From an uncultured Phycisphaerales bacterium (lineage in GTDB: Bacteria > Planctomycetota > Phycisphaerae > Tepidisphaerales > Tepidisphaeraceae), in assembly GCA_963844715.1 (NCBI GenBank), contig CAWJPJ010000006.1, forward strand, positions 1,192,907-1,256,906: 64,000 nucleotides of DNA, read 5' to 3'. The position numbers and the translations under genes were made by a program. Positions 1 to 64,000 of this stretch are shown here, piece after piece. How positions within the stretch are numbered: position 1 is the stretch's first letter; every line of letters begins with the position of its first letter. The notes beneath the pieces are model-generated. The model was not told the origin of the DNA and made no database searches. It saw nothing but the letters and a program-made list of their open reading frames with translations.

Positions 1-429
1 CGGAGTGCTCTGCTTTGAAAACCAGGCCCCGATCTGCGAAAGCCGGGGACGAGAATGAAAATACTCTTCTGTCTCCTCGCGGGTCACTCGCGCGATCGTC
101 CCTTCCACGCGCACCTGTCTCTCGAGACTTTCCCAAAAGAATACCATTGCCGCGTGCGGATTTACCTCCAGATCGCATCCCTTGCGGCCGTCGTAATTCG
201 TGTAAAAAACAAAGCCGCGGGAATCGAACCCCTTCAGCAGCATCACCCGCGCGGAAGGCTTCCCCGACGGATCGGCGGTGGCCAGGACCATCGCGTTGGC
301 CTCCCCCGTCTTCGCAGCCACCGCTTCTTCCAGCCACTTCGCAAACTGCGCCATCGGCTCGGACAACGTGGACGAGTCGTCCAAGTGCCCTTTGCCGTAT
401 TCGACGCGCAAGTCACGTGGATCGATCAT
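1..429 (-). CDS. pdxH: Pyridoxamine 5'-phosphate oxidase (3' end outside window)
   Basis: Manual minus-strand translation from ATG 429: MIDPRDLRVEY...NAMVLATADPSGKPSARVMLLKGFDSRGFVFYTNYDGRKG...FFWESLERQVRVEG...YFHSRPRLSQIGAW; not in the ORF track. Confidence 0.92.
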   Translation of the reverse strand, partial: MIDPRDLRVEYGKGHLDDSSTLSEPMAQFAKWLEEAVAAKTGEANAMVLATADPSGKPSARVMLLKGFDSRGFVFYTNYDGRKGCDLEVNPHAAMVFFWESLERQVRVEGTIARVTREETEEYFHSRPRLSQIGAWFSKQSTP

Positions 430-724
430 GGCCTTTCCTTTTGCGCGGCCACAATGGGGGCCAACTATGATCTTTGCGCCACTTCGCTTCGGCGCGATCT
501 TCCTTTTCCTTAAGCTTTGAAAATTCGGCCAGCGTCATGCATTGCATCGTGCGCTCGATTGGCCGGGATAGGGCCTCGGCGCCATATCTTGCCAATCGCA
601 CCAATTCGAGCAATTCGATTCGCTGCTGACCCGTAAGCGAATGTACCCAATTCGATTCTTCTTGCTCGTTCCTAAAATTCGGAACCGGAATCGAAAATAA
701 CGAGCGGTCGAAGGGATCGAGCAT
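413..724 (-). CDS. Small hypothetical protein (~103 aa)
   Basis: MLDPFDRSLFS...WVHSLTGQQRIELLELVRLARYG; overlaps the pdxH start; looks more AT-rich than its neighbours. Confidence 0.55.
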   Translation of the reverse strand: MLDPFDRSLFSIPVPNFRNEQEESNWVHSLTGQQRIELLELVRLARYGAEALSRPIERTMQCMTLAEFSKLKEKEDRAEAKWRKDHSWPPLWPRKRKGHDRST

Positions 725-853
725 GGCAGTGTCTCCAGTTCGCTCGCTCGTCGAAATCAATCCCCGATTACGCCGCACAAAATTGGACGTCCTCGGCCTC
801 CAAATCGGTGAGCGCCACAAATCCAAACCGCGACTTGTCCAGCTTCTCTTCGA

Positions 854-1868
854 TCATTGCTTATAAAACTTCGGCTCCGGCTTACCGAGCTTCTCCCATT
901 GCTTATTGATCTCATCCATCTTCCCAGCGCTATTCAGCACGTGCAGCTTCCTCTGCACCATCTTTGTGATCGCCTCGCGGGCCGGGCCGAGGTAATTCCG
1001 TGGATCGAACTCCGCCGGCTTGGTCGCGAAGACCTCGCGAATCTTGGCGGTCATGGCCAGGCGGAGATCGGTGTCGATGTTCACCTTGCAGACCCCGTAA
1101 TTCCGCACCGCCATCGAAATCTGGTCCTCCGGCACGCCGCTGCGCGTTCGGCATCGCGCCGCCGTACTTGTTCACCAGGTCGATGAACTCCTGCGGCACG
1201 CTGCTGCTCCCATGCATCACCAGCGGCAAGCCCGGGCACGTCTTCATGATCTGCTCGATCCGATTGAACGCGAGCTTCGCCTCGTGCTTGAACTTGTATG
1301 CCCCATGGCTCGTTCCGATGGCAACGGCCAAACTGTCGATCCCCGCCCTCTCAGAAAAATCCGCCGCCTGCTCCGGGTCGGTCAAAAACTTCTCGACGTT
1401 CTTCTCATATTCCGCGGCGTCCAGTCCGACCACGTCTTCCTCGATCCCGCCGAGCATTCCCAGCTCTGCTTCAACGACCACGCCCGCCGCGTGCGAAATC
1501 TTCACCGCCTCGGCGGACAACTTGATGTTCTCCTCGAGCGGATGATGGCTCCCGTCGATCATGACGCTGGTGTATCCGTCATTGATGCAGGTCTGGATCA
1601 GATCGATCGTATCTCCATGATCGCAGTGAATCGCGATCGGCAGTTCCGGATGCTCCTCCACCGCCGCATCGATAATGTGCTTCAAATACCGGATGTTCGC
1701 GTACTTCCTCGCCCCCTTGCTGATCTGCAAAATCAGCGGCGATTTCTCCCTGAAGCAGGCGTCGATAATCGCCTGCGCCAGCTCCATGTTGTTGACATTA
1801 AAAGCCCCAACGGCAAACCCGCCGCCATAGGCCAGATCAAACATCGGTTTCGTCGTCATTAAAGGCAT
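854..1868 (-). CDS. fba: Class II fructose-1,6-bisphosphate aldolase (frameshift ~1140)
   Basis: AVGAFNVNNME, HCDHG, DGSH, EAELG, AVAIGTSHGAYKF, VMHGSSSVP; C-terminus CKVNIDTDLR...FDPRNYL in a second frame. Confidence 0.95.
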
Positions 1869-1941
1869 TTCTTTGTTCCTTTCGAGCGCAGAACAAGCAT
1901 TTTAGTGAGGGGAAGCGAAGACGCAAATGAGAGCGAGTGGT

Positions 1942-2073
1942 GAAACCAGAAGCCCGAAGCCAGAAACCAGAATCCATGCCCAAATGCTCAAATGACCGAA
2001 TCGGCCCTTCGGTCATTCGGTCATTCGGGTTTGATTCTGGTTTCGGGTTTCTGGTTTCTGGTTTCGGATTTTC
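1942..2073. repeat. Imperfect palindrome built of 7-mer (AAACCAG/CTGGTTT) and 8-mer (GACCGAAT/ATTCGGTC) units
   Basis: Left arm GAAACCAGAAGCCCGAAGCCAGAAACCAGAATC...GACCGAAT; right arm TTCGGTCATTCGGTCATTCGGG...GATTCTGGTTTCGGGTTTCTGGTTTCTGGTTTC. Confidence 0.9.
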
Positions 2074-2075
2074 GC

Positions 2076-3129
2076 TCACGCAACCGTTATCGAAGAATCG
2101 AGATAAATATCCTGAATCAAATTCAGCAACTTCACCCCATCCGTCATCGGCCGCTGAAACGCCTTGCGGCCGCTGATGAGTCCCATCCCACCGGCGCGCT
2201 TATTGATGACCGCCGTCTTCGCGGCTTCGGCGAAATCATTCGCACCGCTTGCTCCGCCGCTGTTGATCAGCGGGCTGCGGCCCATATAGCAATTCGCCAC
2301 CTGATACCGGCACAGCTCGATCGGGTGATCGCCTGGCGTCAGTTCCGAATAAACGCGCTTGTCCGTCTTCCCGAATTTCAGGGCGGTAAATCCGCCGTTG
2401 GTCTCGGGCAGTTTTTGTTTGATGATGTCCGCCTGGATCGTCACGCCAAGATGATTCGCCTGCCCGGTTAGATCGGCGGCGACATGATAATCCTTCTCCG
2501 CCGTCTTGAACGCGGGATTGCGCAGGTAGCACCAGAGCACGGTCACCAATCCCAGCTCGATGCGCCGCGGCAAACATCTTGGACACTTCCTGAATCTGCC
2601 GCGACGACTCGTCCGATCCGAAGTAAATCGTCGCCCCCACCGCCACCGCGCCCATGTCGAACGCCTGCTTGACGCTCCCGAACATGATTTGATCGAACTT
2701 GTTCGGATAAGTCAGAAATTCGTTGTGATTCAGTTTCACCAGGAAGGGAATCCTGTGCGCATATTTGCGCGAGCACGATCCCAGGACGCCCAGCGTCGAC
2801 GCCACCGCGTTGCAGCCGCCTTCGACGGCCAGCTTGATGATATTCTGCGGATCGAAGTACAAGGGATTGGCCGCGAAGCTCGCCCCGGCCGAGTGCTCGA
2901 TCCCCTGATCCACCGGGAGAATCGAAACATATCCCGTCCCCGACAGCCGCCCGTGGTTGATAATCTGATTGAAATTGCGCAGAACGTTCGGACACCGATC
3001 CGTCTGAGCAACAATTCGATCCACAAAATCCGGCCCCGGAAGATGAAGTGATTCCTTCTTGAATCCCTTGGCCGTGTAATTCAACAATTTGTCCGCGTCA
3101 TTTCCCAAAAGATCTGTAATCGCGCTCAT
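2076..3129 (-). CDS. fbaB: Class I (DhnA-type) fructose-bisphosphate aldolase (frameshift ~2565)
   Basis: [51 protein letters not shown]. Confidence 0.95.
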
Positions 3130-3269
3130 AGTTCTCCTTCATGGAATGCGAATTCTAGCCACTATGATTAGAATTCGTCCCCGAAGTAATAGGGAAATCG
3201 CCCTATTTTTTGTCGATAAATGATTTTTCGCACTCCAAACGCCCGCCGCGCCGTCGTGGGCCATTTTAT

Positions 3270-3626
3270 TTATATCGAAGACTGATTCCCCGCCCCGCGA
3301 AGCAGTTCAGGAAGGATTTGCACAAACCGGCTCCGCGCCACGATATCCCGAATCCCCATCCCCCTGGCGGCGTTAATGGTTTCTTCATCAACATGCGAAA
3401 CGAACCCGACGACCTTTCCTCCCCCCTTCTGCCATTCCGCCGCCGCTTCCGACGCCCCGGCCAGATTCAAATCAACGATGAGGAGCCGTCCCCCCGGCGG
3501 CAATTTCCCGGCCTCGCGCACAATCTGGCACTCGACCCCCGCCGCCCGAGCCTCAGCCATAATCCGCCCCGAAAACATCAGGTCGCGAACCAGCGCAAGG
3601 ATTGGATATGTAATGCTTTCCGCCAC
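3270..3626 (-). CDS. Stand-alone receiver-like domain protein
   Basis: ILALVRDLMFSGRI...LLIVDLN...VVGFVSHVDEETINAARGMG; CheY-like alpha/beta pattern. Confidence 0.7.
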   Translation of the reverse strand: MAESITYPILALVRDLMFSGRIMAEARAAGVECQIVREAGKLPPGGRLLIVDLNLAGASEAAAEWQKGGGKVVGFVSHVDEETINAARGMGIRDIVARSRFVQILPELLRGAGNQSSI

Positions 3627-3682
3627 AGTGTGAAATTCTATTCCAAACGATTGAAAACATCGCGTCGAAAAGCGCGCCTCCC

Positions 3683-3735
3683 CATTCGGTCATTCGGTCA
3701 TTGATTCGTCATTCGGATTTCGTCATTCGGATTTC
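3683..3735. repeat. Single arm of the CATTCGGT/TTCGGATTT repeat family; contains the stop codon of the LysM gene
   Basis: CATTCGGTCATTCGGTCATTGATTCGTCATTCGGATTTCGTCATTCGGATTT. Confidence 0.8.
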
Positions 3736-4843
3736 CCGCCATCCTTCCCCTTCGGATGCTCCACAGGATAAAACTCCCCCGTAAATTCCTTGTTCACCCT
3801 TTCCTCCTGCGTCGGCCCAGCCGCGGCTGTCTCCGCCGTCCCCGCCAATTTCTTGATGGGCGTCGGCCCCGCCGCCGGCCCCGTTGGCACAGCCGCCGCG
3901 TTCTGCCCACCCAGCGCCCCGAAGTGCGCAGAGACTCTTCCATATTCGTCGCCAGATCGTGTACTTGCTGAATACCCGCCGCCGTAATGCCCACGGCCTC
4001 TTTCACTGGCTCCGATCCCGATCCGGACGTCGCCTTTGCCGGCTTAAACCGGCTCAAATCGTATGTCGCCGTATGCACCCGCCCAAGCCCGCCCTTCTTC
4101 ATCGCCAGCAGCAGGCCCGGCCAGATAATTCCAATCACCAAAACCGATCCCCCGATCCAGGCCTCGTAAACATACTGCGGCGCTTCCCACCAAGCCGTGT
4201 GATAGGTGACCTGAATCCCCTCCTTGCTCGCATCGTTCAAGAAGTCGACGACGGTCCGGTTCAACGCCGGGTTGTAAGGAACGAAATACATGAAAAATGG
4301 GCGAAACCGGATCATCCCCCGGCTGGGCGCCGTCCGCAGCAGCTCATTGGCATTGATGATCGCATCCTCCCCCTCCGGCGTGTCCTTGCCGTAATGGTCC
4401 TTCGTCACCGACGCCAGCGTATCCCCTCTTTTTGCGAGATAGATCATCGCCCCGGGATACGCCCGATCCCCGTACGCCCCCACCGCCCATCGCGGCGCGG
4501 CCTCGTAGGGAATCGGCGCGACCATCGTGAACGACTGAACCCCCGCGTCCTTCGGATGATCCTCCGGCACGACCAGGCAGTTGAATGTCACCACCTGCTT
4601 CAATACCGTCCCATCCCCATACTGAAACGGCGCCGGCGGATAAATCATCACGTTGGTAATCCAAGGCTGACGATTCGGCCCCACCGGCGATTTAATCAAA
4701 TTCCTCTCAAAATCCGTCGTATCCATCGAAGCATACGTCGGGGGAAGATCCCGCATGTTCGCATTGATATACGCCAGCGCAGTCCCCACCACCACGCTCA
4801 CCACCACCCAATGCCACCACTTCATGTCCTCAACAAATCCCAT
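3723..4843 (-). CDS. Membrane protein with LysM-like domain (frameshift ~3920)
   Basis: Two TM segments flanking IYLAKRGDTLASVTKDHYG...IINAN; second frame ends KEFTGEFYPVEHPKGKDGGKSE*. Confidence 0.65.
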
Positions 4844-4892
4844 AACGTCCCCGGCTATCGCGCTATACCGCGCACAAACCGCTGAAGAACTT

Positions 4893-4930
4893 TCCCCTCT
4901 CCCCATGTAATCATGGGGAGAGGGAAAAAA
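4893..4930. repeat. REP-like hairpin of the CCCTCTCCC...GGGAGAGGG family
   Basis: TCCCCTCTCCCCATG TAAT CATGGGGAGAGGGAAAAAA; related copy at ~6101-6140. Confidence 0.7.
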
Positions 4931-5017
4931 AGCCACCGCAAAAAAAGTAATTGTTCCACCATATAAAACGACGCTCTCATCGCGCGGCGCTCGGTCCCAC
5001 TCTCAACCGCGCGGCCG

Positions 5018-6010
5018 TCATTCTTTCTTCCGCGTCTCGTCATCCGAGGCCAGCTCCGCCACCTGCTGCTCCAGATGCCTGATCCGTTCCAGCAACTCCG
5101 GCAATTGCATCGTCAGCGACAGAACCTTCCGCCCATGCGGCGCCTCCGTTGCCGGCGAACCCATCATCAGCGCCTGATCCGGCACATCTTCCATTACCCC
5201 CGCCTGCGCCGCGATGATCACGCTGTCGCCGATATTCAAATGCCCGACGACTCCGGCCTGCCCGCCGATCGTCACGTGATGTCCGATCTTTGTGCTTCCG
5301 GCGATTCCAACCAGCGAAACCAAAAGCCCCGCCGGCCCGATCTTCGCCCCATGCCCGATGCTGATCAGGTCGCTCATCTTCGTCCCCTTACCGATGACGG
5401 TGCTCCCCATCGTCGCCCGCTGGATGGCCACATTGGCCCCGATCTCGACATCGTCTTCCAATATGACGTTGCCGACGGTCGGAATTTTATAATGCACGCC
5501 CTTATGCGTTGAATATCCGAACCCGTCCTGCCCGATGACCGCCCCCGCATGCAGCGTGACCCGATCCCCCAGCACGCAATCGTCGTAAACCACCGCGTTA
5601 GGATACAAAATGCAATCCTTCCCCAGCACCGCCCGCGGCCCCACGTAAACGCCGGGATAAAGCACCGACCCCGCGCCGATCTTCGCAGTCGAATCGATAG
5701 CTGCCGACGGATGAATCCCCCGATGCGGATGCTGCCGATGCCCATGCAGCAAAACCACGGCTTGCATAAACGCGTAATACGGGTCGGCCGTATGCAGAAG
5801 CGTCACGCGATCGCTTCGCGCAGCGCACGGCGCGATCACGGCCGACGCATTCGTCGTCGCCAAAAGCTTCGCGTATTTCGGATTGGACAGAAAGCTGACC
5901 TGCCCCGGCATGGCGTCCTCTAGCGTCTGCGCCGACGAAATCACCCCCGACCCGTCCCCGATCACCACCGCGCCGATCTTTTCCGCCAGTTCCGCGATCG
6001 TCACACTCAT
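5018..6010 (-). CDS. lpxD: UDP-3-O-acylglucosamine N-acyltransferase
   Basis: Start MSVTIAELAEKIG; SFLSNPKY, DPYYAF, hexapeptide repeats, GQDGFGY, VEIGAN. Confidence 0.95.
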   Translation of the reverse strand: MSVTIAELAEKIGAVVIGDGSGVISSAQTLEDAMPGQVSFLSNPKYAKLLATTNASAVIAPCAARSDRVTLLHTADPYYAFMQAVVLLHGHRQHPHRGIHPSAAIDSTAKIGAGSVLYPGVYVGPRAVLGKDCILYPNAVVYDDCVLGDRVTLHAGAVIGQDGFGYSTHKGVHYKIPTVGNVILEDDVEIGANVAIQRATMGSTVIGKGTKMSDLISIGHGAKIGPAGLLVSLVGIAGSTKIGHHVTIGGQAGVVGHLNIGDSVIIAAQAGVMEDVPDQALMMGSPATEAPHGRKVLSLTMQLPELLERIRHLEQQVAELASDDETRKKE

Positions 6011-6220
6011 GCTGCCTCGCTTTGCATTCGCCGCCCCGTTTCGGTTCAATGACCGCGTGCGAGACAGCGCCTTCGTCCCTCGCCGGCGTCCCCCCGTTTT
6101 CCCCCTCTCCCGGTACTCCGGGGGAGGGCAAGGGAGGGGAGCGCGTTCCGTCATCGGGCGCGTTTCTCGCCCCAGGAGCGGCAGCACCATTAACGCTCCA
6201 AACCCAAACGGAATCAACCC

Positions 6221-7756
6221 ATGAGCCATCTTCTCGGCATCGACGTCGGCACCAGCGGCACCAAAACCCTCATCGCCGCCCCCAGCGGCAAAGTTCTCGC
6301 CACCGCCATGGCCGAGCATCCCATCTCTTCCCCCAGGCCCGGCTGGTCCGAACAAAACCCGCGCGACTGGTGGAAAGCCGCGGTCATCGCCACCCACGCC
6401 GTCCTCAAAAAATCCAAAATCAAACCCACCGAAATCGCCGCCATCGGGCTCTCCGGGCAAATGCACGGCAGCGTCTTTCTCGCCGACGGACCCAAGCCGC
6501 TTCGGCCGGCCCTCCTCTGGAACGATCAGCGGACAACGGAGGAGTGCCGACAGATCGAATCCATCGCAGGCGGCCGAGCGGCTTTGGTGGACCTGGTCGC
6601 AAACCCCGCCTTGACGGGATTCACCGCGCCCAAAATCCTCTGGGTCCGCAAGCACGAGCCCAAGATTTACGAACGAACCAAACACATCCTTCTCCCAAAA
6701 GACTATTTGCGCTTCCTTCTCACCGGCGAGTACGCCACCGAAGTCAGCGACGCCAGCGGCACGCTCCTCCTCGACGTCGCCAATCGCCGCTGGTCCACTC
6801 GATTGCTCGATCTCCTGCAAATAGACGCCGCTCTCCTCCCGCGCGTGCACGAATCTCCGGAAATCACCGGCACGCTCACCAAATCCGCCGCCAGGGAACT
6901 CGGCCTCCCCCCGGGCATCCCCGTCGTGGGCGGCGCGGGCGACCAGGCGGCCGGCGCCGTCGGCAACGGCGTCGTCTCCCCGGGCGTCCTCAGCGCCGCG
7001 CTCGGGACCAGCGGCGTCATGTTCGCCCACAGCGAATCGCCTGTCCGCGATCCCCAGGGCCGCGTCCACACTATGTGCCACGCCGTCCCCGGGAAATGGT
7101 GCGTCTTCGGCTGCATGCTCTCCGCCGGGGGGTCCCTCCAATGGTTCCGCAACAATCTCGGCCAAGCGGAGGTCGCCGCCGCCAAGAAACGCCGCATCGA
7201 CCCATACGAACTCATCACCGCCCAAGCAGAAATGTCCCCACCCGGCTCCGAGGGGACATTTTTTCTCCCTTATCTCACCGGCGAACGCTGCCCCTACCCC
7301 GACCCCCAGGCCCGAGGCGGCTGGATTGGCGTCACCTCCAGAACCACACGCCCCATGCTCATTCGCTCCCTATTGGAAGGGGTCACCTTCGGCATGCGCG
7401 ACGCGCTGGAAATCATGCAGGAAATGAACATCCCCATGACCCAAATCCGAGCCACCGGCGGCGGCGCCCGCAGCCGATTCTGGCGACAACTCCAGGCCGA
7501 CATCTACCGCCAACCCATCATCTCGACGAATGCCGCCGAAGGCCCCGCCTACGGCGCAGCCATCCTCGCCGGCATCGGAGCAAGAGTCTGGAATTCAGTT
7601 GAGGAAGCCTGCCAGTGCTCGATCAGGCAAATCAACCGATCGACCCCAAACAAAAAACTCGCGGATTTCTACGACCGCGCGTATGCGGTTTATCACAAGC
7701 TTTATGGCGATTTGAAAAATCGATTCCCGGAAATGTCAACACTGACTGTCAATTGA
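6221..7756 (+). CDS. xylB: Xylulokinase (FGGY family)
   Basis: [52 protein letters not shown]. Confidence 0.95.
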
Positions 7757-7897
7757 AAATACACCTGTCAGTCACATCGCCTAATCATCGTTGGACTGAA
7801 GCCCCCCCAAAATCCTTGCTCAGCGGTATCATGGCGGCTAGAAAAGCTTAAATGCAGATGACAGCGGGTTGCTCTTTATTCACAGTGGACGTTCCAA

Positions 7898-9707
7898 ATG
7901 CCTGACGTTGAACTAATTCAGCTTTTAAATCGACTTGAGAGCTCGGCCGAGCCGCTGGAAGAGTGGACGATCTATACAGAAATCTTGCGAATACGGCCCG
8001 AAATCGCACACCATATTATCCACCCAGATTTCTTCGAGGCTAGTGCGGAAGCCCTAGCCTTCGCGATTTGCGAGCCGTTGGACGAATCTGACAGGGAAGG
8101 TTTATTTTTGAACTTTCGCGAAAACGGCGCATGGGCAGCGGTTGCGCAAGATCAGCAAAGAGTTTTGCAGTATTGGGCCGAGCGTGCCGGCGCGACAGCC
8201 CACCCCGTACTACGCGCGAGGTACGCCGGTCTCGTATGGGAGCTTGAAAATCCACCGTCCGTCGAGATGGCGCGGGCGTACATCGATGCCGCGGTGGCGA
8301 TGAGCCAGGCGAGTTGCCATAAGTATGAAGGCGACGTGATGTTCAGGCTGGAGTATGGACTCGGGCTCGCCATTCGGATCAACGACGGCGCGCGCATTGA
8401 CGCCGTCCGTAACGCCATCATTGGATTTGAAAAGCAAATCGGCGATGACGGGGCGATCGGAACTTGGGGTCGCGCCTTTGACTTGCTCTGCGAGAACAAA
8501 AAAAGCCGAATCACGGACGAGCAACGGCGAAATCTAATCGTCGATCTCGAAGATCGCCTCGAGCCGCATTTCCAATCCCGCGGTCGAGGGAGGTGGGCTG
8601 GATCCCCATGGATCTGAAGCGGCTGCTCGCCGCCTGGCACGCTATTATCGCAAGGCCGAGCAATTGGGAGACGTTGAGCGCGTACTCATAAAGGTTGGCC
8701 GCGCTTTCGAGGCGTTTGCAGCTACCGCAGATCCCTTACTTGCGCAGGCGTGGTTTGCCGACGTCGAACGACTTTACCGCGAATTCGGCCTCATAGAAAA
8801 CGCTTCACGGCTGCGAACGAAAATCCGCGATCTGGGACCAAGCGCAGTTCGTCGGCTCGTTCCTTTTCGACAAGAGATCGAGATCAAGCAAGAGGACATC
8901 GATCGATACGTATCTAACATAGTTGAGGGCAACGATGACACCGTCGTCGCGCAGTTTATTATCTACCACATTCCCCGTCGTCGCAAGACAGAGAAGCGCC
9001 TGAAGAAAATCTCTTCCAAAACGCCGGAGATGTTAGTCGGTCATCAGACGATCGTTGATCCGGCAGGCAGGCCCGTCGTTTCGCTCGGGTCCCTCGAGAG
9101 CGACATCGACGGACACATAATGATCCACACGAAGCGCGAGATCGGATTTGTGTCGATTTATATGCGAGCCGTTATTGAGGCGATGATTTCACGCCGCATC
9201 ATCGATACTGAAAAGGTGCTAGCGCGAGTGGACGGCTCGCCGCTTTTCGATAGCAGTAAGCGACCAATTATTGAGCAAGCTCTAAAATTCTATTTCGATA
9301 AAAAGCCCATGTTGTTTCTTCATTTGGCGATCCCACAAATTGAATCCGCGGTCCGCAAATTGGCGGAGTTGTTAGGGGTAGATACATACCGACCTAATCG
9401 CGTAGGTGGAATGGATCTGCGCAGCATGGACGATCTTTTACGCGAGCAAACAGTCGTAGAAACATTGAAAAGCGACGTCACAGATTATTTTCGCATGCTT
9501 TACACAGACAAGCGGGGTATCAATTTGCACAACGATTTATGTCATGGGATGTTGCCGACGGAAACGTTTGGAATCGGCTTGGCCGACCGTGTTTTTCACA
9601 CGCTCCTGCTCCTCACGCTAATTAAGGCCGCACCCAACGAGGGCTCCCATGCGGGCTCGGAGACGACGGACCGCAGCAGAATTGTGTCATCGGGAGAGCA
9701 AAAATGA
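7898..9707 (+). CDS. DUF4209-like protein with HEPN-like C-terminus (frameshift ~8566)
   Basis: HPVLRARYAGLVWE; C-terminal HLAIPQIESAVRKL...GINLHNDLCHG; codon usage differs from host genes by eye. Confidence 0.75.
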
Positions 9708-10096
9708 ACAAACGCCCTAATCGACGCAGGAAATCCAGCAGAAACGATACGAGGATCGTCGTCGGAAGCACCAACGTCTTCGCCGATTTGGGAATCCCCG
9801 ACGCCGACAAACGATTCGCTAAGGTCCAACTCGCCTACCGAATTCATTTGTTGATTGACAACCTAGGCCTGAGGCAAACCGCCGCCGCCAAGGTGCTGGG
9901 AACAGATCGCGCGAGTATCTCCAATCTCGAGCGCGGGCGACTCGCGGAATTTTCCATCGGCCGCCTGGGTCGGATGCTACGTCTTCTTGAAGAGACCGTG
10001 GATGCGAAAGCGGCCCAATCAGCACTGGCCGAAATGCGGCGAAATAAGCAGAAGCCAATCCCGTGGGAACGGGTCAAAGCAAAGTTGGCCCTCTAG
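9704..10096 (+). CDS. XRE/HigA-like HTH antitoxin or regulator
   Basis: GSTNVFADLG...GLRQTAAAKVLGTDRASISNLERGRLAEFSIGRL; start overlaps the upstream stop (ATGA). Confidence 0.8.
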   Translation: MNKRPNRRRKSSRNDTRIVVGSTNVFADLGIPDADKRFAKVQLAYRIHLLIDNLGLRQTAAAKVLGTDRASISNLERGRLAEFSIGRLGRMLRLLEETVDAKAAQSALAEMRRNKQKPIPWERVKAKLAL

Positions 10097-10098
10097 TC

Positions 10099-11037
10099 CT
10101 ACCCCACCAGCGCCTTCCCGCAATGCGCCTCCAGCACCCTCAGCGGGCACCGCTCCGGCGTCACCATCGCCTCCAGCGGCACGATAAACGTCTGCTCCGT
10201 CATGAACTGCCCCGAAATCGCCGCATGCGGAACCTGGTCGGTATATACCATCCACGTCGCCCCCGGTGCGAACTCCAGGTGAATCCTCTCCCACTTGTTC
10301 TGATATTCCTGGCTCTCCTTGAGGAAGTCGTGGAAATTCAGCATGAACTCGTCGTAAGCCGAGCGGTCCAGCCCCTTCACGCCGACCGACTTCATCACCG
10401 GCGCAAACGTGTGGCGGAGCTTTTCGCCGACCGATCCTGATCTGGCCGCGAACTTCGGCAATCCCGCGTCGTCCGCGAAGGTCTTCACCAATTTGTCGAA
10501 CTTATCCGTCGTCTCCCAAACTCGAGGCCGCGATGGATTGATATTCGTAAACACGCGCAAAATGCGGTCCCCGTGCGTCGGCCGGCTCGGGAACGCGTCC
10601 ACGTGCATCAAATCGTTCCGCTTGTGCACCGACAGATCCCGCCCCTTCTCCTCCAGCGGCCGGAAGCTGGCAAAATCCAGCTTCCGCAATCTTGAATACG
10701 GTTCAAAAAACGTGTCCACGAACTTGGTCACCTGTTGCGAATACCGCCGCATGATGTCGTGCAGCTTCTCATTGTCTTCCTGCGTCTCGCACGCGTCCCC
10801 GCGCAGCGTGTCCTCCTTCGGCCGATACGAAACATTCTTATGAACCTTCAATCCGCTTTGTTTTTGCGAGAGCAGAAATTCCCGATCCGCGGCCGGAAAA
10901 TCGAAAGGCGGCGTATCGAACACCAAAATCTCGCCGTCCTCGAGCATCGAGCAAAAATGCCTCGACAGCTCGACCCCGCGTCCCGCTTCGCGCCAGCCGC
11001 CGGGAAACCCGAATTCAGTCACTTTCAGCATACCCAT
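10099..11037 (-). CDS. kdoO: Kdo hydroxylase family Fe(II)/2OG dioxygenase
   Basis: HKNVSY, ASFRP, NDLMHVDAFPSRPTHGDRILRVFTNINP, RSAYDEFMLNFHDFLKE, TDQVPHAAISGQFMTEQTF. Confidence 0.88.
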   Translation of the reverse strand: MGMLKVTEFGFPGGWREAGRGVELSRHFCSMLEDGEILVFDTPPFDFPAADREFLLSQKQSGLKVHKNVSYRPKEDTLRGDACETQEDNEKLHDIMRRYSQQVTKFVDTFFEPYSRLRKLDFASFRPLEEKGRDLSVHKRNDLMHVDAFPSRPTHGDRILRVFTNINPSRPRVWETTDKFDKLVKTFADDAGLPKFAARSGSVGEKLRHTFAPVMKSVGVKGLDRSAYDEFMLNFHDFLKESQEYQNKWERIHLEFAPGATWMVYTDQVPHAAISGQFMTEQTFIVPLEAMVTPERCPLRVLEAHCGKALVG

Positions 11038-11121
11038 GACAAGCCTCCTGATCTCTGCAACAACCAAACCGGCCCGCCGCGTCCTTTGCGGCCGCCGCCC
11101 CAATCAATCTATATTATTTGC

Positions 11122-11583
11122 ATGCTTCGCTCAATCGCACCCCCGCTGGTCTGCCTCGCCTGGGCCCTTTGGCTCGGCGGCCTGGGCGCCACCTTCCTCT
11201 TCGTAACCCGCCTGTTCATCTATGACTACGCCTTGGGCGTCCAGGCGGTCCCCGTCCTGTTCCACGCCTTCGAGAAATATCAGCTTATCCTCGCCGCCCT
11301 GGCCCTGATTGCCGCCGCCCTGCTGCGCATCGCCCGCCGCTCCCGCTCGACAACCCTCCTCTTCTGGATGTTCGGCGTATCCGCCTTCCTCGCCGCCGCC
11401 CAACCCATCGCCCTCACTCCCCCAATGGAAGCCCTCCGCCACGCCGGCGAAACCCACACCCCCGCCTTCCAGCGCCTCCACACCGAAGCCTCCACGCTCT
11501 ATTTCACAGAAACCCTCATCCTTCTCGCGGCAGGATGCGTAATCCCCGCCGCGATTCGGCCGCCCTCAAAATTAAAAACTTAA
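11122..11583 (+). CDS. DUF4149/TMEM205-like membrane protein
   Basis: Four TM segments; ALWLGG, LTPPMEALR, AFQRLH. Confidence 0.7.
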   Translation: MLRSIAPPLVCLAWALWLGGLGATFLFVTRLFIYDYALGVQAVPVLFHAFEKYQLILAALALIAAALLRIARRSRSTTLLFWMFGVSAFLAAAQPIALTPPMEALRHAGETHTPAFQRLHTEASTLYFTETLILLAAGCVIPAAIRPPSKLKT

Positions 11584-11586
11584 ATT

Positions 11587-11675
11587 GAACCGCAGAGACC
11601 GCAGAGATTAAGTTCAGAATTGATTTCGCAATTTTCTGCGCATTATCCGTGTTATCCGCGAAATCCGCGGTTAAA
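11587..11675. repeat. Imperfect palindrome (AACCGCAGAG.../...ATCCGCGGTT) between convergent genes
   Basis: AACCGCAGAGACCGCAGAGA ... TTCTGCG...ATCCGTGTTATCCGCGAAATCCGCGGTT. Confidence 0.6.
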
Positions 11676-11687
11676 TTTCTTTAAGGA

Positions 11688-13289
11688 TTAGGTCGAAAGC
11701 ACTTCCGGATTTTCCCCAGCCAGCGCCGCCGCAGCCGCAGCCGCAGCAGCCTCCGCCGCCTCGGCCAATTCTCCCGCCTGGCGATGCATCTTCAGCAAAA
11801 CGTGCATGCTGTTGAACCCCACATAGAAATACCCGCCCGCGAAGATGCACAAAAATGGCACGCTCGAAATGCAGAAACTGTAATACACGCTGATAAAAAT
11901 CCAGCACGACATGTAACACCCGAACGCCACTTCGATGATCGGCAGCGCCATCCGGCGCAGCGTCAGGAATCCCGCGCTCCGCCACATCTCGTTCACGCGC
12001 CCCGCCGCGCCATACTTCGGCGTCCGCACAAACTCGCTCGGCTTGCGCCGGATCGCGCCCCAGACCGCTTCCAAAACCGCCTTGCAATTGTTCAGGCTCA
12101 TCCCCACGCCCAGGGCCATCAGCATCGGCATGTATAAAATCGCCTTGACTACGCCCTCCGCGCCCAACAGCTCCCGCTGGCTGTACACGAAAAACGTGCT
12201 CGCCGAGCAGGTCGCCAGCACAAACAGCGAAATCGCAAACAGCGACTGCGCCCAGTGAATATGTTCCTTCAGCGGGCTGTAAAAGCTCAAAAACGCCGGA
12301 TACATCAGCAGCGTCAGCGCCACCATCAGCACATAAACGATCGTGTTCGTGAGGTGGAAAAACGCCTCGGTCTTGATCCGCCCGGACAGATGTTTCGAGC
12401 GCAGCACCTTCGGCAGCAGCTTGATCGCCGTCTGGCACGACCCCTTTGTCCAACGATGCGCCTGCTGCTTGAACCCGATCATCTCCGGCGGCAATTCAGC
12501 CGGGGCGCAAAACTGCGGCAAATAGACGAACTGCCATCCCCTCATCTGGGCCCGATAGCTCAAATCCAAATCTTCCGTCAGCGTGTCGTGTTCCCAACCC
12601 CCGGCGTCGTTGATCGTCTTCCTGCGCCAAACTCCGGCGGTCCCGTTGAAGTGCATGAACCGCCCGCTGCGGTTCCGCGCCGTGTGTTCGATCACGAAGT
12701 GCCCGTCCAGAAAGATCGCCTGGCAATTCGTCAGCAGCGAAGCATCCCGGTTCAGGTGGTCCCAGCGAACCTGAACCATTCCGACCTTCTCGTCCGTGAA
12801 ATAATCCAGCACGTTGTAAAGAATGTCCCGCGGCGGAACGAAATCCGCGTCGAAGATCGCGATGAATTCCCCCGTCGCCTGCGGGAGTCCGTCGGCCAGG
12901 GCGCCGGCCTTGTATCCCACTCGATTGGTGCGATGAACGTACTTGACGGGGAACCCCTTGGCCGCCCATTTCTCGCACGCGAGCCGCGCGATATCCGCCG
13001 AGTGATCCGTACTGTCGTCCAGAACCTGGATCTCCAGCTTCTCCAGCGGATAGTCGATCCGGCAACTCGCCTCGATGATCCGCTCCGCGACAACATCTTC
13101 GTTGTACATCGGGAGCTGCACCGTCACCTTGGGAAGCTCGACAAATTGCCCCTTGGGCTTGTAACCCTTGTGCCGGTGTTTGACGTAGAGATAGAGCAGC
13201 ACGTACCGGTGGAACCCGTACAGTGCCACCAGGGTAAGAACGCAGATATAAACGTAAACGGTAAGGTTATCGGATAACCGGTCCAGCAT
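11688..13289 (-). CDS. Processive GT2 glycosyltransferase (cellulose-synthase-like)
   Basis: QLPMYNE, DDS, GYKAGAL, FDADF, TEDLDL, QQAHRW (QxxRW); C-terminal TM segments and FVRTPK. Confidence 0.9.
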   Translation of the reverse strand: MLDRLSDNLTVYVYICVLTLVALYGFHRYVLLYLYVKHRHKGYKPKGQFVELPKVTVQLPMYNEDVVAERIIEASCRIDYPLEKLEIQVLDDSTDHSADIARLACEKWAAKGFPVKYVHRTNRVGYKAGALADGLPQATGEFIAIFDADFVPPRDILYNVLDYFTDEKVGMVQVRWDHLNRDASLLTNCQAIFLDGHFVIEHTARNRSGRFMHFNGTAGVWRRKTINDAGGWEHDTLTEDLDLSYRAQMRGWQFVYLPQFCAPAELPPEMIGFKQQAHRWTKGSCQTAIKLLPKVLRSKHLSGRIKTEAFFHLTNTIVYVLMVALTLLMYPAFLSFYSPLKEHIHWAQSLFAISLFVLATCSASTFFVYSQRELLGAEGVVKAILYMPMLMALGVGMSLNNCKAVLEAVWGAIRRKPSEFVRTPKYGAAGRVNEMWRSAGFLTLRRMALPIIEVAFGCYMSCWIFISVYYSFCISSVPFLCIFAGGYFYVGFNSMHVLLKMHRQAGELAEAAEAAAAAAAAALAGENPEVLST

Positions 13290-13553
13290 GTTTTACGCTC
13301 TTAACGCTGTGGCGACGGATTCCTTTCCGCCCGTGAAACTTTCGACCAACCCACAAATCTGATTTCGTCGCCGTTTCACTCTTCGATTCTAAAGCGAAAG
13401 AGTCGAAGTACGTTGCCCGGTTGATTCCCATCGACCCAACTCCCCCCTCTCGGGGATCAAAGGTCAATCGCGATTCTAAGCCATTGCAACGAAAAGTGTC
13501 AACAACTGTCTGTCCGGCAAACAATTATGCCTCTAAAGCATCCTAAAACCCAT

Positions 13554-13589
13554 AAAGAAAAAACCGCGCTGCTTCACAACGCGGTTTTC
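13554..13589 (-). terminator. Rho-independent terminator of the alpha operon
   Basis: Minus strand AAAACCGCG-TTGTGAAGCAG-CGCGGTTTTTTCTTT, downstream of rplQ. Confidence 0.65.
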
Positions 13590-13680
13590 ATCTTCGATTC
13601 CCGTAAATTTCGTCGTCAATGTAATTTCGCTCACTCGAACGCCGCCGGCGCTGCCGTGCGGGCGTTCGCGCGTCGCAGAA

Positions 13681-14256
13681 TCAGCTCCCCGAACCCTCCG
13701 TCGCCTTCTCCGAACTCTCCGCGCCTTCCTTCTTCGCCTCTCCCTCGACAGATTCCCCTTTCGCCTTCTTCAAAACCCGCGTCGCAAACTGATGCTTTCG
13801 TTCGTTGCGCTTGCGGCGCAATCCCGCGCTGCGGCGGATCGTCCCTCGCGGCGCCGCCTTTTCCGTCAGAAGCTGCAGAAGCACGAGGCTCCCGCCGTCT
13901 CCGATCCGGAAATCGCTCAGCTTGATGATTCGCGTGTAGCCCCCCTGCCGATCGGCGAACTGCGGCGCGATATCCGCGAAGAGTTTCTGCACGACTGTCT
14001 GCCCGGTGAATTCCTGGTCTTCATCCGTCAGGCGCCGGTCGCGTAAAATCGCCGTCGCGCGCCGCCGCGCGTTGACGTTGTTCTGCCGGGCCAGGGTGAT
14101 GAGCTTTTCCGCCATCGCCTTGACTTCCAGCGCCTTCGGCCGGGTCGTGCGAACCTGCCCATGCTCGAACAAACTCTGCACCAGATTGCGCCGCATCGCC
14201 AGCCGATGCTCGCTATCCCGGCTCAACTGCCTGCCAAATATCCGATGACTACTCAT
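13681..14256 (-). CDS. rplQ: 50S ribosomal protein L17 with C-terminal extension
   Basis: HRIFGRQLSR, TTRPKA, EKLITLAR, RQGGYTRIIK, RIGDG. Confidence 0.97.
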   Translation of the reverse strand: MSSHRIFGRQLSRDSEHRLAMRRNLVQSLFEHGQVRTTRPKALEVKAMAEKLITLARQNNVNARRRATAILRDRRLTDEDQEFTGQTVVQKLFADIAPQFADRQGGYTRIIKLSDFRIGDGGSLVLLQLLTEKAAPRGTIRRSAGLRRKRNERKHQFATRVLKKAKGESVEGEAKKEGAESSEKATEGSGS

Positions 14257-14374
14257 GACTCATCTCCATCCCACAAACGCCGAAGCGCCTCCCGCCGCCA
14301 AAGCCGACGGATCGCTTGCCCTGAGCTTGTTGAAGGGCCATCCGTCGGGCCCCAACCAAGAGCGGAAGGACCCA

Positions 14375-15504
14375 TTAACTAATGGTCCCGCCCCCCGTCG
14401 TCCCGCTCTCCTGCGGCTCCGGCGTCGGTTCCGGCTCCATAGCTTCGGGCTCCGCAGCCCCAAGGTCCGTAGCCGCCGCCAATCCCGCCGCCGCGCCGGC
14501 CGCGGCATCCAGATCCATCCCAAGGCTCAAGCCCAGATCGGCCAGCTTGCGCTTCACTTCGCGCAGGCTCGTCTTTCCAAAGCTTCGAACCTTCAGCAGA
14601 TCGGAGTCGGTCTTCTTGACCAGTTCGCGAACGGTGCCGATTTTCGCCGATTCCAGGCAGTTGTTGGCCCGAACCGACAGATCCAGCTCCTGGATCGTCA
14701 TGTTCAATTTCTGCTGTAAATCCGGGTCGATCATCGCCTTGGAAGCGTCGCGCAGGGCCGCGATGGCATCGTCGTTGGCCGTTTCGCTGCCCAGCTCGAA
14801 ATATTGCACGAACGGATTGAGGTGCTTGCGCAGAATCTTGCTGGCTTCGACCAGCGCCATCTCCGGCGAAAGCGTCCCGTTCGTCCAGATTTCCAGGATC
14901 AGCCGGTCGTAGTCCGTCTTTTGGCCCACGCGCGCGTCTTCGGTGCTGTACCGCACGCGCGTCACCGGCGAATAAATGCTATCCACCGCGATCAGCCCGA
15001 TCTCCTGCTCCTCGGTGTCTTCAATATTGTCCGCCGCCGTCACATATCCGCGGCCTTTGGACACCGTCAGAGTCATGTCGAACTCGAGGTTCTCGGTCAG
15101 CGTCGCGATCACCAGGTCCTTGTTCACGATCGTGATCGACGGATCCGCCTGGATCATGCCCGCCGTGATCGGCCCCGCCTTGTTCGCCGTCAGCTTCATC
15201 TCTTTGTTGTCGTCGCTGTCCAGCTTCACGATCAGGCTCTTGACGTTCAGGATGATGTCCGTGACATCCTCCATCACGCCCGGCAGGCTCGAGAATTCGT
15301 GCTCCGCCCCTTTGAGGCGAATGTGCGTCACCGCCGCCCCTTCGAGCGACGAGAGCAAAATACGCCGCAGCGAGTTCCCCACGGTGGTTCCGAACCCGCG
15401 TTCAAACGGCTCGGCGATAAACCGCGCATAAGTCTCTGTCGAAACCTGTTCATCGCGCACGCCACGCGCGACGGCAATTCCAATCCACGCCATCGAATTC
15501 TCAT
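14375..15504 (-). CDS. rpoA: RNA polymerase alpha subunit (frameshift ~15460)
   Basis: Start MRIRWRGLELPSRV at 15504; EPFERGFGTTVGNSLRRILLSSL, LDLSVRANNCL, FGKTSLREV. Confidence 0.97.
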
Positions 15505-15617
15505 AACATTCTCCGATCAAAGGTCTCGTCCGGATCGCGAAAGTTTGCCGCCCCAACCATTAGGGGCCATCTATCTCCCGCCTCGCCGAAACGAGCCACT
15601 GGTTTAAATTCATTTGC

Positions 15618-15720
15618 AACCGCCAAGACGCCAAAACGCCAAGAAATACAAAAACCAATTATCTTTTATCCCTTTATTCCGACTCTTCTTATCTTGGCGT
15701 CTTGGCGTCTTGGCGGTTTA
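15618..15720. repeat. Palindrome of 8-mer units (CGCCAAGA/TCTTGGCG) between rpsK and rpoA
   Basis: AACCGCCAAGACGCCAAAACGCCAAGA ... TCTTGGCGTCTTGGCGTCTTGGCGGTT. Confidence 0.9.
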
Positions 15721-15729
15721 AATTTCTTA

Positions 15730-16155
15730 TTACACGCGCCGCTTCTTCGGCGGCCGACATCCGTTATGCGGCAGCGGCGTCACATCCTCGATCCCCGTCA
15801 CGCGCAAGCCCGCGTTCTGAAGATTCAAGATCGCCTGCTCCCGTCCCGCTCCCGGCCCTTTCACCTTGACTTCAATTTCAATCATCCCGGCCTTGCGCGC
15901 CTGCTGCGCCGCGGCTTCCGCCGCGCGACCCGCCGCGAAAGGCGTGCTCTTCCTGGCCCCCTTGAATCCGGCAGTCCCTGCCGACGCCCAGGCGATCGTC
16001 TCCCCCGCCGGATCGGTGATCGTCACCATCGTGTTATTGAAGGTCGCCTGAATATGCGCCACCCCGCGCGTAACGCCCTTGCGAATCTTCTTCTTCGCCG
16101 CCGGTTTCCCAGCCGGTGCCGCCCCACTCGCCGTCTTACCTGTTTGTTCCGCCAT
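15730..16155 (-). CDS. rpsK: 30S ribosomal protein S11
   Basis: [40 protein letters not shown]. Confidence 0.98.
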
Positions 16156-16210
16156 CGAAAAACTCCTTCAAACGTTCGATGAACTCACTTCATCGTTCAT
16201 CATTCATCGT

Positions 16211-16597
16211 TTACTTACTCAGTTCCTTCACGCCCTTCTTACCGGCTACCGTCTTCCTCGGCCCTTTGCGAGTCCGGGCGTTCGACCTTGTCCTTTGTCC
16301 GCGCACAGGCAAAGACCTTCGATGCCGATTCCCGCGATAAGACCCGATATCGCGCAGCCGCGCCACGTTCTGCGTAACGGCGCGCCGCAGCGCCCCTTCC
16401 ACAAGAAAATCCCGATCGATGATGGCGATGATCTTCGCCAATTCCTCTTCGCTCAGTTCCTTCGTGCGCCGCTGCGGATCGATCCCGACCTCTTTCAAAA
16501 TCGCGCGGCTGTTGGTCCGCCCGATTCCATATAAATAGGTCAGGCTGATCCAGATCACTTTGTCCGGCGGAATGTCAACGCCCGATATACGCGGCAT
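16211..16597 (-). CDS. rpsM: 30S ribosomal protein S13
   Basis: [37 protein letters not shown]. Confidence 0.98.
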
Positions 16598-16652
16598 GTG
16601 GCTCCTCTAAAACTTTGCTATAGCTTGGGGCTGGAACAAACAGTTACAACGC

Positions 16653-16766
16653 TCAGCCTTGCTTCTGTTTGTGTTTTGTATTCGTGCAAATCACCCGGAC
16701 GACGCCTTTGCGACGCACAATCTTGCAGTTCTCACAAATCCGACGAACGCTGGCGCGAACTTTCAT
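16653..16766 (-). CDS. rpmJ: 50S ribosomal protein L36 (37 aa, below ORF-track cutoff)
   Basis: Manual translation [37 protein letters not shown]. Confidence 0.97.
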
Positions 16767-16814
16767 AGCCGTATCACCTTCCACAATCCGGGTTTACAAA
16801 CCGAAGAATCCAGA

Positions 16815-16843
16815 ATAATAGCATATCCAAGCGCGAGACTCAA
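16815..16843 (-). promoter_or_regulatory. Putative sigma70 promoter of the rpmJ-rpsM-rpsK-rpoA-rplQ operon
   Basis: Minus strand TTGAGT-N17-TATTAT with extended -10 TGn. Confidence 0.6.
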
Positions 16844-16845
16844 GT

Positions 16846-16874
16846 TTGACCAGACTTATTTTGGTGGCTATCTT
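16846..16874 (+). promoter_or_regulatory. Putative sigma70 promoter of the TA module (leaderless geometry)
   Basis: TTGACC-N17-TATCTT; GTG start follows after a 7-nt gap. Confidence 0.55.
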
Positions 16875-16881
16875 ATTCTAG

Positions 16882-17148
16882 GTGCGCTATCGATGGAACG
16901 ATTGGAACAAAGAGCACATCGCCGAACACGGAATGACGGCACCCGATGCGGAATATGTTGTTGATCACGCACGCGCCCCTTATCCCAAAACCATTGGCGA
17001 TGGCAAGCGGTTGGTCATCGGACAGACCTCCAATGGGCGATACGCCCAAGTCATTTACGTATTCGATGATGATGGCACCGCATTCGTTATCCATTGCCGC
17101 CCTCTAACCGACGTGGAGAAGCGACGTTACCGTCGCAAACGCAAATGA
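16882..17148 (+). CDS. BrnT-like toxin
   Basis: YRWNDWNKEHIAEHG...VIGQTSNGRYAQVIY...FVIHCRPLTDVEKRRY. Confidence 0.8.
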   Translation: MRYRWNDWNKEHIAEHGMTAPDAEYVVDHARAPYPKTIGDGKRLVIGQTSNGRYAQVIYVFDDDGTAFVIHCRPLTDVEKRRYRRKRK

Positions 17149-17443
17149 GTCGCCATAAGAAATATTGGGAAATGACCAAAGCCGAACTCGCCGAATCCAC
17201 CAAGGAATTCGACCAGGAATTCGTCGCCGACAAAGCCCGCCCAATGACTGCCGCCGAGGCGCCGAAGAAAAGCGGGCTCGCCGGGGCCGGCCAAAAATCG
17301 GCAAAGGCTCGCGAAAGATTCATATCACCCTCGAGCGAGGCCTCCTCGCCGAGGCCGACAAATTCGCCCGTCAACAAGGCTTAGCTCGATCCGAACTGAT
17401 CGCTCAAGCCCTGGCAAGCATCGTCGCGAGAAAAGCCGGATAG
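17145..17443 (+). CDS. CopG/RHH antitoxin (frameshift ~17258)
   Basis: MSRHKKYWEMTKAELAESTKEFD then RGRPKIGKGSRKIHITLERGLLAEADKFARQQGLARSELIAQAL; ATGA overlap with the toxin. Confidence 0.75.
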
Positions 17444-17460
17444 GCGCGCCGCGCCCCAAA

Positions 17461-18247
17461 TCACCCCAGCAAATCCCCCATCGAATACCTCCCCGCCTTC
17501 TGCTTCACCAGCCATTTCGCGGCCCTCAGCGCCCCCAGCGCAAAGGTATCCCGCGTGGTCGCCACGTGCCCGATCTCCACTCTTTCCCCCAGGGCCGCGA
17601 AGTAAACCGTGTGTCTCCCCACTTCATCCCCCAGCCGCAGGGAGTGCATTCCGATCTGCCCGCGCTGGCGAGTCTCTTCCGCTCCATGCCTGCCATACAC
17701 CAGGGCCTTGCGCGATTTTCCGGTTGCCTTCAAAATCGCATCAGCGATCGCCGCCGCCGTCCCGCTCGGCGCATCTTTCTTGAATCGGTGGTGCCCCTCG
17801 ACGATTTCCACGTCGTAATCGTCCCCCAATCGTTCCGCCACTTCCGCCGCGACTTTCAGCAGTACATTCACCCCCAGGCTCGTATTCGGCGCCTGCAAAA
17901 CCGGAATTTTCGCCGACGCCACATCGATCGCCGCATGATCCTTCTCCTTCAATCCCGTCGTCCCGATGACCATGGGAATTCCCCGATCCCGGCAAGTCTT
18001 CAGCCAATGCCGGGTCGACGCCGGGAGTCGAAAAATCGATCAGCACATCCGGCCGCGGCCGCAAATCAAACGTGATCGGCAGCCCTATATTTCCAATCCC
18101 CGCCATCTCCCCCGCATCATGCGAAAGATGCGGCGTCTCCGGCTTATCGATCGCCGCCACCAACTTGAAATCCGCATCCGCCTTGGCCAGCGCAATCAAT
18201 CTCATCCCCATGCGCCCGCACGCCCCGGTGATCGCCAGTTTGATCAT
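17461..18247 (-). CDS. dapB: 4-hydroxy-tetrahydrodipicolinate reductase (frameshift ~18025)
   Basis: GACGRMG, IDFS, VIGTTG, EGHHRFKKDAPSGTA, FALGALRAA. Confidence 0.95.
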
Positions 18248-19686
18248 TTCAGCACCCCGCGGTTTTTCAATTTCGAAGGATCTTCTCCCATCGCCCGCAA
18301 AATCGCGCCCAGATCATCCTCCACCGGCACCGGCCGATTCGACAACTTCCCCGTCGGCTCCGACCGCGGCGCCAAATCCTGCACCGCCTTCATGTCCACA
18401 CCCGTGTGATATTTCACCGTCACGTTGGGATCTTTCAGTTCATGCCCAGTGAGTATGCACACCGCCGTCTCATCCGCGCAAATCGTCTGGTTGTCCAGAA
18501 GCTGATGCAATCCCGCCACGCTCGCCGCGCTCGCCGGTTCGCAGCCGAATCCCCACCGCGCCACCATCGCCCGATGCTCCAGAATAATCTCATCGCTCAC
18601 TTCCGCCGTCACCCCGTTCATCACCTCCAGCGCCCGCAGCGCCTTGGGCAAATTCACAGGCCGGCTGATCTCAATCGCGCTGGCAACCGTATGCGCATGA
18701 TAATTCGCCTCATCCATCGCGGCATAAAGTTTTTGCACCGCCGTCGCGTCGTACTTCCCCCCATTCCACCTCACGCCGCGCCGGCCATATAACTCATGCA
18801 GCGTATTCGCCCCCGTCGCATTGATGATCGCCAATCGCGGAATCTTCTTGATCAGCCCAAGCTGCTTCAATTCCGCGAACGCCTTCCCAAACGCCGAGCA
18901 ATTCCCCAAATTCCCACCCGGCACGATGATCCAATCCGGGCTCTGCCAATCCAAAGCCTCGAGCACCCGCAGCATGATGCTCTTCTGCCCCTCGAGCCGG
19001 AACGGATTCACGCTGTTCATCAGATAGATTCCCAGTTCCGGAATATCCATCGCGATCTGCCGAATCCGCCGCAGGCAATCGTCAAAATCCCCGTGGATTT
19101 GCAGCGTCATGGCCCCGTAATCCAAAGCCTGGCTCAGTTTCCCCAGCGCGATCTTCCCTGTCCCGATGAAAACGATCCCCTGCATTTGCGCCAGACTCGC
19201 GAACATCGCCAATGACGCGCTGGTATTCCCCGTCGAAGCGCACGCCACTTTCCGCGCCCCCACCATCTTCGCGTGCGTGAACGCGGCAGTCATCCCGTTG
19301 TCTTTAAAACTTCCGCTGGGATTCAAACCTTCGTATTGCAGAAGGAGTTTCCCCTCTTTCATCCCCAGATGTTTCCCGAGCAAATCCGCCTGCTGGAGAC
19401 ACGTCCGACCCTCCCCGATCGTCACGATCTGATCTTCTTCCCGATAAAACGGCAGCAGCTCGCGGAACCGCCAAACCCCCGAAAAATCCAGCCTTCCCTC
19501 GACCCCGCTCCCCTTGGTGCTCCACCGATGCTCGAAAAACGACAGCCCCTTGATCTTCGGCAGCTTCTCCCAGTCATACTGCACATCCAGCAAGCTCCCA
19601 CATTGCGGGCATGCAACCAGAACCTGCCCGACGTCAAACGTCGCCGCGCAAGCAGAATTGATGCACTGCTGAAATGCCGCACTCAT
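18244..19686 (-). CDS. thrC: Threonine synthase
   Basis: EGLNPSGSFKDNG (PLP lysine), CASTGNTSAS, PGGNLGN, CEPASAA, ILTGHELKD. Confidence 0.95.
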   Translation of the reverse strand: MSAAFQQCINSACAATFDVGQVLVACPQCGSLLDVQYDWEKLPKIKGLSFFEHRWSTKGSGVEGRLDFSGVWRFRELLPFYREEDQIVTIGEGRTCLQQADLLGKHLGMKEGKLLLQYEGLNPSGSFKDNGMTAAFTHAKMVGARKVACASTGNTSASLAMFASLAQMQGIVFIGTGKIALGKLSQALDYGAMTLQIHGDFDDCLRRIRQIAMDIPELGIYLMNSVNPFRLEGQKSIMLRVLEALDWQSPDWIIVPGGNLGNCSAFGKAFAELKQLGLIKKIPRLAIINATGANTLHELYGRRGVRWNGGKYDATAVQKLYAAMDEANYHAHTVASAIEISRPVNLPKALRALEVMNGVTAEVSDEIILEHRAMVARWGFGCEPASAASVAGLHQLLDNQTICADETAVCILTGHELKDPNVTVKYHTGVDMKAVQDLAPRSEPTGKLSNRPVPVEDDLGAILRAMGEDPSKLKNRGVLK

Positions 19687-19845
19687 GCAACAGATTATTG
19701 CAGAAAAAGGGCCAGTTGCCAGCTAACCCCGCGCACCCCCGCGCCTCCCGCGAAGCCGGTAGTGCTTGCACTACCGGACCTTGCCTTGCGCCCGTGATTT
19801 ATCCCCTAGCAACTCGCAACTTCTTCCCTACAATGCCCATCGCTT

Positions 19846-20861
19846 ATGCCCGATCCACGTCCCGCGCGTTCGCGCTCTCAGACGCCCCCCTCGGCCATGG
19901 ACCAGGTCGCCCACTGTGTCGCCGCCGAGATGATGCAGGTCGAACTCCTCTTCGACGAGGAACTCGGCAGCCAACTCTCCTGCGTCAACCAGCTGGTCCG
20001 TCATGTCAGCCGCTTCCGCGGAAAAATGCTCCGCCCGCTGCTGCTTTTATTGACCGGCAAAGCCTGCGGCTCCCTCGAAGCGCGACCACGTCGTCCTCGC
20101 CACCGTCGTCGAAATGGTCCACATGGCGACTCTCGTCCACGACGATGTCCTCGACGAAGCCGAACTCCGCCGCCGCGGCGCGACGATCAATCATCTCCGC
20201 GGAAACGAAGCCGCCGTCCTCCTCGGCGACTATCTCATCAGCCACTCTTTCCATCTCTGCTCCAGCCTCGACTCCCAATTCGCCTCCCGCATCATCGGCA
20301 AAACCACCAACGAAGTCTGCGAAGGCGAACTCCTCCAAATTCACAACCGCAACAATCTCGATCTGGAAGAAGAAACCTACATCCAGATCGTCACCCAAAA
20401 AACCGCCGCCCTGTGCGCCGCCTGCTGCCTCCTGGGCGCCTATTCCTCCGGCGCGGGAGAAAGCACCGTCGAATCGATGCGCCTCTACGGCCTCTCCCTG
20501 GGCACCGCCTTCCAAATCCAGGACGACATCCTCGACATCGTCGGCGACCAAACCACCGTAGGAAAAACCCTCGGCATCGACGTCCAAAAAGGCAAGCTCA
20601 CGCTCCCCATGATTCATTTCATGAACACCGCTCCGCGCGAGCACCGCACGCTGTTGCGTTCCCTGCTCCTCAGTAGAGAAGCCGACAAGGTCGAGCGCAT
20701 CCGCAACCTGATTCTCCCCAGCGATTCCGTCCAGTACGCCACCGCAAGAGCCCGCCGGCTAGTCGATCGCGCCGACCGCATGCCTAAAACCCCTCCCCGA
20801 CTCCCGCGCCAAGGAATTCCTGGCCCAACTAGCCGAGTTCGTAATCAGCCGCCCGCTTTAG
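19846..20861 (+). CDS. Polyprenyl diphosphate synthase (two frameshifts)
   Basis: GKMLRP, LVHDDVLDEAELRRR, FQIQDDILD, GKLTLP. Confidence 0.9.
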
Positions 20862-20973
20862 AGGTAAGCTTCGTCCTACCTTTTCCCACCCGCATCCCCA
20901 CCCGACGCGCCTCTTCCAACCATTCCACTTACTCCCCATAAAACAATTTCGCCAACGCCACAATTCCAAAATC

Positions 20974-21022
20974 AAAGGGGTCGGGAGTCGTTTACAGAAA
21001 ACGACTCCCGACCCCTTTTTTT
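20974..21022. repeat. Perfect 20-bp inverted repeat; REP-like and/or terminator between convergent genes
   Basis: AAAGGGGTCGGGAGTCGTTT ACAGA AAACGACTCCCGACCCCTTT followed by a T-run. Confidence 0.85.
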
Positions 21023-21061
21023 TCGCCCCTCGCGGCCGGGAACTGGGGCGCGGCTTGGCTA

Positions 21062-21265
21062 TCATTCCGACGACCCGCCTGCATCCCTCCGCGAGCTCGC
21101 TTCCCTCGATTTCTGAAGCTGCAGCACCAGCCAATGCGCCTCTTCCAGCCAGGCCAGCTTCTCCGCCAGCGGGAGCTTCGCCATCCGCTCCATTTGCTGC
21201 TGCCGATGGCCCTCCCATCCGACTTCCCAGACCTCTTCCGATTCGGGTTCGTTCGATGAATTCAT
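21062..21265 (-). CDS. Small hypothetical protein (67 aa)
   Basis: WEVGWEGHRQQQMERMAKLPLAEKLAWLEEAH. Confidence 0.55.
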   Translation of the reverse strand: MNSSNEPESEEVWEVGWEGHRQQQMERMAKLPLAEKLAWLEEAHWLVLQLQKSREASSRRDAGGSSE

Positions 21266-21350
21266 GGTGTGCCCCCCATTATACCCCACCCCTTGCGGCC
21301 CCCCACTGGACATCCGCTACAATATATATGGACGCAAACGAGGATCCTGA

Positions 21351-22620
21351 ATGAAAAAAGTTGCCAGTTGCCAGTTGCCAGTTGCCAGTACCAGCAGTAG
21401 TAACGGCAAAAGGCAAGCCCCTGTCTTTACTGGCAACTCGCAATTAACAACTGGCAACTATTCCCGCGGCTTCACCGTCCTCGAACTCCTCGTCGTCATC
21501 GGCATCATCCTCGTCCTCCTCGGCATCCTTCTCCCCGTCATCAGCAAGGTAAAAACCGCCAGCTACTCCGCCGACACCCAGCAGGAAGTCAGCCAGCTCT
21601 CCACCGCCATCAACGAGTATTACTCCATCTTCCACGCCTATCCCGGCCCCTTCACCAACGACCAGATCGAAGCCGAAACCAGCGGAGCCACCAGCGGCAT
21701 TCCCCTCGGCATCGCAAATTTTGAGATTTACACCGACGGCGCAACCAACCCCTACGGCACTCCATCCACCACCCCCTGGACCGTCACAGGCACCGAAAAC
21801 CTCGTCCTCGGACTCCTCGGCGGACTTCGCATCGATACCACCGGGTCGCCGCCAACCAACAACCCCGTCTTCGCTCCCAGTGAAGTCGGTCTAGGCCCCT
21901 TGAGCCTCAACCCCGCAAATCCACGCCGCTACAGTCCCTTCATCGACACAAAAAATATACTCTGGTGCAGCCTCAGCGGACCGACCACTGCCCCGCAAGT
22001 CAGTCAATCGAATCTCATGCCCACCAACCCCTCCAACTTTCACGATCTCGCCGGCGTCTCCGCCTACGATTCCGAAATCCCGGAATTCGTCGATCGCTTC
22101 CCCGTGCCCTTGCCCATCCTTTATCTCAGGGCCCGCACCGGCGCCAAAAGGCATCATCAGTGACGGAACAACCGTCGGCATACCCCCCATCAGCCAAACG
22201 GTTCCGCCTCTTCGCGCCTACCAATACGACATCCGTGACATTTACGCGTACGTCACCAACACCACGAGGCTAGCCACCAGCTCCGAGAATGAGGGAATCG
22301 GCCTGCCCTTGGGCCGCTACCACAATCTCGGGCAACTCGCCCTCCCGAGCACCATCACATCCTGGCCCCCGGCGAACCCCGCAAAAGCGGGGCAATACAG
22401 CACCGATACCATTTCGAACTATGATGCCTTCGCCTACTTCGCCAACTTCTCTTCGGTCCCCCCAAGCCTTAGCCAGACCGGCGACGTTCCCGCGAACGCC
22501 TGGGCCAATTACACCGGCCAGCCCCGCTCCGTCGATCAATTCATCCTCATCACCGCCGGCCCCGACAGAATTTACGGAACCACAGACGACATAACGAGTT
22601 TCGGCGATGTCGCCCAGTAA
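21351..22620 (+). CDS. Prepilin-type protein 1, GspG-like (frameshift ~22148)
   Basis: RG|FTVLELLVVIGII; C-terminal FILITAGPDRIYGTTDDITSF; 40-aa repeat-encoded leader. Confidence 0.88.
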
Positions 22621-22662
22621 AATCATTCCCCCCAGCCATTGGACAAAGCGAATAATCAATTG

Positions 22663-23835
22663 ATGCGAGGCACGAAGGCACATAGGCACGAAGGCACGAA
22701 GGGAAATCCTTCCGAATTCACTCCGTGCCGAAGCGCGCTCGCCCCGGCGAGGGCCTCCGTGCCTCCGTGCCTCTCTTCCCCCCCCACTGGCAACTCTCCC
22801 CCCATTCGTCCCGCCACGGCGGATGCTGGCGCACATTCGGATTTCGGATTTGGTTCGGATTTCGGGTTTCGGGCTTCGGGTTTCCGCGCCCGCCGCGGCT
22901 TCACCGTCATCGAACTCCTCGTCGTCATGGGCATCATCATCGTCCTGGCGACCTTCCTCTTCTACGCCTATCAGAAGGTCGTCCTCGACCGAAAAATCAG
23001 CGACACCAAAACCGCCCTGCAATCCGCCAAGGCGCTCCTCGCCAACTACGAGCAAGCCACTCACTACCGCCGTCCTCCGCCAACTCTCTTCTGCTCTCTG
23101 TGGGGCAACGCCCAATGGCCCCCGATGGGCACTTCCTTCAGTTCCAGTTTTTGGACCGCGGGCATCACCAGTATCGCCAACGCCCCAGGCGCCGGCGAAC
23201 CCGCCGCCACCGCAATCAACCCCGATATCTTCAACAACACAAATGCGAGCTTCTGTCCCGTTCAGCTTGCCGACACCATCTGCGCCATGTACGCCATTCA
23301 ATCCATCCCCGAAAACCAGGCCATCCTGAATAGTCTGCCGACGAATCTGAAAAAGACCGTCCAGGTCACACAATCTCAAGTAACGGGAAACAACGCGCCG
23401 GTCGAGACCGTCACCCTCATCCTGGACGGCTGGGGAAACCCGCTCCTCTTCGCCCCCGCCGACGGCTTGTACGGAGTCGAAACTTCCGCCGACTCAACAA
23501 CGACCCCTCCCGCCGGCACCTACCCGCAGGGTCAGCAACTCTTCTATCGCAAGCTCGGTTCAAACGAGCCCTTCATTTACACCGCCATCCTGCCAAACGG
23601 CGCGTCGGGAGCACCGCCCTATCCTCCGCCATCCTTCGTCATGTTCGTTGGAACAACAACCTCGTTTCCGCTGACTATCACGGCTCAGGGTTGGGGCGGC
23701 CTCTGCGATCCCACCGGCCTACGCCCCTATTGGGTCTCCGGCGGCCCCGACGGCGACGTCAGCAATACCCACTATCCCCAGTTCCCAGAGTTGACCCGTC
23801 ACGACGACGACAACATTTATTCGTTTAATAATTGA
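22663..23835 (+). CDS. Prepilin-type protein 2, GspG-like
   Basis: RRG|FTVIELLVVMGII; LDGWGNPL, WVSGGPDG...DDNIYSF; start uncertain (22639 or 22663). Confidence 0.88.
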   Translation: MRGTKAHRHEGTKGNPSEFTPCRSALAPARASVPPCLSSPPTGNSPPIRPATADAGAHSDFGFGSDFGFRASGFRARRGFTVIELLVVMGIIIVLATFLFYAYQKVVLDRKISDTKTALQSAKALLANYEQATHYRRPPPTLFCSLWGNAQWPPMGTSFSSSFWTAGITSIANAPGAGEPAATAINPDIFNNTNASFCPVQLADTICAMYAIQSIPENQAILNSLPTNLKKTVQVTQSQVTGNNAPVETVTLILDGWGNPLLFAPADGLYGVETSADSTTTPPAGTYPQGQQLFYRKLGSNEPFIYTAILPNGASGAPPYPPPSFVMFVGTTTSFPLTITAQGWGGLCDPTGLRPYWVSGGPDGDVSNTHYPQFPELTRHDDDNIYSFNN

Positions 23836-23837
23836 GC

Positions 23838-24957
23838 ATGAAAATGCCAGTTGCCAGTTGCCAGTTGCTAGTTGCCAGTAAATACGGGAGCCGCCGTCCC
23901 CCCGTCTTCACTGGCAACTGGCAACTGGCAACTCGCAACTATTCTTCCGGCTTTACTCTGGTCGAAATGCTCACCGTCCTGGCCATCATTGTTCTCGTCC
24001 TGGCCAGCGCCGTGCCCGTCTTCAATTCCCTGACCGGCAATCACAGTCTCGCCGCCGCTCAGAACCAGATTGCCTCCTTGCTCCAGACCGCCCGGCAGGA
24101 CGCCATCTATAACCGCCAGACCATGGGCATCTTCTTTTATATCGATCCCGCCACCGACGCCGTCGCCATGGCAGAAGTCCAACTCGATCAGCAGCAAGGC
24201 GGTGGAACGACCTATTCCCCCTCCGAGATTTATGTCAGTCCCACCAATACACAATCAACCGCTCCCCCGCAGGGTCAAGTCAACGCCATCGAAATGGCCA
24301 ACTATTGGGACCCCTCATTGACCGCTCCCGGCCAGGTGGGTACCGGCGAATTCGTCTACTACCGCGACGTCGTCACACTCCCCGCGAATGTAGGCATCGC
24401 CCTTTACAACAACTCGGTGCCCTATCCGGCCAACGGCGACATACACGCCCCCCATCATCGACCGCTACGTCCGCACCGGCGCGATTTTCTTCGATTCCAC
24501 GGGGGCCCTGGCCTCCATCCCCTATGCCGTCCAGCAAACGCGAATTACGCCATACGGCACCTTTCAGAACCATCTCGGAATCCGGCTCGGCCTCCGCGGC
24601 GCCGGCGATCCCAGCGGCTTAAATGCAACGGGCGATCTCGCCAGCGACATCAATGATTATGCCGTCAGCGGAACCCCCGTCTATTATTTCCCCCTCATCT
24701 CCCAGGTCGGCCTCCTCTTCTACGACCGCAGCGCCTACTTTAACCAGCGAACCACCAACCCAGCCGACGTCAACGGCCCCCGCGCCTTCACCGATCAGGA
24801 CCTTCAATACACGCTTCCTCCACTGTCCAGTCCCCCCAATAACAGTCCGCTGGCCTATTTCCAGGCCGACAAATCCGATGAAGAAATCTGGCTCGACCAA
24901 AACGGCCAGGCCGTCATGGTCAACCCCTTCAACGGCGCCCTGATCTTCGCAAAATAA
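23838..24957 (+). CDS. Prepilin-type protein 3, GspH/FimT-like (frameshift ~24450)
   Basis: SG|FTLVEMLTVLAII; AAAQNQIASLLQTARQDAI; second frame ends VNPFNGALIFAK*. Confidence 0.85.
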
Positions 24958-24959
24958 CC

Positions 24960-26253
24960 ATGCCCACGCGCCATTCCATCCCGACCGCCCCCTTAACCGC
25001 CAAGACGCGAAGAGCGCGGAGCCAAAACTGGCAACTGGCAACTGGCAACTGGCAACTATTGCGCCATCGCGGCTTCAACTTCATCGAAATCCTCTTCGCC
25101 GTCATCCTCCTGGGCCTGGGCTTTATCATGATCGCCGGCGTGTTCCCCGTCGCCCTGAAACAAACCACGCAAACCGCCACCGAAACCACCGCTGCCCTCG
25201 TCGTCCGAGACGCCCTGCGCGACATCCAAAACGCCGCCGACGTCGAAGGCGCGGGCACAACTTTCGCCCAAACGCCAAACGGCTTCACCCCAATCCCAGC
25301 GTCAACTATTGCCGCCGTCGGCGGAAATCAGTTCTATGCCTCCGATCCCCGCTACGCTTGGGTCGCCTTCTATCGAAGAATCAACGCCACCGACCCCTAC
25401 GCCCAGGTCGTCGTCATCGTGCTCCAAAACCCCAACTTCGCCGATCCCACCTACCCCCTAAACCCCCTCCACGAACCCGGCAGCATCACCCCCTACAACA
25501 TCCCCGGCACTCCAACCCCCACATTCAATCCCCTCCCGCCACCCATCCCGTCCAATTATGCTGGCGGTGGCACCGCCACAATCAGCAACACCGCGCCTCA
25601 GCAAACCGTCCCTTCCGGCTTTTACGTGAATAACTCGGGCACTCCCCCATATCAAGTCGTCGAATCTGGTAACCCGCCAGGCCTCTCTCCCATCAACGCC
25701 AATCTCTTTTTCTCCCCCAGCACTGGAAACAGCTACATCTTCCTCAACAACGACCCCAACATCCGCAACGGCGCCGACCCCGTCCCCAACGCCGTCACCG
25801 GCGCATTCGTCTTAATCGCAAACGACACCGGAAACGCCGCGCCCAGCGCAGGCTATCTCGCCAGACCCGCCAATGAAATGACCGGTCGCGTTCTCCGCCT
25901 CGGCGCCTTCATCGGCTACAGCGACGACTCGACCCTCCGCCTCCCCGGCGACCTCAATCTTTTCCCCCCGGATTTTCCCAAGCCGCCCACGCTCCACTCG
26001 CAGATTTTCGCCCTCGCGCCCGGCTGGGACCTCACCCCCGGCGGAACCGCGGGAGGCACAACCCAATACGGCATGGAAAATACCGGCGCAGGCCTCAAAT
26101 TCGGCCGACACCCCCGCGCCACTCCCCGTTTACATTATGGGCGCAGCCCCAGAATGGACCGGCTCCATAACCAACACCACAGGCCTCTACACAGGCCCCA
26201 ACCAGGACGTCGCCGCCGTCTCCTCCTACATCCGAATCAATACGGCAAATTAA
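24960..26253 (+). CDS. Prepilin-type protein 4, GspI/PilV-like (frameshift ~26100)
   Basis: RG|FNFIEILFAVILLGLGFIMIAGVFPVAL; second frame ends SSYIRINTAN*. Confidence 0.85.
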
Positions 26254-26254
26254 A

Positions 26255-28366
26255 ATGCGAAGACGAGTTACCAGTTGCCAGTTGCCAGTTGCCAGCCAAT
26301 GCGGGAACCGCTCCCCCATTCGTGATTCGGATTTCGGACTTCGTCATTCGGGTTTCCGCCCTCGCGGCGGCTTCACCCTCGTCGAACTCATGATCTCCAT
26401 CGCCATCGTCCTGGTCCTCATGGTCGGCGTGAACTACGTCTTCAAGAAAACCGCCGACGCCGTCGTCGCCGGACAAACCACCAATACCATGTCCCGCGAC
26501 TCCCAGTCTGTTCAGACCGCCCTCTTCGACGATTTCTCCCACATCAACAAAAATCCCCCCTGCTTCATCATCGCCTCGCAGATGGTGGATCAATTCCTCA
26601 ACTCCGCCGACGCCGAGACCGGCAGCGATCCCACCATCGTCGTCCTCGACAACGGCAGCAGCGGCGCAACCCCCACTAAAGTCATCGCCGGCCTCTACAA
26701 CTACCGCTGCCACCGCGTCGACATGCTCAAATATTTCGTCCGCGGAAACTATCAGCGCCGCTCCGCCAACGACGGCTCCTTCACCAGCCAGACCACCTCC
26801 AACGACGCCTTCGTCACGCTCGGCCACGCCCTCCTCCCCACCAACGACTCCATGGATTTCCTCGGCCCCGTGAGCGACAACCTCAACCCCTCCCTCGCCC
26901 CCTTCGGCCAGCTCGCCTCCAACAGCACCACCTCCGGCCTCTGGACCCCCCAGGTCTTCACCACCGGCGCAGGCCCCCAGCAGCGCCTCGGCGCCTACGC
27001 CTCCGATTGGGTCCTCGCCCGCAGCGTCACCCTGCTAAAAGATGTCAACACCAATTACACTTACGTCACCAACTCCAACACCCCCAACGGCTTCATCGAA
27101 CACTTTTACCCGCGCTATCCATACCTTTCCTACACCGCCAGCAGCCCGGGCGTACCGACAACCGTCAACTTTCCTCCCACATACCAGACCACCTTCGCCT
27201 ACCCCTACGCCGCAAACGGCTGCAACATGACGCCCCTCGCCTATTACACCCCCGACGACCAAAACTTCACCAACAACCAGCTCACCACCGTCTCCCATTC
27301 CTCCCGCTACGATCTCGCCTGCATTACCCCCGACCAATTCCGCCGCGCCATCGCCGATGAAATTCTCCAGTACCAGCACGCCGGCTACACCGGCCCCACC
27401 GCGTTCCCCTCCCAATTTCATCTCTGGTGGAACCCTCTCATCTACAACCTCCCGGTAACCCAGCAATACGCCGCCGTAATACCCACAACCGTCTCCCCAA
27501 CCGTCACCTACTACACCGTGCCCAGCGGCCTCTCCAGTTCGACCGCCCTCTATACCTTCTCCGGCGCCAACGGCGTCACCAGCGGGACCGGCCCCAACCC
27601 CGATCTCGCCCGCGTAGCCGTCAATCCCCAAATTCAAACCCCGCTCACCAGCGCCATGGTCGCCCAGGTTGCCCCCTATCTCCTCCAGCACTGCTCTCAG
27701 TTCATCGTCGAGTACGCCGGCGACTATCTCCAGCAGGACCCCGCCTCGGGCAACCTCACCGGCATCGGACAGGACGGACAAATCGACTACTACATCGACG
27801 GCAGCGGCAACCACCAAATCCGCTGGTACGGAATGCCCCGCAGCAACTCCGGCGCATCCACCATCTACGGCGTCCCCAATCCCAGTGACACCAACGAGCC
27901 CTGGAGCACTTATCTCCCCAACGTCGGCACCGCCACCAGCCCAAGCATCGCCATCAATTATCGCCAGATCGCCACCAGCATAACCCAATACACCTATTAC
28001 CCCGGCCTCCCCGACGTCATCCCCCTGCGCGATTATTACACCCTCTTTTATAACACCGTCAACGGAACCACCGGCAACCCGTTCATCTACTCTCCCCCCT
28101 GGGAAGTCGACGTGAATTTCGACAATTGCGCCTTCTACGCCAATGCCACCAATCCAAACCTGGGACCCCTGGCAAACACCGCCGGAAACGGCCTCGGCAA
28201 CCCCTTCCAGATGAATGACTCCCTCAACCCCCAGGACAACGCCCGTTACGTCGCCGCCTGGTACAACGACATGCCCGCCATGATTCGTATTCTCATCAAG
28301 GTGGACGACCCGAATGATAAGTTAAAGGACGGACCCTGGTACGAATATGTGTTCAAGTTGAAATGA
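26255..28366 (+). CDS. Prepilin-type protein 5, GspJ/PilW-like (703 aa)
   Basis: GG|FTLVELMISIAIV; C-terminal PAMIRILIKVDDP...YEYVFKLK. Confidence 0.88.
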   Translation: MRRRVTSCQLPVASQCGNRSPIRDSDFGLRHSGFRPRGGFTLVELMISIAIVLVLMVGVNYVFKKTADAVVAGQTTNTMSRDSQSVQTALFDDFSHINKNPPCFIIASQMVDQFLNSADAETGSDPTIVVLDNGSSGATPTKVIAGLYNYRCHRVDMLKYFVRGNYQRRSANDGSFTSQTTSNDAFVTLGHALLPTNDSMDFLGPVSDNLNPSLAPFGQLASNSTTSGLWTPQVFTTGAGPQQRLGAYASDWVLARSVTLLKDVNTNYTYVTNSNTPNGFIEHFYPRYPYLSYTASSPGVPTTVNFPPTYQTTFAYPYAANGCNMTPLAYYTPDDQNFTNNQLTTVSHSSRYDLACITPDQFRRAIADEILQYQHAGYTGPTAFPSQFHLWWNPLIYNLPVTQQYAAVIPTTVSPTVTYYTVPSGLSSSTALYTFSGANGVTSGTGPNPDLARVAVNPQIQTPLTSAMVAQVAPYLLQHCSQFIVEYAGDYLQQDPASGNLTGIGQDGQIDYYIDGSGNHQIRWYGMPRSNSGASTIYGVPNPSDTNEPWSTYLPNVGTATSPSIAINYRQIATSITQYTYYPGLPDVIPLRDYYTLFYNTVNGTTGNPFIYSPPWEVDVNFDNCAFYANATNPNLGPLANTAGNGLGNPFQMNDSLNPQDNARYVAAWYNDMPAMIRILIKVDDPNDKLKDGPWYEYVFKLK

Positions 28367-28371
28367 GAAAG

Positions 28372-28610
28372 GAAAACCCGAATGACGAAGCCCGAAACCA
28401 GAATCAATGACCCAAGCCCGAATGAGTTACCCGATGCTCATCGCGGGTCTTTCTGAGGCCTCCGCCCACGGTACCCCGCGGGTGGAGAAAGGATCCGGTC
28501 ATTCGGATTTGTCGCCACGGCGACTCGCCTGCGGAGAGATTCGTCATTCTGGTTTCTGGTTTCGGATTTCCCGTTGATTCGTCATTCGGATTTCGTCATT
28601 CGGATTTTCA
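28372..28610. repeat. Composite nested palindromic repeat element
   Basis: CCCGAATGACGAAGCCCGAAACCAGAATC ... GATTCGTCATTCTGGTTTCTGGTTTCGGATTT...TTCGTCATTCGGATTT, enclosing hairpins CTCCGCCCACGG-TACC-CCGCGGGTGGAG and GTCGCC-AC-GGCGAC. Confidence 0.85.
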
Positions 28611-28627
28611 AAGCCGGGTAAAAGAGT

Positions 28628-31600
28628 ATGAAGCTCGCTCATTTAACTTCACGCCGCTGGAAAAAAGGATCAGTCCTCCTATTGGTCATCGTCCTGCTCC
28701 TCCTCCTCTCCATCCTCGGCACCGCCTTCATCTCCACCAGCCACAATGACCGAATCAACTCCCAGCAAAATATCCTCAACGTCCAAAGCGAAGCCAACTT
28801 CGACGGCCTATCAAAAATCATCGGGGGGTTGTTTGTCGATGATCTTAACGATGCCCTGGGCAACTTCCGTGGAATGATGACTTCGTCGTTCCCGCCAGGT
28901 TATCTCGGCCAATGGAACGCCGCGCAAACATACTCCGCAGGCAATACCGTAAACGACCCGGCTAATCCCGCTAACTTCTACACCTGCATAAAAAATACCC
29001 TCACGCCGGGAATCTTACTCACCAACACGACCTATTGGTCCGCGCCCTTTCCGTGGTCGAATCCACGCTCAACTTTCCGCGGAGTATGGTCGCCCCTCCT
29101 AACCTACGGCTATGGAGACACCGTGGCGTACGAGGGAAACCCGGCCGTCGTCGGCGGCGGAGTTATCCCGGTCTTTTATTACGCCAATAACCCAACTACG
29201 CCGCCCGTCACCGGAACCGCCCCCCCAAACCCGGCGGCGCATGGACTTTGGCTACTCACCTTCCCTTCACCGCCATGGGACCTGCTCAACCCTGGCTTGC
29301 TGATCGAATTCCATCCGTTGCGGATCCGTCGCAGCCGCTCGAGGGCACCGCCTCAGGGGGTACCGTAAATCAGCCTTATTGGCAGAATATCTCTCACTCG
29401 GGAACAGCCGGCGCATTATCCGTCCTCGGTTTGCCGTTCGAATCGCCTGATGGCAGCGCGATGTTCGGAACCCTTCCAAGCACGGGGCTTTATCCCGGCT
29501 ATGCAACTCTCGCTAACGTGACCGTCCCGACCCTGAGTGATACATCCCTCGACACATTTCCGGAAACGTCGCCATTACCCGCCCTTCCGTTGCAAGCCGC
29601 ATACGACGGTATCAATACCGGCGGGCATATAGTGATAGCCGCCGACGCCGACGGCGACGGCATCGCCGATTCTCTCCTCTTCCGAATCCCTGGCGCCAAT
29701 TTTGACGGCCTCACCTGGTATGCCGCCGTCCGCATCATCGACAACAACTCCGCCATCAACGTCAACACCGCCTGGACCCGCGACAACGAATACTCCTACC
29801 CCGCCGGCGGCAACGTCTCGCAGCTCACCAACTGGGGCTTCTTCCAGTCCGGCGTCGGACTTTTGGAAATGCTCAATGACGGAAATCTCGGCATGCGCCC
29901 CGGCGGCGATCTCGCCACAGTTCCTGCTGGCTGGGGGGCGACTGCCGTGCAGATTAACCCCGCCTTCAACCAGTACCGCTTCAACGTCCCCGCCACCGAA
30001 AATCCCCCCATGGCCGGACGTGTCTCTGGACTTTACGCTCAGTCCGGCGGCATCCCCCTGGACGAGACCTGGCAAACGACCTTCACGGCACCACAGGACG
30101 TCACCGCCCGTGATGGAGATTTCGTTTACGTCTCGCCCGGCGACGCCTTTGAACACCAGCTCATCGACCGTCTTGATAACCCGGGCTTCAACACCTACAC
30201 CGCCGGCAACCCCGCGGTAGGAAACAACCGGTTCCAGGCCATCCCCTTCAGCGATGAGGCGGCCCTCGCCTATCATTTCGGCATCCCCAATTCCAACACC
30301 GGCCAAACCCTTCTCGAAAGCCTTCTTCCCTACTCGCTGAGCTACTACCAGAACAACCGCGTCATCACGGGCTCGGCCTCTCCATTCAGCGATTACAATA
30401 TTTCGATAGGCGGCTCAAACACGACGCTCGCGACAACCACGGATGAAAACAAAAACGTCCCCGCGACCCCGGCGAACGCCACGACGACCAACGTCCTCCC
30501 CACCGCGCCCTACGGCGCTTTTCCCGTCTCGGACGTCGGAACCTGGTGGTATCAGAACTTCGATTACAACACCCTCGCCAACTGGCAGGCCGCCGGTGGA
30601 AATCCCAGCTATATGCCCCTTCGCCCTCTGCTCGTCACCCGAAACCCCGTCTCCAACTACATCGATCCCGTCTACGACTCCGGCATCTGCGATCCCCAGC
30701 AGCCTATGGACACTCTGCCGCAGTCCTCATTTCCCGGGGAGGGCGAGCCGCTCGGGCAAGTGATGCTCCCTTACTACGGGACCGTCGCCGGCAACCAGTA
30801 CCAAGGCACCTGGTCCGCCACCCCGCCCGCCGGCGCTTACAAGTTGTACGACGTCGTCTCCTACAACGGCTACTACTTCTACTGCTTAACTCCGCCCGGA
30901 ACCGGCGCTGCCGCCGGCTTCGGGCACCATGGTCAACGGCAACTTCGTCATCACCGGCTACGACGCGAACTGGGGAACCTGGGGACAATATAAAGGTCTT
31001 TGGAACACCGCTGCACTCTACCGCTTCAACGACCTCGTCACCGAGACCGACCCGGCCACGGGCGATACTTACACCTATGTCAGCGTCGACGATGCGAACC
31101 AGAACTTTAATCCCGTTACTACAGTGGCTGGCGCCCCGCTCAGCGGGTATCCCCAAAACCTGCAACACTGGCAGCTTCAGCCCATTAGCCGGCACCCCGT
31201 CAAGACCAACATCAACACAGCCACCTTCCGTGAACTCTATCGCGCATTCTGGTCCGTCATGGCCGGAAATCCCGCCAATTCGTGTCCTTTCGCCCCAACC
31301 CCTGCCGGGCCCGCCGCCCCCAACTATCAGAACGCCAGTACCTACGATAGCCCTTACACTCTAGCCAACGCAGGTGCGTTAAATATCCCGTGGCACATGT
31401 TCCGTTCCGTCCTGCGCGATCCAACGGCGCCCGCCGCCCCAGCAACACCGAATACTTTCATGGACCCCACCAACGTCGCAGCCCTGCGCGCGGCGTTGGC
31501 CGCAGTGAACGCCTTAGGCCTGCGCGATCAGACCCAGACGATCATCAGCCGAACCATCTGGCTCGCCGCCTATGTGAACAATGTCGCCTCCGTGGTTGAG

Positions 31601-33848
31601 GCGCGCGTCTGACAGCGCCATCCCACAGCCGATTATCAGCGAAGTCTACGCCGACAATGACATTTCCACCGGGAACCTGAAAGGTTACGTCGCCATCGAG
31701 CTTTACAATCCCTACAACACGCCTATCACGATGAACAATTGGCAGGCGGGGATCATTAATCGCCAAAACCCCGGTGTTTATCCCGCCATGAGCTTGACGC
31801 CTGTAGCGGCCAATGCCCTCCTCTACACGGAAATGTTCCCTGAAAATACCGCACCCCTCCCCTCCGACGCGACCAATGTCGCCTCGCCAGCCTTAACGGA
31901 AAACCAAAACGCGATCGCCATTCCCGCGCATGGCTATGCTCTCCTAGAGAATTACGACGCCAGCGCTTCACATGGCGGCAACGCCGACCTCGTTTATGAC
32001 GCCAAGACCCGCGCGCCAAATTGCACGATACCGACCGGAGCCCCCTGGACTGGCTCAGGAGCCACCAACAATACCGTGGACGTATACATTCCAGGATTGT
32101 CAAAGGTAATCCAGGACGTCGCGCCCGTCACCGGCGGCGAATTCGTCCTCCTTCGCCCGCGCCGTGCGGACGGGACGTACACCCAAAACATTACGACTAA
32201 TCAGACTTACGACCCATTGAATGACTACAACGAAGGAGCGCCGTCGCCCGGCACGCCCAACCTTTACGACCTGGTCCCCGTCGATTCATACGACTTCACA
32301 GGTTTTCAAACCACAGCCATCACGCCTTATACCGCGTGGAGCTACCTCCGCGCGAAAAGCCAGAATAACGGCTTCTTTGCCTTCAATCCTGGACCCTACG
32401 TCGGCACCAATGCCGGAATTACTTTCCCCCGCCAATACCCAGGCACCGACGCGGAACAATTCGGTGGTGCGGGCTTCCCCGCTACTCCCCAATGGCGAGC
32501 AGCGGCTCCCCCGCTGGGAGCATCCACCCCAAACTTCGGACCCATATACACGGCATCGTCTGCGGCAAGCTATTTGGACGTACCGACGGTACCAATCCAA
32601 ATCTATAACCAGGGAATGCCCGGACCAAACCCAACGGTGACCCCGGCCAATCCACCCACGGTTGCCAGCGGGACCACGACTTCCCCGCCCCAGCAGTTCC
32701 CGTTTGGCAGCTTCGCCCGCAACGGCGACATCCTCAACGTCCCTTACATCGGCGCTTATCGCCTGCGCGTCGTCATCCAGGCATCTAAGGTCATCCCATT
32801 CACGCCAACCAACCCTGTGGCGGATTTCCTTGAACTGAATTCTCTTCCGATGGATGCGTCTCTCGCCGACGATGGAGATACGAACGATGACGGGTACGAG
32901 AACGTGGGACGCTTCGGGCCAATGGAAAGCAGCGCCAATCCCGACGCACCGTCATGGTACGACTGGACGGCCCGGCTGTTTGACTACCTGACCGTCCAGT
33001 CCAACAGCAGCAATTTGACGCCCAACTTTGATCCCGGATTCAACGATCCGGGCACCAATACGGCCGGGGGTGCACAGCCGACGTATCCGTATGCACAGAA
33101 GTACTGGCCCGCGTCTCAGTCGGGTAATCCGACGTCATACGGATTCGCGCCGTACTCCGTAGGCCCTCCGGCATCCGGTTATGCCAACCCAACCGGGGCC
33201 ACTGCTCAGCCGACCCCCGTGTTTAGCCCCGATGCCACGGCCACCAACCAAATGAGTCAGGACAACGCCGGCGTTGACGGCCTCATCAACATCAACACCG
33301 CCAGTTGGAAAGTCCTCAGCATGTTGCCCTTCGTAACTGCCGCCGACGATGCAAACTATGCTATCGACGATGAAACGATTGCCCAGGCCATTGTCACCTA
33401 TCGCAATGGCAACGGTCCCTTCACATCCATCTTTGATCTAAACAAGGTTCCCGGTTTCCAAACCGGGAACGGCAAATTCGCTCTGGGACAGGATCCGACC
33501 CAAATGGGCATCACGGGAACCCCCGATACGGTCTTTACCGCCGCAAAGGGCGCCGGCGTCCTCACCAATGTCAATTTTGCCAATGAGTATCGCTCCGCCA
33601 ACATGGTCCTAAACCGCATCAGCAACCTCATCACCACGCGCTCCGACACCTTCACCGTTTACATCGTCGTCGAAGGCTGGCAAAACGCCATCCTCCCCGG
33701 CCAAGTCGCCTACAATCCAACCACCCCGACCGGCCCGCCCCCCATCCTCAAAGTCACCAAGCGTTTTTCCTTCATCGCCGATCGAAGCCAGATCAATTCC
33801 GACCTCAACACCCGTTTCCTAAAAACCCTGGTCATTCAAAATAATTGA
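28628..33848 (+). CDS. Giant GspK/PilX-like minor pseudopilin (~1,740 aa; frameshifts ~29240, ~30920, ~31610)
   Basis: KKG|SVLLLVIVLLLLLSILGTAF; DADGDGIAD; four W-x4/5-Y-xx-D-x-V-like modules; ININTAS...IAQAIVTYR...GPFTSIFDL (HhH); RSDTFTVYIVVEG. Confidence 0.8.
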
Positions 33849-34155
33849 TTGCGAGTTGGCCGCCACGGCGGCTCTGCGACCAGTTGCCCGCCCTGAGCTT
33901 CGTCGAAGGGCCAGCCCGAGCCCGATCCTTCTACTCTCCACCTTCTACTTTCCACCCTGTACGTGCAGCTCGCCATCCTCTAGCGCAGCTCCCCACTCTC
34001 TAGCGCAGCTCGCCAACCTGACGCACCACAAGACGAATTGACGCAGCCAGCGCACCATGACCCACCCACGCCTCGCCTCGTCCCGATTTTGTGCGCTGCG
34101 GCTTACGCCCCCGCGGAACTAGATTCACCTCAGGCGGGTCCGCACAGGGTCCGAC

Positions 34156-36483
34156 ATGAAGCGAATCGCAATCGTTGTCGATGGCATCGTTCAAGGCGTC
34201 GGCTTCCGGCCCTTTGTGTATGGGTTAGCAACGAAATACCAACTGGGCGGCTTCGTCAGAAACAACGCCGGCAGCGTTGAGATCGAAGCCGAGGGGACGC
34301 CCGCCGATCTCGACCAGTTTATGCGGGCGATCACCGCCAGTCCCCCGCCGCTGGCGAGCATCCAGAACATTTCCTCCCGCTCGCAACCGCCCCGCGGCCA
34401 AACCCAGTTCCAGATCGTACCAAGCCAAAGAAACGATTCGCCCAACCGCGAGATTTTCATTTCCCCCGACGTCGCGACCTGCGACGAATGCCTGCTCGAT
34501 CTGTTCGATCCGCGAAACCGCCGGCATCTTTATCCATTCGTCAACTGCACCAATTGCGGCCCGCGACTCACGATCGTCCAAGGCGCTCCCTATGACAGAA
34601 ACCGCACGACGATGGCGTCCTTTGAGATGTGCCCCGATTGCCGCCGCGAATATGAAAATCCGTCCGACCGCCGATTTCACGCCCAGCCCACGTGTTGCCC
34701 CGTCTGCGGGCCGCGCCTGGAGATTTTGGATGCAGCCGGGAAGAGAATTGCGACGGCCGATCCGATCCGCGATCTCTCCGACGCCTTGAAAAACGGAAGA
34801 ATCGCCGCGATCAAAGGCCTCGGCGGTTATCACCTCGCCTGCGATGCGCGAAATGAAGAGACGGTTGCCGAACTTCGCCGCCGCAAGCATCGCGAGGAAA
34901 AACCCCTGGCGATCATGGTCCGCGACATCGCCACGGCACGGCTGTTGTGCGAAGTAAATCAAGCCGAAGAAAAGCTCCTGAATTCCTGGCGGCGTCCAAT
35001 CGTTTTATTGCGAAAAAAGACCGAAATTTCAGCCCAAATCGCCGCCTCCGTCGCGCCGAATAATCCCTGGCTTGGCGTGATGCTTCCATACACGCCCGTG
35101 CATCATCTCCTGCTCAAGGCTATGGATGGAATCCCCCTTGTGATGACGAGCGGGAATAGTTCGGACGAGCCGATTGCGTTCATCGATGACGATGCGGTCG
35201 CGCGCCTGGGAACGATTGCGGACGTGTTCTTAACTCACAATCGCCCGATTCACGTCCGCTGTGACGATTCGGTGACACGGATTGTCGAGGGGCGTGAGCT
35301 TCCGATTCGCCGTTCCCGCGGCTACGCCCCCCAGCCGATTCATTTGCCCACAAAATGCCCGGTCCCAACTCTCGCCACGGGCAGCCAGCTCAAAGCGACA
35401 TTTGCCCTCGCGAATGCGGATCACGCCTTCATCAGTCATCACCTGGGCGATTTGGATCATCTCGAAGCGGCCCGGGCGTTTGAGCGGGACGTCGCCCTAT
35501 ATGAGGACCTGTTCGAGATTCGGCCGCGATTAATCGCCCACGATATGCATCCGGATTACGTTTCAACGCATTACGCGGCCCGGCGCGCAAAGCAGGAGGG
35601 GCTGGAACTCCTGGCGATACAGCATCATCACGCGCACATGGCCAGTTGCATGGCGGAAAATGGATTGGATGAAAGAGTCATTGGCGTCTCGTTCGACGGC
35701 ACCGGCTTCGGAACCGACGAAACCGTTTGGGGCGGCGAATTCCTGCTGGGCGATTATCACGGATTCGAAAGAGCCGCCCATTTGCGCTGCGTCGGAATGC
35801 CCGGAGGCGAAAAGGCCATCCACGAGCCCTGGCGAATGGCGGTTTCCCATCTGACGGACGCCGGGTGTGACGATTCCTCCATCGCGGCGCGGGTTGGAGG
35901 GATTTCGATCAAAGCCGTTCGGCGAATGATATCGCGGCAATTCAACACGCCGCAGACAAGCAGCGCGGGGCGATTATTTGACGCGGTTGCCTCCCTGGCG
36001 GGAATTAGAGACCGAGTCAGCTATGAGGGGCAGGCCGCCATCGAGATGGAACATTTGGCGACGGGGCTCGAAGTGAATGGAAGTTATCCGTTCGAAATCT
36101 CCGGCGACGGTCCCTGGGTGGTGGATACCCGCCCCCTGATTGGCGCGGTTCTTGCTGATGTGAACAAAGGAACGAAATCCGGCGTTATGGCGCGGCGGTT
36201 TCATTCGACCGTGGCGGTCATGATCGCGTCCGCGTGCCGGAAGATTGCCAAATCGAGCGGCGTCACGACCGTCGTGCTTAGCGGCGGAGTGTTTCTGAAC
36301 GCGTTGCTCACCGGAGAATGCGCAGCGCGGCTGGAATCGGAAGGATTCCAGGTGTTCCGCCACAAGCTCGTCCCGCCAAACGACGGCGGATTGAGCCTCG
36401 GGCAATTGGCGATCGCCGCGGCGTTGGGGAAGGCCTCTCACGGCCAGGAGTCGATATGTGCCTCGCTATCCCGGGCAAAGTAA
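34156..36483 (+). CDS. hypF: Carbamoyltransferase HypF
   Basis: GIVQGVGFRPFVY, zinc fingers CTNCGPR, RRFHAQP, QHHHAH, PPNDGGLSLGQ. Confidence 0.97.
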   Translation: MKRIAIVVDGIVQGVGFRPFVYGLATKYQLGGFVRNNAGSVEIEAEGTPADLDQFMRAITASPPPLASIQNISSRSQPPRGQTQFQIVPSQRNDSPNREIFISPDVATCDECLLDLFDPRNRRHLYPFVNCTNCGPRLTIVQGAPYDRNRTTMASFEMCPDCRREYENPSDRRFHAQPTCCPVCGPRLEILDAAGKRIATADPIRDLSDALKNGRIAAIKGLGGYHLACDARNEETVAELRRRKHREEKPLAIMVRDIATARLLCEVNQAEEKLLNSWRRPIVLLRKKTEISAQIAASVAPNNPWLGVMLPYTPVHHLLLKAMDGIPLVMTSGNSSDEPIAFIDDDAVARLGTIADVFLTHNRPIHVRCDDSVTRIVEGRELPIRRSRGYAPQPIHLPTKCPVPTLATGSQLKATFALANADHAFISHHLGDLDHLEAARAFERDVALYEDLFEIRPRLIAHDMHPDYVSTHYAARRAKQEGLELLAIQHHHAHMASCMAENGLDERVIGVSFDGTGFGTDETVWGGEFLLGDYHGFERAAHLRCVGMPGGEKAIHEPWRMAVSHLTDAGCDDSSIAARVGGISIKAVRRMISRQFNTPQTSSAGRLFDAVASLAGIRDRVSYEGQAAIEMEHLATGLEVNGSYPFEISGDGPWVVDTRPLIGAVLADVNKGTKSGVMARRFHSTVAVMIASACRKIAKSSGVTTVVLSGGVFLNALLTGECAARLESEGFQVFRHKLVPPNDGGLSLGQLAIAAALGKASHGQESICASLSRAK

Positions 36484-36714
36484 TTCAAACCTACGCGGAA
36501 CACGACGTCCTGATGGGCAAAGTTGACTTCAGCGGCGTCACCAAGCGCGTCTGCCTCGCCCACGTGCCGACCGCCAAGGTTGGAGACTACGTGCTCGTGC
36601 ACGTCGGTTTTGCGACTCCAGGCGATCGACGAAGACGAAGCGCACAAGGTCTTTGAGTTTCTGGAAAAGATGAACCAGCTTGACGAAATCAACGAGCCGC
36701 AACCCACCCCATGA
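36456..36714 (+). CDS. hypC: Hydrogenase chaperone HypC (frameshift ~36612)
   Basis: MCLAIPGKV...[12 protein letters not shown] then [13 protein letters not shown]. Confidence 0.93.
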
Positions 36715-37856
36715 AATATCTCGACGAATATCGCGACGCGACAGCGGCCTCGAAGCTGGCCGACGCGATCGCGCACACTGTGACCCGCCCATGGACGATC
36801 ATGGAAGTCTGCGGCGGGCAGACCCATACGATCGTGAAATACGGCATCGACGAAATCCTGCCCCAGGAAATCGAGCTGGTTCATGGCCCCGGCTGCCCGG
36901 TTTGCGTCACCAGCCTGGAGATGATCGATCGAGCCCACGCAATCGCCGCCCGACCGGAGGTAACCTTCTGTTCCTTTGGCGACATGCTCCGCGTCCCGGG
37001 AAGTCGCGGGGATCTCCTCTCGCTCAAATCGCAGGGCGCCGATGTGCGCACGGTCTATTCCCCCCTGGATGCCGTGAATCTCGCGGCGGCGAATCCAAAT
37101 CGCAAGGTGGTCTTTTTCGCCATCGGTTTTGAGACGACGGCCCCGCCGAATGCCATGGCGGTTTGGATGGCGCACCAAAGGAAGTTGATGAATTTCAGCG
37201 TCCTGGTGTCGCACGTAACGGTGCCGCAGTCGATGACTTCGATTTTACAGGCGGAAGGAAACCGGGTCCGCGGTTTTCTGGGACCCGGGCATGTCTGCAC
37301 CGTGATGGGATACGAGGAATACGAACCGATCGCCAGGCATTATCGAGTGCCGATCGTCATCACCGGATTCGAGCCGGTGGACATGCTGGAGGGCGTGCTG
37401 ATGACGGTCAGGCAGTTGGAAAGCGGCCGGGCCGAGGTGGAGAACCAGTATAGCCGAGCGGTCTTGCGCGAGGGGAATGTGCATTCCCGGAAGCTGATCG
37501 ACGAGGTCTTCGAGATTTGCGATCGCAAATGGCGCGGCGTGGGTCTGATCCCGAAAAGCGGCTACAAGCTCCGCCACGAATATCGCGACCACGACGCCGA
37601 GCGGATTTTCGAAGTCGAGAACATCTCGACCGAGGAGTCGTCCATTTGCATCAGCGGGCAGGTCTTGCGGGGCTTGAAGAAACCGCACCAGTGCCCGGCC
37701 TTTGGGAAGACGTGCACTCCGCAAACCCCGCTGGGGGCCACAATGGTTTCGGCCGAAGGCGCATGCGCCGCTTACTACCACTACGGCCGGCATCTCGATG
37801 CAAATCGCAATCGATCCACAATCTCACTGCCGGTCACGGCGGGAGCGCACGCATGA
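36711..37856 (+). CDS. hypD: Hydrogenase maturation protein HypD
   Basis: [41 protein letters not shown]. Confidence 0.97.
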
Positions 37857-38485
37857 CCGCCGCATCCGCGACCATCCCGACCCCGACTTTCACACTGGAC
37901 GAATTGCAGGCCAAAGTCATGCCCAGGCCCGCGAAGCGATCCAGACGAAAGAAACATTCTTTTCAGAAAACGCGGGTCAGATCGCGCGATGCTGCGCAAG
38001 TTTGGCCCACGCGTTTGACGAAGGCGCGCGGCTCTTTGTTTTCGGCAACGGCGGAAGCTGCTGCGATGCGGCTCCACATGGCCGTCGAGTGCATGCACCC
38101 GATCATTCAAAAACGCCCGCCCCTCCCCGCGATTGCGCTCACGACCGATGTGGCGACGCTCACAGCCATCGGCAACGACCTCGATTTTTCAATGGCCTAC
38201 GCCGCGCAGCTCCACGTCCTGGCCAGACCCGGCGACATCGCCATGGGTTTCTCCACCAGCGGGAAATCATCCAACGTGAACCGGGCCCTCCAGGCCGCGA
38301 GACAATTGAAAATGTTCACAGTCGGATTCGCCGGACGCGATGGCGGGAAAATGCCCGAGTTTTGCGATTTTTGCTTCGTGGTGCGGAGTTTCAGCATTCC
38401 CCGGATTCAAGAAACCCAGGAGACCCTGCTGCACATTGTCTGGGATTTGATTCACGTCATTCGCGGCGAGGAGGATGTCCTATGA
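37853..38485 (+). CDS. SIS-domain protein, GmhA-like (frameshifted)
   Basis: [39 protein letters not shown]. Confidence 0.85.
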
Positions 38486-39558
38486 CCAGCGCCGCCGAGC
38501 CGATCAATGTGGAAATGTTCGGCACCTGCCCGACCCCGAAATACGACTACGACCGCATTCTCCTCGGACACGGAAGCGGCGGCGGCCTCACCGCCGACCT
38601 GATCCGCCGCGTCTTCATGCCGGAATTCCAAAACAAAACGCTCATGGCGATGGAGGATCAGGCGACCCTTAGCCTCGGCACAAAATCGCCAAGGCTCGCG
38701 TTTACAACCGACTCCTTCGTCGTGCAGCCGCTCTTCTTCCCGGGCGGGGATATCGGCAGGCTCGCCGTGCATGGAACAGTCAATGACCTGGCGGTGGGCG
38801 GCGCCAAGCCGATGTTTTTGTCCGCGGCTTTCATTTTGGAGGAGGGATTGCCGCTTGAAGACCTGAAGCGAATCGTCGCCTCGATGCGGCAAAGCTGCGA
38901 AGAAGCCGGAGTTCAACTCGTCACCGGCGACACCAAAGTCGTCGATCGCGGCAAGGGAGATCAGATCTTTATCGCCACTTCCGGAATTGGCGTGGTCCCG
39001 GCGGGCCGCGACCTTTCAATACACAACGCCAAGCCCGGCGATCGAATCTTGGTATCCGGAACCATCGGCGATCACGGAATCGCCATCATGTCCGTGCGCG
39101 AAGGAATCGAATTTGAAACCGTTTTGGAAAGCGACAGCGCGCCGCTAGGGACCCTGACGGAAGCAATGCTCGAGGCGGTCCCTTCAATTCGCTGCATGCG
39201 CGATCCAACCCGCGGCGGCGTTTCCAGCACGCTAAACGAACTGGCCGACGCATCGGCAGTAGGAGTGAAGATCACGGAGGCAAGGCTTCCGGTGCGCGGG
39301 GAAGTGCGGGCGGCGTGTGAAATGCTTGGATTGGATCCATTGTACGTCGCCAACGAGGGCAAGTTGATAGCCGTCTGCCCCGCCGGCGATGCGGACCGCC
39401 TGCTTGTGGCGATGCGTTCCCATCCCCTGGGAAAAAACGCCGCCATCATCGGAGAAATCGTGGATGAGCACGCCGGAATGGTGGTCTTGAAATCGCTGGT
39501 CGGCGGCGAGCGCGTGGTGACGATGCTCGCCGGCGAGCAACTGCCGAGGATTTGCTGA
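38482..39558 (+). CDS. hypE: Carbamoyl dehydratase HypE
   Basis: HGSGG, TTDSFVV, GTVNDL, GDTKVV, MRDPTRGG, C-terminal LPRIC. Confidence 0.97.
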   Translation: MTSAAEPINVEMFGTCPTPKYDYDRILLGHGSGGGLTADLIRRVFMPEFQNKTLMAMEDQATLSLGTKSPRLAFTTDSFVVQPLFFPGGDIGRLAVHGTVNDLAVGGAKPMFLSAAFILEEGLPLEDLKRIVASMRQSCEEAGVQLVTGDTKVVDRGKGDQIFIATSGIGVVPAGRDLSIHNAKPGDRILVSGTIGDHGIAIMSVREGIEFETVLESDSAPLGTLTEAMLEAVPSIRCMRDPTRGGVSSTLNELADASAVGVKITEARLPVRGEVRAACEMLGLDPLYVANEGKLIAVCPAGDADRLLVAMRSHPLGKNAAIIGEIVDEHAGMVVLKSLVGGERVVTMLAGEQLPRIC

Positions 39559-39560
39559 TC

Positions 39561-40376
39561 ATGACTTCCGATATCTCCGTCAGCACGATCGACGATCAGC
39601 CGCCCAAGAAGGCGCGCGGCCAGATTCTGCGCAGCGAGATCGAGGAGGGCGTCGAGTCCCAGCAGCGCCCCCTCAGCGGGCTCTTTTTCTCCGGATTGTC
39701 GGCGGGTTTGGACATCGGATTCAGCGCCCTGCTCATGGCTGTCATGTGGACGCTGACCGACGGGCATCTCCCCCAGGCCATTTCGCGGCTGCTCATCGCC
39801 AATATGTATGCGGTGGGCTTTGTCTTCGTGGTGGTGGGACGATCGGAACTATTCACCGAGCAGACGACGTTGGCGGTGCTGCCCATGCTGAGCCGCGAGA
39901 CGACGTTCGCGTCGCTGCTTCGATTATGGGGAATTGTGTATGTGTCGAATCTCCTCGGCGCGACGGCGTTCGCCTTTTTGGCCGCGACGATCGCGCCGGA
40001 CATGGGCGTGGCGTCCGCGCGGGCTTTCGGCGCCATCGCCGAGCGCATGACCGCGCATGGAAGCCAGACGATCTTCCTCAGCGCCATGCTCGCCGGCTGG
40101 CTCATGGGATTGATGTCCTGGCTGGTCGCGGCGGCGCACGACACCATCAGCCAGATCATGTTCGTCTGGTTGATCGCAACCTGCATCGGATTTGTCGGAC
40201 TGCATCACGTTGTGCTGGGCTCGGTGGAAGTGCTCGCGGGTATTTTTGCGCATCAGGGAATCCCAACAACCGAATTCGGCCGCTTTCTGCTTTGGACCAC
40301 GCTGGGAAACATCGTGGGCGGCTCCATTTTCGTGGGCCTGCTCAAATACAGCCATTCCAAACCGGAAGGCGCATAA
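39561..40376 (+). CDS. Formate/nitrite transporter family protein (YfdC-like)
   Basis: GRSELFTEQT, SNLLG, AGWLM, GLHHVV, TLGNIVGG. Confidence 0.88.
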   Translation: MTSDISVSTIDDQPPKKARGQILRSEIEEGVESQQRPLSGLFFSGLSAGLDIGFSALLMAVMWTLTDGHLPQAISRLLIANMYAVGFVFVVVGRSELFTEQTTLAVLPMLSRETTFASLLRLWGIVYVSNLLGATAFAFLAATIAPDMGVASARAFGAIAERMTAHGSQTIFLSAMLAGWLMGLMSWLVAAAHDTISQIMFVWLIATCIGFVGLHHVVLGSVEVLAGIFAHQGIPTTEFGRFLLWTTLGNIVGGSIFVGLLKYSHSKPEGA

Positions 40377-40391
40377 GAAAGGATCGCCATC

Positions 40392-41465
40392 ATGACTCAG
40401 ACAGACGCTCCATACGGAAGAAAGACGCAGCGCCCATCGCCGGTGAAGGAAATCCACATCCTCTGGATCACCGCGGGCCTCGGTTGCGACGGTGATTCGG
40501 TCTCCATCACGGCGGCAACACAGCCCAGTGTGGAAGATGTCTTGCTCGGAGCGATCCCCGGATTGCCTAAGGTGCATCTGCACAATCCCGTGCTCGCGTA
40601 CGAGGTGGGGGATGAGTTCATGCAATTTTGGTATCAGGCCGAGGAGGGACGGCTCGATCCGTTCGTGCTGGTGATCGAGGGGTCCATCCCCAACGAAAAA
40701 ATCAAGGAAGAGGGATACTGGGCAGCGCTGGGAACGGATAAGAAGACCGGTCAACCGATCACCACCTGCGAATGGATCGACCGCCTGGCGCCCAAGGCGC
40801 TGGCGGTTGTGGCCTGCGGAACATGCGCCACCTATGGCGGCATTCACGCCATGGAGGGAAATCCAACCGGCTGCATGGGCCTGGCGGATTACCTGGGATG
40901 GAGTTGGAAATCCAAGGCCGGCCTCCCCATCGTCAACGTGCCCGGGTGCCCCGTGCAGCCCGACAACTTCATGGAAACGCTCCTCTATCTGCTTTATCAG
41001 GTGGCTGGACTTGCGCCGATGATTCCGCTCGACGAGCAGCTCAGGCCCAAGTGGCTGTTCGGCGCGACCGTTCACGACGGTTGCGATCGAGCGGGCTATT
41101 ACGAGCAGGCGGATTTCACCAAAGAGTATGGCTCGCCCAAGTGCCTGGTGAAGATCGGGTGCTGGGGCCCCGTGGTGAATTGCAATGTTCCAAAACGCGG
41201 CTGGATGGCGGGAATTGGCGGGTGCCCCAACGTCGGCGGCATCTGCATCGGTTGCACCATGCCCGGTTTCCCCGACAAATTCATGCCGTTCATGGACGAG
41301 CCCCCCGGGGCGGCCGTCTCCACCAAGGGTATCGCGATCTATGGCAGAACCATCCGCACCCTTCGCAGTTTCACGAATCATACGGTGAACCAGGAGCCGA
41401 AGTGGCGCCATCGCCGCCCCGCCCTCACCACCGGTTATCACCCCGTCAGTTATTCACGCCCGTAA
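40392..41465 (+). CDS. hhyS: Group 1h [NiFe]-hydrogenase small subunit (no Tat signal)
   Basis: ILWITAGLGCDGDS, CGTCATYGGI, PGCPVQPDN, HDGCDR, GGCPNVGGICIGC. Confidence 0.92.
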   Translation: MTQTDAPYGRKTQRPSPVKEIHILWITAGLGCDGDSVSITAATQPSVEDVLLGAIPGLPKVHLHNPVLAYEVGDEFMQFWYQAEEGRLDPFVLVIEGSIPNEKIKEEGYWAALGTDKKTGQPITTCEWIDRLAPKALAVVACGTCATYGGIHAMEGNPTGCMGLADYLGWSWKSKAGLPIVNVPGCPVQPDNFMETLLYLLYQVAGLAPMIPLDEQLRPKWLFGATVHDGCDRAGYYEQADFTKEYGSPKCLVKIGCWGPVVNCNVPKRGWMAGIGGCPNVGGICIGCTMPGFPDKFMPFMDEPPGAAVSTKGIAIYGRTIRTLRSFTNHTVNQEPKWRHRRPALTTGYHPVSYSRP

Positions 41466-41482
41466 CTTGAAAGGAATATGTC

Positions 41483-43281
41483 ATGACCACCACCGCCGCA
41501 CCGGCACGAGACACTTCGACCAGCAATCGGAAACTCGTCGAGATGTCCTGGGACCCCATTACCCGCATCGTCGGGAGCCTGGGGATTTACACCAAGCTCG
41601 ACTTTGAAAAAAAGGTTGTCGCCGAGTGTCACAGCACCTCTTCGATTTTCCGCGGGTACAGCATCTTTATGAAAGGCAAAGACCCGCGCGATGCGCATTT
41701 CATCACCAGCCGCATCTGCGGAATCTGCGGGGACAATCACGCGACCTGCGCCTGTTACGCGCAAAACATGGCGTTTGGAATCAAGCCCCCGGCGATCGCC
41801 GAATGGATCGTGAATCTCGGCGAAGCGGCGGAATACATGTTCGACCACAACATATTCCAGGACAACCTGGTCGGCGTGGATTTCTGCGAGCAGATGGTCA
41901 AGGAGACCAATCCATCCGTCTGGGCCAAAGCGCAGAAGACGGCGGCTCCGCACGCGGATATCCATCACTTTCGCACCATCGCGGACATCATGACCTCGCT
42001 GAATCCGTTCACCGGGACTTTCTACCGCGAGGCGTTGTCGATGAGCCGGATGACGCGGGAAATGTTCTGCCTGATGGAAGGCAGGCACGTGCATCCCTCG
42101 ACGCTCTATCCGGGCGGCGTCGGGACCGTGCCGACGGTGCAGTTATTCACCGATTATCTCGTGCGCCTGATGAAATACGTCGAGTTCATGAAGAAAGTCG
42201 TGCCCATGCACGATGATCTGTTCGATTTCTTCTACCAGGCCCTCCCCGGCTACGAAAAAGTGGGCCAGCGGCGCGTCCTGCTGGGATGCTGGGGATCGTT
42301 CAATAACCCCGACGTGTGCGACTACACCTACAAGAACATGAGCAAATGGGGCAAGGCGATGTACGTCACGCCCGGCGTAATCGTCGATGGCAAACTCGTC
42401 ACCAACGATCTGATCGACATCAATCTGAACATCCGCATCCTGCTGGGAAGTTCCTATTACGATGATTGGAACGACCAGGAGATGTTCGTCAAGGAAGATC
42501 CGCTCGGGAACCCGGTGGATCGGCGCCATCCCTGGAACCAGACCACAACGCCGCGCCCGCAGAAGCGCGATTTCAGCGACAAATACAGCTGGGTGATGTC
42601 CCCGCGCTGGTTCGACAAGCGGACGGGCGACCATCTGGCGCTCGATACCGGCGGCGGGCCGATCGCGCGGCTCTGGTCCACGGCGTTATCCGGGCTCGTC
42701 GATATCGGCTACATCAAGGCGACCGGCAGCAGCGTCAAGATCTATCTGCCCAAAACGATGTCCATGCCGGAAGTGGAATTCGAATGGAAGATCCCCAAAT
42801 GGAGCAACTGCATCGAGCGCGATCGGGCCCGGACCTATTTCCAGGCGTATGCCGCCGCGGCGGCGCTTTATTTCGTCGAAAAGGCGCTGACGGAAGTACA
42901 CGCGGGAAATACCAAGACCTGGACCGAGTTCAAGGTTCCGGACGAAGCGATTGCCTGCGGGTTCCATGAGGCGGTGCGCGGCGTGCTTTCGCATCACGTC
43001 GTAATTCGCGGCGGAAAGATCGCCAACTATCACCCCTACCCCCCCACTCCCTGGAACGCGAATCCCCGCGATTCGTTTGGGACGCCGGGACCGTACGAGG
43101 ATGCAGTTCAAAACACGCCGATTTTCGAGGAAAATGGGCCGGATAAGTTCAAAGGGATCGACATCATGCTGCGCGGTGCGAAGCTTCGATCCGTGTTTGC
43201 CGTGCGGCGTGCACATGTACCTCGGTGGCGGCAAGACCCTCGAGGTCCACCATCAGCCCATGTTCGGGTCGCAGCGCGTAA
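41483..43281 (+). CDS. hhyL: Group 1h [NiFe]-hydrogenase large subunit (frameshift ~43170; 3' end approximate)
   Basis: L1 TSRICGICGDNH; L2 VRSFDPCLPCGVH in the shifted frame; N-terminus MSWDPITRIVGSLG. Confidence 0.93.
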
Positions 43282-43294
43282 ACAAGGAGCGAAG

Positions 43295-43855
43295 ATGGCC
43301 AACGCGACGGAAGACCTTCGCCTGCGCGAGCGGATCAGACGGATCGATACGCTGTTGCAGGAAATCGACAAGTTCCCCGACCCGCAGGCGAAGGGGCGCA
43401 TGAGGGAAATCGTTCAGTGCGTCATGGACATGCACGGCGCCGTTTTGGAACGGATTTTCGATCAGGTCGCCGAAAGCCCCGAATCCGGAACCACGCTGAT
43501 CGATTCCCTGGCCAAGGATGACCTCATCGCGAGTTTGCTGATTTTGTACGGCTTGCATCCGCTCGATATCGAGACGCGCGTCGCCGAGGCGCTGGAAAAA
43601 GTCCGGCCGTATCTGCACTCCCACGGTGGAAACGTCGAATTGCTCGGCCTCGACGACGGCGTTGTGCGGCTGCGGCTCCAAGGAAGCTGCCACGGATGCC
43701 CCTCTTCGGCGATGACCCTCAAGAGCACCATCGAAGAGGCTATCATGGAAAAGGCGCCGGATGTGGCGGGCATTGACGTGGAGGGCCAAACCACTGAATC
43801 GGTCGCCGGCGAGGCGGAACACAAGGGCCTGGCGCTGCCGGTGATTTCCGGGTGA
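43295..43855 (+). CDS. NifU-like Fe-S protein (HhyE-like)
   Basis: Own RBS AAGGAG before ATG; LYGLHP...VRPYLHSHGGNVEL...GSCHGCPSS. Confidence 0.88.
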   Translation: MANATEDLRLRERIRRIDTLLQEIDKFPDPQAKGRMREIVQCVMDMHGAVLERIFDQVAESPESGTTLIDSLAKDDLIASLLILYGLHPLDIETRVAEALEKVRPYLHSHGGNVELLGLDDGVVRLRLQGSCHGCPSSAMTLKSTIEEAIMEKAPDVAGIDVEGQTTESVAGEAEHKGLALPVISG

Positions 43856-43862
43856 GGCGCGT

Positions 43863-44499
43863 ATGTCAATCACCGACACATCATCGCAACAACCGCTGCC
43901 AGGCCTGCGTGGCTTTGTGCGGCCGCGCAAAAATGTGGAAACCTGCGAGCTGTGCGGGGCCGCCCTTGAACGGCCGGCACCAGCACTTGCTGGAAGTGAA
44001 TGCCCGTCGCCTGGTGTGCAGTTGCGATGCGTGCGCGATTTTGTTCAGCGGACGCGGCGTGCGATATCGCCGGGTGCCGCGACGGATCGAATGCCTCGAG
44101 GATTTTCGCATCACCGATGAGCAATGGGAGGGGCTGCATCTGCCGATCAATCTCGCCTTCTTTTATTTCAGCACGCCGGCGGGAAAAGTCGTCGCGATGT
44201 TTCCCAGCCCGGCCGGGGCAACCGAATCGCTTTTGACTTTGCAAACCTGGGACGAGCTGGTCGAGGCCAATCCGGTGCTCAAGGAATTGGAGCCGGATGT
44301 CGAGGCCCTGCTCGTCAATCGAGTCGGAAAAGCCCGGGATTATTGCCGGGCCCCGATCGATGAATGTTACAAACTGGTCGGGCTGATCCGAACCTATTGG
44401 CGCGGACTGTCGGGCGGCAATGAAGTATGGGAACAACTCGCCGCTTTCTTCGCGGAGGTGAGAAATAAATCCGGCTCCAAGGGAGGACCCAATGCCTGA
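43863..44499 (+). CDS. DUF5947-like hydrogenase accessory protein (frameshift ~43965)
   Basis: CELCG, H-x-H, CSCDAC, FPSPAGATES, PIDECYKLVG. Confidence 0.8.
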
Positions 44500-45139
44500 T
44501 CTCTCGTTCGACATTTTAGGGGCTGAACCCGTGCAATTCGCGGCTTCGCCCATGATCCATTTCGCCCTCAAGGTCAAAGATGCGGAACTCGGCAAAATTC
44601 ACGCCGTCGCGCTGCGATGCCAGATTCGCATCGAACCCGCGCAGCGGAGATACGACGCGGGGGAAAAAGCTCGCCTCCGCGATCTCTTTGGCGAGCCGTC
44701 CCGATGGGGACAAACCATGCGCACGATGCTCTGGGCCCATACCACGGCGGTCGTTCCCCCCTTTGAAGGGACCACGACGGTTCAACTTCCGGTCGCCTGC
44801 ACCTATGATTTCAATATCGCCGCGGCGAAATACTTTTATGGATTGGATGAGGGTGAAGTCCCGCTCTGCTTCCTGTTCAGTGGAACAATCTTCTTTTCCA
44901 GCGAAGACGGAAACATGCAAATTTCCCAAATTCCGTGGGAAAAGGAGGCAAATTTCAGGCTGCCCGTGAAGGTCTGGCGGGAAATGATGGCGTTTTATTA
45001 TCCGAACACCGCGTGGCTGCCGCTGCGCAAGGATGTCTTCGATCAGCTCTACGAATTCAAAACCCGCCATTCCCTCCCGACCTGGGAAGCGGCGATGGAG
45101 AAGCTGATCGGCTCACAAATTGAACAGGTGGAAACGTGA
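44492..45139 (+). CDS. DUF6084-like hydrogenase accessory protein
   Basis: LRCQIRIEP, LFGEPSRWG, CTYDF, LFSGT, YPNTAWL. Confidence 0.8.
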   Translation: MPDLSFDILGAEPVQFAASPMIHFALKVKDAELGKIHAVALRCQIRIEPAQRRYDAGEKARLRDLFGEPSRWGQTMRTMLWAHTTAVVPPFEGTTTVQLPVACTYDFNIAAAKYFYGLDEGEVPLCFLFSGTIFFSSEDGNMQISQIPWEKEANFRLPVKVWREMMAFYYPNTAWLPLRKDVFDQLYEFKTRHSLPTWEAAMEKLIGSQIEQVET

Positions 45140-46197
45140 ATCGCGGCTTCGTCGACAGAATCACCCGCGCTCTGCTTTACGAGGGATACGTTCTTTATCC
45201 GTACCGCAAGTCCGTGAAAAACTCCCATCGCTGGACGTTCGGCGGCATTTACCCCCAGGCATGGAGCAAAGCGCAAACCGGCGCCGATGCCTGGATGATG
45301 CAGACCGAATGCCTGATCCACGGCACCGGCCGAACGCGCCTGCGGACGATCGTGCGGTTTTTGCAATTGGTCAATCGCCAGGTGGGAGAAATCGATCCTC
45401 CGCTGGACGAACTCCCCGCCGAGGGCGAGCCCGAATATCGAACCACGCCCTCCCTGCGCATCGGCGAAAAGTTATATCAAAGCTGGCAGGAAGCCGAGGA
45501 ACGAGAAGTCGATTTTGGGATGGTTCAGATCGCCGATCTGGTCCGCCAGTCCTATCGAACCTTCGTTCAATATCCGCTTCGGCGAACGATCGAGCCTCTG
45601 CGCGAAGAGTTCGGCAAGATCGCCGGACTATTGATCCGCGACCAGCGCGCCATTGAAGGCACGATCGAGATTTTCGCGGCGCCGGTCGCCGATGATCTAT
45701 TCAGGCTCACCGTCCGGATCACAAATCAAACCGAATTGCCCGATGCGCAAGACCGGAACGAGGCGCTCCTGCGATCGTTTGTATCCACGCACACGATATT
45801 GGGAGCCGAGGAAGGAGAGTTCGTCTCCCAAACCGATCCCCTGGCAATATGGAAAACCCAATCCGCCGACTGCCGCAACCTGGGGGCTTGGCCGGTGCTG
45901 GTCGGCGAAGAAGGAACTCGCGACACGGTCTTGTCTTCCCCGATCATTTTAAGCGACTACCCGCAGCTCGCCCCCGAGAGCCCCGGCGATTTGTTCGACT
46001 CAACCGAGATCGACGAGATTCTGACCCTGCGCATTCTGACGCTGACGGACGAAGAAAAACGCGCCGCCGCCGGCATGGACGAACGCGTCCGCCATCTGCT
46101 GGAACGAACCGAAGCGCTGGCCCGCGATCAACTGATGAATCTGCACGGAACGATTCGCGGACTAAAGCCCGTGGCCCAGGAGCAATCCAATGGATGA
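45136..46197 (+). CDS. Conserved group 1h cluster protein
   Basis: LYEGYVLYPYR, MQTECL, WPVLVG, SPIILSDYP, ESPGDLFDSTEIDEILTLR. Confidence 0.75.
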   Translation: MNRGFVDRITRALLYEGYVLYPYRKSVKNSHRWTFGGIYPQAWSKAQTGADAWMMQTECLIHGTGRTRLRTIVRFLQLVNRQVGEIDPPLDELPAEGEPEYRTTPSLRIGEKLYQSWQEAEEREVDFGMVQIADLVRQSYRTFVQYPLRRTIEPLREEFGKIAGLLIRDQRAIEGTIEIFAAPVADDLFRLTVRITNQTELPDAQDRNEALLRSFVSTHTILGAEEGEFVSQTDPLAIWKTQSADCRNLGAWPVLVGEEGTRDTVLSSPIILSDYPQLAPESPGDLFDSTEIDEILTLRILTLTDEEKRAAAGMDERVRHLLERTEALARDQLMNLHGTIRGLKPVAQEQSNG

Positions 46198-46516
46198 ATT
46201 CCCCTCATTTCCCGGCGATCTCCACACCGAGCGGAAACTCGACCGCGTCTTCGCGGACGGCGTCGAAATCAAACCCGGCGATCAGGTCGTCCTGCGACCC
46301 GTCGCCCGCGCCGATATTTTCGATCTCGCCCTTGAGGGCAAAGTCGCCACCGTTGTTTCCATTGAACAAGACTATGAAGACCGCATCCATCTGGCCGTCA
46401 CCGTCGACCAGGACCCGGGCTGGGAACTCGGTTGCGACGGCATGATCGGCCATCGCTTTTTCTTCGGCGTGGACGAAGTCGTCCCCGCCGCCAGGCACAA
46501 TGATCCACGCATTTGA
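46190..46516 (+). CDS. Conserved small group 1h cluster protein
   Basis: GDQVVLRP..RADIFD, AVTVDQDPG, HRFFFGVDEV. Confidence 0.7.
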   Translation: MDEFPSFPGDLHTERKLDRVFADGVEIKPGDQVVLRPVARADIFDLALEGKVATVVSIEQDYEDRIHLAVTVDQDPGWELGCDGMIGHRFFFGVDEVVPAARHNDPRI

Positions 46517-46532
46517 TTGGAGGTCCTTTATC

Positions 46533-46768
46533 ATGAAATCCGAGCACGAATTATCCGACGACGGCGAAACGCGTGACGTCCTCTTTTTAGCCGGCGGCGC
46601 CGCCCTGATTCTCCTGGGCACGGATTGATGATGGCGCATCCCGTCCTTCGGCGTAATGCCAAGGCTGCCCTGGCAACGTTCATGCCCGACCTGGAAGGAC
46701 CCGTCAAGGCCGGCATCAAGGGGGTTATTCCCGACCTCGAGCGCTATCTCAAGCTGAAAGCGATGTAG
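46533..46768 (+). CDS. Small membrane protein (frameshift ~46620)
   Basis: RBS GGAGG; MKSEHE...LFLAGGAALILLG...PDLERYLKLKAM*. Confidence 0.6.
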
Positions 46769-46773
46769 ATCGG

Positions 46774-47343
46774 ATGTCCCCATCGACATTGGCTACCCGT
46801 TACCTCCTCGATACATCCCGAAGCCGGTTCACCGTTCAGGCTTTCGCCTCCGGACTCCTCGCTGGCTTCGGGCACAATCCGATCTTCGTCGTCCGCGACT
46901 TTGCCGGCGAGTTGATCTTTTCCCCCGACCAACCCGGCGATTGTTCCTATTCCATGACGGTCCAGTCCCCATCCTTGCAACTCAGCGACGGCCTGACCGA
47001 GCACGAACGCCAGGAAATCCAGCGCATCGCCATGGATGAAGTTCTCGAAGTCGCCAAATATCCCGACATCGCCTTCCGCAGCACCAAAATCCTCGCGACC
47101 AACATTACGCCCGGCTGGTTCCGCGCCCAAATCAAAGGCCTGCTCCGATTGCACGGAATCATCCGCCACTTGCCCATCGACGCCCAACTCCGATTTGCCG
47201 ATCGCACCATGCAACTAAGCGGCGATTTCACGATCAATTTCCGCGACTTCAACATCAAAGCCGTCGCCGGCACCGCGGGTTTGATCAAGGTAAAGGATGA
47301 ACTCAAATTCCAGTTCAACCTCCTGGGCCAGGAAAAAAGATGA
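46774..47343 (+). CDS. YceI-like protein 1 (no signal peptide)
   Basis: YLLDTSRSRF, LEVAKYPDIAFRS, GLLRLHG, VKDELKFQF. Confidence 0.85.
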   Translation: MSPSTLATRYLLDTSRSRFTVQAFASGLLAGFGHNPIFVVRDFAGELIFSPDQPGDCSYSMTVQSPSLQLSDGLTEHERQEIQRIAMDEVLEVAKYPDIAFRSTKILATNITPGWFRAQIKGLLRLHGIIRHLPIDAQLRFADRTMQLSGDFTINFRDFNIKAVAGTAGLIKVKDELKFQFNLLGQEKR

Positions 47344-47933
47344 GCGGTCCGCCGGCAAATCCCCTTTCCACCAGCGCAACGCGCTACGTCCTGGACGTAC
47401 CGAACAGCCGCTTCACCGTCCAGGCGTTCGCCGCCGGTTTCCTGGCGGCCTTCGCCCACAGCCCCACATTCGCCGTTCGCGATTTTTCCGGCGAATTTCG
47501 ATTTTCCCCCGACGGCGCCGGCCAATCTTCTTTTGAAATGACCGTGCAAGCCCAATCGCTCCAATTGACCGACGATGTGAAGGAAAGCGATCGGCAAGAG
47601 ATTCAAAAGACCGCTCTCGACGATGTCCTCGAGGTCGGCAAGTTTCCCCAGATCTCCTTTCGCAGCGCCCAAATCGTAATCACCAAAATCACCGAAGCCT
47701 GGTATCGCGCCGAAATCCGCGGCGACATGCGCCTGCACGGAGCGACCAGGCCGCTGTCCATCGATACCCAGGTGCGCCTCGCCGAACGCGCCATGAGAGT
47801 CAGCGGCGAATTCACCATCAAGTTCCCCGATTACCAAATTAAACGCGTCACCGGTCTGGCCGGCCTCATCAAGATCAAGGATGAGCTGAAATTCTCTTTC
47901 GATCTATCCGGCCGCCAGGAGCCAGAGGCTTAA
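47340..47933 (+). CDS. YceI-like protein 2 (tandem paralog)
   Basis: YVLDVPNSRF, LEVGKFPQISFRS, GDMRLHG, IKDELKFSF. Confidence 0.85.
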   Translation: MSGPPANPLSTSATRYVLDVPNSRFTVQAFAAGFLAAFAHSPTFAVRDFSGEFRFSPDGAGQSSFEMTVQAQSLQLTDDVKESDRQEIQKTALDDVLEVGKFPQISFRSAQIVITKITEAWYRAEIRGDMRLHGATRPLSIDTQVRLAERAMRVSGEFTIKFPDYQIKRVTGLAGLIKIKDELKFSFDLSGRQEPEA

Positions 47934-47936
47934 ATC

Positions 47937-48482
47937 ATGTCCCCTCCCCGCATTCTCATCGCCGGCATCGGCAACATTTTCCTCGGCGACGACGCCTTCG
48001 GTGTAGAAGTCGCGCAAAAACTCGCCAAACGTAAGATGCCCGAGGGCGTATGCGTCACTGACTTCGGAATCCGCGGCCTCGATCTGGCATACTCGTTGCT
48101 TGATGAACATGCCATGGTCGTCCTCATCGATGCAGTCTCACGCGGCAATGCGCCCGGCACGCTTTATCTCATCGAGCCCGACATTTCGTCGCTTCAGTCC
48201 GGCGATCAGCCCCTCACTCTCGACGCCCACGGCATGCATCCCGAAAAAGTCCTGCGCCATGCCGCCTCGATGGGCGCCAAGTTCGGCCGTGTCCTCCTGG
48301 TCGGATGCGAGCCCACCCCATTCAATCCCGACCTGGACATGCAGATGGACTTGAGCGAGCCCGTCCGCGCCGCCGTCGATGAGGCGGTCCAAATGGTCGA
48401 ATCACTCGTGTCAGATTTTTTGAACAATCGACATTTCGCCGGCGCCCCCAACGCAGGCGCGGCGAAGTCGAACTTTTCCTAA
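47937..48482 (+). CDS. Hydrogenase maturation endopeptidase
   Basis: ILIAGIGNIFLGDDAFG, DFGIRG, DAHGM, VGCEP. Confidence 0.92.
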   Translation: MSPPRILIAGIGNIFLGDDAFGVEVAQKLAKRKMPEGVCVTDFGIRGLDLAYSLLDEHAMVVLIDAVSRGNAPGTLYLIEPDISSLQSGDQPLTLDAHGMHPEKVLRHAASMGAKFGRVLLVGCEPTPFNPDLDMQMDLSEPVRAAVDEAVQMVESLVSDFLNNRHFAGAPNAGAAKSNFS

Positions 48483-48494
48483 AGGAGTTGTCCC

Positions 48495-48602
48495 ATGAAT
48501 ACGAAAACAGTTTTGGAAGTCGTCGGAATCGCCGTGGTTGCCGTATTGGCCGCCGCAATGGTGCCCTCGCTCATTCGCTACATCAAGATGACCCTGATGT
48601 AA
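48495..48602 (+). CDS. 35-aa single-TM peptide (DUF6893-like)
   Basis: RBS AAGGAG; MNTKTVLEVVGIAVVAVLAAAMVPSLIRYIKMTLM*. Confidence 0.65.
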   Translation: MNTKTVLEVVGIAVVAVLAAAMVPSLIRYIKMTLM

Positions 48603-48761
48603 AAAAGACCAGGCGCGATTCGCACTTTGCCAGGCGATTGCCGTTGCGGCGCACGTTCTTTCTTCCCCAACGCACCACGCCGCAGCGCTCGCCTCAGGCA
48701 TTCGGCCGCCGCACTCGGCCCCCGCACTCGCCCTGGCCCAAATCGCGACGGAGACCCTCCC

Positions 48762-49202
48762 ATGAACACGCGCCGCCGCATCGCGCCGATCTATTTTCCG
48801 CTCGTGTTCCTGAATTTGGCCGCTTGGGCCTGGTCCCTCGCCGCGTCCCATCACGTCCCCGCATTGCTTACAATAGCCTTCCTCGCTTGTCTTGCCTGGG
48901 CGATGCTGAACCCCCTCCGCAAGCTCCGTTTTAACATGACGATCGCTTTCGTCTCCCTAACCCTCGCCCTCGCCGCAGCCGCAATCGAATCCCCAGCCGT
49001 CATCCCATCCCACCTCAACTCAACCGCCTCATTCCACCGGCTGATCGACGCCCTAAACGATCATCTCAGCACCATCGGCCTCGTGATCGTATCCCTATTC
49101 GCCATCACCTGGACCCTCACGGCCATCCTCTACCGAATCAAATGGTACGCCCGCCTCGAACTAGACGATTCCAGGATGTACCCCCCGGAAGCCGAGGCCT
49201 AA
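48762..49202 (+). pseudogene. Internally deleted NiCoT/HoxN derivative (146-aa open frame)
   Basis: NiCoT-like first TM joined to AWAMLNPLRKLRFNMTI (compare GWAFVHPVRKLYYNMTI in 58426-59521); lacks HAxDADH. Confidence 0.65.
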
Positions 49203-49270
49203 CGACCGACGAAACGCCCCTCTACTATCGATTTTCGACTATCCACCCTCTCCGGAATCGCCCCCTCCGC

Positions 49271-49495
49271 CATTCTGTCATTAAGTCATTGACCTGGCCT
49301 GGTCGCCGCGGCGACTCATTTATCACCAGTCATTCGTCATTCCGCCCCCATCCCCCTCCTCACTAGCAACTTACGACCATCCACGCATTTCCACTGGCAA
49401 CTGGCAACTAGTCGAAGAGCCGCCGTGGTGGCCAACCAGCAACCATCCCCGCATTTCCACTGGCAACTGGCAACTAACAACTGGCAACTATTCCC
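49271..49495. repeat. Intergenic repeat cluster: ACTGGCA heptamers, GTCATT units and a 35-bp direct repeat
   Basis: ACCATCC(A/C)CGCATTTCCACTGGCAACTGGCAACTA at 49376-49410 and 49442-49476; ends AACAACTGGCAACTATTCCC. Confidence 0.85.
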
Positions 49496-49613
49496 ACATT
49501 TGCACCTACTTTCCACCGCCCCAAAAATCCGATAACATACCGTCCTTACTTATAGTGACGGATCGATCAGCGGCCGACTACCGCTGCCTGCCCGGCACGG
49601 AGGCCTCCGTCCC

Positions 49614-50617
49614 ATGTCAACTCTCAATGCGTCAAAAAGTCCCACACTCGCCCCTCCTCTAGCCGACGAATCCCTCTATTGGGCCGCCGTGCGCCCGCGC
49701 AAAATTGTCATGCGCAAAATGCTCGCCGGCCTTTTCTGGCGAGCCCTCAATCCCATCCATCTCCTAAAAGCCGCGCACCTCCACTGCAATCGCAAGGCCA
49801 ACCGCCACGCCTTCGTCGACGCTCAACTCGCCCTCGTCACCAAAATTCTCCCCAGCGATTTTCTTCACTACGGCTACTTCGACGACCCCGACCTCATCCC
49901 CGAGGAAATGAAACTCGCCGACATCTCGCGCGCCCAGCTCCGCTACGCCGAACTCCTCATCGACCAGATGACCAACCCCAACGATCCTGTCCTCGACGTC
50001 GGCTGCGGCATGGGCGGAATCTCCCGCCTGCTCCACAAACGTGGCTTCACCCCCACCGCACTCACCCCCGACCGCGTCCAGGCCGCTCACATCGCCGCCA
50101 CGCACCCCGGCGTCCCCCTCGTTCGCTGCAAACTCGAGCGCCTCCCCGTCGCCGACCACGCCCAAAATATGGCACCGTCCTCACCTCCGAATCCTTACAA
50201 TATTTGCGGCTCGACAAATCCCTCCCCATCATCGACGCCATCCTAAAACCCGGCGGCCGCTGGATCGCCGCCGATTATTTCCAGCGCCACGCCAGCGACG
50301 ACAACACCTGCCACAACTGGGAAGAATTTCAAACCCTCCTCCCCCGCCACGGCTGGCGAATCGCCCACCAACGCGACATCTCCAAAAACGTCCTCCCCAT
50401 GCTCGCCTACGTGAACATGTGGTCCAACCGAGCCTTCCGCCCCGCGGCACACATGACCCAACTCCGCCTCCAACGCAAACAACCCGGCCTGCATTATCTA
50501 CTCGAAGGCGTCATTACCTATCTGAACGATTTCCTGGACAATAACCTGGACCGCGTAGACCCGGCTTGGTTCCTACGACACAGGCTGTATATGATGTTAG
50601 TCATAGAACGCGCCTGA
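49614..50617 (+). CDS. Class I SAM-dependent methyltransferase (frameshift ~50165)
   Basis: LHYGYF, VLDVGCGMGG, SESLQY, LKPGGRWIAADYF. Confidence 0.85.
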
Positions 50618-50891
50618 AGACCCCCGCATCGTCTACTCTCTACTTGCTACCCTCGACTTTCTCGCGCAGCTCCGTATGACGGTAGTGATTGAGCGAGCCT
50701 GAAAACCCCCAGGATCGACGACGCCCCCTTGCGAGCGTCGCGAATCGAACCGCCGGGCGTGACGCACTCAACCGTGCCCCAATTTATAGAAGGGCCTGCG
50801 TTGCGGCTAGACGGGCTGGCCGCAACCTCGCGTTCGAGAACACTCTTCCGTATAATTTGATTGTACTTGCCTTAACTTAAGGACCCTTCCA

Positions 50892-52034
50892 ATGAGTAAT
50901 CCGTCGCGGCGGGAACGCACCCAACTTCGGCGACTAATCGAAGATTCATTGCGGCGACAGGGCTTTAAGGTCCGAGACGACCAAATCGTCGTTTCAAAAA
51001 GAGCGGGCAAGCGCAAACTCCGTAGCCTACACCACCTTTCCGTGCAACACCGCGTCGACGATGCGCGGTGCCGGCTCGGGCGCTATGAAAGCGACCTGAT
51101 TCAGCGCATCGCGTCGGGGTCTGAGGTGCAACCAGATCGGATATCCCCGAGACTCGTAGAAGTACTCCCGGAATCGGAGAACGAACTTCTTTTTCGTTTT
51201 GCCAGCCTGCATTGGAGCATTCCCACGTCATCCGGTTATGGTCGAAGACTACGCTTCCTTGTCGAAGACGCGAGCAATGGAAAATTGATAGGGCTTTTCG
51301 GCCTTTGCGATCCAGTCTTCAGTGTCGCAGCGCGCGATGCGTGGGTCGGTTGGGATTTACAGACGCGCAAAGCGCGATTACGCAACGTGATGGAGGCCTT
51401 TATTCTGGGGGCGGTCCCGCCGTATTCGATGCTCCTTGCGGGGAAGCTTATCGCCATGCTGTGTTGCAGCGAGGAAGTGCGACAGGCGTTTCGCCGCAAA
51501 TACAGCCGTGGTGAATCTCTGATCGCGAATGGCGCCGCGGACGGCCGATTAGCGATGCTCGCCACGACCTCTGCACTCGGCCGCTCATCCGTATACAACC
51601 GCGTTAGGTTCGGTGAACGGCTTTTGATGGTTCCCGTGGGATACACCAGCGGGTGGGGTGAGTTCCAGTTCACCGACGGAGCTTACTCGCGGCTGCGCGA
51701 ATACGCCGAGGATTACTGTGATAAAACAGCGAAGCACAAATCATGGGGCACGGGTTTTCGCAATCGACGCGAGGTCGTCCGCCGCGTTCTGGCACATGTT
51801 GGGCTTTCGACGCAGTTGATGAACCACGGAATCCGCCGCCAATTGTTCGTGATGCCGCTTGCGAAGAACACCCGAGAGTTTCTGCGAGGCGATCAAACAC
51901 GTCTGCACTGGTATTGCCAATCGGCCGAGGACCTGTCAGCGTATTTCTTGCAGCGATGGCTACTTCCTCGCGCGGCCCGAAATGCGGAATATTTAAATTA
52001 CTCTAATGAGTCGTTTCGGCTGTGGCCGGAATGA
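50892..52034 (+). CDS. DUF4338 / Druantia DruA-like protein
   Basis: WSIPTSSGYGRRLRFLV, GLCDPVF..RDAWVGW, LGAVPPYSMLLAGKLIA, TTSALGRSSVYNR, GYTSGWG. Confidence 0.8.
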   Translation: MSNPSRRERTQLRRLIEDSLRRQGFKVRDDQIVVSKRAGKRKLRSLHHLSVQHRVDDARCRLGRYESDLIQRIASGSEVQPDRISPRLVEVLPESENELLFRFASLHWSIPTSSGYGRRLRFLVEDASNGKLIGLFGLCDPVFSVAARDAWVGWDLQTRKARLRNVMEAFILGAVPPYSMLLAGKLIAMLCCSEEVRQAFRRKYSRGESLIANGAADGRLAMLATTSALGRSSVYNRVRFGERLLMVPVGYTSGWGEFQFTDGAYSRLREYAEDYCDKTAKHKSWGTGFRNRREVVRRVLAHVGLSTQLMNHGIRRQLFVMPLAKNTREFLRGDQTRLHWYCQSAEDLSAYFLQRWLLPRAARNAEYLNYSNESFRLWPE

Positions 52035-52049
52035 CATGAAAGTTACGCC

Positions 52050-53164
52050 TTGGAAGCATTTGCCGATCTCCCCGATGCGCTGGTACAAGACCTTTTGGCG
52101 AAGGCTATGCCGGTAGCGGAGGGAGTTAACCGGAATCTCCGATTACTTAAAGAGGCGAAAGCCCCCTTACGTGCCGAGGCTGAGCGGCGCGGCTGGATAA
52201 GGCGAAAAGCCGACCTCGACGTTCCGCGTGAGCCATCTGTAGTCGGAATCGACGGCTCGTATCAGGTCCACCGCCTCACCGCACTCGACTTGTGCGCGGC
52301 CGCGTCGGTCGCGGTCGAAGGAACCTCGAAGGAGGTCGCCATTGGGAGAAGCCGCACCATCGAATGTGGGTCGAATGCCTCGAACACAGCAAGAACGTAA
52401 CCAATACGCTACGCGGCCTAATGATTTCGATGGAACTCGACGTGGCCGCAAAATCACCACACGACCTGGTTCTTTTGGACGGCTCGTTCATTATTCTCCT
52501 TATCTACCTCAATCAAGGGCTAACGAGCGAGATGGAAGCTCCAAAGGTACTCCGAGATGAATTCCGAAGCCGGTGGCATGAGGAGAATGTGCTCGATCGA
52601 TTTGTGACGCTGCTGGGCAGCGATCGCACCGTCGCAGTTCCCAAGTATTCCGGCCGAAATGAGTTGTCCGGTCTGCTCCAACGCAATCTGCCGGAGACCG
52701 ACGGCAAGACGTTGGCGACCCTGATTCTTATGCCCGGCGAGTACACGGCACCGATGGAAATTTATCACTTTGGAAGCGAAGATCAGGAGTACCACTTACC
52801 AAGGGGCAGTTGTCCGGAGGCGACTCAGACAATCATTAATCAGCAGCTCGCGGACATGCGCGTTGTATTTTTCCGGCCGTTCGGCTGGGCGCCCGCCGTG
52901 CGCCTGGAACTCCCGAAACCAATCGCCACGTCACTGCCGCGCTTATCTCTGGCGCTGCATGGTATTGAGAGACAGTTCTTCAGCCCTGCCGTAATTGAGC
53001 CTTACCCGTTGTTTCTCGCGGATCGAATGGTCAAGAGTTTGGGCGCTGGTGTGTCGGTGATAGAACAAACCGTCGCCCAGCATGTCGCCGGCGAATCCGT
53101 CGACGTTGAGACGACATTATTGTGTCTTCAAAACTACCGCACGGAAGGCGGGCGTGGAGGCTAG
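52050..53164 (+). CDS. NurA-domain nuclease (frameshift ~52335; start uncertain)
   Basis: VVGIDGS, LVLLDGS, VAVPKY, EPYPLFLADRMVK. Confidence 0.78.
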
Positions 53165-53170
53165 TCATCT

Positions 53171-54470
53171 ATGAGTGGGGAACACGATAAAGACGTTGCT
53201 GTAATTGGCAGTCCGTCAAGCAATACCGAGTTGACTCTCGATTTGTTACTGGAAGCGACCGAGGAGCGGATAGTCGGTGTCGCTTACTGCGTTTCGCGCT
53301 AGTCAGAACGGGACACCCATCGTCTCCGTGGGTCAGGTCGTGGGAATCGAACTTCGAAACCGGTGGCACGAAGATTCTGTTTTTCGGAATCTCGTAAAGC
53401 GAACGGGAGAAATACCACCCATCACAAATCGACAGGATACGCGGATCGCCGACCTCGTCGTCGGGGCAACATTCCGTAAGGAAAGCGGGGGCTACGCGCC
53501 GGAAGTTCTCGGGATGGTCCCGCCCACCGGCACCCGCGTCTTTCGGGTAGATCAACCCCTGTTGGATAGCATGCTGTCAGCGTACCAGCAGGAGATTGTT
53601 TATTTGGGGCGGGCATACGCGAACGACATACTCTATCCGATGTGGTTCAAGCACTTTGGCAGCGGACCGGGGGGCGCGGGTGAAGCGTACCATATCGGCG
53701 TCTTCGGAAAGACCGGTTCAGGAAAGTCCGGCTTGGCCAAAATGATGCTTTGCGCGTATGCGCAACACCCTCAGATGGGGGTTCTCATTATCGATCCTCA
53801 GGGTGAGTTCTCGGACGAACTTCGCGGCCAGCGCCGTGGACACCAGGGTCTTGCCGTAGATCAAGTGGTCTTGGCAATGGGCCGCAAGATACAGCACTAC
53901 CGCATCGTCGACTTGCAACTCGATACTTGGGACTTGTTCCAAGACCTAATAAGCGCGCGACGCTTTGTCCAAGACCGCCTCGACGTTCGAGGAGCCGAGA
54001 ATGTGCCCTTAGCCGCGGAATATATGCGCGAGGGTCTTGAACGCTCGGGTACTAAGCTGACTGAATTGGGGAGCGAAGAGGCTTTCCGCACGGCACTGAA
54101 TAGCGTAAAAGAGCGAGCGAATAGGATCTACACGGGGGCGGCACGCGCGGCGCAACTGCAGGAACGTGTCGATTCCATTCTTGGAGCGGAATTTGAGATG
54201 ACGTTCCGTGACGGTTGGTCGCCCATAGCCAATTTATTTCGGGCAGGGCAAGGGCGCAGGACGCTGTATGGAATCGTTGGGGATTTGATTCAAAGCGAAG
54301 GATCAGGCGCCGCCCGTCCCGTAGTTGTGATTGATATATCTGAGGAAGGAAATCCCAACCTTTGGGCCGAGGAAATTGAGCTCAGGGTTATGGCGAGACT
54401 GCTGAATGTCCTCGTTGTTCAAGCAGCACACCGATCAAGGCGATTCGAACCAGGGACCAAGGGTTTATGA
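53171..54470 (+). CDS. HerA/FtsK-family ATPase, C-terminally truncated (frameshift ~53280)
   Basis: HAS-barrel-like N-terminus (VIGSPSSN, GQVVGIELRN); HIGVFGKTGSGKS; IIDPQGEF; no DEAH Walker B before the tRNA fragment. Confidence 0.8.
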
Positions 54471-54478
54471 GACCCCTG
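54442..54478 (-). mobile_element. tRNA(CAU) fragment (anticodon arm to T-loop); putative att-site remnant
   Basis: Minus strand CA-GGGGT-CTCATAA-ACCCT-TGGTC-CCTGG-TTCGAAT-C; no D-arm or acceptor stem. Confidence 0.78.
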
Positions 54479-54673
54479 AACGCTATTCACAACAATATGG
54501 AGAAACAACAACTTGCACGGAGCCCCGGAGATTGCTTGTCACCTGACTTGTCACTGATTCTGCGAAAACACCCCGAACTGGCTGGATTCATTCAGGCATG
54601 GCCGAAATTGTCTGAGGTGGTCCGAGTGGGCATTTTGGCAATGGTGAACGCGTCGAAGGTCGGATGTTCATAG
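54467..54673 (+). CDS. Small protein at the element junction
   Basis: PELAGFIQAWPKLSEVVRVGILAMV; similar short ORFs recalled beside att sites in planctomycetes (unverified). Confidence 0.4.
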   Translation: MRPLNAIHNNMEKQQLARSPGDCLSPDLSLILRKHPELAGFIQAWPKLSEVVRVGILAMVNASKVGCS

Positions 54674-54755
54674 CCGGCCGCCGGAAATGCAGAAGATTCA
54701 CCTGGAGACAATTTTGTCGGGTCGGGGCTACGTGTTGACATTTCGCAAGGCAAAA

Positions 54756-54992
54756 TTACTTGCCGTCGCCGGGAAACAATCGGAGATGCCGTCCGGGATT
54801 TCGTGAGCAGGCTGAATCTTGGGACGGCGTCGAGCGGGCGGCGCACTTTCCATGCAGCGGACAACCTCGCGCACAGCAGGAGCCCAATCGACTCTTGCGG
54901 CCAAAGAACACGCCGATGCCTTGCCAGGCGACATAAACAGCGCACGCCAAGATGGCGAATGCCACGAGCAGGTTTTGCAGCCAAATCGGCAT
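54756..54992 (-). CDS. FeoB-associated Cys-rich small membrane protein
   Basis: MPIWLQNLLVAFAILACAVYV...GSCCARGCP, directly after feoB; end uncertain. Confidence 0.55.
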   Translation of the reverse strand: MPIWLQNLLVAFAILACAVYVAWQGIGVFFGRKSRLGSCCARGCPLHGKCAARSTPSQDSACSRNPGRHLRLFPGDGK

Positions 54993-54999
54993 GTGAACC

Positions 55000-56987
55000 T
55001 TAAGCAATGCACTGGCTCATTTGGAAAATGAACAAGCAAACGACATACGCCAGCGCATTCATGTAAATCAGCATAAAGATTGGCCAGCCCCAGCCGCCGG
55101 TTTCCCGGCGAACCACGGCCAACGTGCTCATGCACTGCATCGCCAGCACAAACCAGACGAGCAGGCTGATTGCCACGGGGGCCTTCCACACCTTTCGTCC
55201 ATCGGGATAGCGGTCGGCGAGCATCGCCTCGGACAAATCGGCCCCGTGGCCGTCTTCTACGTCGCCGGTGCTGTAGACGATTCCCATCGTTGAAACAAAG
55301 ACCTCGCGGGCCGCGAAGGCGCTGACCAGGCCGACTCCCATCTTCCAGTCATAGCCCAGCGGCCTGATCGCCGGCTCAATCAAATGCCCAAATCGGCCGG
55401 CGAGCGAGTGATTCATTCGTTCGGCAGCGACGACGTTGGCCGAAGCGCCGGACGCTTCAAGGTGACGCAGATACTTTTGCGATACGCCGTAATAGGTCAG
55501 GGCCCAGAGCAGGACGCTCATGCAGAAGATCACGGTGCCGGCCTTGGTGAGAAATTCGGAGGTGTTCACCCAGACCTGCCGGGCAATCTCCGAGCCCTGC
55601 GGCAGCTTATAACTCGGGCAGTTCCATAATAAACGCATCGGTGGAGCCCTTCAGCAGCGTTCGCCGAAAGATCCACGCTGTCCCGGCGGCGGCGAAGATG
55701 CCCGCCGCATACACGGCCAGCATGATTCCCGCCTGAACCGCTGGTCCGCGGGCGGCAAAAAATGTCGCGATCAGAAGCGTGTAGACGGGCAGGCGAGCCT
55801 GCAACCCATGAAGGGCGCGATCAGGATCGTCGCCAGGCGATCTTTGCGGTTCTCGATTGTGCGCGTCGCCATGATGCCTGGAATAGCGCAGGCGAAACTG
55901 CTCAGCAGCGGTATGAACGATTTGCCGTGCAGTCCGACTCGCCTGAGTAATCGATCCATCAGAAATGCCGCGCGCGCGAGGTATCCGCTGTCCTCCAGGA
56001 TCGCCAGGAAGATGAACAGGAGCGCCGATCTGCGGCACGAAGGCGACCACCGCCCCAACACCCGCGAAGATGCCGTCGGTCGACAGATCGCGCATAGGGC
56101 CTTTGGGCAAATGTGCGGCGACCAGCCCGCCCGTCCATTGCACGCCGTCCTGGATCCACTGCATGATGGGCTGCGCCAGCCAGAAGATCGTCATGAATAA
56201 TAGACTCATCACGGCGGCGAAGATCAAAAGGCCCCATATCTTGTGAATCAAGATTGCATCGACACGTTCGGAGAGACTTCGCGAAGAGGTGACGCCTTGC
56301 GAAGGACCATCGCCGCGAGATCGAGCGGTGACTTGCTCGATCCAATCGTAACGCGATTCGATATCGGCCCGCATCGGGTCGCTATTGGCGTGGCGCTGAT
56401 GCTGCGAAGCGCGCAAGCCAATCGGGCACCACCGGTTTCCTGGCATGAACGATCGCTTCTTTAAGTTCGGCGATGCCGCGGCGCTTGTGCCCGATGATGG
56501 AGACCACGCCGATGCCGAGTTCCTGTTGAAGTTTCGCTGGGGATACTTCCATGCCGCGCCGCCGCGCGACGTCGATCATGTTCAGCGCTAGCACCACAGG
56601 CTTGCCCAATTCAATGACCTGGCTCAGCAGATAAAGGTTTCGTTGAAGATTGCTTGCATCGACGACAACGACAATAGCGTCCGGTGACGGCGTCTCCGCC
56701 CGTAGGCCGCGCAGAACCTCCATGGTTACGCGCTCGTCCGGCGATTGGCTCACCAGGCTGTACGTCCCCGGTAAATCGATGATGTCGATCAAACGCCCGT
56801 CGAGCAATCGGCAACGCCCGCTCTTCTTGTCGACGGTCACGCCCGGATAGTTCGCCACTTTCTGGCGCAGCCCGGTCAGGGCATTAAAAATCGTCGTCTT
56901 GCCGGAATTGGGATTGCCCGCCAGCGCCACTGTCATGGATGCCGTTCGGACGGAGCGAACAGGAGGTTGTTTGCAACAAGCTGGCAT
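55000..56987 (-). CDS. feoB: Ferrous iron transporter B (several frameshifts)
   Basis: [55 protein letters not shown]. Confidence 0.93.
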
Positions 56988-57009
56988 GACGTGCGGGCGT
57001 CGGTGTCCT

Positions 57010-57270
57010 TCAGGCCATCGTGATGCGAATGTGGCGGGCCTGTTCGTCGCGGAGCGATACGCAATACCCTCGGAGGCGAAATTCGATGGGATCTCCCAAG
57101 GGCGCCCGCCGCAGCATTTCCACGCAGGTGCCGTTGCAAAATCCCATTTCCAGCAGCCGGCGGCGCACATTGGTTTCTCCGCCGACCCATGCCACGCGGC
57201 CTCGGCCGCCGACGGCGAGTTGGTTCAGCCAGCAGGTGTCGCGGAAAACACATTGGGTGCAATCTGCCAT
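57010..57270 (-). CDS. feoA: Ferrous iron transport protein A
   Basis: RRRLLEMGF, RRAPLGDPIE, VSLR. Confidence 0.9.
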   Translation of the reverse strand: MADCTQCVFRDTCWLNQLAVGGRGRVAWVGGETNVRRRLLEMGFCNGTCVEMLRRAPLGDPIEFRLRGYCVSLRDEQARHIRITMA

Positions 57271-57649
57271 ATCGTCTGCTTTTCGGACGCCGGATTTCAA
57301 CACGAGTCCTCCGATTCAGAGTCATTTCCGATCGTTTCGATACTCTAGAATTTTCGTTGGGACGGAAAATCGCGGTATCGCCCGCGAACTTGCGTAGGGG
57401 AATTTGCTTACAAATGACCTGGCGGTGGGGCCGGCCGGGGACCCCGACGGGTGGCAAGACGACCCGGAATTGAAAGGAGAAAAGCGTCTTCCGATGCGAG
57501 ATCGGAAGACGCCTTTTCGTTCTTAGGTCGGGCGCGATGTTTTCGCTAGTCGGCGGCGAGGTGATGGACGGTGGAGCAGCCGACCTGAACGGCGAAGGCG
57601 GTGTCGTTGCAGTTGACTTGGCCGGCTTGTCCACCGCGGGAGCCTGCCT

Positions 57650-58183
57650 GGGCCTGAGCCACCTGAGCCAATGGAGCGGATCGGCGCGGAGATGCGCGGC
57701 GCCGGCGCGATCCGATTTTGGGGGGACGGCAATGTGAACCATCAGCGGTTTGACCAGGCGGGCGTAGTCTGAAAATCTCATGCAGACCACGTCGGTGTGA
57801 GTGCCGGCGTTGAAGACCAGAAAATCCTGGATGCGCCATGCCGATGTCGACGAAGGTTCGCAGGCCGAAGAGATTTCCGAACGGGGGTACGGCTCCGGGC
57901 TGGCAGGTCGTAAAGAAACGGGCGAATTCGGCTTCCTGTGCCAGTCGAACATGGGCAGCGCCGGTTTCGCGCGCAGCGCGTCCAAGTCCAGTTCCTTGCT
58001 GGCGGGCACGACGGCCAGGGCCAGATCATTATTGATCCAAACGATCACTGTTTTCGCCATATAGCGGCCGGGGATGTGGGCTGAATGAGCCACTTCCTGC
58101 GACGTGTAGGCCAGGGCGTGATTGTTCAGGGAGTGGGGAACGCCTTTTTCGGTTAGAAATTGACAGACTCGTTGGATGGACAT
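57650..58183 (-). CDS. YbaK/EbsC aminoacyl-tRNA deacylase (frameshifted; end approximate)
   Basis: HALAYTSQEVA, MAKTVI, LAVVPAS, FNAGTHTD. Confidence 0.8.
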
Positions 58184-58425
58184 AACGCCTCGTTGTTAAG
58201 TTACACTAACATTATCGACATTCCCCGGCGGCCAGACCATCGGGGGGTTCACCGTTTGTATGCTTAGGTGAACCCCCTACGTCCGGGCGACACACGTAGG
58301 CATCTGGCGGCAATTGGGCCTACAGGTAAGAGTAAGCCGCGGAGCGAGGAAATGGCATTGAAGCTGCCCGCGGCAGGGCCGAGGGCGGATACATGATTTA
58401 CGATGCAAGGCCCTGACGGCCGAAT

Positions 58426-59521
58426 TCATCGGTTGAGCGACGGCTTATCATTCGAAAGGGGAGAGGCAAAGCTTTCAGCCACGGCCACCTCCAATTTGCT
58501 GTACCCTAGCAGATGATAAGCAGCGGTGGAGAAAATCCAACTACAGGCGAAAATCCCAATGATCGTGACACCCACCCAGACAAAGTCCAGGGCATTAATG
58601 CGATCCCAAAATGGCCCCTGAAGATTGAATTGACCGCCCACCAGTGAAAGCACCTCGATGCCGCCCACCATGATAGCAATAAACACGGAGACGGCCGTTA
58701 TTGTCATGTTGTAATAGAGCTTCCGCACCGGATGAACAAACGCCCATCCATACGCTCCCAGCATGAGGACGCCGTCGGCCGTATCGACTACGCACATGCC
58801 GGCCGTAAACAGCAAAGGGAAAAGGAGGATCGACCAGATGGGCACCCCCTGTGTGCCGGCGGCGGCGGCGATCCCCAGCAATCCGACCTGCGTTGCCGTG
58901 TCGAATCCAAGTCCAAATAGAAAACCAACAAAATACATCTTCCAACTGGCGTCCACCAGGCGGATGATGGGCCGGACCATTCGGCCGATCGCGCCCATAC
59001 CAGAAAGCATCCCATCGAGTTGCTGATTGACGTAAGGCTCGCCGCGCTTGACCCGCCTGAAAGTTTGCGTGACGCCACGGAGCACCAGCAGGTTGATCAG
59101 TGCGATGCCAAACAGGAAGAGCGCAGAAACGGCCGTTCCCACCACATTGCCTATGCGCTCCAGTCCGTCGAAGCGGGATTGGATGCGCGCGGCCGTCATG
59201 GCGATGGCCAGGGAAAGCAGAATCACGATGGTCGAATGCCCGACGGAAAAGAAGAAGCCAACCAGCATGGGGCGTTTCCGCTCCTGCATAAGCTTTCGGG
59301 TGACGTTATCGATGGCCGAAATATGATCCGCATCCAGCGCATGGGCCAGACCAAGCGAGAAAGCCTCGGCCCCAAACCCCAGCAGCAGCGGGTAATGGTG
59401 AAAGGACAACACGCGCCGCGGCCCAGATGATGAGGTTGATCCCCGCCACCAACAGCCCCATCCAAATGAGCCGGCGATAAAAATGTTTGTCGGTAGTAAA
59501 TTGGGGATGTGAAGTTCTCAT
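58426..59521 (-). CDS. NiCoT (HoxN/NixA) nickel/cobalt permease (frameshift ~59415)
   Basis: HALDADHISAIDNVTRK, FSVGHSTIV, GLGFDTATQ, YYNMTIT. Confidence 0.92.
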
Positions 59522-60227
59522 ACGACTAAATCCTTGTTCGTGCTTATCAACGCCGGTTTTCCATGCTTATCTTCCTTGGCCGCCCGGCGATGGTCCTGGA
59601 GCCAATTCAGCCAAGCGTTCAAACCGTCGCCGGTGATTGCCGAGAGTTCAATCACCGGTACGTCGGGATTCAGCCGCGCGATGTCGTCACGGAAAATCTG
59701 GCGGTTGAACGGAACGTGCGAAATCAGATCGATCTTGTTGAGCAAGCAAGGACGATTCGCAGACGATGTAGGGATGCTTGGCCGCTTTATCGTCGCCGCC
59801 GGCGGTGCAGAACATGCCGACTTTGGCGTCCTGGCCGAGATCGAAACCGACGGGGCAGATCAGATTGCCGACGTTTTCGATGAAGAGCAGATCCAGCGAC
59901 TCGACATCGATGCGATCCATGGCCTGCATGACGTGATGGGCTTCGAGATGGCAGCCTTTGCCGGTGTTGACCTGGACGACGCGATCGGTGAAGCGGGCGA
60001 TGCGGTCGGCGTCGCGCTGGGTGGTGAGATCGCCGACGATGACGCCGACACGCAAGCGTGCGGGCGAGACGCTAAGGGTGGCTTCGATGAGGGCGGTCTT
60101 GCCGCAGCCGGGCGCGCCCATCAAATCGATCGTGAAAACGCCGGCTCTGCGCAGACGGCGTGCGATTCATGCGCGGCCAATCTCGTCGTTGAGCTTCAGA
60201 ACGTTTTGGACAACTTGCGACTTGCAT
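59518..60227 (-). CDS. hypB: Nickel-insertion GTPase HypB (frameshifts)
   Basis: GAPGCGKT, TGKGCHL, ENVGNLICP, NKIDL. Confidence 0.92.
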
Positions 60228-60580
60228 GATCGGCTCCTCTCTGCTTCGTCGTCTCCACTTCGATGGAAACCAGTTGCAATTCGTCGCCGCCGACGGGGCG
60301 GACCTGGGTTCGAACCGCAATCGCAGCGCTCGGCCAATTCCGATGCTTGCCACTGATGGCCGCAGGCGCGCGCATTGCAGACGCCAGGGAAGAAGGTTTA
60401 GTTTCAGGTTAGCGGCGTTGGCTTGGCCGAGGCCTTGCCAGGCCATTCCATGGACTCGGCGTCGATGCCGCGCATGGGGCCGGCGTGAATGCGCACGGCC
60501 TCGCAGCGTTGCGCCCTGCGGGCACGTATGCGGCTGCGCCAGATTCCAGAATCGCCTCGGCTAGTCGAGAATTCATGCAT
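60224..60580 (-). CDS. hypA: Nickel metallochaperone HypA (frameshifts)
   Basis: Start MHEFS; LPWRLQC; GGDELQLVSIEV; located between the protease and hypB. Confidence 0.75.
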
Positions 60581-61073
60581 GGCCGTCGCTCCCGGCGTAT
60601 CAGACGGCCTCGTTGACGGTATCGATCACGTCGATGACCAATGCGCGGAATGCGCCGTGCGGACCGGTTCGGACAGGCCGTGCCGGAAGAGAAATCCGCA
60701 CCGCCGATGTTGAAGAGGATGGCCTGTGGCGCGTGGCCGTAGAGCTGCTCGGCCAGACCAGAGAATGCTCGGGGCGACTGATGGTGGCCGATGGTGCTGG
60801 CCGCCGTTCCTGGCAGTCGATGGCGACGCTTTTGCTTGCGGACCTGGCCGGGCGGAGTTGCGCGTCGGCGTCGATGAAGATGGCAAGCTGCGACCGGCTG
60901 AAGGCTCGGCCAGTTCAGGCAGAAGCTGATGCACGGCCAGCACAGCGGCAGATTGCCGGGGCAGTCGATCGCGCAACGCCTTGGCGGCGGCCAGGCCGGC
61001 GCCGTCGTCGCGGCGAAGCACGTTGCCGTAGCCGATCACCAGGACCGGCGCTGTCAGTTGCGTCGGATTTCAT
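60573..61073 (-). CDS. hoxW: Hydrogenase maturation protease, HoxW-like (frameshifts)
   Basis: [25 protein letters not shown]; downstream of hoxH. Confidence 0.75.
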
Positions 61074-62487
61074 GGACCACCTCGCCGGTTGGGTTCACCA
61101 ATTCGATATGGAGCGGCATCTGCCGATGGCGTGGGTGGCGCAGGAGAGGCATGGGTCGTAACAGCGGATGACCGCCTCGACGCGGTTGAGCGCGCCTTCG
61201 GAAATCTTGTCGCCGTGGACGAACTGTTGGGCGGCCTGGAGGATTCCGCGGTTCATGGCCAGATTGTTATGCCCGTGGCGATGATGAGGTTGGCCCAGAC
61301 CATCAGGCCGTTGTCGTCGATGCGGTAATGATGGATGAGCGTGCCGCGCGGGGCTTCGGCGACGCCGACGCCTTCGCTCTGATTGGGCCTGGCGCGGGCG
61401 CGGACCTTGGTGTCGAGGATGTTGGGGTCATTCAGGAGTTGGCTCCATCGTTTCGACGCCGAAGATGATTTCGATGAGCCGGGCATGGTGATAATGGAAG
61501 CGAGCTGAGGACGGCGCCGCGCTGGATGTCGCGGAACTCGGCCCATTCCTGGTCGGCGATAGGCGTTCCGCAGTGATCGATGATATTGAGCCGCGCCAGC
61601 GGGCCCGACTCGGTAGATTCCCTTGCGGGTAGCCCAGCTCGCTTGAAATAGGGGAATTTCATGAAGCTGTAAGGGCTCGACGGCTTCGGCGATCAGCTCC
61701 TGGTAGCGCTGCGGGGGAAACTTATCGACGACGACTCGCCCTGGGAATCGACGATGCGGAGATGGCCGTCGTAGTGTTCCAGGCCGCCGCTATCGGTGAC
61801 CAGTCCCATGAAGAGCGTAGGGAAGTTGGCGAAGGTTTGGGCTTCGGCGGCGAAGTTACCGGCAGATTTGCTTGTACCAGTTGAGAGCGTGCGGCGGCCG
61901 ATCTCCAGGGCTTCGGGCAGCATGGCCAGCATTTTGTCGCGATCCGCGGCAGCGAGCGGTTTGTTGACGCCGCCGGGAACGGCCCAGGCGGGATGGATGC
62001 GTTTCCCGCCGAGGATTTCGATGACGGTCTGGCCGATTTGGCGAAGGCGGATGCCGTCGCGGGCCAACTGGGGATTTTCCTGGGCGACGCCGAAGAGATT
62101 GCGCTTGGCGGGATCGGCGTCAAAACCCATCAGCAGGTCGGGGGAGCAGAGATGGAAGAAACTGAGGGCGTGGGATTGGACCAGTCTGGGCCAGGTTCAT
62201 GAGCCGGCGAAGATTGGCGGCGGTTCGGGGATGTTGACGGCGAGCAAGTGCATCGCAGGCCTTGGCGGAGGCGGTCAGGTGGCTCACCGGGCAGATGCCG
62301 CAGGTGCGGGCCATCAGCGAGGGCATTTCCGTGAGCGGCCGGCCTTCACAGAATTTTTCAAAGCCGCGGAACTGCGTGACATGGAACATGGCGTCGGCCA
62401 CGTCGCCGTCGTCGTTCGAGCTTCAGCGTGATCTTGGCGTGGCCTTCAATGCGGGTCACTGGATCGATAACGATGTTCGCGTGCCAT
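61054..62487 (-). CDS. hoxH: Group 3d bidirectional [NiFe]-hydrogenase large subunit (many frameshifts)
   Basis: [53 protein letters not shown]. Confidence 0.9.
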
Positions 62488-62509
62488 CGACAATCACCTT
62501 CTGAACGCG

Positions 62510-63061
62510 TCCGCATTTAACGTCAAACAGTCATGCTCGCCGGATTTGGCGTTCTGCCGGCGAGTAATTCGCTGACGACATAATGGATCGCATCAGCCGG
62601 CGGCGGGCAGCCGGGGACGAACACGTCGACCTTCACGACTTCATGCACCGGGCGAACGCGGTCCAGAAGCGTGGGCAGATGAAGGGTCGGCTTTTGCTTC
62701 TGAATCGCGGCAATTTTCGAAATAGGCCCGCTCGAAAACGGATTCGGTGTCGAAGGGATTGCGCATGGCCGGAACGTTGCCCGTGACAGCGCAATCGCCC
62801 AGGGCGATGAGGATGCGCGTGCGGGAGCGGATTTTGCGGATTTTCACGCACGTCCTCATCCGTGCTGACGGAGCCTTCGACCAGGGTCACGTCCACGCCT
62901 TCGGGGAAATTCCTTGACGTCCACCAGCGGGCTGTAGACCAGGTCGATGAGGGAGCTAGATCGAGAAGCCGCTCGTCCATGTCCAGGAAGGACATATGGC
63001 AGCCGGAGCAGCCGTCGAGCCAGACCGTGGCAATGCGCGACTTTTTGATTCGTGGTTGCGC

Positions 63062-63065
<4 letters not shown>
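62510..63065 (-). CDS. hoxY: Bidirectional hydrogenase small subunit (frameshifts; end approximate)
   Basis: WLDGCSGCHMSFLDMDE, VEGSV, GDCAVTGNVPAMRN, PGCPP. Confidence 0.88.
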
Positions 63066-63778
<713 letters not shown>

Positions 63779-63782
<4 letters not shown>

Positions 63783-64000
63783 TGGACGGTCTCCTTTGCG
63801 CGGCGGCGACGGGCTCGGCCGGGGGAATCGTCGGAACTCAAAAGTTCGTCATATTCGTTGCGGAAATAGCGAAGCGTGGTGAGGACGGGATTGGGCGCGC
63901 TTGGCCCAGGCCGCAAAGCTGGTACTTTTGACCATGTCGCATAGCTCTTCGAGGAGTGTCACGTCGTGCACGATCGCCTTTGCGGTCGATGATCTTCCTC
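63779..64000 (-). CDS. hoxF: HoxF (NuoF-like) C-terminus, partial
   Basis: LEELCDMVKST...PNPVLTTLRYFRNEY, upstream of hoxU. Confidence 0.8.

Follow-up and report, generated by a model that had tools for sequence, protein, structure and literature searches.

Are the dispersed repeats at the 5′ ends of five consecutive prepilin genes translated and, if so, do they have a function in the leader peptides that they encode? The question is raised by a 64,000-nucleotide stretch of DNA from an uncultured Phycisphaerales bacterium (the window; positions are counted from its first letter). Class III leaders are of variable length and remain in the cytoplasm, and cleavage takes place at Gly-1. The original prediction was that all five leaders contain dispersed 7/8-mer repeats; the arms were found at the predicted positions, and the frames are open. 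On the basis of sequence comparison, we consider it probable that the five leaders hold in-frame repeat arms, which are likely translated as part of the prepilin and cleaved off by prepilin peptidase, the leader then likely being a tolerant harbour for repeat DNA with no pilin-specific job.

Organization of the prepilin operon

Features of the operon are listed in Table 1. The leaders of genes 1 to 5 are 40, 79, 38, 38 and 39 aa long. Each begins with ATG, has a length that is a multiple of three with zero in-frame stops, carries a net charge of +5 to +7, and ends in Gly followed by F-x-x-x-E and a hydrophobic run. Genes 1, 2, 3 and 5 scored above the cut-off for PF07963 in profile searches; in gene 4 the N_methyl motif was recognized by eye, the weak PilV match being its only profile support. 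Gene 5 was matched in 32 of 36 genomes of the same family, and the genome encodes a prepilin peptidase (PF01478; G000:C6:1166415-1166720; E 2e-20). Naming of the filament type was rejected, since all NCBIfam pilin-family matches except the generic TIGR02532 fell below cut-off. Gene 6 provides an internal control: its repeat sits outside the gene.

Table 1. Features of the prepilin operon and related repeat copies in the window.
Feature	Position (nt)	Strand	Basis
Promoter-like motif before gene 1: TGGACA, then -10-like TACAAT	21307..21323	+	function predicted
Putative 8-codon upstream ORF, TGA overlapping gene 1 ATG	21328..21354	+	sequence
Prepilin gene 1, GspG-like N-terminus, ~422 aa	21351..22620	+	sequence, profile matches
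Leader 1: (GTTGCCA)4 at 21360-21387, paired 3′ arm from 21429	21351..21470	+	
Promoter-like motif, second copy, ending 6 nt before gene 2 ATG	22640..22656	+	predicted
Prepilin gene 2, 390 aa	22663..23835	+	sequence, profile matches
Leader 2: 8-mer arms GGCACGAA (22669-22700) and CCGTGCCT (22757-22772)	22663..22899	+	
Prepilin gene 3, GspH/FimU-like, weak TIGR02596 match, ~372 aa	23838..24957	+	
Leader 3: GTTGCCA arm 23850-23877, ACTGGCA arm 23910-23937	23838..23951	+	
Prepilin gene 4, weak PilV match, ~430 aa	24960..26253	+	
Leader 4: AACCGCCAAGACGC half-arm (24995-25008), (ACTGGCA)4 (25027-25054)	24960..25073	+	
Prepilin gene 5, weak TIGR02599 match, PilW/GspJ position, 703 aa	26255..28366	+	
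Leader 5, chimeric: GTTGCCA arm 26267-26294, TTCGGAT arm from 26326	26255..26371	+	
Intergenic compound repeat hairpin, -115.6 kcal/mol, TTCGGAT/TTCGTCA/TTCTGGT families, untranslated	28367..28627	+	
Gene 6 leader, short, 14 aa; PilX/GspK position, no Glu5	28628..28669	+	placement predicted
Intergenic ACTGGCA copy, 3′ end matching leader 1	49393..49495	+	

As had been predicted, genes 3, 4 and 5 have their ATGs 2, 2 and 1 nt downstream of the preceding stops, which end at 23835, 24957 and 26253; the spacing at genes 4 and 5 disregards one extra base each at 24439 and 26091. The extra bases at 22144 (gene 1), 24439 (gene 3) and 26091 (gene 4) were absent from short-read contigs, and the three frameshifts are assembly errors. 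Genes 1, 3 and 4 were rejected as pseudogenes, since contigs from two or three runs each lacked the extra base; the runs come from one study, which may include the window's own sample. The crude gene caller used here truncated genes 2, 3 and 5, a warning that gene callers truncate genes with repeat leaders.

The promoter-like motif before gene 1 is conserved in the operons of relatives, and an SD-like GAGGA (21340-21344) lies within the putative upstream ORF. The start of gene 2, close behind the second copy of the motif, is possibly leaderless. As a general promoter the motif was rejected: it showed no genome-wide enrichment (5-6 hits vs 1-9 at other spacings).

Repeat families in the genome

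The 7/8-mer families of the leaders are ~90% intergenic in this genome: 122 of 138 lag-7 repeat loci were intergenic, and 156 of 172 family loci lay outside called genes. Intergenic copies near 1942, 3683, 15618, 28372 and 49376 all exist as predicted, and the proposed likeness of leader 1 to the downstream intergenic copy amounts to 94.6% identity over 37 nt with 49459-49495. Family units gave 1153 hits as tandem doublets vs 1 for reversed units, and there were 131 lag-7 runs vs 7-15 at lags 5, 10, 11 and 13; thus, the repeats are not due to chance. GTTGCCA arms lay within 30 nt after a stop in 15 of 48 cases and in the reverse orientation in 0 of 48; for a second family the counts were 22 vs 0 of 81 reversed. 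Spacers of 11 GTTGCCA-family hairpins vary in length and sequence.

Five of the seven TIGR02436 four-helix-bundle genes in this genome have upstream repeat arms. One is enclosed by GTTGCCA/ACTGGCA arms, as in leaders 1 and 3, and complete TIGR02436 cassettes with such arms occur elsewhere in the genome. Leaders 1-5 hold arms without any four-helix-bundle ORF. The family units form oriented junction arms genome-wide and flank TIGR02436 genes, most copies being gene-less.

Repeat content and folding of the leaders

Tandem tracts in the leaders comprise 2-4.6 copies and are often imperfect or interrupted. Leader 2 also holds a TTCGGAT-type arm (22836-22881), 3′ of its 8-mer arms. Leader 5 is covered by a short-read contig with zero substitutions.

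When folding was compared with shuffles, leader 1 gave a hairpin of -51.7 kcal/mol (z -6.7) and leader 3 a near-perfect one of -64.6 kcal/mol (z -9.9), with predicted stems of 37-42 bp. The 5′ half of leader 2 also folded (z -3.1); its 3′ half and leaders 4 and 5 folded no better than shuffles. Exaptation of the repeats as translational hairpins, as had been proposed, would at most concern some of the leaders and cannot be general, given the lack of a hairpin in leaders 4 and 5. The possibility that leader RNA structure is conserved was also rejected, since two leaders fold like shuffles and orthologues have no common sequence.

The stems of leaders 1 and 3 would suit expression dampers: hairpins ~8 nt past the AUG would lower initiation or be cut by RNase III, and low, coupled minor-pilin levels would be selected. 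The heptamer-repeat 28-bp stem of the Coxiella intervening sequence is cut by RNase III, according to the available text of PMC4990558; repeats are far more frequent in this operon than in the genome at large; and, in the 5 genomes examined, the leader is plain in the first FTLVEILI-type pilin of another cluster, which is likely the major subunit. However, half of leader 2 and the whole of leaders 4 and 5 lack a hairpin, tandem repeats are missing from 90 of 127 orthologous junctions, and the repeat-bearing gene differs from genome to genome, which makes such damping unlikely in our estimate. If hairpins do tune minor-pilin levels, this would add a new way of controlling subunit stoichiometry in type 4 filaments.

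Reading frame in orthologous operons and other phyla

Comparison of orthologous operons bore out the expectation that leader repeats vary while the frame is kept. Orthologues whose mature proteins are 28-54% identical have unrelated repeat families or short plain leaders; thus, no unit, length or fold is conserved. Across 30 repeat-bearing gaps of at least 90 nt in orthologous operons, from related and hence non-independent genomes, stops numbered 13/48/56 by frame, the pilin frame being lowest, and 14 of the 30 had a coupled open ATG. In 88 repeat-bearing control gaps of this genome, stops numbered 165/183/160 and one gap was coupled, itself at a pilin gene; this control uses the crude gene caller, whose chosen starts bias cytoplasmic genes to an ATG after the repeat. 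Within repeat-covered bases the stops were 4/17/10 by frame. Two leaders of G002 made of TAG-containing units had 0 in-frame stops vs 10 and 9 out of frame. Long leaders without tandem repeats were biased alike (15/27/54), so the frame bias is a property of long translated leaders and is not repeat-specific.

The nearest in-frame ATG or GTG preceded the repeat in 27 of 37 repeat-bearing junctions of relatives, the repeat lay upstream of the start in 8, and no usable in-frame start was found in 1. At least five bacterial phyla are represented among the 121 named loci in which the layout recurred, with leaders of up to 131 aa; the search pattern had selected loci with a repeat adjoining the cleavage site. 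Of these, 103 had an open ATG in frame and 5′ of the repeat (other frames, 9 and 13), only 6 had an ATG between repeat and Gly, and 4 had no usable in-frame start. Repeat leaders account for odd annotated N-termini such as "NPQSAIRNPQS" and "VASCQLPVAS" (Planctomycetota, Verrucomicrobiota, Acidobacteriota, Nitrospirota).

Could the repeats instead be untranslated 5′ regions, with proteins starting at weak codons behind them? There is indeed no in-frame ATG after the repeats, as originally predicted; an in-frame TTG at 25059 behind the gene 4 repeats was overlooked, as was a GTG at 22759 in gene 2. The TTG would give a canonical 5-residue leader, whereas the leader resulting from the GTG would still include the TTCGGAT arm. 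CTG or ATT codons are present in leaders 3 and 5, and TAACTGA repeats lie mostly just 5′ of start codons, according to the available text of PMC4679880; the 8 junctions with the repeat upstream of the start fit as well. But leaders 1, 2 and 5 contain zero ATG, GTG or TTG codons behind the last repeat, and stop avoidance and in-frame upstream ATGs are left unexplained. We judge untranslated repeats highly improbable.

Phase variation, in which slippage of the 7-nt unit would shift the frame and toggle the pilins, is unlikely, and we give it the lowest probability of all the alternatives. The heptamer of E. coli neuO is a unit not divisible by three in a 5′ coding region. CTCTT in the leaders of Neisseria opa, a surface-related gene, is another such unit (PMC3745409, available text), and the loci and the junction with no usable in-frame start would fit. 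The opa and neuO repeats are single slipping, frame-switching tracts, whereas the leader repeats are short, imperfect members of genome-wide families and nearly always preserve the frame; a long perfect tract is absent, and each of the five leaders here keeps the frame. The few cases that are out of frame may reflect assembly errors, a leader of G019 has lengthened in 39-nt steps (a multiple of three), and no unit-length variant was seen in the leaders among short-read contigs (depth ~2-7), which drop rare variants. Contig joints at repeats (e.g. 22846 to 23911) probably stem from other repeat copies and were disregarded.

Similarity between leaders

The two best matches of one leader of G018 among 81 were its neighbouring leaders (96% over 96 nt and 87% over 110 nt). 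In this genome the best match of leader 1 was leader 3, and that of leader 3 was an intergenic copy, so local leader-to-leader copying here is ambiguous. Upstream of four scattered pilin loci of G018 lie long, nearly identical blocks that contain hairpins and a repeat leader.

It had also been proposed that the repeats are recombination handles; together with conserved pilin N-terminal DNA they would allow pilin bodies to be swapped or duplicated. Copying between leaders in one relative and the shared blocks agree with this proposal. However, the blocks reach beyond the hairpin, G002, G019 and G030 have genes 1-5 in unchanged order and identity with differing leaders (gene 4 of G019 gave no hit), and no swapped pilin body came to light. 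Such handles are very unlikely.

Repeats at pilin and other 5′ ends

The predicted enrichment of repeats was evident in this genome (6 of 29 pilin 5′ ends vs 52 of 3348 others) and was lost when this operon was left out (1 of 24; p 0.32); a genome-wide pilin preference was not apparent outside this operon. All six junctions of the operon carry repeats, compared with a genome baseline of 46 of 1730. In five relatives, 7 of 49 leaders (30 loci) were flagged: one was a GC-rich false positive, one was from this operon and four were from a single genome. The operon alone drives the pilin enrichment, which argues against a pilin-specific role.

Comparison with known repeat systems

Cyanobacterial STRR are comparable heptamer tandem repeats. 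TAACTGA heptamers are known from Beggiatoaceae, cyanobacteria and Bacteroidetes and, like the leader repeats, are 7-nt units in 2-6 copies, dispersed, mostly intergenic and gene-oriented; they occur mostly upstream of starts, whereas many repeats here are paired inverted arms behind the start (PMC4679880). The words "pilin" and "signal peptide" are absent from the available text of that paper. Rickettsia palindromic elements (RPE) and MITEs resemble the leader repeats as dispersed palindromic repeats that are tolerated in frame and translated (here, predicted to be), in the available text of PMC10969869. RPE are ~150 bp long and have a conserved peptide that the mature products of unrelated metabolic genes retain (PMC10969869). 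In contrast, the leader repeats are tandem 7/8-mer arms with variable spacers, lineage-specific and located in the portion predicted to be cut off, without the fixed-length conserved body or conserved peptide of a MITE or RPE. The 23S rRNA intervening sequence of Coxiella also has heptamers in a long stem 5′ of a four-helix-bundle gene (PMC4990558, in part); the leader copies differ in being gene-less, in mRNA rather than rRNA, and predicted to be read through.

T4bP pilins and S. sanguinis PilE also have hydrophilic leaders of variable length ending in Gly, and class III cleavage occurs on the cytoplasmic side and depends on Gly-1; S. sanguinis leaders are 8-18 aa with no repeat origin mentioned in the available text, whereas those here are 38-79 aa of repeat DNA (PMC10191384, PMC6497953). 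As far as their available text goes, PMC8567305 mentions planctomycete prepilins without repeats, and the frameshift heptamers of PMC3711429 are an unrelated topic. No description of repeat-built prepilin leaders was found in the literature searched, which covered few subscription journals and no supplements; an earlier mention is possible.

Proposed origin of the leaders and repeats at other N-termini

A tolerant harbour could arise as follows. Where the position of the start codon is fixed, because it overlaps the preceding stop or because a promoter lies a few bases 5′ of it, an element would be compatible with expression only if downstream of the start and in frame. Given the variable length of class III leaders, their cytoplasmic location and their removal at Gly-1, a further 30-70 hydrophilic residues with a net positive charge would do no harm; cytoplasmic proteins, by contrast, would keep their ATG behind the repeat. 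The stop pattern suggests that in-frame stops and out-of-frame lengths are purged by selection. Passive tolerance alone does not explain repeats at all six junctions, and local copying must therefore be added: neighbouring leaders adjoin similar pilin N-terminal DNA, and copying among them may make minor-pilin operons hot spots.

A broader reading is that heptamer-armed hairpins are a cross-phylum class of repeats that have been domesticated where genes for exported proteins begin. Signal peptides would owe to these elements their start codon, leader and, in some cases, hydrophobic core; the stems, as RNase III or ribosome-gated dampers, would keep minor-pilin stoichiometry low, and the elements would have spread along pilin operons through gene conversion. 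Taken jointly, these parts are doubtful.

If leaders are a tolerant harbour, repeat DNA could generally hide within genes in a peptide that is cleaved off, and prepilin peptidase may tolerate leaders far beyond 8-18 residues. The so far unexplained abundance of bacterial heptamers becomes testable, with leaders as a translated, selectable reporter of element arrival and change. The proposal of a safe harbour is well supported by the turnover of leaders among orthologues with the frame open, and other cleavable or dispensable N-termini behave alike. In a BtuF-like lipoprotein of two relatives (L233, L245), the conserved MGQ start is kept and the repeat is inserted behind it.

Repeats were also observed in this genome in the signal peptides of three lipoproteins, in one Sec signal and at the N-termini of three membrane proteins.

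Operon, assembly and leader coordinates

As originally predicted, all five consecutive prepilin leaders were open reading frames ending in Gly followed by F-x-x-x-E. Four of the five prepilins passed the Pfam N_methyl cut-off; gene 4 gave only a weak PilV match. Genes 3 to 6 resemble the minor-pilin series GspH/FimU, PilV, PilW/GspJ, PilX/GspK. This placement, from weak NCBIfam matches and gene order, is putative because the specific NCBIfam models scored below their cut-offs. A prepilin peptidase gene lay ~48 kb from gene 1. The genome under study, G000, comprised 4.55 Mb with 59% GC, and the sequencing runs containing window DNA were soil metagenomes from a single study.

Genes 1, 3, and 4 each contained one extra base that was absent from short-read contigs. 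When these bases were read across, the genes ended at 22620, 24957, and 26253, and the stop-to-ATG spacings of 2, 2, and 1 nt claimed for genes 3, 4, and 5 were recovered. Short-read contigs revealed a fourth such single-base error; errors of this kind probably also account for many further split genes in the window. The very large gene at the PilX/GspK position, also split in the assembly, encodes a C-terminal helix-hairpin-helix motif (PF12836), and its product is possibly a DNA-binding tip subunit. Small ORFs between housekeeping genes looked toxin-antitoxin-like by eye; the ones scanned matched no Pfam or NCBIfam model.

Features of the prepilin operon and its surroundings (window positions)
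Feature	Position	Detail
Leader 1	21351-21470	40 codons
Leader 2	22663-22899	79 codons
Leader 3	23838-23951	38 codons
Leader 4	24960-25073	38 codons
Leader 5	26255-26371	39 codons
Promoter-like motif	21307-21323, 22640-22656; also relatives' loci L021-L050	TGGACA, 5 nt, -10-like hexamer (TACAAT, GAATAAT or TATAAT type)
8-codon ORF	21328-21354	starts 4 nt after motif; TGA overlaps gene 1 ATG
Extra bases	22144, 24439, 26091	genes 1, 3, 4
Further single-base error	29235
Other split genes, e.g.	17461-18247, 19846-20941, 28628-33848, 55000-56936	28628-33848 at PilX/GspK position
Small ORFs	16882-17443, 21062-21313	toxin-antitoxin-like by eye

Repeat families in the genome and at pilin 5′ ends

Periodic 7-/8-nt runs were in excess in G000 (131 at lag 7 vs 7-15 at lags 5, 10, 11, and 13), and family units gave 1153 doublet matches vs 1 for reversed units. 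Repeat loci were intergenic in 122 of 138 cases; when loci were masked by unit, 16 of 172 fell inside called genes. GTTGCCA arms lay within 30 nt after a stop codon in 15 of 48 cases (reverse, 0 of 48), and TGGCAAC arms were found upstream of starts. Family repeats would also be translated at C-termini or within called genes (C7:1402271, C7:753176, C7:195273, C7:475999). The genome has seven four-helix-bundle genes (TIGR02436; eight matches), five of them with upstream repeat arms by eye. Because one of these genes (C8:462829-463272) is flanked on both sides by GTTGCCA and ACTGGCA arms, as found in leaders 1 and 3, the leader elements look like gene-less arms of four-helix-bundle cassettes.

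The predicted enrichment of repeats relative to other 5′ ends held overall but not outside the operon. With approximate gene calls from our own hexamer-score caller, a family repeat lay no more than 150 nt from the cleavage site in 6 of 29 prepilins (32 motif matches minus 3 without initial Phe) vs 52 of the 3348 remaining genes (odds ratio 16.5, p 7e-6). The operon supplied five of the six; when it was set aside, the count was 1 of 24 (p 0.32). Two further pilins, in a second cluster, had degenerate arms overlooked by the mask. The operon is a repeat hot spot, since all 6 of its junctions contained repeats vs a genome baseline of 46 of 1730 same-strand junctions. The junction before gene 6 contained an intergenic 260-nt hairpin, and the gene 6 leader was normal (14 residues).

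Turnover of leader repeats and conservation of frame

Gene 5 was matched in 32 of 36 same-family genomes; the unpublished G004 counts towards this total, but its sequence was left aside. Scanning of 33 loci yielded 127 pilin-to-pilin junctions in 31 of them, with at least one tandem-repeat junction in 17 of the 31. Gene order 1-5 was kept in G002, G019, and G030, with mature parts 28-54% identical (gene 4 of G019 had no listed match). The leader units were unrelated: GTTGCTA in G002, GGCAATC in G019, GGTTTCG in G030, and TTTGCAA in G018; orthologues in G013, G014, G025, and G027 had short plain leaders. In 30 repeat-bearing gaps of at least 90 nt, counted upstream of the last 15 codons, stops totalled 13 for the pilin frame vs 48 and 56 for its two alternatives, and 4/17/10 inside repeat-covered bases alone (p 0.009); these frame-bias p values are too strong, because related genomes are non-independent. 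In 14 of the 30, an open ATG was positioned -11 to +15 nt relative to the upstream stop. As a control, 88 repeat-bearing gaps in G000 had stops of 165/183/160 and one coupled ATG, at a pilin gene. Across lineages, leader repeats change and the pilin frame stays open.

A similar bias was seen in 33 long gaps without tandem repeats (stops 15/27/54, 11 coupled), which counts against a repeat-specific reading. By eye, several of these gaps contained other palindromic elements. Long pilin leaders of relatives (loci L023, L027, L030, L035, L043, and L045) also had non-tandem palindromic elements in frame, which we take to be of REP-like and CCCTCACCC/GGGAGAGGG types; leaders therefore harbour more than heptamers. 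Separately, four scattered pilin genes of G018 (L261, L266, L271, L276) shared near-identical upstream blocks, ~500 bp in three and the first part in the fourth, including hairpins and a repeat-bearing leader and joined to the pilin genes at differing points.

Translation starts, predicted hairpins and a promoter-like motif

Among 37 repeat-bearing junctions, the repeat was behind the nearest ATG/GTG in 27, behind ATG only in 1, and upstream of the start in 8; 1 was startless. The nearest in-frame ATG was >25 codons from the cleavage site in 24 of the 30 gaps (19 counting GTG). A TTG in gene 4 would shorten its leader to 5 residues; the G002 orthologue of this gene had no ATG/GTG nearer than 56 codons. 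That the repeats are untranslated, with starts downstream of them, is very improbable.

Leaders 1 and 3 were predicted to form long hairpins from 8 nt past AUG (z -6.7 and -9.9), and the 5′ half of leader 2 a weaker fold (z -3.1). Such hairpins would suit repeats exapted to damp expression; folding revealed none in leaders 4 and 5 or the 3′ half of leader 2, and we regard this explanation as unlikely.

In 30 operon loci of relatives, the promoter-like motif gave 33 matches at its spacing vs 0-4 at other spacings, often with an ATG 5-9 nt behind it; it was not enriched across the G000 genome. It may be a site for an operon-specific sigma factor or regulator. The 8-codon ORF could be a leaderless mini-ORF to which gene 1 is coupled.

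Breadth in named genomes

In named genomes, a pattern combining a GCAAYYN-type arm with a G-F-T-L-x-E codon run no more than 30 nt away was matched at at least 126 loci. Among these 126, the best matches of genes 4 and 5 were labelled Tepidisphaeraceae and Phycisphaerales (47-56% identity), so the window probably comes from a planctomycete of the Phycisphaerae. Among the 80 matches listed were Planctomycetota, Verrucomicrobiota, Acidobacteriota, Nitrospirota, and Desulfobacterota, as well as individual records with other labels, which may be mis-binned. We analysed 121 loci (126 minus 5 duplicate or incomplete), overlapping slightly with the handle-coded genomes. An open in-frame ATG preceded the repeat in 103 of the 121 loci (other frames, 9 and 13). 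Locus L062 of Rhodopirellula europaea 6C has an upstream as well as a downstream ATG. An ATG separated the repeat from Gly in six, of which five additionally had an upstream one; 17 had no in-frame ATG, four of them also lacking GTG or TTG. Leaders had a median of 34 aa (range 16-131). Because repeats near the cleavage site were selected for, this pattern informs on breadth and frame, not frequency.

Leaders as a probable tolerant site for repeats

Class III leaders vary in length, are cytoplasmic, and are cleaved at Gly-1 (PMC10191384, PMC6497953), so added residues would be discarded. We consider it fairly probable that the leaders are a tolerant harbour for in-frame repeats, which we infer to be translated and then cleaved off. 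Repeat elements prefer gene junctions; an overlap with the upstream stop would fix the start codon at genes 3-5, and its position a few bases behind the promoter-like motif conserved in relatives would do so at gene 2. With a fixed start, a gene would stay on only if the element is in frame behind the start codon. Local copying between leaders would be the likely cause of consecutive affected genes: in G018, one leader's two best matches among 81 were neighbouring leaders; in G000 the signal was mixed. Repeats serving as recombination handles between pilin genes would also fit the G018 matches but are improbable.

Earlier reports describe in-frame repeat insertions in Rickettsia (PMC10969869), heptamer repeats near starts in Beggiatoaceae (PMC4679880), heptamer stems around S23p genes in Coxiella (PMC4990558), and repeats in the opa leader (PMC3745409). 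Phase variation, in which repeats would switch pilins on and off, has a counterpart in opa; we find it very improbable. Our literature search turned up no description of prepilin leaders built from repeats. Such leaders are a real, widespread variant of tolerated in-frame repeat insertion, apparently new to the literature, and the tolerance is most likely passive.

In G000, repeats also lay in an open frame behind an ATG in the signal peptides of three lipoproteins (C5:329268, C6:318656, C7:785867), a Sec-type signal (C8:690187), and the N-termini of three membrane proteins, with no ATG after the last arm; listed cytoplasmic cases had an ATG after the repeat, a class biased by the gene caller. 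Orthologues of three such proteins (19 loci each) had mostly short plain signals. In a BtuF-like lipoprotein (L233, L245), the conserved MGQ start was kept with the repeat inserted behind it, the most direct indication of repeat insertion into a leader. Repeat arms apparently encode the hydrophobic core of lipoprotein and Sec signal peptides at L235 (G032) and L223 (G067), and so appear to supply a functional part. In BtuF-like genes L229-L248, a conserved non-coding stretch reading YHPR immediately before the MGQ start is probably the -10 element of a leaderless promoter; the G000 gene has a repeat hairpin after this stretch and has lost MGQ.

Follow-up and report, generated by a model that had tools for sequence, protein, structure and literature searches.

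Three co-directional genes, druA, nurA, and herA, occupy positions 50892-54441 of the window, the 64,000-nucleotide stretch of DNA analyzed here as a whole. They are separated by spacers of exactly 15 nt (52035-52049) and 6 nt (53165-53170), matching the tight spacing that a preliminary description of this DNA had given as approximate. The first gene, druA (50892-52034, plus strand), is intact and encodes a very basic protein of 380 amino acids with a DUF4338/DruA domain and a GNAT fold, a predicted acyltransferase on the basis of Pfam, PADLOC, and an AF2 model. On the same strand, nurA lies in two pieces. The 5′ piece (52050-52400) begins at TTG and carries the first DGS motif; its homologous frame is lost near 52346 and a stop follows. 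The 3′ piece (52346-53164) contains the second DGS motif together with the PK and EPYP motifs and is ~85% identical to the intact NurA of locus L001. Intact homologs of the cassette are found at loci L001, L003, L017, and L028, and nurA of L001 likewise begins at TTG. The third gene, herA (53171-54441, plus strand, ATG at 53171), retains its N-terminal part, Walker A (GKTGSGKS), and a variable middle domain. It is interrupted by an att-like site on the minus strand (54442-54478), an exact 37-bp copy of positions 25-61 of a tRNA-Met(CAT) gene, beyond which lies the end of an integrative element (54479-54673, plus strand).

Profile searches agreed with the domains first proposed: DruA matches Pfam DruA (PF14236) with an E value of 4e-107, the C-terminal piece of NurA matches the NurA family at 3e-4 (1e-7, above the cut-off, for the intact homolog from L001), and HerA matches PF01935 at 1e-13. 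The remark that the trio lacks the C-ending codon bias of its host was also borne out, third-position C being 0.30-0.32 (GC3, 0.60-0.63) in the trio versus 0.35-0.65 (GC3, 0.67-0.77) in seven flanking genes, with the eighth, feoB, left out of the comparison. As the same description had observed, neither druE nor any of druB-D is present at the locus, or elsewhere in the 64-kb window.

The window cassette is dead because nurA carries a frameshift and the att fragment truncates herA; druA is left as an orphan. The copy had been called probably inactive on account of the herA truncation, which is right, with the nurA lesion as a second cause. We checked the lesions against short-read contigs from four runs (X1, X2, X3, and X4). 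Near 52346, nurA is 4 nt shorter than its L001 homolog, and the same state is found in contigs from X1 (52202-52432) and X3 (52259-52414). The herA gene is cut at the att fragment before Walker B (LLDEAH), with loss of Walker B, the RKYG motif, and the C-terminal ~160 amino acids; the fused herA/att reading frame ends at 54470, and an X2 contig (54392-54480) spans the junction. An extra base in herA at 53280 is missing from the X1 and X4 contigs and is therefore an assembly error. The idea that all lesions are long-read errors was thus rejected, two being real according to the short-read contigs and one an error. For druA, X1 contigs covering 51042-51748 and 51782-52073 show zero differences. 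We also rejected a loss of the nurA start codon near 52040, since the 8-nt difference there belongs to the spacer and the TTG start at 52050 is kept. The lost 3′ part of herA was not found in the 85%-complete assembly, nor is the sequence that lies beyond 54480 in runs X1 and X2 present in it, and a search with the intact L001 proteins found no second copy of the cassette in the genome. Runs X1 to X3 leave 54491-55792 uncovered; taken alone, this gap is not evidence of anything.

The att copy aligns by blastn over 37/37 positions with C1:47420-47456 of the same genome, within a tRNA-Met(CAT) gene (C1:47408-47480) that adjoins a tyrosine-integrase-like open reading frame. The element end contains direct repeats of CTTGTCAC at 54535 and 54547, which are found beside the C1 integrase too, and a 68-amino-acid open reading frame with relatives on contigs C3 and C5; a comparable element end occurs in a relative genome, G419. 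A conserved T-loop-like attB within herA was considered and rejected, as none is present in the two homologs compared (L001 and L081).

We surveyed the cassette through NurA, which yielded 96 loci; these are non-independent, 62 complete cassettes collapsing to 42. Immediately downstream of nurA lies herA in 92/96 loci, the other four being too short, and druA lies upstream in 92/96 (three are too short, and one with enough flank lacks it). All three genes lie together in 90 of the 96, which answers the proposed search for conserved DUF4338-NurA-HerA neighborhoods. Locus L086 has the same nurA-herA pair without druA and a CARF gene in its position, distant nurA-herA pairs (24-27%) also occur without druA, and locus L046 has a 31%-identical DruA in the same place. 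A fourth gene, X, matched no named family. The DruA and NurA trees agree (1/15 supported splits conflict; rho, 0.71), and the correlation indicates a shared history. The hosts of the cassette belong to five phyla, yet its spread is very patchy: it was found in 1/400 other genomes of the phylum and in 0/40 relatives. The L001 cassette sits inside a prophage-like element, and several others lie among housekeeping genes.

These genes might also represent type I Druantia in split or degenerate form, or be neighbors only by chance. DruA does match the PADLOC DruA1 profile of the type I model strongly (E value, 1e-112). Yet druB-E are missing from the window, most DruA relatives at 35-43% identity share an operon with a large DEAD-box helicase, and the cassette DruAs make up a group of their own (95* and 96*), split from Druantia-I DruA by a branch with SH-aLRT support of 95-99 (in quick trees with six Druantia-type rows). 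Together with the retention of the trio in nearly all loci, this largely refutes both ideas, which we regard as very improbable.

PADLOC matches are more frequent among proteins flanking the cassettes than among control proteins from one genome (30/144 versus 7/144; Fisher p, 7e-5), which answers the proposed check for defense-island enrichment, and the best matches were to restriction-modification or Hma systems for 10 flank and 0 control proteins (Fisher p, 0.002). A defense neighbor, often a type I, IIG, III, or Hma system, is present in 14 of 23 dereplicated loci and absent from the other 9. When PADLOC v2.0 was applied to the broken window copy, DruA1 was matched, the nurA pieces matched no model, and herA had weak matches (best, mad8, 9e-8). 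Since the components do not all match models of one system, the trio is not a catalogued PADLOC v2.0 system. We found no description of it in the literature, where the supplements of discovery screens could list the operon and most subscription papers fell outside the search, and no paper pairing DUF4338 with NurA, or NurA and HerA with a GNAT, as a defense system. These results support the earlier proposal of a candidate undescribed system joining a DruA-like protein to NurA-HerA, and we consider it probable (roughly 0.8) that druA-nurA-herA is an uncatalogued anti-phage defense system. Alternatively, the trio could be a module for DNA end processing or repair that travels on mobile elements and has no role in defense, DruA being an accessory to it. 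NurA-HerA is known from end resection (PMC12977600), and some copies do lie among housekeeping genes or in the prophage-like element; the very patchy spread, the defense neighbors, the swapping of a HerA domain described below, and the decay in this genome make this alternative improbable.

The NurA homologs have invariant residues at D68, E130, D145, K200, E319, and D327, whose acidic and Lys positions we take to be catalytic, and invariant DGS motifs; the window copy is broken in this respect. Comparing NurA profiles with the PDB gave nothing significant, the solved NurA 2ygk reaching only an E value of 0.21, and no chain named TdpB was among the matches. Annotated phages yielded no NurA, and three plasmids have distant matches only. 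In HerA, Walker A, Walker B, and the RKYG motif are conserved across 63 homologs. Its best PDB sequence match is TdpA (E value, 5e-6), over the Walker regions only and close to other HerA matches. Against the NCBIfam anti-phage HerA model, the truncated window copy scored 14.8 bits, with a cut-off of 800. The variable middle domain, likely a helical bundle at the DNA entrance, does not follow DruA (rho, 0.22; 14/15 splits conflict); judged from these sequences, cassettes exchange it separately from DruA and NurA.

The AF2 model of DruA, built with 135 sequences, reached a pLDDT of 90.2 (with 12 sequences, only 45.6) and has a confident GNAT fold, its best structural matches being GNATs. Among 48,161 chains, phage Mu Mom (8bv8) comes first (Z score, 9.1; rmsd, 3.6; 160 aligned residues), tied with the protein acetyltransferase KKT23 (Z score, 9.1), and over 10 unrelated GNATs score within 1 Z unit. 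Foldseek places malonyl-CoA decarboxylase and small-molecule acetyltransferases first, and Mom has rank 25 in a BFVD structural search. The profile comparison of DruA with Mom found no similarity (probability, 0.1), and searching PDB sequences with the DruA profile gave no match. Numerous invariant residues run throughout the core of DruA. Cassette DruAs have a median pI of 9.96 and a net charge of +20, close to Mom (10.0 and +19), and this strong basic charge suggests nucleic-acid binding. DruA homologs also occur in pelagiphages and cyanophages, where they stand alone. DUF4338 has been termed a GNAT before (PMC10853773). Mom itself is a GNAT that modifies adenine N6 in SASNY, and the same paper states that the fold does not predict the substrate (PMC13219725). 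CAGCT is compatible with SASNY, a weak observation.

Within defense, the reading we prefer, at somewhat short of even odds, is that DruA marks self DNA and HerA-NurA destroys unmarked DNA. DruA would place an acyl or aminoacyl group on a base of host double-stranded DNA, likely adenine N6 as in Mu Mom. By analogy with known HerA-NurA biochemistry, the HerA ring would capture double-stranded DNA and pump it, driven by ATP, into the NurA dimer, where both strands would be degraded. Marked host DNA would be spared and unmarked incoming DNA destroyed, and selection by phage inhibitors or modified phage DNA may drive the exchange of the HerA middle domain. Linkage, patchy spread, defense context, the GNAT fold, the Mom-like match and charge, and the viral homologs favor this reading, as do the published findings on Druantia I, Mom, HerA-NurA, and tdpABC cited here and the intact druA beside two dead partners, expected of a harmless modifier. 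Against it count the HerA variable domain, which does not track DruA as in a sequence-specific writer-reader pair, the Mom tie, the Foldseek order, the null profile comparison, the co-effector view of DUF4338 discussed below, L086 and the distant pairs without druA, the loci without a defense neighbor or among housekeeping genes, the narrow reach of the TdpA match, the statement in the Mom paper on fold and substrate, and a Druantia-I mark that is not assigned to any gene. More tentatively, DruA might be a host-encoded, Mom-like adenine acyltransferase, the trio being a compact restriction-modification system with an acyl mark in place of a methyl or sulfur one and with a swappable HerA entry domain; DruA might then also be the modifier that type I Druantia has so far lacked.

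The GNAT matches of DruA, mostly protein or small-molecule acetyltransferases and including TmcA and NAT10, would also fit a defense system in which DruA acylates protein or tRNA, switching HerA-NurA on or off at infection or, by abortive infection, acting as a toxic effector held in reserve. A fused DUF4338 (with DndF) is regarded as a possible protein-targeting co-effector (PMC10853773), the shared DruA-NurA history would suit such coupling, and the CARF gene of L086 stands in the druA slot as if this were a regulator slot. Yet a partner-dependent toxin would not survive intact beside dead partners unless silent, the basic charge suggests a nucleic-acid ligand, and Druantia I marks DNA (10.1101/2024.04.14.589459); we regard this possibility as rather unlikely. 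A type IV-like system, in which DruA reads modified or foreign phage DNA and loads HerA-NurA as a back-up to neighboring restriction-modification, is more doubtful still. Hma systems and those of types I, IIG, and III are frequently adjacent, the basic surface of a GNAT could serve DNA binding alone, with no catalytic role, and the DruA stretch that aligns with the CoA-binding loop of GNATs (YSxLLxGKL) departs from the textbook motif; the invariant core suggests an enzyme instead, and the viral homologs are standalone, as a modifier would be.

This three-gene, 4-kb cassette offers a model for the role of DruA, type I Druantia marking host DNA without a known methylase, and for HerA-NurA in immunity versus repair, a 2026 paper having suggested immunity for an archaeal complex. 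Should DruA prove to write a base modification, this would be a new self-marking chemistry in bacteria, and its relatives in marine phages and giant viruses would become candidates for enzymes that modify DNA. Specificity could be approached directly through the exchangeable domain of HerA.

Among known systems, TdpABC (attributed to An et al. 2025) is said to be a phosphorothioate restriction-modification system of three genes, including a HerA-type ATPase, with TdpC as the sulfur-incorporating modifier. Like the cassette with DruA as its putative modifier, it combines a DNA modifier, a HerA-type ATPase, and a partner, and TdpA (PDB 8wet) is the nearest, though weak, PDB sequence match of HerA; in contrast to its sulfur-incorporating enzyme, the third gene here is a PF14236 GNAT-fold DruA. 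One gene of tdpABC is described as needed for modification (PMC12914056). Type I Druantia shares the DruA family with the cassette, at 35-43% identity, but has DruB-D and the DruE helicase where NurA-HerA is the partner here, with DruA in a separate group. Druantia I, which includes DruA and has no methylase domain, is reported to give a PacBio "m6A" signal at CAGCTGNC (10.1101/2024.04.14.589459). Thermococcus kodakarensis HerA-NurA captures DNA through its HB domain and cleaves both strands (PMC12977600). As in archaeal and Deinococcus HerA-NurA, a NurA with invariant DGS motifs adjoins a HerA ATPase; unlike those, our cassette is patchy, mobile, and druA-linked, and no mre11 or rad50 was seen among its recurring neighbors. 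Mom domains fused to restriction endonucleases are predicted modification-restriction pairs (PMC7824862). DruA shares with Mu Mom the GNAT fold (as a tied top match) and basic charge, but is 140 amino acids longer and has no detectable sequence similarity. Sir2-HerA and DUF4297-HerA pair a HerA motor with an effector in defense, as proposed here, whereas our effector is NurA, a GNAT forms a third gene, and the truncated HerA falls far below the NCBIfam anti-phage cut-off.

The preliminary description had placed three tightly spaced genes, devoid of the host's C-ending codon bias, at 50892..54470 beside an att-like junction, and we found them as claimed, with gaps of 15 nt between druA and nurA and 6 nt between nurA and herA. 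druA (50892-52034) is intact and matches both the Pfam DruA family (DUF4338/PF14236; E 4e-107) and the PADLOC profile DruA1 (E 1e-112). nurA runs from a TTG at 52050 to 53164 and is frameshifted near 52346, while herA starts with an ATG at 53171 and is cut short of Walker B. The proportion of C at third positions is 0.30-0.32 in the trio versus 0.35-0.65 in seven flanking genes (one more was left out for a frame slip). Hydrogenase-related and metal-uptake genes, including a maturation protease, NicO and feoB (names mostly assigned by eye), lie on both sides of the cassette (43852-48482 and 54728-62431). Several of them are frameshifted, and short-read data from a related sample (X1) show missing bases at 50163 and 50765; therefore, the assembly is indel-prone.

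Relative to the intact reference homolog L001, nurA has 4 nt fewer near 52346, and since contigs from X1 and a second sample, X3, cross this position without a gap, we consider the frameshift real. The one additional base in herA near 53280 is absent from X1 and X4, which rules it out as a genuine lesion and identifies it as an assembly error. Homology to herA ends at 54441, about 14 codons ahead of Walker B, where the gene is fused to an exact 37-bp copy of positions 25-61 of tRNA-Met, and because one X2 contig (54392-54480) bridges this junction, the cut is also real. Thus, the att-like junction is borne out, as is the suspicion that truncation of herA had disabled this copy: the cassette is inactive in this genome. 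The remainder of herA was not found in the assembly, which is 85% complete. The source tRNA-Met gene lies on another contig (C1), next to an integrase-like ORF, where the CTTGTCAC repeats present in the window recur. Beyond 54480, X1 and X2 carry a different element end, and the version in the window (54480-56000) is covered by X5 and X6, whose coverage does not include druA or nurA; therefore, either strains vary here, at a hotspot in tRNA-Met, or the right-hand element was mis-joined in the assembly. In a genome of the same genus (L138:1193-5568), an intact tRNA-Met adjoins the same element-end remnant; two more genes follow, one of them judged nucleosidase-like by eye, with feoB after them. 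Outside the window, at G000:C6:952626-956065, the source genome has an array of 24 tRNA genes.

Conserved neighborhoods of the three genes do exist elsewhere. A NurA-based search with inspection of neighbors covered 96 loci: 15 from genomes, 1 viral and, from metagenomes, the best 80 of 210 confirmed. In 90 of the 96, druA lies upstream and herA downstream; the loci are not independent, as the 62 complete cassettes reduce to 42 at 95% identity. Five loci have too little flank at one end or both, and a single one (L086) has herA and no druA; there, a CARF-like gene (L086:1357-2460) occupies the druA position ahead of nurA-herA. Four loci have an extra gene of 350 aa, from a wider family without a name, between druA and nurA (L012:8667-9716, L016:8666-9700, L048:313-1368 and L096:669-1700). 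Named hosts belong to Planctomycetota, Verrucomicrobiota, Chloroflexota, Nitrospirota and Thermodesulfobacteriota. The distribution is rare and patchy: among 400 further genomes from the phylum, this NurA was found in one, and no match to the cassette DNA was found among 40 relatives, 24 from the same family (7 candidates scored per genome; the unpublished G404 is counted among them). Distant nurA-herA pairs (24-27%) occur on three plasmids, from Rhizobium, a haloarchaeon and Euzebya (L097:6998-10028, L098:6911-9730 and L099:6839-9951), and no druA was found within 7 kb of them.

Enrichment in defense islands, another check proposed, points in the same direction. Across the 80 metagenome loci, 144 dereplicated proteins are encoded no more than 3.5 kb from the cassette; 30 of these match PADLOC at E 1e-8, and for 10 the best match is type I, IIG or III restriction-modification (RM) or Hma. 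The corresponding counts among 144 control proteins, taken from 191 in 16 stretches of the source genome, are 7 and 0 (Fisher p = 7e-5 and 0.002), a difference that is indicative only because the control is a single genome. Of the dereplicated cassettes flanked by 3 kb or more, 14 of 23 have a defense neighbor (RM or Hma in 9), amounting to about six distinct settings, and the other 9 have none. One cassette lies near a SacI-type RM pair (L006), L001 sits within a prophage-like element, and the surroundings of L008, L009, L013 and L015 are mostly housekeeping genes. We estimate a probability of roughly 80% that the trio is a defense system; that it is a repair module seems unlikely.

NurA residues D68, E130, D145, K200, E319 and D327 are kept in 42 of 42 sequences and in distant relatives. 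Mean identity in HerA is 86% in the N-terminal part and 84% in the C-terminal part, versus 57% over residues 226-400. Between loci L001 and L017, identity is 99-100% across nurA and the first part of herA, drops to 47-61% for about 600 bp and then recovers; this pattern rules out drift and indicates that the HerA middle was exchanged. The trees of DruA and NurA are congruent, with 1 of 15 supported splits in conflict, and those of DruA and the HerA middle are not (14 of 15). In the window, this domain is 71% like that of L054 and 42% like that of L001. From its position, we take it to be a putative helical bundle, a structure described in a passage on Thermococcus kodakarensis HerA as capturing DNA (PMC12977600).

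The predicted fold of DruA (pLDDT 90.2) retrieves GNAT-fold proteins in Foldseek. A wide structural search placed phage Mu Mom, which like DruA is basic, first (Z 9.1, rmsd 3.6, 160 aligned), yet KKT23 ties with it and many other GNATs fall within 1 Z; a profile comparison of DruA with Mom was negative. According to the sections consulted, DUF4338 has been assigned to the GNATs but treated as a possible co-effector (PMC10853773); Mom acts on adenine N6 in SASNY, its structure not allowing substrate prediction (PMC13219725); and fusions of Mom to nucleases have been predicted to work as modification-restriction pairs (PMC7824862). We tentatively propose that the trio marks self and destroys what is unmarked: DruA would likely acylate host DNA, and HerA-NurA would degrade unmarked dsDNA. 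That druA has stayed intact while both of its partners are dead is consistent with a harmless modifier. The TdpABC system reportedly includes a motor-nuclease role. HerA matched TdpA weakly by sequence search, over the Walker regions only, and one tdpABC gene is reported as required for its mark (PMC12914056; listed in PMC13223576). In type I Druantia, which has no methylase domain, PacBio sequencing is described as showing an adenine signal at CAGCTGNC, the responsible gene being unassigned (10.1101/2024.04.14.589459; again in 10.64898/2026.05.12.722862). Speaking against self-marking are the tie among GNATs, the fact that DruA and the variable domain of HerA do not vary together, and L086, where nurA-herA occurs without druA. 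Less probably, DruA may acylate a protein or tRNA and so act as a regulator or effector; a role of DruA as a reader appears improbable.

DruA-like proteins also occur in giant viruses, with E 5e-17 in BFVD for that of Faunusvirus, and in marine phages, including cyanophages, for which they are described in an earlier report as well (10.1101/2025.08.05.668817). One pelagiphage protein (L108:3677-4975) adjoins 2OG-Fe(II) oxygenases and MazG. At L046:957-2045, a 31%-identical DruA of unlike amino-acid composition fills the usual slot ahead of a normal nurA-herA; its long branch does not permit placement in the tree, and it is possibly a replacement by a distant paralog.

All parts come from known families, and the trio is a real, conserved and uncatalogued candidate defense cassette. 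In keeping with the preliminary description, which proposed a candidate undescribed system, the combination matches none in PADLOC and was not found in the main texts of the papers searched, and the passages of PMC12458937 consulted contain nothing on DruA, HerA or NurA. Type I Druantia is given as DruABCDE in the relevant passage of PMC13316683. Most DruA relatives at 35-43% identity belong to operons of four or five genes that include a helicase approximately 1,850 aa long. In a quick 77-row tree, 69 trio DruAs fall on one side of a branch (SH-aLRT 95) and 6 Druantia-type DruAs on another (99), and the trio grouping was regained in a 23-row repeat (96). Assignment of the trio to type I Druantia is therefore rejected, on these separate branches and on the partners, which in the trio are nurA and herA instead of the large helicase.
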